This document shows positions 1 through 64,000 of a DNA stretch of 64,000 bases, piece by piece. The notes under the pieces were generated by a model. It did not search any database and was not told where the DNA came from. It saw only the letters and a program-made list of their open reading frames with translations. Source of the DNA: Dimorphilus gyrociliatus (lineage: Eukaryota; Animalia; Annelida); NCBI GenBank assembly GCA_904063045.1, contig CAJFCJ010000016.1:930001-994000 (forward strand), written 5' to 3'. Both the position numbers and the translations under genes were made by a program. Position 1 is the first letter of the stretch. Each line of letters starts with the position of its first letter.

Positions 1-496
1 GGTAAGTGATTCATTTTTCTTCATGTTCTTACTCTATTCGAGGTAAACTTGCAAAACTTCTGCCAACTGTTCCTTCTATCATCTTTTCTAGGTGTGATAG
101 CGGGCAGCGGAACTCTGGTCGGATTTCCTGTGATAAGAGGTTACCTGTCACTCCTTGTCCCGAACACACAACAAGGGGCTTTATTCTCCGGAACTTGCTT
201 CGTAGAAACTCTAGCTGATTTATTTGGCAATATAATTTTTGGCCTGATTTATGCCCAAACCTCCAAGACAACCTATCCAGGCTTAGTGTTTATTGTAGCG
301 GGTCTAATTGGTATCTTGAGCGTCATTCTAGCAAGGTAGGAGATAGATTTTAGTATACTTGCTTTTATCAATTAATACTACTTTTACCTCTTGGTTTTTC
401 TAGTCTTTTGTTTTCTTATTTGTTAACATAAACAGTTTCGCTAGTCGAATAGAAAAAGGACACGAAGACGAGCTTATTGTAGAAGACGAAGACTAA
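1..496 (+). CDS. 3' end of MFS transporter, SLC46/PCFT-like (5'-truncated by window)
   Basis: Donor G|GTAAGT at 1/2; exon 92-335 (GVIAGSGTLVGFPVIRGYLSLLVPNTQQGALFSGTCFVETLA...IYAQTSKTTYPGLVFIVAG) resembles the C-terminal helices of SLC46 (IRxxxSxxVxxxEQGALF motif); last exon 436-496 (SFASRIEKGHEDELIVEDED*). Phases 1 and 2 join in frame. Confidence 0.7.
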
Positions 497-1217
497 CAGC
501 CGAACAGCCCTGATAAGGAACAAAAAACAAAAGCAATAATTAATAGCAAAGCTAAATAATAAAGCTTATGAATATTCAATTTAGATTAAATAAAATTAAG
601 AACAAAATACAATATATACTGTATATATAAATTGATATATAAATATATATATATATATTAGTATATATACTGTATATACTGTATACTGTGTATGTATGAA
701 TGAATGAATAAATTAATAAATAGTACGATTTGTCTGCTATTTTATTAGTTAGAAAAGTAAAATCGGTGCTGCTCAACTACAATGTTTCATATTATGACTG
801 AACGTTGAAAAGAGAATATTCCATGTTTTTACATTAAAAACCGAGAGATGGCATCTGATGTCGTTTATCATCTTTTAGAAACGTACTTTTTTTTTGCCCC
901 TTAAGGAAAAGGAAAAGATGGAAGGAATACTTGGAAAAGTCCCCAGGTAATGCGAGTTAAATTGTTAATATATATAAATATATATATAGCATATAGTATG
1001 CAGTATAACTGTATGCAGTTTATAAAGAGATATTTGGAAGAGAAGTGCCCACTAACGTCGAATGAATGACATTATTAGAGACATTCAAGAAAGAGATTAC
1101 GGAGAAACTAATGAAAAGAAAGATAGTCAAAAGAGAATGCAAAATGTAATTACTTGCGGTGTATATACCATATATATTAGTATATATGCTATATTATATA
1201 TATAGATATATATTGCA

Positions 1218-1253
<36 letters not shown>

Positions 1254-4200
1254 TATAACGTATAGATGTGTATAATACTGCAAAATTGCTCGTTTTAGAC
1301 ATATAACAAGTTAATAAGGTAATAATTGAGATACTATTCATACATACTTTGATTTTGTAACTTGGAAAATGTTTGTAAAATGCAAACATAATTTACTATT
1401 CTAAAACGTTGTATAGTTATTAAAAATATTGAAGCATAGCTCTTCGTGACGTCATGAATCTATTGTCTATTGTCACTTTTCACTCTGACGTCGTATAAAT
1501 CCAATGTTTGTCCAGTTGGATGTATCATATTACAAACAATGCTAAATCAATTTATAACCTGAACGAGGTCAGGCGCTCCATATTGGAATTTCCCTTTCTC
1601 TAATTCAATTATACCTCTAACCGATTAGGGGCTGGATTTAATCGCCCAGCTCATTGACCTTAGCTTACAAGTGGTGTCAGCTCTCTGTTATCTCTTTGGG
1701 GATGTTGTAAACCATTCACTTCTTTCTAGCGAAAGGGCTGGAGGGAGAGGGAAGAGGAGAGGGCTTGCAGAGAAATCAATAATAATTCATCGATACTGCA
1801 AAAGCTTTTAAGTGGTTAAGTTTTAGGCCTATGGTGGTATAAGAATGTCACTTATCGAGACAAGTGAGAAAAAGGCAACATGATCTAAAACCGAGTTAAT
1901 TAGGCATAAAGTTAATTCGAATAGTGCGATGAAGCGTGTAAAACTAGTAAGAACAATTTACTTTTGCGTTGATAAAGTAACTAGTACGAAAAAGTAAATA
2001 TTTTTTTTTTAAAGAAAAATAGACAGAGAAGAGAAGAGAAGAAAAGTAAAAATTGATAGATACTACTGTCGAGTAGAAAAAAAACAAAAAGAGACACCTA
2101 GTCGATTGATATAAACAAACAACTGGCATCTATAAGGAAAAGTAGAAGAAGTAGGAGGAGAAGAGAAGAGGAAGAAGAAGAAAAAGAAGAAGAAGAGAGC
2201 TAGACAGAGCTAGATCGAGGAGCAGAGACAGAGAGACAAGACTTATTTACTACTCTAAAGAAAAACTGCTAATTAAATGTACAATAGTACCTCTTTGAAA
2301 AGTAATACGCGTACGGTCGAGTATCGCGCATGTACCTACACAAACCAAATCCCTAGTGAATTCCGTTAGATGAGACTTGCATATTATATGTATAATGAGA
2401 AATTTGTACTGCAATAAGCTACAATAGACGTGACTAGATAGTTTATATTTACTAAAAGCTTTACTTTCTTTATTTGTAAATTTAACTTGTTATTTCATAT
2501 ATATAGATATATATATATATATATATATATGTATATTTATAGATATACTGTATGTAATAAGCATATTACTAAGATTCAGCTAGTAGGAAATATAGAGTTT
2601 GCATTTAAAAAAAAAGGGACTGATCTGGATATAAAGTTTCTTCTTAAAAAGGCCATGAATGTTGTTTTAAAGTGCATTAGTTGCATTAGTAAAATAAATG
2701 ACCTGCAATTTCTCGCTTTCGAATCGATATAGGGAAAGATGAGAGAAGAATTAAAGGTTATCTGTAGATATTATAGTAAAAAAAAAGAAGGAGTCAAACT
2801 CTTTATGCTCTTTAGTATAATCTAATACAAGGAGAAATGAAGAATATAAATATATACATATATGAATTGATAATTTCTTTTTTCCCCAGGAATTCTATCC
2901 TATAATATAGAAAATTAACACCGAAAAGCTAATTTAACCCATTAATTATGTACGTACTATCGAAGTGAGGGGCAGACGGACTGGTCAGACTTTGTTAATG
3001 AGCTTCGTAATTAAATATTTAAGCTAATAAAAAAATGAGTTTATTTAGGATACTCCTCTAATCCAATAGATATAAAGTTATACATATGCCAACATATATC
3101 TACTGTGTATATATTTATAAACTAGGCATTCACTTTTTCAATACTTTTTTCTCTCTTTCTCTCTTTAATTAAGTGTATTCATAGGCTTATAAAAAGTGAA
3201 TAAAAAAATGAAGAGAGAGTGAGTGAGAAGGAAGGGAAGACTGAATGAGGGAAAATGAATAGAAAATAGAGAGAGAGAGAGAAAAAGGGGCTGTAAAGAA
3301 CCTGGTTATTAACTGAATTATTGTATGATTTCACCAATTTTCCTCTTAAGTTCCTTATAACATAAGGGCCATTGTGAAAAACAAAACAAACTACAAAATT
3401 TATTTTCAAACTAGCACAACAAACCACTGCCTAAAATATTATTCTTACGTTCAACTATCCAACGACTAGGCCTACTTTGTCACTAAATTCTACAAAGGGA
3501 AGAAGAGAAAATCCAGGTATGGAGAGAGAAAGAGAGAGAGAGAGAGAAATCAAAGATCCTCAATGAATTATAAGGATATAAACGTTTAATAAAATTTTAT
3601 ACAAAAGGTTTTATTCTTTTTCCCCTCTTCTTCTTTTTCTCTTTTTATTATTATTATGATGCATAATGTTAATTATAGTTTCTTTTTAAAAGGTTGAAGG
3701 AAGTGACGTTGGCGTCTCTTTGTTTGTTGTGTATGAACACCTGAACCAAATTTTTACCTTACATGTTTATAATTAAATAAAGTTTATGGCAAAGATAAAG
3801 ATATAAACACTGTGTAGTAATATATACACCTGCGCTTGCAGACACATAACAAGCAAGCGCAACATACGAAGAGAATCAAGAACCAAGTGCATATTTTCTA
3901 AATCTTCTAATGAGGCGGAATTTGAGGAGCTGGGAAAGAGTTTGAATATTTTACCAATCTGGACAAACTAGAAGGAAAACTGCAGATGTTTTGTCAAGTC
4001 TCTAATTCTTTACCCCAGTGGAATTGAAAGTGATTCGAGGGGGATATAAAAAACACGTTGCCTATATTTTCGCTCGATTTTTCCTCTTCTTTCTCCGCTT
4101 TTAAGCGAAATGTCAGGCGGTTTGACGCATGACTAGAGGGTAGGAAAAAAAAACACAGACCCTAACTGAACTGCAAAGCCTTTTATGGTCGGACGATTGC

Positions 4201-5149
4201 AGTAGCACCACAATATAAATACAATACAATTGGATACAGTCGATTACTGTAGAGTACTCTAGACGATCTTTATTAAAATAACTCCCCCTTTTAGCATATG
4301 CTTTCATACTCTCCAACTAATAATTAATCATCTTTTCATCCCTTTCTAGTTGCTTGTTTATTCCTTTCTAATTTAATAAAAAATGTGTAGAGATGATTAA
4401 AGTTTTTCGGCAATGTTAAATTATCATTTCCTCGTTTTTTTGATAGTCCGTAAATGGAATAGAAAATATTCCCATTCGGCAGAAGGAGATGGATGCTCTC
4501 TATCTCATTATTATGTATAAAAGTTGCCTGATACTTTTTCCCCTATTTCGCCCTTATCATTTTCAATAAAAAACACGTGCAAGTCGCTGAAGTGTATAAA
4601 CACACAGCTGCATAGATTCATGCGTACGTATTGTACACTCTACGCTCTTCAGTCTATTGTAACATACACTTATAAATCTACATACATACATACTCGTATA
4701 AGAAATCATTTGCAGTATAAAAAGATACCAGAATAAAATAATAAGAACCCAAATTTATGTAAAAGCAATGAATAGGAGAATTAATAACAATAAAAAAAGA
4801 AATTCTAAAGATATAAGAAAATCTTTGCCTATCCTATTGTTTTTAATTGGGATGATAAGTTTTTTCCGAGTCACGTGATCGCTCTTATTCCGGCAGGTCT
4901 CATGCAATTATGCTAAGATATAAAGACCGACCTTGTCCGTCTTGTCCGCATACTAAAGGATGGTGGCGCTAGATCAAATCGTGAACGGAATTTCGTCTTC
5001 AATTTCCAGAGTGTCACCTGCCAATTAGATAGCCTAATCAATTTTTATTCGATATTATCGACTTGCTGTGCAGCTTTTACGGTTTGAATAGGCAACAAAC
5101 GATCCAGGCGACGCCTTTAGACGCCTCAGTCGCCTTCTAGACGCCGGCT

Positions 5150-16821
<11,672 letters not shown>

Positions 16822-18255
16822 TAAGTTAAGTTGTAAGAAAAGTCGTTTCCTCCATTCCCTCCGTCCTCATTTTTTTCTCTTGCAACAAATATCAGATATA
16901 TTCTTTTAAAAACTCTGTCTTTATCTCTATTATCTATCTATTTATCTTAATCTTTTACAACTGTCTTAGTCATCCATGTATCTTTTTCTTTCTTTCTTTC
17001 TTTCTCTCTCTCTCTCTCTTTCCTTTTCTTTTTTCGATCTCTTAGATTTAGGATTTAACTTTTTTATCTAGAATTAAGACTCTTCGTGCATTATATTCTT
17101 ATATCTCTTTATTCTTATTATTCTTATTCTTATTATTATTATTTGCTTGTTATTTATGTTTCTTAATTATTTGTTTACTTTTTCTGTTTTTTATTTCTTA
17201 TTCTTTACAAAAAAAATAATTGACTTACGCCAAATAAAAGAAGTAAGAAGGGGAGACCGAAAAATATTTGGTAATATTCAATCAATCAATCAAAAACCTC
17301 ACTCTCTCTCTCTCTCTCTCTCTGTTCAAAAATGCACAAGAAAAAAGACAACAAGATTGTTTTCTTTTTTTCTCTCTTCATTTCTTTTTCATTTTTATTT
17401 AAATTTCATCAAACTATTTCGCAATATTTTTCTTTTTGGCAATTCCAATACGTATATATATATATATATATACGCTTGATTATATACGTATTTATTGAAT
17501 GAAATTGTTTTGAACTGCTGTTGAAAAACAGTAAAAGAAAAAGAAAAGAAAAAAAAATTCCCAACAATATTTTTTAATAAAAAAAAAAGAAATAAAAGAA
17601 ATTTTTTTTCGGCTGTCAGAAACACCCAACTCGTTTACAAAATGTTTAAATAAATGATTAATACCATTTTGCAAACTTGTTCGAGGTATTCTTGCAGTAA
17701 TTTCCAACAATTTTTTTTTCTTATTTAACAAAGAAACATTTAAGAAAAAATGTTTTAAAAGAACAAAAATTGAGACAAAAAAAGAAAATTTTTTTTCAAT
17801 GTAATAACTTTTTGTTTTCCTTCAATGATTGTAAACAACTTTCACGTTTTTCACTTTCATTTTTCTCCTTATTTTTTCTATTCTTTTCATAATAGAGAAT
17901 CTTTCTTTCATTTTTCATTTTTCTACTCTTTGTTTCTTTTTCTTCTTTTTTCATTTTTGATCTGCAAAAAACGAAGCCTGAATAATTAAAGTGAAACATT
18001 TCTTCTTTTTTTTTATTATTATGTATTAATTGTACATGCTATAATTTATGCATTGATATGTTTATAAATAGCAGGTAGACAGTATTTTACTGTACATACA
18101 TTTAATATTATTAAATGTATGTGTAGCTGTTGCGATACGCACACCATTCTGTATATATACCGTGTATTACACTGTATATATATAGTTGTTATCCTTTTCA
18201 ACTTTTTCTACTTTTTACTAAATGCTTCTTTTCCTATTTTATTAAAAATATTCAG

Positions 18256-18401
18256 CTGGTTTGGCGCTATTAATTGCCCAGTCAACAAATCAAGGTGTTA
18301 CAAGTGCGGGAGAGACTTCGGCATCTGAATCAAAACCTTTGAAATCATCTAAAAAATCGTCGAATGAATCTGAACTGGATCTAACAGAGACGACAATTTG
18401 A
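18256..18401 (+). CDS. Probable alternative terminal exon of the mGluR gene, ending in PDZ-type motif -ETTI*
   Basis: GC-richer island in AT-rich DNA; acceptor TTCAG at 18255; phase-1 frame open for 47 codons (GLALLIAQSTNQGVTSAGETSASESKPLKSSKKSSNESELDLTETTI*). Phase-1 donors exist within exon 10 at 16426/7, 16435/6 and 16453/4. Confidence 0.55.
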
Positions 18402-18686
18402 AATTGACATATTACATAATAAAATATTGAATGTATAATCAAGAAAAAAACAAATAATAATAATGAAAACTTGTAAAACTGTTTATACCATTAACTTATT
18501 AAAGGAAAAAACCAACTTTCTATGCACAAATTTAATGTAATAAGCTTGTTTCTTTTTCTTTTTCTTTCTTTTTTGTTCTGGAGAAGTGCTCATGCAGATA
18601 AAATGTAAATTTTGTATATAGCAAACAAAACTATGTAATTTATGCATTATATAAAAAAAAACAAACAAAATATTTTACTATGTGTA

Positions 18687-18724
<38 letters not shown>

Positions 18725-20423
18725 TTTCACTAAACTACTCAATCTTTATTCTCCATCAATTTATCTTAATTTTTTTCACTTTCTGTCTCTCTTTTTCTGG
18801 CTATCTTTTCCCCCCCTTCGCCCCTTCCCTCTCACGCCTACCTTAATATAGAATAACACAGAAATGGACGTCTTTACCACTGTCTTTCAATTTCCTGTTG
18901 TAAGAAACAAACGCATGTATTTGACGACGATGACGACACCATATACAACTAATTATATAATGTATTATATTTTGCCAAGATAAAATTGAAATATATAGAA
19001 GGACAGGTCTCTTTTGAATTCTATTATATTACAACTAATTAACAATAAGACGGATTGATAGATAGAAACGAGATAATTCAATTAACTATTGAAAACAGGA
19101 AAAGAAATCTTTAACTAAAATCCTCCCGTCAAGTAAAAATAGTCAAACATGTTAATTTAATATAACGTTATACAATTTTTAAAACTGCAATACCGCAATA
19201 TTGTATTTACTTTTCAAGTGCTTTAACCATTCTTCTAAAATCTAATAAAGGAATTTAGTCATATTACGTTACCCAAAGCATCTTCATTAAAAAGCTTACA
19301 ACTAATGGATATATTTAATTTTGTTCCTTTTTCAACTTGATAGACTAAATATATACTGTTTGTTTGTTTGTTTTTTATTTCCTTCTTTCCATCCACCACT
19401 GTCATTTTGCCATTCTGTCATCTCCTACCAACTTTCTTTATACGAAGAAATATACCATTTGCCCATTCTTCAACAACTCTTTTAAGGCGTGAAATAGAGG
19501 CTCAAACGCGTAAACTCAATCTTCTACAAATATATAATTATAAATTAACCACAAGACTAATTACGTTGTTGATGCATACAAGCACTTTACTTCTTTCCTC
19601 CAATTCTCATTTATTTCTTAAATGTCCGATAGATGGTGTTGTAAACGAATTATTTATTTTATTTTTTGTATAACAATCGGCAGATAGAGAGAAAAAAAGT
19701 CTACTTTTCTGATTTTCTATTAGATTGTTTGCGTATGGAATGACAAAACTAACGACCTACTTATGTATTGTGTGTATTGTATACATTCGCACGTACATAA
19801 TACCTATATATAAACACGTTTATAGATTGGATTATTTTTAGGCCTCTTGCCATTGTTTTCTTCCTCGAGTACTTGAATAAAGAGAGAGAGAGAGAGGAAA
19901 AGCAGAAAAGGAAGAGGAAAGAGAAGAAATTGAAAAATGACAGCCGTGATAGTATTATTAGAAATGTAGAAAAAAAAAGATTAAAAGTTGTTTTTTAATT
20001 ATATAATAACTTTTTTAATAAAAAGAGAAAACCAAGTAGAAAGATAAATGTCATTTAAATATCAATACACATTTAACTTTTCATTAAATATTCTATCTTG
20101 TTGCTTATTTAATTTTAATTAATATTTTTTATTTATCATTTTATATTCATTTTTCCAGGAAAAAGAATTTTTTCTTTATGAAATTGTATTCTCTATACTT
20201 GTCTTTCTTTTGTCTATTTATTCTCTCTCTCTCTCGCGCGCGCGCTCGTACGCTCTCTAACTCTCTTAATTTGTTCCTCTGTGCAGAGGGAGAAGCCGTC
20301 TCTCCCCTAATTAATCATTGCCTCTAACTAATAAATTATAAATAAAGAATACATTCAACGATTGAAGTTTTGGATGAGTAATAGAGTAAAAAAGAAAAAG
20401 AAAAAGAAATGAAAAGTTGCAGT

Positions 20424-20463
<40 letters not shown>

Positions 20464-21371
20464 TTCTCTTTCCCTTTCTCTTTTTAAGAAGGATAATAAA
20501 ATATTCAAGTGAAATATAATTCAATTAAAATTTTTCATACTTTTTGGATATAAAATAAGAAAAGAAGAGGAAAAAAAAGGATCTTTTATGTACAATTTCC
20601 TCTCTTTTTTTTTCTTTATATATTATTACGCCTTCTTAAGAATAGTTCATGTTTGATATCTATAGATTACTCTTTTTTTTATTATTTAACTTCGTCTTTA
20701 TGCTTCTTTTAACAATTGAAGGCATAACTCTTCCTTTCTTTTTACCACCCTTGAAACACTTATCTACAAAGTTCAAGCTCAAAATACTCGTATATGATTT
20801 AACAGGGAAATATTTAATATTTAATACTTAATTATATATGACTTGAATATTTGCTATGTAAAGTAGGGGTACATTATATCTATTCATTCTATTCGTAGCC
20901 AGTTAGCAAGCGAAGAGAGTAGAGATGAGAAAAGGGGAAAAGGGAATGAGACACAGAGAGCAAGAGAGAGAGTGTGTGTGTGTGTGTTTGTGTGTGAAAG
21001 CGAAAGAGAAGACAAACGAGTGAGAGAGAGAAAAAATAAACTCGTGTTATGTATGCGTGTCTAAGTTTAATTCTTTATCTAATTGATCAAACGATGTATC
21101 AAATTTTCATTAGAGCAGCCTTATTATTTTTCTATTGTTTTCACCTCTTTTTAGTCTTATCATAAAAGTGAGAAAGCATGGCTGGAAATTATATATACAC
21201 TACACAGAATGTATGAAAAACGTCCACAGCTTTTGTACGAATATTCTGAGAATGTGCAAAAAACATTGTTGTAATTATATAATACTATTAGGCCTACTTA
21301 ATTAGGGTAGCTCTAAAAAATATCAGGCTATTATTAGTAATTATCGTTATTATTAATTAACTAGAATCATC

Positions 21372-21409
<38 letters not shown>

Positions 21410-24400
21410 TGAATGAGAAAATGAAAAGATGGGAGAGAGAGGAGAAATGTTTTACTCTTTTGTATTAAAAGTGTTACCATTCGATAATGTAAGGAAAGCT
21501 TATATAAATATATCATACACAATATGAAAAAACCTATTGATACTTTTACAAATCTAGTCATTTCTTGAGCCGAAAACGCCAACAATAAGAACTTTCTCAT
21601 GTGTAAATACAACATATGTGCAGTATAGCTATACAGTCTATCTATCTATTGCTGTATATCTACATGTTCATCTGATACTATGTATACAATATACATATTA
21701 TATGAAATATATATATACAGTATATAATATTAGTATATATAATAATATACATCTATACAGTTTACTCTCTGACCATTAAATTAAGAAAGCATTTCAGTCA
21801 CATAATTTTCCTTCTCTTCTCATCTCTTCTTTCCTATTCTTCCTCTCTGTCTTCCTTCCTCCCTGTCTCCCTATCTCTCTAATCGTAGGCCTATTGAGAT
21901 TTGGAATTGAATAAAAAATTAATGATGAATAACGCAATTCACGATAAAAACCAAGAGACGAAGAAGAGAAATGTAGATAGGGCTAATTAATTTCGAGTAA
22001 AGATTATAGAAATACAAAGTATATATGCTTGTAATATTTCTTATAGAATATCATTTGTTTATTTCCTTGTTTATTCCTATAGTAGCTGCGAATATTGGCT
22101 ATCGTTTATCATTTCTTATACTGTATATATATATATATATATATATATAGATACATAGAGATTGCAGTTAACGCCTCGAAAAGAAATAAAAAAAAGTCTG
22201 CTCTTATCCCTTATTACATATACAAAAATGATCCGGAATCAAACTAAGCGCTCAATTTTCAACTAATGCTTCGTGATCGATATCACCGTTAATGTCAAAT
22301 ACTTTGGATTTTGAGGGATAGGAAAAAAAAAGCTACCCTTAGCTACGTGTTGCTATGTTACCCCAAGCGGTTTTGAGAAGCAATTTAGACAAGTCATCTC
22401 GCTTGGTCCATGCAAATACATTCTTTCAATATGCACCTATTTTTCCCCTCTTTTTTATTAATCGATAATAACCATTATTTCCTCTGCTTTAATATCAATA
22501 CACTCTACCTTCAGGTCTACTTCTTCTTCGCCCCCCCCTCCCCCCACTCTTACTCCTCCTACTCCTACTCCTCTTCTTTTACTTTCTCCTTTCTCCTCTT
22601 ATCTTGTATTGTATTCCAATTCACCGACTATTCCGCTCTTTTCTACTCCCACCTCTTCAGTATTTTTTTTTCTACCCCTTGTAGTTTTTTGCTCTAGTTT
22701 TAATACCATAATATACACATTTATAATCCAGTCTGAACATGTCCTACAAATCAAATGCTCTTTTTTCTTCTTGTTCTCCTTCTTCTTAAGAAGAGTCTTT
22801 TTTTATTTTTTAGGGTTAGAAATAATCTATCGCCGTAGGCCTATATTTGTATATGTGGTTGTTTCCACATATAGGAGAATAGAGTGTTTACAGGCTGAAT
22901 CTATAAGCAATTACCATTGATTATTCTTTGTTTGTCTTTTTCTTTGGTAAGTAACTATTTGTTCGTCTAATGTTAAATAAAAATGTTTAATTTAATTAAT
23001 TAGAAAGAGAAAATCTGGCAAAAATCATTCGATAGGCATTTTGAAAAGAAAATTCAAGGGAAATTAATTATATAGCTAAACAAATGGAGGAGAAGATGAA
23101 ACGAAGAGAATTTTCAATAGCTGATGAAAGTAAAAGTGTGACAATTTTGCTAAATGAACGAAGGTATGGAGAGAGAGAGAGAGAGAGAGACAGAGAGAGA
23201 GAGATACACAGAATTGGGAATTAATGGCAAAAATAAAGCAATCTCCATTCTTTAAATCAAATGCAATTAATGAAGTTTTTAGTAACAATTCGTGACAGCA
23301 AACACTAGTCCTCAATTACTTGGCCATTCTTTAATTCTCTTTATAAACTAAGGTAGTGCTTTTTTTAAGCAAAAAGTAGTATGGCATTAATGTTGAAATT
23401 AGGTCAAACTGATTAGATATAAATAGTTTTATTTGAAATATAAAAACATAAAAAAGGTGGAAAAGAGTAAATTAAATTTATTACAAGCATAATCAATATA
23501 CAGTAAAGAGTATATTAGTACGTATGTGCGCATGCATATATGCATATACTGTATATATATACATATGTTTTTATTCTCCTTGTCTTCTTGTCTTCTCCAC
23601 TAAAGAAAAAAGGAATTTACTTTCTATTCTTATTCAACTTCCTCTTCTTCTTCTTCTTCTTCTTCTTCTATAATACTTACTAATCACTTTTCAATAGGAT
23701 TTTACCTGACCTCTTTTTTCTAGTTGTTTTACTCTTTGCTCTAATTTTTACTCCACTTTCTCGTCCTATGATATTCATCCATATTCATATATCCTGCACA
23801 GGTACAACGGAAATTATTCAACATACCCAGATACATATTTATGGCCTTGTATTATTTGATTATGAATAGTTTAGAAGATCTTGATAAGAGCAGCTGATAG
23901 TGTAATTCTTATCGACAGGCTAACGTTTTAAAATATCTGTTTATATGGGATGGAAGTACTTGATCTACAGGCTAGGAAGTCGAGCCTTATCTAATCAAGA
24001 ACCGTGTGCTTAAGCAATGTCGATACCATATCAAATAATATAGATGAAAAAAAGAAATATTCACATACGACAGAATGAGACCTTCAAACGAATTTTTATT
24101 TGTTCTTTATTATTAATTAGTTAATAAATTAATAATATTTACCTATTTATCTATTACACGGACAGGACTGCGGCTAATTTCACATGTCCTCCCACACATA
24201 CAACTAACTATGTGTGTTTATCTATTGTTTATGTACTCTATATACTTATACATTGTATCTCGCTCCTCTGTCTCTTTCTCTTGGATTCGTGTTCGTAAGG
24301 TTGAATTTTATGCGAGGGTCGATTAGAGCAAACTCGTAAGCTTGTTATTCTTATCCATTATTAATAGGACTGCTTGTTGGCAGTCTGAAAAAAAAGGAAT

Positions 24401-24784
24401 GTTTTAGCTGGAAAAGGCGGCGACTAGGGAATAAAGACGTTCAAAAGAGTGTCTCTTTTTTGGCGAAATAAGGATTTTATGAAGCTCAGCACATACTTAA
24501 AAATCGTTATTGCTCACAAAACGCGCGCTTAATCAACACAATTTGATATAAATGATTTACAACTATAGAAAGGTGTGTATAGTATTGGAACGTAATGTAA
24601 CACGGTTACGTGCTCAACGTTAATTCATTACGAATCATTTTCCGGAAGGGAATTGGTAACCACTCGAACACCCAAGGTAGGTTATTAACAGAATGCGGAC
24701 GGCGTTCGATTAACGCTCGACGCCAGAGAAAAATTTGTCTGGAATAATATTTACGTTAAAAATTAAGTACAATGTAATAAGAAA

Positions 24785-24908
24785 ATGGCGACAAAATTGA
24801 TATATTTTACGATTAACGAAAGAGAAGAACAGGCGGAATTTCGTAACGACGACACAAACGAAGAAGTACGAGGTAAGAAAAGATGTCGATATAATATATA
24901 CACGAGAC

Positions 24909-24939
<31 letters not shown>

Positions 24940-25465
24940 AAACCGATAAGCGTTCACAATTGGACGTTTAAAAAACGCTTTAGTTCTATATATATTTACT
25001 TGTTACTCTGGGCATTAGTACCCTGTGTGTGTATGCGTGTATCTATGTATCTATGTATCTATGTATGCTTATACATAATTTATAGAAACCTGTAAAATAA
25101 GAGATAAACTAGAGATATAAATCTGACGTATTACATGCAAAAGACTATATATATATATATATATATACAGTATATTTAATAATACTTTAAAAGGCATACT
25201 CTTAATAATATATTATTTAAAAATTGGCACAAGACTTTAAGATTAAGAAATAAACTTTATGCAAAGGAACAAACAATAAAATGGCCTTGGAAGAGAATAC
25301 AATACGCTAGAAAACAGAAGGCCCAGACTTCAAATTTGCAGTTCTTCCTAATAAATCAGAGCGTGTAGTTTGTCAATATTTACACTATTCTTCTGCGCCA
25401 CCTTTTTTTCTACTATTCATATTTACCGACCTAGAAAAAATAAGAGAGATTTTTGGTCAATCTCT

Positions 25466-25503
<38 letters not shown>

Positions 25504-27604
25504 TCTCTCTCTCTCTTGCTGTGTCTCTCTATCAGTTTTACTCTACCTCGTGTTGTTTATTTTTTTGCGTTTCGGCTCCTAGTCTCTAGGCCTAATAACT
25601 TCTAGCGCTTCTGGAATGTAAGGAATTGTACCTGCAAAGTGCAAACTGTTGGTAATAGGTTTGTTTTTTAGTGGGGAATGTTGTTTGTTAAGCAAAAAGT
25701 CAGTTTTTTCTCAATGCGAAACACCCACCCACCCAATACACATTTAGTGTAGGCGTATAAGCAAGTGAAAAGAAAATATATAGAGGAAAGCTAAAGAATT
25801 TTCTTTTGCAGAATTATTCCGCTCTGCAGCGGAAGCCGGTCAACACGATATACTAAAGTTATACAACACCCGAGGAAGTATAATTAATATATCAGCAAAA
25901 ATCGAAGAAAATACGCCGTCTACACGGTATCGTTTAGAGGTTGTTGCTGCTTATTTTTCAGGTTAGTCTAATTTATACTACATAACCTCCAAGAAGGAGA
26001 GACCTTTACACCTTCTCTCCATTTAATATGCTCTTTTCTTCTACCCTGTTTACTTCGCTCGTCTTTCATACTCAATATCAATTTCTCACTCTGTCTATCT
26101 CTCTCCCTCTCCCTATCTCTCTCTCCACTCGGGATAAATAAATTCCTACAAATTCTTACTATCGAATACTACAAGTTGCTCTGTCTTCCTTAAAAGTGAT
26201 ATAAGCTTAAATTTATATCAAACAGTTTTCCGCCTATTTGTTTTTAAGGGTACGTTGTCTATCCCTAAGGCATTATTATTAATTTTCAAAACATGTAAGG
26301 CAAAGAAAACCGGAGAGGAATAGAAAGCGTAAAAATCATACGGGTTCTCTATCTTTATCCTCTCGCTCGCTCTCTCTCTCTCTCTCTCTCCCTCTCCTAC
26401 TTTCTTTCGCTCCTTTTCGATACGCATATATATATTGTATCCTACTAATGTTCATATAGACTTAATAACCCTCTGAATATTTACCTTTTCATAAACGAAG
26501 TAAATTTATTAACAGCGTAGGCTTATACTTTTTCCCATTTTACTAAAAGGTATTATGGGTAAGGCCGTTCATAACTAAAGGCTTTTTTTGTATTTTGATG
26601 ATTTTCTATAGAAAAGTAATAACAATAAAAGTAAAAAGGAAGAGGAAATGATAAAACTTTTGTCACGCTTTTTTTATACTTGGAATATTCTTTTAAAAAA
26701 AAGAAATGGCAATCTCTCTTCTCTACCTTTTTCCGCCTACTTTCTTTACTATATTCTTTTGTATAGCGTCAAATTCCTTATGCATAGCTAATCCTCCAAC
26801 TAATAAATTACCGGTTAATGAAAGATGATAATAATGGTATTGTCTAATTATCATCGTATAAGTATTACAAGAGCAATAACAAGAGCAAAATGTAAAAAGG
26901 ACGGAATAATACTTTTGTAGCGTTATGCTAAAGAGAAGAAAATCCTCCATCCTTTTTGCGCTAGTTTTTCTTTGTTCCGCTTGTTCCATTTATTATATTA
27001 CGTTAATGTGCATTTCTTTTATTAATAACTGTAGAATAAAATAGATAATATTCTTTTGTATGAAGGTGAATTTTTTACTTTTCTATCCCCATTTAGTCTC
27101 TTTCTCCCCCCTCTCTTCCCTCCCTTTTTCTCTCACACTCGCGCACTTACACTTAGTCATTAACTCTTGGAAGAAGAAAAAAATCTTGATAACTAGTTTC
27201 ATTTTAATACTTGGGGAAAGGAAAGAAAAATGAGGTTTTTAAGTTGAATTTTTTTGTCACGAAAAGTTTCTTTCTATTTCATTTTCCTCTTTTTTTTTTT
27301 TTTACAAACGCGAAACCTGCTTGAAGCAAGATTATTAACCTTCAAAGGAAACTTAACAAATTGATGAAGCTTCTTTCAATAGAAAATTCCTAATTGTTGT
27401 TCGACAAAGTAGTATCTTTGTCAGGAAAAAACTTATATATATGTCTATGTATATATATTATATATACATATATATTTATATAATAACATAGAATATAGAA
27501 AAAAAAAGTTATTTAATCGAAAGAAAAGTGTTAGTCAATTTATATTAAACATTAGGTAAAGCTTGTATTATATTTGTATAAATTGCCGTGTTTATACCTA
27601 TGCT

Positions 27605-27652
<48 letters not shown>

Positions 27653-29486
27653 TAGAGAGAGAGAGAGAGAATTTTGTTCTTTTTTTGACAAGTTCATTGA
27701 ACTTGAAATGATTATCAAAAAAGGAGAATAGAGGAATATATGATTGAATAAGCAGCAAAAAAGAGATTTAAGTACTGTAATTGAGTAAAATGATACATAT
27801 ATATATATAGCGTACACAGTCTAATTAACGACTTTTTTATGTGAATAGGAAGAATATATTGAGAAATTTGAATGGTAGAGGAAATAAAAATGGAATAGTT
27901 ATATACTAATATGTATTCACAGTACATTTGTACAGTATACTGTATGTACTGCATATTATAAAATATTCGTTATCATGTACTAAATAGTGTAAGCCTATTC
28001 ATGAAAATTATTGAAGTGATAAAAAAAGATTTATATACTCTGACCTAAGAGTAATCAAACAGAAAAATCTGTTATAAAGTATTTTTCTATACACTATTCT
28101 CAAACTTGCATATACTATCTATATTATGTCAATAGAATTTCTATACCAGCTTATTTGCAGGGAATATTATATATCTTTTTGAGAATGTCTAGAGAATGTC
28201 TTACAAGAACAATTCGACTGCAAAAACAGGGCGTTACTGCATAATTTGTCACATCCTCCAGATCCAATATTAGGTTACCTAGCAACACCAGGTGTAGCTT
28301 ACACTCCCTACTTGGGTTGTAAAAGCCGTAGAAAAAACTGTTAATTTTTGCATTCGACGAAATATAAGAGTGATAGGTTGATATTAAGTAAGACACTTCG
28401 TTCATCTTTAAATTACCTTAATCTAACGTTACTTTAGGTTTAAGGCGCTTTTTCTCTATTACTTTATAAAGTCACGTACATCTAATGTAGATAAGGCTTT
28501 TTCTGCGCCATGGACTAGACCTTATCATGTTCCTTTACAAGTCCTATTCAATAAACTCGACGCATTTAACCAACCATACAGTATTGGTAGTTTTCACTCG
28601 CCTCCTTTCCTTCCTCTCCCTTTCCGCCCCTCTTCTCAAAGTCCTTTGAACGCAAATTTATTAGCAGTAAAATTAATTGACTCCAATACAACTACGTAGT
28701 TTTATTTCTTTTCCCAGATAGTATCGAAGCAGTGTTTATAGTCTATGTTTATGTTTTGTTACTATTGTTATTGTTAATCGTAGACTAGCCACTCTCTCTT
28801 GGAAAAAATTTCATTTTATTCTCGTCAACCCTCCTTCCTTCCTTCCTCATAATCATTCTAAAAATAATGATAATAATAATAAGAAACTACTAGATAATTA
28901 ATAAAAAGTGAAATATAACGCATGTTAGCTAATTAAATAATCAATAAGCGAATGACTGACTATATATATATATATATACTGTATATGACATGTATATTAA
29001 TAATCATAGTTCATAAATTACTATAAAGTACTTGTCCAAAGAAAATGGAAGGGGGGAGGGGGGAAGGAAGATGGAAAGAGGCAGGTATATATCGTAAAAT
29101 GTATAAATATCTAAATTGTATTGAGTAGTATCTTTTCTTATAAATTATCCCATAATTGGAAATAATCGCACACTCCTTTAACAAATATCTTAATAACAAT
29201 CGATATCTTTATTGAAGAAAGCAGCGGCATACTAAATTACTGCCTTACTTTTTTTTTCTTTAACTTGTACAACATTGAAGAATTATAAGAGTTAGTTTAT
29301 ATAGATATAAATATATAGTGTATATTTCTATCCATAGTTATGCCTAATTTATTAATAGACTCACATAAAAATCAAAAACGAACAATCTATTCTTATTCTC
29401 TTAACTTGTTTAATTATTTAAGAGAAAGTATTACAATGAAAGCCTACCTATCTTTCTTTCTTTCTTTTTGTCTCTCTTTCTGTCTC

Positions 29487-29548
<62 letters not shown>

Positions 29549-32359
29549 CGTCACTCTACCTCTCACTCTCTTTGTTTATTTATGCGAATAAAACTGTCAA
29601 TAGTTACTTTGTTATTATAGAATAAATACCTTATTTATTTAACTATTTTTTTTTTGGCCTGTTTTTTCAAACAGGGACTGCTATTGCTGAAGAATTAGGC
29701 ACCGATCTTGTACTACTTCAAAACAGGATTGAAGAGATAGAAAGATCTTTATTGCAGGGCGGTTCTACGCCTGATATCGTTTACGATATGCAGCAAAAGG
29801 TAGAGGAATTTAAGCAAAAACTAGAAGGCGTCGAACATCTTAGTTGGCTCGGTTTATTTAAGGATATGTCTTCTACGAAATTAAGGCACTTTTGGAAAAA
29901 GAATCAGTCCATAAAGCGAACTGACGATCAGAATGAAGCTGTGTATAAGAAATTTCTAGAACTTTGGTAGGGTCTTGTTAACAGTGGGGAGTTAATTATT
30001 TTATTTAAATGTCAAATATTTTATAGTAAAGTTCAAGCAACAGAACAAGTAAGGGAGTATTTGAAAAAACCTACATTCGATAATTGGCAATGGGAAGATG
30101 CGGAAATCATGTTCCTTTTAAGACAAATGTATATTGATCTCGGCTTTTTGCATACTTTCAATATAGAGGTATGTAAAAAGAATAACTTAAATTCCTTGAA
30201 TAATTCGGCATGTTATCGTTCTGTAGATGTCTACCCTGCAACACTGGTTATACGAAATCTATAAAAATTATAATCTCGTTCCTTTTCATAACTTCAAACA
30301 TTGTTTTATGGTTGCTCAAATGGTAAATTAATCGCTTTTGCGACAATTCTCAACTAGTTTATACTAATCTTCAATTACAATTTCTTATTTTTCAGATGTA
30401 CGGCTTAACTTGGCTTATAGGACTCAGGAATTATGTAGAAGATATAGACATTCTAATACTTATAACATCCGCCATTTGCCATGACCTTAATCATCCAGGA
30501 TATAATAACGCATATCAGGTATAACCTTGCCTTTTAGAGACCTAAAGGAATAGTTAACTTGATTTTAATTCCTCTCTGGCAGATAAATGCCCGAACAGAG
30601 TTGGCTCTACGCTACAATGATATCTCACCGTTGGAAAATCATCATTGTGCCGTGGCCTTTGAAATTTTAGCAAATCCTAATTTCAATATATTCAGGAATT
30701 TAGATAAGGATGTTTTTAAGAAGATTCGGGAAGGAATGATTAAGTAAATATCTCTCTTCTTCAATATTTTAATTAAAATAAGCGAGAGAGAGAGAGAGAG
30801 AGGGAGAAAGAAATAAAGAAAGAAAGAGTCTTAAATAAAACAAAACATAAAATTCCTTTTTAATCCTTCAGATGTATTCTGGCAACTGATATGGCAAAGC
30901 ATTCTGAAATATTGAGCAGCTTTAAGGCTGCTATAGAGAAGGGATTTGATTTTTCTAGCAAGGAACAGAAATCTTTGGTAAATATACTTTTTAATTAAAA
31001 TAATTAAACAGGAAACTTAAAGCTTAACTTCAGCTTATGATGATCTTAATGAAAGTCTCTGATATATCAAACGAAGCGAGACCATTAGGAGTCGCTGAAC
31101 CTTGGATTGATTGTCTTCTTCAAGAATTTTTCCATCAGGTTCTAGCTACTCGCCGTTGTTTTCGGTCTCATTATCCTTAAATATAGTGTCTTTTTTCTCA
31201 ATTTAAAATACGATATCCTCATTATATTTCATAATTTGAAATAATCAACTCGAAGAGATTCATTAAATATAATAATAGAAATAATAACACAACAAAAACA
31301 ATATGGCCGCCGTTTATACAAGTAAATAAGATACTAATTTATTCTATATTCGTTGTCTCTTCCAGTTGATTCTCTTTCAAAGTTGATGAAGCGACAATAA
31401 TAAAGTCACAAGTAAACGCAGTTAAAGAATATAAGACTGAGGGTTTTTTAATGCATTTCTTTTTATTATAATCGTTGTTTAAACGTCAAAATAGTTAGAT
31501 TTCTGCATGTTTATCGCAGTTGCTTATAATACTCATCAAAGTGGCCGATATATCAAACGAAGCCCGTCCTATGCAAGTTTCCGAACTTTGGGCCGAGTGT
31601 CTTCTTGAAGAGTTCTTTATGCAGGTTCAGCTCTTTAATACCTTTTACATTATTATTTGTTTTTATGTATTTAAATGTATTAAAGAAGACGTTGTAAAGA
31701 TGTCTTTGTATATTTTGTATTCGAAAATATTCTCTTGCAAAAGCTCCAATTTAAATTCTCCTCTTCTCTTTCTTTTTACAGCATTCCTCTCCAATTGATT
31801 ATTTTAATATTTTCTTTTATTAAACGATACAGAGCGACATGGAAAAACTTGAAGGTCTACCCGTTGCGCCATTTATGGATAGAGAAAAAGTAAATAAATG
31901 TACCTCCCAAGTGGGATTTATTAAATTTGTCCTTTTACCTTTATTTGAGACGTTGGCATCTCTTTTCCCAAAAATTCAGGTAATTATATATTAATTTCAA
32001 CAGGAAATTGATTTTAAATGAAATTTTCTTATCAAAATATATTAGTATATACAGTATATAGTATATCTATCTATCTATCTATCTATATATATATATATAT
32101 ATATATGTATTCATATGTATTATTCTACCACATGTCCCTTTCAACGTTTGCCTTTCTGCCTACCTCTCCTCCTTATTCAACAATGTTCTAGCGCGATATT
32201 ATCGAACCCGTTAGGGAAGCTTTGCAGTATTACCAAAAAGAGTCTGATTCCTTAGAAGAGGAAAACGAAAAGAGGAAAGATAGTAAAAATCTGGAGAAGA
32301 TAGACGTTCATTTAAAAAGACAAAATAAGAATGGACTTAAGACGAACAGTAACTCCTGA
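24785..32359 (+). CDS. PDE9: cGMP-specific 3',5'-cyclic nucleotide phosphodiesterase, PDE9 family; 11 exons plus one alternative
   Basis: Exons 24785-24872 ([19 protein letters not shown]), 25812-25961 ([18 protein letters not shown]), 29675-29966, 30027-30168, 30227-30322 ([14 protein letters not shown]), 30396-30518 ([10 protein letters not shown]), 30583-30743 ([21 protein letters not shown]), 30872-30977 (ILATDMAKH), 31034-31138 or 31520-31624, 31833-31979 ([23 protein letters not shown]), 32192-32359. Phases all compatible; motifs match the human PDE9A catalytic domain closely. Confidence 0.95.
27608..27669. repeat. Compound (AT)n(AG)n microsatellite
   Basis: Direct reading, PDE9 intron 2. 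Confidence 0.95.
29481..29543. repeat. (CT)n microsatellite
   Basis: Direct reading, upstream of PDE9 exon 3. Confidence 0.9.
31034..31138 (+). CDS. PDE9: PDE9 exon 9a (alternative)
   Basis: 105 nt, phase 0-0, [35 protein letters not shown]; CAG acceptor, donor GTTCTA. Confidence 0.85.
31520..31624 (+). CDS. PDE9: PDE9 exon 9b (alternative)
   Basis: 105 nt, phase 0-0, [35 protein letters not shown]; CAG acceptor, donor GTTCAG. Confidence 0.85.
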
Positions 32360-32506
32360 TTCTGATTTGTTTATTTACTGCTTCTATAGTCCTGTTCAAT
32401 AAGTATAAATGAATATACGGTGTATATCTAGATACGTGTACGTACTGTATACCCATACAAAGTAATGTATATGTATATATATATATATATGTGTGTTAAT
32501 ATTTAT

Positions 32507-32549
<43 letters not shown>

Positions 32550-32661
32550 CCATGGAAAACAAAAATCATTTTCACTGTACCATCTGTTGATGTTGGTATT
32601 TATTTGTACAGTATGAATTTTTTCTTAGAGCATATTCATATTCTGTATATGAATATATGAT

Positions 32662-32692
<31 letters not shown>

Positions 32693-32769
32693 TTCTTCGT
32701 AATATTTATATACAGTAATAGTTAATAATAATAAAAAAGGAAACAAAAGACAACAGTACTACTGTTCGA

Positions 32770-32806
<37 letters not shown>

Positions 32807-35800
32807 TATATTTATATACATTTTATAATAGTGGGCTGGAACGATTGCCTGATATCAAACTGAAGGGAAGAAGACAAATAAGAACAAATCGTTTTTATGT
32901 TAGTTAAAGGGAAAAATTATGATTTGTTAATTTAATCTATAAATATACATTTAAAAGAAAATAGTTAAATATATTCCAGCTCACCACTAAATCCTCTTTT
33001 ATACACTGTTTAAACTCTCTTCATATTTACTAAGACTATGTTCTTTCAAATTCTTTCTTTTTAAAAGTAATGGTGCTATCAAATCTTTCTGTCAACTCTT
33101 ATTTAAAACGTATTTGTCATGACAAATGCAGTGAATATCTAATTGAATACAGTTTAAGCTGCAGACTAAAAATACACTTTTCGGTGACTGTCACCGCTCT
33201 AGCTTATGTAATAGTTATTTTCGTTCTTAGTAAAGAAATCCAATATGAATAAAGGCATTCATTAAATATAGATACATGCACATATCCTGCGTACGTGATA
33301 TACAATAGTCTTCACTATTGAAATGTAATATTTTAAATAGAGTTTTTTTCTGCGGATGAAGGCCTACTGATAATCGGAACTTTGCCCCACTTCTCTTGCC
33401 GACTAACGAAATTGTTCAAAATATCCTTCAATACGAGTAACGAGTCAGCTTTCGATATTCTTCTCTTCCTTCTCGACCAAAAATAAAATAGACTGATTAT
33501 AGTTGCACCGGAATTTCTCATAAAATACGTATAGTTCATTTCTATGAACGCATAACCATAAAGAATAAACTATAGACGTTAATCTTTTTTGAACTTTTTC
33601 TTTAGTTTTTCCCTCATAAAAAATAAAAGAAAAATGCACCAAATAACCTTGGCCCATAAAACATATAAGAATTAGCCAACAATATCCGTGAAGAAACTTT
33701 CAAGTCTACAAGACTAGAAATCGTTAAAAAAATTAATTGAATAAGAAAAAAGATTGGATAGGAAGGAAAGCAGGAAAGAGAGATAGAGGCCGACAGGGAG
33801 AAAGATGAAAAAGAATTAATATTCTATTCTAATGTCTTGAAGAATTAAAGAGAAATAAATCTGATTGGAAAAACTCTTAGGGAAATGGTCGCAGCTGGAA
33901 AATCTATTAAACTATAACCGAGAATATAATGGTTGTTTCTTTTTGTTTTTTAAACTACTAGAACTTTTCAACACTTTGAAAAAAATAGACGAGAAACATT
34001 AAACTGGGTTAAATGTACAAAAAGTACTAGAAGCGGAATTCTTATGCCAATAAACAAAATTTTCAACTGTTTTAGATTCCTATCCTAACATCACTCTATT
34101 CTTTCTTCGTTTTTCCTACTCTTTATCGCCTTTTTTCCGTTATCTTTGCGTTAAACTCTTCCTACCCTTCCGCCTTACAGAGTTGGAAGGAAGAGCGAAA
34201 CAAAGAGAAGCAGGCAAAATACAACGGAATTAAAAGAACATAATACAATATAGAAGGAGACGACCTTAAACAATATAATTCAATATTCTACTTAATCTTG
34301 ATGAAATATAATAAAATACTAAGAATTTCGTTAATGATACAAGCATAAACATCTGCTTTATTTTCATCCTATGCTAATTTATTATGTTTATTAAAACATA
34401 CAGAAATATTCGATATACAGCTTAGATTTATAATTATGTCTAATCTACTATTACTGTATACTGTATATATCATACTGTATTTATACGTGTGCGTGTATGT
34501 TCGTGTACATATGTATTGAAATTGAAATCTATTCACTAAACTCCTATCGAGCTCTATGATCTTGTCTGCCCTTCTTTGCTCTAAACACGTACATACCTAT
34601 TTATATTTAGTAATCATTGACTGAATTTTTTTTTCAACTCTCCTTTTTTCTTGGCAAACTACTTGCAGTCGTGCGGCACTCAACGCTTTACACAAAATTC
34701 TTCTCTCCTCTAGTTCACCTTGAAAGTTGTCTTCGAAAAAACGAGGATTTCTGATTAAATGAAATAAGATTTTACCAGTCACTGATCTAGAAATAATCTA
34801 ATAAGTTTTGGAAGGATCAGATATATCTGATATGAAAAGAGAAGAGGCGCTATTTAGCGTCTCTTTTGATTACTGTTTTCTAATTTTTTTAAATCACGTA
34901 CAAGAAGAATAAGCTAATAGGTTCTACCATTTCAGTTGTTCGGTAATGTCTTTTAAAGAATATTTGAGTGAGTTACGAGTACTTTCAAGGGGAATGGGAT
35001 GTTGAAATTTCTTTAATTGTCTATCAGATATCTATTAAATCTTTAAGTTTTTAGGTAATTTTTTTATCTTTTCTTTCCCTCCCCCCCTCGCACCCCTTCC
35101 CCTCTTCCACCCTCTCTCCATCTCCTCATGAAACGTCTAAAAAACTTTTAATTGTTTACAAAGAATTGTTTTCTCTGTTAAGTAGTATCCTAACCATGTC
35201 TTTGCTTTTCTCCTAAATTACAAAAAGAAAGATAAGGCCATATCTCCTCTCCTTTCTCATCCAACTTGAAACTAATCAGCTATTGCTGTTCAATGAAATT
35301 ATGAGGTGTATATCTATACATATATATATATATATATATACAGTAATACATTATGTATGTATTTACTGTATACACAGGTCATGCAAGAGGAAACAAATCG
35401 GTACAGCTGTTACTTAATTATATATTTTTGCTATCTAGGCCTAGGAAGAAAAGTGGCATTCAATTCGTTGATATCATTAAACTTACAGATTTTGATTATT
35501 TAATTGATTAAAGAGAAAAATGAGATTCTTTTGCAGAGTTTAATGTCTTTTCCATAATGCGATGGTATGATTAAATGACTGCAAAAGAATAAAATAGACT
35601 GATTAATTATAGGGAAAATGTGAAAAAAATTAGTCTTATTTATAGCAATAATTAGCCCTAAAGTAATTCTTCTAGTCTAGCCTAGCATCAAATATGTAAA
35701 AATGGTTAAGTTCTCCGAAAAGATCCCTTTCTATAGGTCTATCAAGATGCAAACCTCTCGTCACTCCTACAAGACCTTATTTTAATAAATACAACGAATA

Positions 35801-38800
35801 CATCGATTTACAAATATCTTTTCATTTGTTCCTTTTTTTTGGACGATATACAGTATATGCATAGTTTCGTATAGATTATATTAATTGAACTATCGGATAT
35901 GCACAAATATTATGTGTATTATATAGATGTGCATAGATAACGTTCGTATTAATTGTATAGGATGAACGAGTGAATGAATGAATGAATTGTATATACTGTA
36001 TGTTTGTTGGTTGAAAATAATATCACGTACTTGCAATTAATAACGTTGTCTGTTTTCTCTCTCATTCCATTCTTTATATTATATTCTCTTTTCTATACCT
36101 CACTTCCCTACCCGCCTCCCCTCCCCTTCTATTCCTTTCTCTGAGCATTTAGTCATGTATCTTTCAGTGTCTTTCTATCCCCATTCCCATCTGCCCTACC
36201 TACTTTTAAGTCATTTATTTTGTCTGGTAAAGTTACAATTTTTTTCACCATTTCCCAGAAAAGTTGATTAACAAAAGGACGTTTATTTCTGTGAGAATAA
36301 CATATAAGCAATCGTACGAAAGGTTGTTTCTCCTTTAAAGACTACCCTTCTGAACTGGAACAAGACAGTCAGCAGAACAGACGATTGAAAGGGAAAAAGT
36401 TAACATAGACGGGATAAAGGAAAAGAGTATAATTCTTCTGTAATATATTGTATAACACAAAAAAAGTCTTTTAAAAATAGATTGTAAAGTGTCTTCCAAG
36501 ACAAATAAGTAAAGGTCAACCAAAGTTAAGAAAGCCTTAAGGGTTATTATTATTTGGATTAATAATAGAGTAACGGTACTATTCAGAGTAATTGTTCAAA
36601 AAATCAGTAATACCTGAAAAAAAAACTACATCAAATGTTTATTCAAATAGTCTTATCTCTCTACAAGTTTTCAAACTGTAAAGTAATTAATAGATTAAGA
36701 ATAATGATGAATTTGAAACAAACAAGCAAACAAACAAACAAACAAAGTAGAAATACTTGTACATTTTTGTGTGTGAGAGGGAAGACATTAAGACGCCAAA
36801 GTCTAAATATCAATTCAAATTGAATCCATCTTGGTTACGAAACGAGTTCTTGTTTATTCACAATGTTTAAATTATACTAGATTCGTGAATAATTCTCTTT
36901 AAATCCTTTTGTTTCCGTTGGTCTGTCTCTCTCTCTCTCTCTGTCTTCTCTGATTGGATAATAGTACTTAATGATGTTACGATTCTTTAATATACAAAAT
37001 TTAAAAGATTAATGAAATAATCTATTTATAATCTAATTAGTTACATTTTACATCATTCGACCTACTTCTCATCCTTTTCTGAAGATTATCAATAAAATAA
37101 TAACCATTGTTTATAATGGACGGGATAGTTTCCTTTTCTAGTATTGTAACTCCATCTGGTGAGTAAATATAGATTTGCTGTACATTTTTTGCAGATATAG
37201 GTACAATTATTCGCATAGCGGTGCGGGCTTAATTGATATTAGACTGTTGATTTTGGCAAAAGAATAACTAGAAGAGTATATATAGAAGGTGTTGAAAGAA
37301 AGATATATAAATAGAATAAAACCATATTTTCTGTATAGAATATATGAAAATATACTTAATTCCTTCTTTTCTTCTCCAAAGTAAGGATAGAGTTAAAAAT
37401 AGAAAGTTTAATGCTTATAAAAATAACTAGCCAATAAATTTACCATATCTCTATGTAAAAATAGTAAAGAAAACTTTCTATATACTGCATTGCTATACAG
37501 TATATATGAAAGAAGAGTTATATACTGTATATCATGCGTCTATAACTTTGTAATTGTCTTTAATAATCAGTTCTTATACGGAACGTACGTGCAATAAGTA
37601 AGCTTTGCCGCCAACTAGCTTTTTTTCAGAAACTACTGAAAATTTTTATTAATATAGGTCAAGGATGTTATTTATTCTGCGATATATTCATTGTTTACAG
37701 GAACTAACCAAGCAAGCTTAGCTACTTTTAATAATTAGCAACGCTAGTTACTACAGTTGACACTGCTGTAGCGCCTGCATCTGCAACGTCAGATATGCTT
37801 TTGAGTCTTCGGATAGAGTTTCACGAGGACGAATAGACTCGTCGATACAAGCACCCTCTAGCAGATATTAAGAGCGCAAGTCGAATTGGTGAAAATTGCA
37901 GGTTTATCAAATAGGAAAGAAAAAAACATAATAGGCGTCAACACTATAAAAAAAAAAGCTTTAATCCAACCAATATTCAATATTTTTGAATTATTGAATA
38001 ATTTATGCAAATGAATGCAATTACAGTTGGAAATTCGAATTGAATTTCTCAATTACTATACAGTATAAAAGAACTGCTAACTGTTCAATTAGTTTCTTTA
38101 TTTTATTTACATATGTTTGATTTCAGTGAGAAAAGGTAAATAGGACGTCAGAAGATTAAATTAGAAAAATAATTACAATACAGGGCTTTAGTGGTAAAGA
38201 CGAAAGAGAGGAAAGAGAGAAGAAGAGAGAGAGTTAATTATCCTTTATTAAAAATTCTTTTTTAATTATTAAGAAATTTCTTATCATATAAAAACACTTA
38301 TATCTTGTATAGAGTTTTTATTACAGCTAGAATTCCCTCTTATTACTCTGCAATTTTCTAGATGAGAAATTAGACGCCATTTCTTCTATTCCATCTGTGG
38401 ATAAATTGAATCTGTCAAGGGAAAGTGTGCATTATGCAAAGAATGACGTAATAAGAATATATATTGTGTACACTGCATATATCTAAAGCTAAAAGTTTTA
38501 TTAAAATAAGGTTCCCCCCTTTCCGATTCCTCTCTACAAAGGTTAAAATGTACTATACATTTGCATAGACTCTTTTGGTATGTCTTTTATTGAAAGATAA
38601 ATGTATTTAATTATTTTTTTATGTTTTTATAGCACATAATTTCAACAGTGGTGTTTCCCTCTTCTCTTCTCCTTCCTCCCACCATCCTCCCGCTTCTGCT
38701 CCACATTTTCGTGTCCAATTGAACAAGTAATACTTTATTTGACATTTTCTTTACAGTTTTGCGTAATACTTTACTTTATACATAATATGAATTGTTTTTT

Positions 38801-39134
38801 TATTATTAATAATCGATAGAGATTTTAATACAAGAATACTAAATAATTTGCAATTATTTCTTTTTTTTTTAACAAACAATTTTCATTAATTATTCACCCA
38901 AATATTAAACTTTACACTTTCCATTTTTTGTTTAACCATTTCAAGTTTGAATGTTGAAAAATATATTAATAGTTTTTATTACTATTTTTATGATAATCGT
39001 TATGATATTCTGCTTTTTGAACGTTTCCTTCTTTTTATATTAAAGCGATTAATCACCGGATATGTGTCTGTACGCCCTTTGAGAGGAAAAGAGAGAATTA
39101 GACAAATAAACTAACAAACGCCGCTTAGCGTCGC

Positions 39135-41458
39135 TTACCGTTTTCTTAGACGTCGTTTACTAGCGGGCCTTAATTCAAGATACTTGGAGCATCGAGTATT
39201 CAATTTTTCAACCATAACCACAGCAGTCTCCGTAATTCGATCTTTTAAATTTACTATAATTTCTTCTGAAGTTTGTTTAAACTTTGTAAAATGAGAATCA
39301 AAATCCAAAACTTCAAAATCTGTCAGCTAAGTTTCATAAACAAAATATGAATAAATTTACATATTCAACACTATTAATTAGGTATATACTTCATCAAAGT
39401 CTATATCGTCTAGAACGTGTAGTAGAATAAAACAACTATCCTCCATCAATTTCGGTATAACGGCCGAATGAAACAAATCAAAAACAAACTGTAATTTCTT
39501 ATCAACCTATTTCGTAATAAAATCATAAAATATGAATTAATAATTAAGGCAACCAGTTAACCAGTCTAATAAAATAAAACGAAAAAACAGACCATATAAC
39601 GTCCTTCTATACAGAGTCTCATCAGAGTGATCACTTTATCGGGTGAATATCGACGCTTAAAGAACTTTTTGTAGATTTTATAGCACGAAACAAAAGTTCT
39701 ATATTTAAATTCTATTGGACACGGATATTCAACTAATCCTGAATAGAAAATATCCTCCAATTTGCAACAAATGAATCTGATAGCGTGTAAATAAGGATTA
39801 TAGTATTCTCCGTATTGATAGATGGCGCTGAATTTATAATGATCCAAAACATCGTTTAGTATCTGAATAATTAAATATTCATAAAAGCTAATTTGCATAA
39901 AGGAAAAAGGAAAAAAAGTTTCTCTTCAAACCGTTAAGTATTCTTCCAGATTGGATTTTTTCAAAAATGGCGAATTATAACTTCTTATCGATAATTTCGT
40001 TTTTATATAAAAGTTTACGTAATCAACTAATGCTTCATCGCGGGTTCTATTTATTCTTACGTAATTCAGAGCTTTAACCCAATCCGTATTCTCGGCAAGC
40101 TAAAAAAATAAACAAAAACAATAACAAGTATTAATTAATTTAATTAATATTCAAATATGCTAATTAAGTAACAATGAAAAAGTAAACTTACTATTACAAG
40201 ATTACGATTATTAATAGAATTTAATTCTTGTTGATGATTTTGGATGACGTCATCGAAATTGCATTGTAGAACACCAAGAAATTTTAATTTTGGATGACGT
40301 TTAATGAAAGGTCTGTAGGTGAAAAAGAAAAGATAGAGAAAATGAAGAGAGAGAGAGAGAGAAGAGATAGATGAATAAGAGAGGAGAGAAATGAATAAGC
40401 GAGTTAGAGGCGAGGAGTGAGTGAGTGAGGGAGGGAGGGAAGGAGGGAGGGAGGGAGGGAGAGAGAGAGAGAGGAAATAGGAAATAGATATATAAAAGGA
40501 GGAAAACAAACAGATAAAATGCAAAATAGAAAAAACAAAAAGCAAAACCATGGATGAGCAAAAGATTCAACTAAAGATTACGCAATAATAATCATCATAA
40601 TCATAATATATATAGATATATACAGTATATAAGTAATAATAATACAAACATAAGAATATCTCCGGGTATATTACCGCAACACGTAACGTCGAAATAAGTC
40701 AATTGAGGCCAATCGACATTTTTTATAAAATTGTAAACTGGATAATCGTTCAACGTGTGAGCTGGAAAGTGCGACATATCGAATCTTTTGAGTTTTTTAT
40801 GAAATCTATGTAATCCTCCTGATACATCACAATTGGAACAATCAAGAGAATGTAAACTCTTGAAAGAATTGAAAAGATATAAATTTTTTAGATGAGTTTG
40901 AGACATGTTAATTTCTTCTAATTGATAAAGATGGCGGCTTAAACTTTCAACGAATACATCACCAACTTTTGTCCTACTTAGGTCCAATTTAACTAGATTT
41001 TTTAATTGTAAAATGCATAGCCATTCCTCCTGTTGGGTAGCCTCGTAATCTAGAAATGGTACCATTATTGAACTTCCCTTCTTGATTTCGCACCCCTTCA
41101 AACTCAACTCTTTTAAGTGTTCTTTTTCGGCAAAGGTCAACCAAAATTTTACATCGAACGTTGTTAAATGATGAACGCTTAACGATTCAAGACGATGACC
41201 TCTTAAAAAAGATAAAAGGGAAGCCTTCTTTATTCTATTTCCGTGAATGGCTACGTTCTTCAATATGCAACAATTCGAGGAAAAGAATTTCAAATATTTC
41301 GCTGCAATTCCAACATCCAAATGGTCTAGTCTTTGCAGTATCTCATCGGCTATTATCATAGGTAGATAAATTGATTTCGTCTTTTTCACTGGGAGTTTAA
41401 ACAGTACTTCCGGTTCTCTGATGAGTACTTGAAGGGCAATTTCTTTTAGAGAGAACAT
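39135..41458 (-). CDS. ZYG11/ZER1-like LRR protein, paralog 1 (~558 aa, 6 exons)
   Basis: Exons 41458-40650, 40312-40192, 40099-39932, 39862-39593, 39506-39390, 39326-39135. N-terminal BC/VHL-box-like MFSLKEIALQVL plus LPMIIADEIL, LRRs (LKNLVKLDLSRT, LEEINMSQT, LHSLDCSNC), helical C-terminal part, basic end RPASKRRLRKR*. Confidence 0.8.
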
Positions 41459-43329
41459 ACTTGTTCTTTCGATTTAAATGTCCTTAATCATGTGTAGCCG
41501 TTCTCTATAGGCCGGTTAAGTATTGATTAGTATTGAAATTTTCGTAACAATGACTACAACGCCATCTATCGATATTAATATTATTTCCATCAAATTTCAT
41601 ATTTTTTACATTTGTGACATATTACGTAATAGTTCTATTTTAAATTAGTCTAACTATACTTAATTATTTCGCAATAATTTACCGAATTGCGTATGAAATA
41701 CTTTATTATCGCTCAGCGAAATCTTGAGCATATTAGCATCTCTCACGAAAGAAAATCAGCATTAAACGTTACCTCTATCAATGGTGTTCCATGTCGTTTA
41801 GACATTTATTTACAAAGTTAATCGAATATTATCAATTCCATAAACGTTCTTTAAACGCTTTAATCGAGAAAAAATTTTTTGTGTATTAATATTTACTCCT
41901 CCAGCTGGCAGTTTGTAACTATAAACATCTAACCTGGAAATGAATTTCATGAATAAATTTGCATCTTATTAGCTCGTGTTTTCTCTCTACTTTATATATA
42001 TATGTATATATAATTGGTCAGCATAGCCTATTGTCGTTGATATACATGTTTTTGTTTTGTTTATTTGTTTACAGATTGAATGGGGCGTATTAGAATTCAT
42101 ACATGATTAGTTGATTGATTGATTAATTGATTAAATGGGTGAATGAATGAATGAATGAATGAATAAATGAATAGATAACTCGTTTGTTGATATTTCCTTG
42201 AATTATTATTTTATGAATTAATTTTAATTAATTGAATATATTATATAAACTGAATAGATTAGTATTAATAGTAAATCTAACGGTACTTAATCCATCGTTA
42301 AAAACTATTATCGAATGAAAGGAAACTGACTGGACGACGAAAGAAAGATATACTAATATATCGCCAATATTCAATTAATCACCTTTCTGACGTCACACTT
42401 TTTACATTCAAGCTACAGCTGTGCTAATAATTATAAAAGGGTAAAAGTTAACCTGCCACCTTCCGTATGGCTGTCGGTTGTTATTCTTTCACTTAATAGA
42501 TTAAGCACGTATTATCAATTGACCTATGACCTCAGATAATTAACGCAAAATGGAATATATTTCCCTCCTTTCCCAGAAACGTATACACTCTTCATTTCTA
42601 TTTAGATCTATTGGAATAATAGCTATTGCCTGGAGGTAATGTCGGCTAGATTGTCTATTGGAAGGGTGGAAGCCATTGAATAGGACAGCTGTCTATTAAT
42701 ACTAGTATTCATTTATTTATTTATTACATCACTTAATAAGAAATCTCTTATTCAGCCAACTCTATTCGTGGCTTGAAAATATTAAAAAGACGGCACGCGA
42801 CTGCCAATTGATAGGTCTTGTAGATAAACTTTAAACAATCTCTCATAGATCATAGTCTGTCAGGTAATGAATGTTGGTGGATTGCGGCTGATGATCTTGG
42901 AGAAAGGACGCTAAAAGATATTTTCAATAGCTATCTATAGTGTAATTTATATAATTCTTATCAATACAAAACAATTTGTTATTGTAAAGAATTTTGACGT
43001 GTCTTTCGGATATTCCTAATGATTGTTGTCGTCAGACTCTTGAAGTAAGTCATCAACTATGGAGAAGAGAAGGATTGCGGATTGATTTCTTTTAAAAATC
43101 TATCCTACAAGAGGCTATTCTATAAATTCAACTATATCTTTAACAATCTTCATAACAACATGAAGTATTGAACAAAGAATAAGAAAGTAGCCCAAAATCA
43201 TTGTTTGGCTGAACGAAAATCTTTTACCAACTAACCCATAGGAGGCGACACCTACATGACTTGCCTAATCAGAAATATACGATATTAATTCGTTATTGTA
43301 TTGATTAAAGGTTGAAAAAATTGAAAAAT

Positions 43330-44262
43330 TTATTGCAGTGATTGCAGTGGTGATATTGACCTTTTCCTCTTCGTCGTTATCCGTTTTAAAGTAGTTAGAA
43401 ACGCTTTTTTTATTGATGAATTACCAATAATTGTTATAATTGGATTAATGAAACTTTGACAAAGTATGAAATATTCAATAGATATGGATATTTGAATACT
43501 AAAATTATTTGGTTCGGTTAACAGAAACACTATTCCTATACAATAGATCGTCCATAAACATAACATTAATATCAATTGTAATAGAGTTGCTTTAGACGAT
43601 TTCGAGATGTTCTTCATCTTTTTAGTCTGACTTTCAATTTGAATTGCGTGCTTTTTAGCTATTTTTAGAATGTTTATATGCAAAAATAACGATGTAACGA
43701 CTGTTGGTAGGAAGAATCCCATATTGATAAAGACATAGTAAAACTCGTAATTCATATAGCCATTACAAAGTACAATATAACGTCTTCCCATAACAGCCGC
43801 GTAATAAGGATAAAAACCAATGGCAAACGATAAAATAACAACCATAGATATAATTAGAACAGTTGTTTTCGTACGAAAATACTTTTCAAAGTGAAATGGG
43901 TATTTAATCATTATATATCTATATATGAATACGAATAATAGAAAATACTGCGATTGCAGGTAAGCGATATGCTGCAATAGATGCGTTAACAAGCACCAGA
44001 GTGGAAAGGTACTCGGCTTCGTAACTATGCTTTTTAGAAACTCGGCGGTTGGACTCCATATCGATATAAAAAGATCGCATATTGCCACGCCAGGAATAAA
44101 TATAATTGTTGAATGTCGGACGTTGGCGAATTTTATATAGAGATATAGAACAAATCCGTTAAACGTTGTACTGCAAATAACTAATATCAGGTATATCACA
44201 CCTATGAGTATATCATCACCTCCGGAGAAGGAACCACTGGATACGAAAGAAGTATTGTTCAT
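43330..44262 (-). CDS. Intronless orphan rhodopsin-family (class A) GPCR, 310 aa
   Basis: Seven hydrophobic segments; TM1 N (FNG), TM2 D (ICD), YRY in place of DRY, TM5 P (FLP), IC3 KIAKKHAIQI, TM7 INPIIT; N-glycosylation site at the N-terminus; no TM7 retinal lysine. Confidence 0.88.
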   Translation of the reverse strand: MNNTSFVSSGSFSGGDDILIGVIYLILVICSTTFNGFVLYLYIKFANVRHSTIIFIPGVAICDLFISIWSPTAEFLKSIVTKPSTFPLWCLLTHLLQHIAYLQSQYFLLFVFIYRYIMIKYPFHFEKYFRTKTTVLIISMVVILSFAIGFYPYYAAVMGRRYIVLCNGYMNYEFYYVFINMGFFLPTVVTSLFLHINILKIAKKHAIQIESQTKKMKNISKSSKATLLQLILMLCLWTIYCIGIVFLLTEPNNFSIQISISIEYFILCQSFINPIITIIGNSSIKKAFLTTLKRITTKRKRSISPLQSLQ

Positions 44263-44797
44263 GATTTTGTAAGAAAGGATTGTTTAGCATCAAATGTAAG
44301 GAGAATATTAAATCTCCATTTAATGTGTAGTATCCTTTATACATTTTTTATTGGACTTAATGGTAAACACCCATATATACAGTATTATAATCTGCTAAAC
44401 ACTGCTCATAGATTTTTCAACTGTTAATGGAGTCTTTAAAGCTTTTAACCAAGATAAATAATCATTTTCTGCATTATTAAACTCTCGCCCAGAATAAACA
44501 CCGACTGAATTTTTTCCAGGGTTATTAATAGAGAATTTCATGTATTTTCTCTATTTTTCCACTGTGTAGACGTCGAGTAGACGTCTTACAATAGAGGGAA
44601 AATCTTTTAATACAGTATATAAATTATAAATAAATAATAGTTTTAATAATAATATTAATAGCATTAATAAAAGAAAAGCATCAATTAAGGGCAGAAAATC
44701 AATCGTTTTATTAAGAAACACCTCCCAAAAAAGTTAATTACAATGTCACCTATGACTGATTAACGAAAGGTAATATTATTCAAAGAGAAAGTTCTTT

Positions 44798-44829
44798 TTC
44801 TTCTTCTTCTTCTTCTTCTTCTTCTTCTT
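44798..44829. repeat. (TTC)n microsatellite
   Basis: Direct reading. Confidence 0.9.
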
Positions 44830-45112
44830 TAAAAACAAAAAAAAGGCAACTTTCACCTTGCATTCTCCTATTTTATAGTCTTAGCGTAATTTCCTTGTAG
44901 AAATTGATTTCTCGTCTCCTATTCTATAATAGTAACGATAATATAGCAAAAAAAAATCAATAACTCTCTGACTCACCGATTAACTTTTTCATATAAAATG
45001 TCATATTGCTTAAAGAATCTTTTGGTGGTGTTGTTATTGTTGTTGTTTTAATGTTCTTCTAGATGATATTTCTTGTTCGTTTCTTTTTGGCCTGTGATTA
45101 ATAGAGACTCAA

Positions 45113-47312
45113 ATGCTGCTCTCCTTAAAAGAAATTACACTACTCTCCATTGCGAAAAATAGCCATTTAATCTTTAGGGATGTTTTTCTCAAGGAGCAGA
45201 CATTTCCACTTTCGATTTCTGAAGATTTATTAACCTGTTTGGATAGGGGAAGCATTGGAATAGAAGAGACATATTTGAAATTCTTCTCCAACGATAAAAG
45301 CTATCTTAGAAGTATCAGATTACATTGCTATAAAATTAATAACATCTCTTCCATGTCATTTCTTCAAGGTCATCAGTTGAGAACTCTCTATTTAGAAGGA
45401 CTAAAAGATTATGACGTAATGGATTGGCTACCCTTTGTCGAGTCTAATTGCCTAGAGGAGTTATCTATTGTTGAGTGTTCTTTTAATAAATTAGGTCAAA
45501 AGAAAAGAGTGCTAAGACCGTCTTTAGAGGAGAGAAATCATGATATAAATTATTTTTTAAACAGCTTAAAATCATTTAAGAGCATTACGAAATTAAGCGT
45601 CTGCTCAACGGATTTTACTAGTAGTCACCTATTGGTAATTTGCAACGAGTTCTCCTTACTTCAACACTTGAATATATCTAAAACTTTTGTCGATGACCTT
45701 TCACCTCTAACTAAATTACAAAATTTAAATTATCTCGATTGTTCGTGGATCTTTTGCGGATCTTGCTACGATTCATTTTGCATATTGCACCAGCTAAAGC
45801 TTTTGAACTATTTGGACATATCCAAATTATATACAGTTTCGGCCAACTTGAATACCGACTTATTCCTAAAGTCTGCTTTATGGGAGTGTTTATCATGCCT
45901 TAATTTGTCCGGAGACTGGAAGATTTCAGACCAAACGCTTAAGTATTCCATAAACACACTATCGTCAATAGATCGAGAATATAATTCATTTGCCACTCCT
46001 CAACAGAATTTTCATTAAAAACCATCCCAGTTTGAAGAGTCTGTTGATTTTCGGCAAAGATCCGTCTAGTAGGCTGGAACGAGAGTTGACATTTAACAGC
46101 GATATTATCCATAGAAATGTAGTAAAATCCATTTTCAAACAAAACAACTACAATTCAAAACAATGTAAAATAAAAACGGTTAATTAATAAATAAACAGAA
46201 TTCAACGGACAACGATCAAAAGGACACAATGACAAATTTGAAATATCTCAAGAAATTAAATTACGAAGTTGGCGATTTTTTAATTAAAATCTTTAAAAGA
46301 TTAAATAAGGAAATCATAAAGAATGAACCGAAATTTTTGAACGAAATTCAAAATGATCCAACTCTGTTTCAGGCAAGAAATCTATTCAAAGAGACGCTTT
46401 ATTTATTTATTTATTTGTTTATTTATTGTTATTCTCTTTAGATTCTAGTCGATACGCTGGACGAGTATAAATTCAAGATTATCCATGAAAAATTTCAAAA
46501 TATCATCTATAATCTTATCTTTTGTAAAATAATATGGATATTTTGCCATCTAACATTACCGAATTTCTGCAGGAATATACTGATTATCTATCAGATTTGT
46601 AGTCAAGTGATTAAGGAATATCCAAAGAGTTGGAAGGATCCGGACGCCGGCGTTACGTACAATTACCACGAAATAATGGAGCAGATTTTCTTATTATTGC
46701 ATAGAAACATTGCAAACATTTTCTGGGTGAATAACAGATTGTTTGTAAATCGTTTGCTAAATGTTTCCCTATTGCAGATAGTCAACTCTTTTGATTTTTC
46801 AATTTCTCTTATGAAGATTATACCTGGATTTAATATCATTAAATTTGAAATACCAGGATCAATTCTCTACGCCGACGTTCATCCAGAATTTAGTAAAAAG
46901 ACCTATCTAACCAGCTTTATTCATTTACTCAAAGAAGTGCTAAGACGGATTCAATTCGAAGAGGTTTTAAGCTTGAAAGCTCTCTGTTATTCTATCTTTA
47001 CGTTTTTCCTTACTACAGTTATCGAATAATCAACTCGAGGACTTTTTACTTCATTTCAAAGAATATCTCGTCTACTTTACTTCGGCGGAAAATCAACTTT
47101 ACTTTGGAAAATGTAGAAATTCAATAAGAGAAATAATAGAAATAGTTTTCACCGGTATAAACAGTCATTTGTCGGTTATAATTGAAGATTATCTTATAAA
47201 ATTAATAGATAATCCTTCTTTTAGTATTCCCATTCCTAAATCTATTCATAATATTTTAGAGAAAAGTGTGCTATTCGAAAAATATTATACGGATAAAGAT
47301 CTATTGAATTAA
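45113..47312 (+). CDS. ZYG11/ZER1-like LRR protein, paralog 2 (~626 aa, 6 exons)
   Basis: Exons 45113-45942, 46007-46118, 46199-46372 (GC donor), 46442-46726, 46778-46963, 47019-47312. SLKEITL / FPLSISEDLL, LRRs (LQHLNISKT, LNYLDCSW, LNYLDISK); exon 2 begins IFIKNHPSLK as in the paralogs. The exon 4 donor is the least certain boundary. Confidence 0.8.
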
Positions 47313-47415
47313 CAGATTATTGTTGTTCAACAGTCTCTATTCTCTTTCTATTTTTATTTCTACAACTTAAATATATAGCTATTCTATTTGGAGAGAACAA
47401 TTTTATTAACGACTT

Positions 47416-47489
47416 GGCTCCTATGGTGTTACGGCTAGCGCTTTCGACTTTTACACCCAACGATCCGAGTTCAAATCAGCAACCTGAAT
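47416..47489 (+). pseudogene. Degenerate tRNA-Gln pseudogene
   Basis: GGCTCCTATGGTGTTACGGCTAGCGCTTTCGACTTTTACACCCAACGATCCGAGTTCAAATC aligns to the intact tRNA-Gln copies; the anticodon arm is disrupted and the 3' acceptor strand is largely lost. Confidence 0.75.
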
Positions 47490-48125
47490 CTTTTTCTCTT
47501 AAGCGATAAAACTCTTTCAATAATCAATTCGTGTTCAAGAGAATTCCCACTCTTCCCAGTTTTCTTTCCTAACCCTGATAAAACCGTTTTCGAATATATC
47601 TTATTAGATAAATCAGTTGAAAAGTTAACAAGGACCTGATATTGATAGAATTCGATTGATATTGCTCATCCTAACTCTAACAGTTACTGATTGGCTGATA
47701 AATCAGAGTGAATAATTTCAAAACTAATTTTTAAATTGCTCCTTGTTTTTGTCTGGGTTAGAGAAAAGATAGCAATTATATTATAATCGTTTATCCATAA
47801 TAACTATAACTATATACAATATATCGTTTTATACATTTTTTGACCTTGTTTTATGATATGATTGAACGAACTCTTACATAAATAATTAATAATGCTTGGA
47901 TAAAATGAAAATGAATGAATGAATGAATGATGAATAAATAACAGTTTATCTATTTCTCCTTCTGGATTAAGAATCGAAGAATTGAAACGGATACTGTAGT
48001 GTCTTTTCAGAACAATACTGTATCACTTTTGGAATATGGGCTTTGGAATAGTTATTACAAAGAGCCTTAAATCAACTTGGAGGGTTAAAAAACCTAAGAA
48101 CTAAAATCAATCTACCAATCAATAA

Positions 48126-48197
48126 GGTTCCATGGTGTAACGGTTAGCACTTTGGACTCTGAATCCAACGATCCGAGTTCAAATCTCGGTGGAACCT
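48126..48197 (+). tRNA. trnQ: tRNA-Gln (anticodon CTG)
   Basis: 72 nt GGTTCCATGGTGTAACGGTTAGCACTTTGGACTCTGAATCCAACGATCCGAGTTCAAATCTCGGTGGAACCT; cloverleaf, A and B boxes, TTTTT terminator shortly downstream. Confidence 0.97.
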
Positions 48198-49506
48198 AAG
48201 CAAACTTTTTAGCTTTTGAAATGCTGTTTATCGTATCTTTAGCTGAATTCATTTTAAGAGAACTTCCCTTTAGTTTCTTTCAACAACAAAGAATTTCATA
48301 TAACAAATCATCATATGAGCATTTAATTGACTAATGCGCATGATCGACTATATAATTTGCTTGATCGGTCTGTTTACATGAACCACCTGATCAAGTGAGT
48401 ATTTTGCAACGTCTATTGACACTTTATACTTTTTCAAACGCTTTTCACCCTACTTTCAGAAGCTTTTAACGGATTTTGTCTTTTGTATTATATTGGCAGG
48501 AAGATGATGGCTATAGACAAGAGGTTAAAGACAAATACAAGCCTAAAAGAAGAATGGTCATCAATGATCAATGTCCTTGTAAACATCTTGTAAAGTATTT
48601 CAAAGAAAAGCCTCCAATCCATCATAAAATATCGATATCTAATTGAATTCTCATCGAGCTAGTTATATCTTATTGTTTAGTCAAATCCTAGATCAAACTT
48701 GTATAAAAAAGTTGATTACTGAATACTTTCACATCTTTTTACAATTGGAAAGATTACCTAATCACTAGAGTATTCAACAGCAATAACATTTTCTCCACGT
48801 AGTCTCTTTCATAGAGAGACTTCAATTCCCATAATGTCCATCAGTGTTCCCCCATCACCTGTATAAATTATACAGTATGAATGCGTAATAGATGTACAAC
48901 ACTTTTTTCCTTGGAATAGTTTAAATAGGTTTCTTGAGTAAGTGCATGACAACGTTGAAGAATGTACCACTTATTGCATTAAACTACGATTGGAGATGAA
49001 TCTAACCTTTAACCCTAACCGTCGTTTATATAATGTATATATTGTATATATATATATTCCCTCGTTCTCATCAAGTTCATTAATAATTTCTCAATTGAAA
49101 AACATTCCACCCTTTTTAAGTAGTATATGGACAAAAGAAATAGCATTATTTATTCAACCCTTCAGCCTGTTTAAAGAGTTCCACTATTTCTTTTGTTATC
49201 GATTTGAAATATTGCGAAAAGCGATGAGAAATTGATATTTATATCTTAATTTATATAAACGAATGGCACAGTTGTTTATTCAATAGTTTGCTGGGAGAAT
49301 TATCTATTAGAAGAGACAAACACACTTAGCATTTTCTCCATTCGCTGATCGTTCGTCGTCATGCTTTCACTCTGCTATTCCGTATCAGATAATTATCTTC
49401 TAGTTTACGCTACAATCCTTCAAGTTCTCTCTTCAGTTCACACGGCGAGTTGTCAGTAAAAAACTAACCCTTCTTCCACTAGATTATTTCAAAATTTTCT
49501 CCATAG

Positions 49507-49731
49507 ATATAATAAACGGATACAAAGTGTTTGAAGGTAAATCCTCTCCTGGTAGTGTTCTGGGCACTATGTCTTCTACAAATTACAACGACTGTATCAG
49601 CCATTGCAATACTTTGACCAACTGCGAAGGATTTAACTATCAATCACCTTTATGCATTTTTAAGGCATCGATGGCAGATGACAACGCATTAATGAATAGT
49701 CTGGGAATTTTGACAATTAAGAAAATAACTG
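49507..49731 (+). CDS. PAN/apple-domain exon of a probable small secreted protein (partial model)
   Basis: Phase 1-1 exon IINGYKVFEGKSSPGSVLGTMSSTNYNDCISHCNTLTNCEGFNYQSPLCIFK with the CxxxCxxxxxCxxFxYxxxxC PAN pattern. Candidate signal-peptide exon from ATG 49361; downstream exon not found. Confidence 0.6.
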
Positions 49732-49993
49732 GTAATAGTATTTTGATACTTGACTGTTGTTTGTTCATCATCATCAACATCGTCTTCATCTCGATTTGTA
49801 GGTAACATAGAATATTTTATTATTTAAAAATGTCTTTACAAACAAACAAACAAACAAACAAACAAATATGTTTGGCTTATTTTCAAGTATAAATAATACG
49901 TTAGGCTTGCAGACTATCATCGCAGTTTGAATGTAATGCTGAGCCTATTAATGGTTGAAAAACGACAGACAAACAGGTTAATTGAATAATAAC

Positions 49994-52081
49994 TCAGATT
50001 CTAAATTTCCAATCGTTCAACCTTTTCAGCTCCTCGTCCAAATGCATGCAAACTTTATAGTTTTTACGCGAAAAGTGAACGGTATTTGTGCCTTTTACAG
50101 TCTTATAGTGGTTTAAACCGGAAACAATTAAACGATATATCTTTTTAAGCTTGGAATCTTGATTCGAATCAAAGTAGTTGATTAAACCGCCAGAATAGTT
50201 GCAGGTCAACATTTGAAAAGTATTTTCAACGCATTTAAACAACTGATTCTCCGTTAACTATTTCAATAAATAAAACATTTATAATTACTTCCAAATATAG
50301 AAATCTAATCTACCGTCTGGAATGTTATATCATTTAGCATTGTCTCTAGTAAAACGAAAGCATTGTTGGCGTCCGGATCGAATTTTACGAATACAAGTAA
50401 AGCTATAGATAGCTTTATCTTTTCTTTCTATTTTAGAATATAGACAATCGAATGATTAATGGAAAAATTAATGAAAGATATTCAACTAATTTAAAATGTT
50501 ACCATCTTCAATAATTTGTATTTTAGCAGGACAATCGAACACAGTTTTTTGAGTAGGTAGGAGAAATTTTCATAAATTCCACCCATTTTTCTATAAAGTA
50601 GAATAAACTTACAACAAGATTCGACGCTTTTCACCCAAAATCTTTCATAGCCATTCAATATCTTCAACTTTTTTATAATACTAAAGCAAATGTATAGAAT
50701 ATAAATACAGAATTCATCCGATTCGAACATCTCAAAATACATCTTGTGATAATCAATAATATCAAATAGTTTCTGTTGATATGACAACGCATTCCTAACA
50801 CTTATTATCTTTCTATATTGTATACATTACCTGCCACAATCTTTCAATGTCCAACCTCATCATATACATTCTTCTCTTATCGATCTCTCGACATTCATTT
50901 ATTTCCTTTTTCAACAATTCCAAACTCTTTATTGCAAGATCGTAGAATCTTTTAAATACTATATTTGAACTTTTAGGGAAGAACAATTGGAAATATCTGT
51001 CGTCTTTTAGCTAATTGTATAAGAAAATCTAATACTTTTGCCATTCGAAAAATACACTTGAAACTTACTGTAATTCTTAAAGGATAGATAACGTTTAGAC
51101 GATTTTCCATTAAATCCGCCAAATTATTTTCTCTAACGTCTAAATCGATGGCGAAATATTTCAATCTTTCATGATTTTTAATGAATTTACTGTAAAGAAT
51201 AAGAATAAGAATAATAACGAAAGAATTGAAATACACATGGTATTTTATTCTCGTCTTGTTTCTCGTCTCTACCTTAATACGGCAATTTCAACGTGTTGAA
51301 TTTCACCAATTACCAATGATTCCAACGCTTTGAATTGATTGTTATCCAAGAAATTTTCAAACCATTTACACAATCGGCAATTGTGAATTGAATGATTATT
51401 ACCAACAGATATTTCTTTCAGATGTTCAAACTCTTTTAAATATTGAATTTCATCAAATTTCCACGATTCTTTTTGAGAAATGAATGTAAAATTTGTTAAG
51501 CTTTCAAGTTTTTTAATTGGATGTATTGTATCGACAAGAGTATACGAAATATCCAAATTCTCTAATTGGGATAATTCATTGGAAATGAACAATAAACATT
51601 CATTTGTGAATAGAGTATAGCTAACGTCCAATTTTAAGAGATTTTTGAAATTCTGCAAATCTTCAATCCGTTCAAGTATATCGGAATATTGAAAATTATA
51701 ACTTTCTCTATATAATCTACAATTAGATATTGTTAATTCCTCAAGAAAACTGGTATTAATATTTCCAATCCATTGTTTTAAATCGATTTTCAAATTATTC
51801 ATTTCAATTACTTTTAATGGATGATTTTTGACGAAATTGATAAAAGACAATTCATCGTAAATTCTACATCCGTTCAGTTTAATGCAAGTTAAAGTAGTCT
51901 TTTCAAATGTGAAATATTTCAAATGTTCCTTAGACACACCAATATGTTTATTATTGAAATATTGTAAAATTTCTTCGGCTAGGCCGTGAGGAATAGTTTT
52001 ATCGTTTTTAAAATATTTCCCTAACCCTTTACTTCCATCAAAATCGATTGAACGTAGAATTAATTCTTGTAAACTGAACAT
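49994..52081 (-). CDS. ZYG11/ZER1-like LRR protein, paralog 3 (~585 aa, 6 exons)
   Basis: Exons 52081-51273, 51189-51069, 51010-50831, 50772-50503, 50427-50314, 50257-49994. MFSLQELIL / IPHGLAEEIL, LRRs (LLKLDVSYT, LENLDISYT); same intron phases as the paralogs. Confidence 0.8.
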
Positions 52082-52449
52082 TATTAATAAAAGTAGTTAA
52101 TTGGTAAATAAAATCAATAACATGTTAAGGCGATGAAATGAACTGAAATCCTCTTCATCGCTGTAGAACTATTTTTGTTTTCCTCCTAATCGAAATGCAT
52201 TCGGATAGAGAAACTCTTTTTTTTATGCAGTGTCCAAAAAATACTGTTGCTTTTTTTTTGTTTGTAATCTTCTTATGCGTTGAAAGAAAGTCGAAAGACT
52301 TTTAGAATGGGATCCGCTATTTTGATATACACTTATATCTATGTTAACTAAACGAATTTCAAGTAGAACAATCAACAAGTTTTTTGATACTTTTTATTAT
52401 GTAAGAATCGAATTTCTATTCTATTGTATTACGGTATGATTCTTCCTTC

Positions 52450-52480
<31 letters not shown>

Positions 52481-52637
52481 TTTATCTCCCCCCCCCACCG
52501 CTCTCTCTCTCTCTCTCTCTATCCAACCAAACTCATCTAGGCTTAATTTTCTATAAACTTTTGAACTTTTCACCATAGCAGGTTGTGGACACTGCAACGC
52601 GAAGAGTAGGAGTACATTTCGAGAGCTTGTTTTGTAA

Positions 52638-54770
52638 ATGTTAACATCGTCTACTAGTCAAAGGGAGAAGTGTTCCTCTGTAAGGAGAAAATTGATGGAG
52701 GAGAATAGACTAAAGGACATCTGTTTGGATTATATAGCAAAGAATATTGACATTATAATAGAGTTTGTAAATAGGACAAATGCAACTTTACCTCATGGAA
52801 TTTCAGAGAAAATATTCGAATGTTTGGAAGAGAAAGATTTCGGCATAAAAGAAGAATATTTAGAATTCTTTTCTTCCAATGGAAAATTACTACAGAACGT
52901 ACGATTATACGGCCGTAGAATAAAGCATAAATCATCTCTACGTTTCCTCAAATATCATCCTATAAAGAATTTAATAATTAGAAATTTACAACAATTAACT
53001 ATAGCCGAATGGTTAAATTACGTTAATAAAGAGACATTAGAAACTTTAAGCGTTTCCGGTTGTCAATTTTCAGAGGTAGAAGTTGATTTATACCCAAAGA
53101 GTCTACCAACGCAAGCCGACTATCTAGGAGGATTTAATAGTCTAATTAAATTAGATGTCAGCTATACGGATTTCGAAGATGCTCACTTCAAAGTTGTTTG
53201 TAACGAATACGTTAATTTAGAGGAATTAGATATATCAGGAACATTAGTTAAATGTTTAGGTTGTTTAACGAAATTGGAAAGATTAAAAGTATTTAAATTC
53301 TGTACAAGGAGATCTTTGTTGAATTGGAACGAATATACAAATCTATTGTACTTGAAACATCTTCAGATAATCAACATTGGAATGTGCCTTGGAGATTACG
53401 AAGCTAATTCGGTCGATAAGGCATTTTGCGAATGGTTATATCATTTCCTGCAGCAGGCTCAATGGAACGATTTACAAAGTATTAGTATTTCCGAATATGG
53501 TGATGTCGATTTGAATATTTTAAGGTTTCTCTCCTCTCCTCCTTCTATATCTTATCTATCTCTTTTACTTTCCACAGGAGATTTATAGACAATCATCCAA
53601 ACTTGAAATTCTTTGGACTCGACGTGAATAATGTTACTAAACACTTGAACGAACTCGGTAGCATTTCAAATGTTATATACGCTTCCTGCTATTCGGTAAG
53701 CTATTCCTCTCAGCCAATCAATCACTCGATCAAACGGTGTTCTATTCTCTTTTCAGAACAAATTATCTGAAATAATCAATGTATTCTTTTCGCCTTATTC
53801 CACCTATATTTTTGAAGTTTTCAACGATCAAACAATGGCTCTATTTCACGTATTTTCAATTGAAATTAAACGTATGAAAAAGCCTGATAGAGTAGAATAT
53901 TTCAATTCTTTAAATATGGACGAACTATGGAGGGTTAACTTGACATACTTTTTATCCGTTGTACAATATTCATTCTAACTATTATTCATCCTTACAGATT
54001 CTATTAGCTATTATTGACGAACATAAAACCATCAATTTTAAACATTGGGTTAGAGATAATAACATCCTCTTTATCATTCAAGCTTTTGAATTAATTAAAA
54101 AGATGAGAATTCTACCTGGCTATAGGCAAAATTGGATTAGAGTTATTAAAATATCTTGCCAAATAATTGAATTATATTACGACTTAAAAGAGCCTGCCGA
54201 AGATTTTTTACCATTTAGACTTATATCATCGATTTTCCTCCACTTTTACGATTTAATTCATTTAGTAAGCCTATATCTGTTCTCTTTCTTTATTTTCTAC
54301 CTTTAATCTTACAATTTCAAATTTAGGTTGCAAATAAACTGAAACTAGTTACGATGCTATTCGGATTAGTTGGAGAAAATTCAGTTGTTCGTAACGTTCT
54401 AGCTCTTATACACCGGCTCATTGACGAAGTTGATTTTACAACTGTAAGATATCGATCGATTATACCGTTTTATATATTACGTAATTTGTGCTTTTTACCA
54501 TTTGTAAAGCTTAATGAAAGCGAACTACACGAAATGATTAACAACTTTGGTATCTTTCGAAATATTCTCGTCAGATCCTACCATCCCGATCAGCCGGTAC
54601 TTTTTGAGAAAATTCACGACATCGTACACGAAGGATTGTTAAATTATAAACAATTTTACGGAACGCAACATTTGTTCATTGAATCGGTTAATAATCAAGA
54701 AATTATTGATTTAGACGAAATACTTGCTTCTTTTTCAATAATAACTTTAAATCAATTTCAATTTGAATAA
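52638..54770 (+). CDS. ZYG11/ZER1-like LRR protein, paralog 4 (~589 aa from ATG 52695, 6 exons)
   Basis: Start 52638 or 52695; exons to 53524, 53578-53695, 53757-53933, 53998-54264, 54327-54443, 54510-54770. BC-box RLKDICLDYI with Cys, LPHGISEKIF, LRRs (LIKLDVSYT, LEELDISGT). Confidence 0.8.
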
Positions 54771-54914
54771 AAAGTCTTATTGAATTATTCAATTTATCGT
54801 TCGCACTCTCTCTCTCACACACACACACACACGCACTCTCTCTCTTTCTTATAAATGAATAATACCCATTGCGTAATCCAATTGAATAGAAAACATCGTC
54901 ATCAATAGTTTCGA

Positions 54915-56799
54915 ATGATTCTATTTGTTTACTACGGCAGTTGTCTAATTGTTACGTTTATCTTGCAAGTGTTAACGCTTAATAGACTTAATTGGAACGT
55001 ACCTAATTATCGTATTGAATTTGAATTTAAGAGACTGTTTAGGGTGGATAAACCTTGTTTTGCAGGTATATACACACACGCACAGAAACGCATCGTTCAT
55101 AATACTCTATTAATGTGTCTTTCAAGGAAATAGGCTAAATAAACGAGAATGTAATATTAACAGTAAGGTTTCCATTTAGATAATATATCAATGACTAAAA
55201 AAAACTGTTTTTTACTCTTTCTTTTTCATTGATTATAGAAGTATACCTAAGTCAAAAGGGTCTAAATTTATTTACCATCTATTATCCAAAGGAGTCAAAG
55301 TTGATTGTTGATGAGAAAACTGGTAAATATTTCAACGAGAACAGAAAGAATACATTTTCCTATGTGGGCTATATGTGCTTTTTATATTTATTTACAATGA
55401 ACGGAATTACTAGACCTTATGAATTCGTTGGCGAAATTAACATACATTCGGAAATTGAGAAATCATCGCAAAGGAATATGGGCAGGAATGTTACATTCTA
55501 TTTTAAAGAAGACTACGTTCTTGAATTGGTTCTTCGGGTATTTTTCAATTATCATTCCAATCAGAATTCGTCCATTTAATCAACGTCTTCTTACCTATTA
55601 GGTTACCTGTTTAGACAACTATTTCGGTGATTATTGTACCTGTAAAGGTAGAAGGAGGAAAACTGACATTTGCTTTAAAAATGGTACCGTTCTCTGTAAA
55701 TTAACTAATCAACCTTACACGCATGTCGAAGAGGAATGTATTGATACGAGAATATCGCAGTTAACCGTCGCAATCTATATACAATCCGTTCAATTAACAA
55801 ACAAAGTATCGTGTAAGGAATACGACGACTGCAGTCTTAACAATACGAGATTTTGCTTTGGATTGCATAATAAATACGAAATAGTTTGCGACGATTATCA
55901 ATTCAATCGCAATTCGAACAATAGTAAAGAATTTCTACCAGTTGACGTTAAATCTATGAAATTTCATATTGGAAGTAGAAAATTCATGTACTTGGGTACC
56001 GAAGTTCAACTATTCAAGAATCAATCTTTGTTCACTCTCTACGAATCTTTCGATAAAACATTATATATAAAAAACATCAAGAATCATTCGATTATCGTGA
56101 TTTTAGGCGACTTTGATAAACTTGAATTTACATTGCGATTTGAAGTAAAATACAAATTATTTTTAACTCTCTACCAAATTCATCTTGTTGCCGTTTGCTT
56201 ATCTTTTCATTCATTTTTTTCCCTACCAGTTTTCTTGCTCTCAAACAATCAAATCAAACTTTGGCAAACATTGCCAATGTAACGGTAAAGAAAAGGATAA
56301 TATGATATGCTTGGAGAATGGTACTATTACTTGCCAACGTGGATTTCTATACGTTTCTTCAATTCACTCTTGCTTGAATAGGACAAATTTCTTGAATAGT
56401 AAACATCTATTGATTGAATCAACGACAAATTCGAGTAGTATTAATATATCTTTACAATCTAACACTATATAACTTACGATGCTTTTACCCTTATCTTTTA
56501 TAAAAGCAACTAATCGGTTGGATCTGCCGCTTAAAGAGGATTTGTTCAACGATTCGTTAATAGCCTTATCGTTCGCTTTACCTTGTTCATTCGTAATTAT
56601 TACTATGGTTGGTTTATTAATTTATATTGCAAAATACGTTTATCCCGTCACGAAAAAAGACTCTACGTCGTCTATTCGTCTAAACGATTACTCTTACTAT
56701 GGATACTCTTCCTATTCTTCTTGCCTGTCGTCGTCCAGTCAGTCTAGTCTCAGCTACGATAGACAAAATTCGAGTGTTACCTACGAAAAGAACAGCTAA
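54915..56799 (+). CDS. Type I membrane protein with two C2/MNNL-like + DSL-like modules (divergent Delta-like), ~496 aa
   Basis: Exons 54915-55065, 55239-55537, 55602-56144, 56230-~56434, 56507-56799. Signal peptide; 6-Cys repeats VTCLDNYFGDYCTC..ICFKNGTVLC..C and FSC..NFGKHCQC..ICLENGTITC..C; TM segment LIALSFALPCSFVIITMVGLLIYIA; Ser/Tyr-rich tail. Confidence 0.6.
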
Positions 56800-56905
56800 C
56801 AGTATTCTTAATAAACTAGTATAAACAATTAAGTAAAACGTCTCGGTTTTTACTTTTTACTGTATTGAATGGAGAATAAATGAAAAAGAAAAAAAAAACG
56901 GATTC

Positions 56906-56977
56906 AGGTTCCACCGAGATTTGAACTCGGATCGTTGGATTCAGAGTCCAAAGTGCTAACCGTTACACCATGGAACC
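56906..56977 (-). tRNA. trnQ: tRNA-Gln (anticodon CTG), identical inverted copy
   Basis: Exact reverse complement of 48126-48197; oligo-T terminator on the minus strand downstream. Confidence 0.97.
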
Positions 56978-57248
56978 TTCACATGTTTGCGAGATTCTAT
57001 TTATCTTCTATGAAACCTATCATCATATTCAGTATTAAAAAAAAAGAAAAGAATGAAAAGTCTTGATAATCCTGAACGTAAAATGAACTCTTTTGAATTT
57101 TTATGAATAAATTACCTTAATTTATTAATAGTTGTATTTATTAGAAACTATAAATCGTTCTTTTTATTGTTCATTCTTATATATTATTAAAATTACGGTT
57201 AATTTAAACGCAGTAAAACTCTACTCATCCATCATTAACACTTTCACC

Positions 57249-59497
57249 ATGTTGGAAATGGTTTTACTCTGTTTTCTCTTTGGTAAATATTTGCCCAACA
57301 TTTTACTTTGTTTTTATCTATTCCTTCTCTCCTTTCTCTTCTTCCTTTCTATCATAAACAAAATATTCCCCATCATTTAGTCACCTCTCAGCAAGTTCCT
57401 ACAAACGATTTGGCAAAATTCAAAAGAGCTTATCAATCAACAATTATGATAAAAGAATCAAGTGACGGTCCAAGTTTAGCGGTAGACGGTTTATCAACTT
57501 TTATAAAAGTAACCTATCAGGCATACTATATAAGAAATCTCAGTCAACATCTATCTATACAATATATACAGTGTATAAGTAAAAATTCATAAAAACAGTG
57601 TTCGAGAACTGGAGCCCATCCTAATCTGAAATCATGGTGGTCTGTCGACTTGGAAAGAGAGTACGAGATAACCAGCGTATGCCTTTTAAATACAAATGGA
57701 ATCGATTGTAAATAAACAACAATAAGGGAATCTTGTGATTTTTTTTCAATTATATCTTAATTACCACATTTTTTAGATGATAAACTAAGTAATTTTCAAG
57801 TAAGCGTTGGTAATTTTCCACTTGAAACGTCTAATATATGCACAACATATTCTGGAACTGTCCCTGAGCCTCAAAATTCTAATGAATATATATGTTTTAA
57901 CTGCCAACAAGATTCAATAGGTTCTTTTTTAACAATACAACATTTGGACGAGGGAAAGAATTTAATACTATGCGGTGTAACGGTAAATGGTCAATCGGAA
58001 AAGCCTTCTAGTAAGTCAAATGTTTCATTCAACTATGTTAAGGGTGTTATTTATAATTGTATATTAAAGATATTGCCTCTATCAATCAACCGCATTTTGT
58101 GGCTTTTGGAGGAAAAACTTCTTCTACGATACACGCCTTCGATAAGTTTTACGGATCATTCTTCTCCACCAAAACAACCGATCTCAATTATAAGAGGCCA
58201 TTTCTGAGGATTGATTTACACGAAAGCCGCCTTATCTACGGACTTATCATCATTTCTGCTGAAGATGGTTTGTAGTTTGGTTTTCTTCATATTTATCCTT
58301 TTCAGACAAAGTATTAACGTTCTACAACAGAGAGTTTATCGAAGAGATATATTGAAAATATCAACATAGCTGTTCAATCCACGCTGGAAACGCTCCTGCC
58401 GGAAGGAGACAAGTTTTGTTATAGAAATTTTTCATCAAATTTTTACAAATATTACCAAGCGAACGTTATTGCGTGCAGTCGACAACTATACGGAAGTTCT
58501 ATATTGATAATTAAAGACGACGACGGTACAGTGGAATTAAAGTTTTCAGAGCTCATCCTCTACGAAAAAGCTTCTTATATTTGTACATATTGCGGTAAAA
58601 AACAATTCTATCAATACTTTTCAATAGTTTGAATAGTTTACTGGAAAATCTTTCAGAGAATTCAATGAACTTTAAAATCTTTCCGTCAAATATTCAATCA
58701 TCTCCAACTTTCGTTCTAATCGATTCCATCTATTACTTATTTGGCAATGCGGAATTTATACCTTTACCTAGACTGCAATTTTTTGAATTCAACTTTTCAA
58801 AAGTTCTACTATTCAATTCGGTTTGTTTAACAGGTAAACCGTTGTTTTTACATCTGTATTATATGCTTGAAATAGCTAATATATCTCTCCTCCTTTCGTC
58901 AAGTTTCCCTCTCTCAATCCTACTCCGACGTGGCTATAGTTGAAGTTGTTAATTCCGTTGGTCATTCAATTAATCATTATTTATCTAATCAGGAACTAGA
59001 ATTGGCAATGACCGGTTGCTATTATTTTCCGGTTACCCTTTCAAAATTAATAAGAGTACACGCAAAAACCGATATAAATGTCAGTGAAGTCGACTTTCCG
59101 ACAACATCCAAAATGGCGGTAAAATGTAAGAGTTTATGTGAATAGTTACGTTTCTTTTCATTTCAACTGCCTTTTCTTTTCTATAGATGAAAACACATCG
59201 TGCCAAGGTGCATTTTCTTCTAAAACTATCTCTTTGAATGAAATTTCCAACGATTTCATAAATTATCAATCATTTCTTATTGTTATATCTGGTTATGGAA
59301 TTATTAGGGAATCCTTTCTTGTTCTTACCAACAATCTCACTGTTAATAAAGTACACTATTGCGAGAATATTGTTGAACAGGACTTTTTCGATCCATCCGT
59401 ATTACTATTTAATTGTTCTACAACTTTTCATCATTCAATCGTTATTTATCCTTTCAAAATTGAAACGCTAATTGCCAATATCTTTATCTATTTATAA
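57249..59497 (+). CDS. Secreted multi-domain F-type lectin (fucolectin/FTP-domain)-like protein
   Basis: Exons 57249-57282 (signal), 57381-57508 (DLAKFKRAYQST..PSLAVDG), 57599-57707 (CSRT..SWWSVDLEREYEITSV), 57777-58010 (KLSNFQVSVG..C..C..GSFLTIQ..LILCGVTV), 58070-58267, 58331-~58594 (second domain, PFLRIDL). Further degenerate exons to 59497 are less certain. Confidence 0.65.
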
Positions 59498-60212
59498 ACA
59501 CGATTAACCCTGGGCATAGAATGGAAGAAAAACGTAAAATTATCACGAATAATAATTGCAGTCTGTCTATGCAAAGTTTAATAGTAGAAAACAACTATTG
59601 TATTTATGTGTGGGCGGTTGAATGAAATTTAATAAAAGCTTTGACGTTGTATTGCACAATATCGAATAAACGCTTTCAACAGTTTTACCATATAGTAGAG
59701 AGATGTATTATTATATTCTTCACCTTCTAAGAAAGGACATTGAAATCACGAAAAAGACATAAATCAATCAAGTTTTACTCAATTAATTCCTATTGAAGAA
59801 GAGGAAGAAGGAGGAGGAGGAGATAAAGTAAATGCAATTAATTCCATAGAGATCCTTTATTTAAACATGCGCAAAATTGATCATCTTTTCAAAAGATGAG
59901 GTGACAAAAAAGCGATTTTAAAGAGACGCTCACCTTCCGCTAGCCAAAGAGACTAGCAAAACAATTAAAATAAAGGGTAGTTCTTTCGTTTTCTCGTTCC
60001 GTGTTTCTTCTATTGTTTACCATAGAGACTATGATAACAGAAGGGATGATAATATTCCTATAGATTTCTTTACCATCTCAAAATCGTTAAGCATAAGATG
60101 TAATAGATATATCGAACTCTGTACAGGGTTATATTTATTATATAAGAACTTTCGCCATTAGATTTATTTGACATTTTTAGCATGATAACAAAGCGTTATT
60201 CGGATGGAAACT

Positions 60213-60676
60213 ATGAGGAATTTATGTATAATTGTACTATTAACATTATCATCGTTTCCACTATCGTTGTCTTCTAATGAAGGTTTGACAATTTCCTTTT
60301 TCGTTATGCCATGAGAAAAAGCAAATTGATTCTTTTATACTTTCAGTTTGTTCTTATAAATATACTAGTTATGTTTATCTGTTCGGTTATAACTTGTTTA
60401 TACCTGGATACTCACCCTCAATTACCAATATAATTACTAATGTTACCTACTGCAAACAGCTTTGCAGCGGTTTGAAAGATTGCAAGTTTGTTGGAAAACT
60501 TTTAAAATTTATCATAAAGAATTGTCTTTCTTTCTTTCCCTTCTCGTTTAGATCGATTGACTATCATTTGACTCTACGTAAATGTTATCTAAACTATGAA
60601 ACAATATGGTCAAGAGTTAGCGATGCTCTTAATTCTCAAGTTTACAATTATTACGAGAAAGTTGACGATACATGCG
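60213..60676 (+). CDS. Secreted PAN/apple-domain protein (5' three exons; 3' end unresolved)
   Basis: Signal exon 60213-60282 (MRNLCIIVLLTLSSFPLSLS), then YCKQLCSGLKDCK|SIDYHLTLRKCYLN..YNYYEKV, ending at donor GTAAGT 60677. Confidence 0.65.
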
Positions 60677-61674
60677 GTAAGTGAACTTGACCCTCTATCC
60701 ATTTGCCTATCATCATGAACATTCAACTCTTCATAATCACGTCAAAATTCACATTGAAATGAACAATTTTTATAAATTATACACTATAGTACTGTATATT
60801 AAAGTAATGGGATGTTTTTTTGATCGATTTAACCTTAAGGGTCATTTATTCACTCAATTCTTTATCAAAAGTCATTGGATAAGGTTTGTTCTTTTTGAAT
60901 AACTTGTACTTGTATTCAGACTCCTTGTATAGTTTATTATTTTGAATTGTTAACTGCATCTAATCCAAAACTGAATAGAGGACAAGCAAGTAAACAGAAC
61001 GTTCTTCTCCACCATTAGCATCATTCCGTAAGTATATTACGTAGATACTTTCATTTCCAGATAGAATAACAATTTATTTCTTCATTTATACAGTATTTTG
61101 CAGTTGAAACATTTCAATAACATATTCATTTTTCTATCAGCAAAATAAGCGGAAACCAGAAATCAACTAGAGTTTTTCATTATTTTCGTAAGGATTTACA
61201 TACTTTTCGTTATAAATCCAATAAATAAAAGACATGCTCAGTTCGATTGATCGAATAACAACAACAATAATAAATAATAATAATAATCAATTTTATATAG
61301 AATGTTATGAAATATCTAGATATTGTATAAACAGTATATACTGTATATAAGTTTATACTGTCTATACAATATATGTTTCGGTCTGAGACTTTAATTAAAT
61401 AATATTAAAACTATTTACATGGAATAACGCTGGTTTTTATGATAATATCAGTATAGTAAAAGATCGATTAGAAACCATCGAGCATGTCATTACATCAGTG
61501 CTGTAGTTTGTTGTGTATGTGTGTGTGTGTGTGTGTACCAATTAGTAAAGTACTAATATTACAATAGGAAGCTGAACTTGATTTTCTACAGTTTGCTTAT
61601 GAAATGAATGAAAAGAGAGAGAGAGAGAGAGTGTGTGTGTGTGTGTAAGTGTGTCTCATTTCTCCTATACTTAC

Positions 61675-62130
61675 TCGTATTTGTTACTTTATGATAATAA
61701 TCGTAGAGGTGTGATGTAACAAAAGATATCTTCATAGTATCTTTCGATTGTGAATTAAGGAAGCATCGACTCTGGCTGAATTTATAATCAAACGATCTGA
61801 ATGCATGTTACACAATGCAATAGCTGTCATTGAAATTAAAAGATCATAACTTACAAACATTTCTTGTAGGCATTGCACATACTTTTACAAGTATCCACAC
61901 TGACGACGACTGATTCGGCATTAGAGAATTCAGTTATCTTAATATTATAGTCATTTAATACAGACAACGGATACTTTTCATAGACAAAAGCTTGAAAAGA
62001 ATAGAAAACAATTTTGTAGCAATTAATATTAACCAATTAAAAGGTAAAGAGACAAAAGTATACCTTGATCAGTGTATCTGATAAGATGGCAATAAACTAT
62101 TAGTATTCTTATTAGTTTATAAGTTTTCAT
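61675..62130 (-). CDS. Secreted PAN/apple-domain protein, paralog of 60213 gene (3' end unresolved)
   Basis: Exons 62130-62064, 61990-61855 (TCKSMCNAYKKCL), 61796-61675 (SFDYKFSQSRCFLN..YDYYHKV); same intron positions and phases as the plus-strand paralog. Confidence 0.65.
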
Positions 62131-63327
62131 TTCGTTCTGAAGAGAGAAGAGTCTAATAGCAGATGACAAACGTTTCTTGAATGCGAAAAAGAGCTCTCTC
62201 TTCCATTTTATTTAATGTTTTTCATGATGTTTAAATAAATCATTTTATTTGACGTTTAGTAAACAGTAAACGCCAATATGTGTTAATAGTTCAGGTCGAT
62301 TTAATCTGATATTTCCCTCTTATGGGTCTAAATCTAGACTAAAAAATCGTTCTTCTTCCATCTCCGTTTCATAATAAATTAACGAAAAGTTGGTGTAGAA
62401 ATGTTATTTTTCCTCTGTTTTCGTTCTTTTAACATTATTTATTTGACGTTTATCTACTAAAATAACGATTTCTATTAAATAGATTATAAAATAATTAAGG
62501 CCTATATCTTTATAGAAATATATATACAGTATATATATATATTCAATATTCGTTATTTAAACTAACTATTAACAACTCTGCAATACATTCACCTTACGCA
62601 AAAATGACATAAATCTCTTCTACACGGTTCATTCTCTCCCTCTTTAAACTTCTAAAACTACTTATTTATAATAAGCACAATCTTAACGATATCAATTACA
62701 AGAAATAAACCTAAACCATAAAAATGAGCCGACAGGGATTATTACAAAATATTGTCAACTAAGCAGACAAGACTTAAAGTCTATTTTTAAGGTTGGAAAA
62801 CAGGCAAATCTATACTTTACCGTAGATTCGTTTGTTCAACTTGATATTCTATTTTTAGACGAGATAGGAAAGTTAGAGGATGAATATACGAAACGAACGA
62901 AATAGTTCCAAGAATTCGTTCTATGTTGAATATAGAGAAATACCTTTAGATATAGACTGTCTATAGTCATATGCATATATATAGAATAAAAGATAAAAAT
63001 AGAAAAAATAATCAGTACTCGATAGAAAGAAAGAAAAAAAAACATTAGTCTGCTAATCAATAACTTTTGTACCGCAAATGGTAAATGGTTCATTGGTTAG
63101 TTGGTCGGTCGGTCGGTTGGTCGGTTGGCTGATATTGAATAAGAGGCCTAGGTAAATTAAACACGCTTTGCAATTTCAAGACAGAAAGCGAGAGAGTAAG
63201 AGAGAGAGAGAGAAAAAGAATTATACCTCATGTTATATATTCAAGGGAATTGAATATACTAAGGTAGGTGTAAACATTATACAATTTCAATACATTTATA
63301 ACGGTATTACCAACTACTTTGCAGTCA

Positions 63328-64000
63328 ATGGAATCTCTGGAATTACTTTCGTTAAACTTTTATAAATCTATACTAAAAACCAACGTTGGAAAATATATAT
63401 CATTTCAAGAGTTTTGTTCAAAGCTATACGATCTAAAGCTAACAACTCGAATCGAATTGAACGATTTGCACTCGCAATTCGACAATTACGGAGAATCAGC
63501 TTTTAATTACTTAATTCAAATTCTAACCGATTCTACAATAGACAACTTTTGCAACAATCTCAAGGAAAACGACAAGAAATCTATTAAAGAGTTTGCCAAC
63601 AAGTTGAAAACCAGTAAGATATTATGGAAGCTATTAATTGACGATGTAAAATGTCTAAGGAGAAAGGATTTATGCGAGATCCGCCCACTACTCTTCGAAG
63701 AGATTAAACCCATTCGACTATCGGATGTAACCGCAACTATAAAATTAATAACAACTAAGGATAAAAGCACACTTGAAAATTGTTGTGAATGGAATGGAAA
63801 CGGCGTCGATTATAGTAATTTCTACGGAATTTTTGATAAATTCAATAAAATCCTAATAGAAGGAGGAGAAGGGATTGGAAAGACTATTCACGTTCGACAT
63901 CTTATCTATTGTTGGGCGAACGATGTTTGGGAAAAGCATACAGATAAATTAATTATTCGTCTATCCTTACGCAATTTAACTAATCAACAAGATATCTTTG
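63328..64000 (+). CDS. NLR-type protein: N-terminal death-fold (CARD/DD)-like helical domain + NACHT NTPase (3'-truncated)
   Basis: Frame is open from ATG 63328 (after acceptor TTTGCAG 63324) to the window end: MESLELLSLNFYKSILKTN...; Walker A KILIEGGEGIGKT at 63847-63885 followed by HLIYCWANDVW..LIIRLSLRNL, typical of invertebrate NACHT. Absent from the ORF track, apparently because it has no stop within the window. Confidence 0.85.
   Translation, partial: MESLELLSLNFYKSILKTNVGKYISFQEFCSKLYDLKLTTRIELNDLHSQFDNYGESAFNYLIQILTDSTIDNFCNNLKENDKKSIKEFANKLKTSKILWKLLIDDVKCLRRKDLCEIRPLLFEEIKPIRLSDVTATIKLITTKDKSTLENCCEWNGNGVDYSNFYGIFDKFNKILIEGGEGIGKTIHVRHLIYCWANDVWEKHTDKLIIRLSLRNLTNQQDIF

Follow-up and report, generated by a model that had tools for sequence, protein, structure and literature searches.

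A conserved pair of candidate alternative exons at the active site of a predicted PDE9 phosphodiesterase from Dimorphilus gyrociliatus

The PDE9-type gene and its tandem exons

The window analysed in this study is a 64,000-nucleotide stretch of contig CAJFCJ010000016.1 from the annelid Dimorphilus gyrociliatus, and its + strand contains a short-intron gene of PDE9 type. Exon borders were fixed by the joints of assembled RNA contigs from four public runs (X1, X2, X3, and X12), which are coral-tank and marine metatranscriptomes. When the exons were searched singly, six of them were found to span positions 15-232 of the 238 positions of the PDEase_I profile (PF00233) in order. The best full-length matches of the gene are proteins named PDE9A-like, with that of Owenia fusiformis at the top, and the two tandem exons described below match PDE9A chains, the next PDE families being at least seven orders of magnitude worse in E value. 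As judged from its sequence, the gene encodes a predicted cGMP phosphodiesterase of the PDE9 type.

All the exons lie on the + strand. The 3' end of an upstream coding exon is placed at 25929-25961 (donor GTTAGT), where X1 and X12 contigs with loose ends at 29672 match 25929-25958 exactly. It is followed by a 3.7 kb intron (25962-29674), which is very long for this genome and is rich in low-complexity CT/GA and TA repeats. The next coding exon, N-terminal to the catalytic domain, occupies 29675-29966 (joint 29965->30026, cut +1, in all four runs), and coding exons follow at 30027-30168 (joints in X1, X2, X3, and X12) and 30227-30322 (RNA joints). The HD motif region is encoded at 30396-30518 (profile positions 15-53, Pfam E 2e-10) and the next segment at 30583-30743 (profile positions 54-107, Pfam E 4e-16), both bordered by joints. 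The constitutive exon 8 (30872-30977, profile positions 109-142, donor GTAAAT) is joined to two alternative partners, as seen in the joints 30976->31033 and 30976->31519. These partners are exon A (31034-31138, donor GTTCTA) and exon B (31520-31624, donor GTTCAG), which are separated by a 381-nt intron (31139-31519); the introns before A and after B are 56 nt and 208 nt, respectively. Exon 10 (31833-31979, RNA joints) covers profile positions 185-232, and the last coding exon (32192-32359), reached by the joint 31977->32190 (cut +2), has an open frame at 32192-32356 and contains the stop codon, with the 3' UTR extending past 32400.

Two further observations concern exon 10. A 40-nt part of it (31852-31891) is cross-matched by X2, X3, and X12 contigs that come from another PDE9 gene of this animal, which read, for example, KPTAQIGFI and are nearer to vertebrate sequence. 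In addition, an X2 contig covering 31970-32190 carries 7 letters (GTTATTC) in place of the last 9 nt of exon 10 before the last exon, which could reflect strain variation or, alternatively, a second donor at the end of exon 10.

Sequence contrast and age of the two exons

Exons A and B are 105 nt each, lie in phase 0-0 with open frames, and are followed by GTTC, as had been described in a preliminary reading of the DNA; both are preceded by AG, and the ends of the flanking exons are now fixed by RNA joints. The two are identical at 70 of 105 nucleotides (67%) and at 23 of 35 amino acids, so that the homology noted earlier stands, with a somewhat higher count than the approximately 20 identical residues first given. 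Codon positions 1/2/3 account for 11/4/20 of the differences, and the dN/dS comparison proposed in the preliminary description gave approximately 0.11 by the Nei-Gojobori method (dN 0.28, dS 2.5), with dS saturated. Both exons match residues 393-427 of human PDE9A (E 2e-11 for A and 2e-10 for B), in agreement with the segment originally proposed, and both fall on positions 150-183 of the PDEase_I profile. Because these positions are identical, the catalytic domain has one slot for the two exons, and the gene is therefore predicted to be able to make two enzymes differing at 12 of 35 residues.

Human PDE9A (PDB 2HD1, 3DYN, and 4QGE, among others) is identical to A and to B at 24 of the 35 residues each. 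Like the window exons, it has Asp402, Ile403, Asn405, Glu406, Leu420, and Leu421, whereas its Tyr424 is Phe in both A and B. The DISNE motif is intact in A and B. The earlier assignments that D402, N405, E406, and L420 are kept in both exons, and that exon A has L/P/I and exon B M/L/A at the equivalents of 410/415/417, were borne out.

Across phyla, the two exon types are distinguished by a recurrent set of residues: position 394 is M in A and L in B, 398 is M in A and I, L, or V in B, 401 is S in A and A in B, 411 is D, G, or N in A and E in B, and 418 is D in A and E in B. A weaker contrast (A in exon A versus V or C in exon B) is found at position 407 in molluscs and Tubulanus. The window follows this pattern with M394, M398, S401, and D418 in A and L394, I398, A401, and E418 in B, and it adds contrasts of its own at A413/S413, P415/L415, and I417/A417. 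Of the latter, L415 of B is unique and S413 is lineage-specific, and the A417 contrast is shared only with Tubulanus B.

Asp402 is the residue that we take to be the Zn ligand, as in PDE9A structures. The pocket or ligand contacts named within this exon in work on PDE9 inhibitors are Ile403, Val417, Leu420, Leu421, and Tyr424 (PMC6089849), and Glu406 is the partner which fixes Gln453 (PMC3069055). Among the listed contacts at 403, 406, 417, 420, 421, and 424, only 417 differs between A and B in the window, and the conserved A/B positions 394, 398, 401, 411, and 418 are absent from the contact lists of both papers. Residues 394, 398, and 402 would share one helix face, as judged from their periodicity, which would place the conserved contrast beneath Asp402 rather than at the ligand. 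The main differences between the A and B enzymes are probably to be sought around the metal-site helix (394, 398, and 401) and at residue 418, more than in direct ligand contacts, and in this species the predicted pocket shape differs as well at 413, 415, and 417. The proposal that splicing switches the nucleotide and inhibitor pocket is a fair one for this animal at 413 and 417, but the conserved differences avoid the listed ligand contacts.

The pair is not restricted to Dimorphilus. Relatives were collected by a protein-representative search with exon 7, and then by a word search for which the closest full-length match served as query; their isoforms are annotation models taken as annotated, and their genomic exons are direct evidence. 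In the first of these searches, the best match to exon 7 that could represent a close relative had 83% identity, and such matches were single-exon fragments on metagenome contigs of less than 1 kb; a word search with A and its read-through frame returned distant A-type fragments only. An A-then-B pair is present in Owenia, nine mollusc genera, and two nemerteans, and A and B orthologues were found in 13 other genera in three phyla (annelids, molluscs, and nemerteans). In the genomic DNA of Owenia, Magallana, Lineus, and Haliotis, tandem 105-nt exons lie between the equivalents of exons 8 and 10, with A first. The look for both exons in related genomes that had been proposed thus found them in the same order, length, and phase.

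The isoform models of these relatives vary. Equal-length A-only and B-only models exist for Mercenaria, Mya, Magallana, Haliotis, Pomacea, Biomphalaria, Patella, Liolophura, Lineus, and Tubulanus, and the Lineus isoforms contain three versions of the 35-residue exon. Owenia is annotated with A-only and A+B models, Dreissena with B-only and A+B models, and Mytilus with B-only and A+B models and with A followed by intron read-through. In Lineus longissimus (locus L008, 25792-27616), four tandem copies were found, namely A, a third type, a dead copy, and B. The third type is expressed (RefSeq isoform X3), the dead copy contains an in-frame stop and lacks the AG acceptor, and the cluster appears still to be gaining and losing members.

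Mean identity is 86% among 14 A exons and 78% among 14 B exons, as compared to 70% between A and B within one species, and the higher value for A across phyla than for A versus B within species indicates that the duplication is ancient. The window exons fit this pattern: A is 85% identical to the A exons of 13 other lophotrochozoans and 72% to their B exons, and B is 73% identical to other B exons and 65% to other A exons. Compared with Owenia A, window A has the same residue at 31 of 35 positions, with all A-type diagnostic residues present. In an exon tree, which is poorly resolved with its 35 columns, the labels cluster (5 changes versus 16 in shuffles), no A is paired with the B of its own species, and window B stands beside Tubulanus B; separate A and B clades were sought in this tree, for which the columns are too few. 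Annotated models from amphioxus, a hemichordate, echinoderms, and a coral have a single exon type, which is A-like, and a single copy with another exon border is present at an arthropod-like locus (L005). Since the amphioxus, hemichordate, and coral models are A-like only, A appears on this evidence to be the ancestral type and B a derived duplicate, which would have arisen at the latest before the divergence of annelids, molluscs, and nemerteans. As read from these orthologues of each copy, both exons have been kept as coding sequence by selection, and the pair appears to have been kept by annelids, molluscs, and ribbon worms for more than half a billion years.

Run X2 represents a strain approximately 97% identical to the window. 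It carries two changes in A (31063 and 31090) and one in B (31567), all of them synonymous and at third positions, and eight differences in the approximately 205 nt of partly covered introns.

RNA evidence and splice signals

The RNA contigs show that B is the default exon of finished RNA in this animal. The main path, 8->B->10, is also the finished one, with the 8->B joint found in X1 and X12 and the B->10 joint in X1, X2, and X12. The exon 8 donor is joined to the A acceptor in some molecules as well; this joint occurs in X12 only, at a contig depth of 139 versus 485 for 8->B. The X12 contig concerned (contig 7) runs unbroken over 31033-31548 and comprises A, the whole A-B intron, and the start of B, and the intron after B is without coverage in the same run. 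In X1 and X2, A is covered solely together with the unspliced preceding intron, and X2 contig 10 spans 30872-31287. Translation running on from A meets an in-frame stop at 31178-31180, 13 codons past the exon (the stop-free stretch ends at 31177), and a protein made from the RNA carrying A plus intron would be truncated.

No A->10 joint and no A->B joint (31138->31520) was found in the contigs of the four runs. All four were analysed as contigs, which drop rare forms and give no levels, and one of the runs is deep; thus, the RNA result is evidence of presence and does not demonstrate absence. At this level, one of the three junction paths named in the preliminary description (8-9b-10, where 9a and 9b are A and B) was seen, and 8-9a-10 and 8-9a-9b-10 were not. 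The mature pattern in these contigs is therefore a B-only path, with A seen only when its downstream intron is retained. The suggestion of a tandem, probably mutually exclusive active-site exon holds in part: it is strongly backed by comparison with relatives, whose models include A-only and B-only forms, but here 8->B->10 is the only finished form seen and the A donor was never seen spliced.

The donor of A may offer a clue to this behaviour. It starts with GTT in all five genomes compared (GTTCTA, GTTGGC, GTTGGC, GTTCGA, and GTTTGC), as against 1 of 15 other donors (exon 8, B, and exon 10 of the same five genomes), the one exception being window B (Fisher's exact p ~4e-4, calculated by hand). 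Animal donors seldom have U at +3, and the conserved odd donor of A is probably weak. The upstream exon of the window gene also has GTT at its donor, followed by consensus AGT, which makes the GTT in the window less striking than its conservation. The B donor is non-consensus at +3 in both annelids, being GTC in Owenia (L006, 77786) and GTT in the window (31625), and is GTA in molluscs and the nemertean. The genome of D. gyrociliatus has a median intron of 66 bp, and its splicing, with intron retention varying with intron size, is adapted to short introns (PMC7854359); such an adaptation would add to retention of an intron of 381 nt or 694 nt.

No known device enforcing exclusivity was found at the pair when short introns, U2/U12 mismatch, frame shift with nonsense-mediated decay, and RNA stems were considered. 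The 381-nt intron between A and B is too long for steric hindrance, both introns are GT-AG with no ATATCC or GTATCC donor, and the 105-nt length keeps the frame when A and B are both included, which leaves nothing for nonsense-mediated decay to police. In a search for docking-selector pairing among the three introns around A and B, even the best duplexes did not exceed mononucleotide shuffles in stability (z -0.2 to +1.5), and the inverted repeats in these introns are short and AT-rich.

Given these RNAs, A could be a decoy exon in this animal, with 8->A splicing followed by intron retention and a premature stop, so that PDE9 output falls, and with B as the sole productive exon. The X12 contig with its unspliced 381-nt intron, the lack of an A->10 joint in any run, and the early stop would all be expected, the size-dependent retention reported for this genome points the same way, and three Mytilus annotations contain truncated models of A plus read-through. 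These Mytilus RefSeq isoforms (X3, X2, and X3) run from A into the intron (VFHTNLCCVC...), the same form as the X12 contig. However, a decoy would need just splice sites and a stop, whereas the 31 residues shared with Owenia A, together with the full set of A-type diagnostics, need selection at the protein level for nearly all of the lineage's history. In addition, productive A-only models are annotated in ten other genera. We regard a decoy role as unlikely, albeit the best placed of the alternatives.

That A is a recently dead exon, intact-looking by chance, is a much poorer fit. The polypyrimidine tract upstream of A is poor, and the contigs contain no productive A junction, as would be expected of a dying exon. 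On the other hand, A has an open frame and intact AG and GT dinucleotides, RNA contigs show splicing to its acceptor, and both of its differences from the related strain are synonymous, whereas the true dead copy in Lineus has an in-frame stop and has lost its acceptor. We consider this explanation very improbable.

Least probable of all is the joint inclusion of A and B, which would repeat 35 residues within the PDE9 protein, because, although it would preserve the frame and several double-inclusion models that speak against exclusivity are annotated (in Owenia, Dreissena, Mya, Mercenaria, Crassostrea, Mytilus coruscus, Haliotis, and Biomphalaria), the joint it needs occurs in no run, the fold has one slot for both exons, and such models are a common gene-predictor artefact at tandem homologous exons.

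Two probable catalytic variants from one gene

The explanation that we favor, and which we consider likely, is an ancient swap between A and B which yields two catalytic variants from one PDE9 gene, with A as a regulated minority exon. The exchanged segment would be a helix-loop-helix that carries Asp402, Asn405, and Glu406 along with pocket residues 417, 420, 421, and 424. In this explanation, B would have been duplicated from A before annelids, molluscs, and nemerteans split, and both copies would have stayed coding since. With its probably weak GTT donor, the intron after A would be removed slowly or only under some conditions, and A-containing RNA would accumulate in this unspliced state up to the joining of A to exon 10. 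A weak donor fits a minority exon, the X12 RNA, and the Mytilus read-through models alike.

A more specific version of this mechanism is offered tentatively, and we hold it to be possible rather than probable: the conserved poor GTT donor may act as a gate, detaining the intron after 8->A so that A->10 is finished only in certain cells or states.

Pairs comparable to that of the window stand in RefSeq as PDE9A-like isoforms, with A and B versions, respectively, in Magallana gigas (XP_011418592.1 and XP_011418591.1), Mya arenaria (XP_052821146.1 and XP_052821145.1), and Lineus longissimus (XP_064642292.1 and XP_064642290.1). They resemble the window in the same 35-residue exon (human 393-427), the A-then-B order, the GTT donor of A, and the contrast of M398/S401/D418 in A with I or L398/A401/E418 in B. 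In contrast, the window has far shorter introns, a B exon with the rare or unique residues L415, A417, and S413 and with a GTT donor, and an A exon known in RNA only with a retained intron. A literature search for exons used in a mutually exclusive way in PDE9, or in the catalytic domains of phosphodiesterases, returned no relevant paper. Thus, the earlier remark that such an arrangement had not been described for PDE9 agrees with the absence of a paper in that search, but the isoform pair itself already stands in mollusc and nemertean RefSeq models. What the window contains is, by comparison of these sequences, a real and conserved alternative exon pair that is already in the annotation of other species.

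Mutually exclusive exon pairs as such are well known. The classical ones of Dscam, 14-3-3 zeta, and voltage-gated Na and Ca channels are like the window in being tandem exons of equal length and phase, long conserved, which swap a functional segment of the protein; unlike them, the window pair has no known enforcing device that we could find. In vertebrates, PDE9A is not known to have more than one such exon, and the variation described among its isoforms is N-terminal.

The isoforms known for PDE9, which is a drug target, vary outside the catalytic core. In the A/B swap that we favor, one gene would offer two catalytic cores, a choice that three phyla have kept since before their split. The helix around Asp402 and residue 418 would be marked as places where nature tunes PDE9, and the conserved odd donor of A would give a handle on how a two-exon cluster is regulated without the textbook devices for exclusivity. 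If the gate is true, the choice of PDE9 catalytic variant would be made post-transcriptionally, and by the same gate from annelids to mussels.
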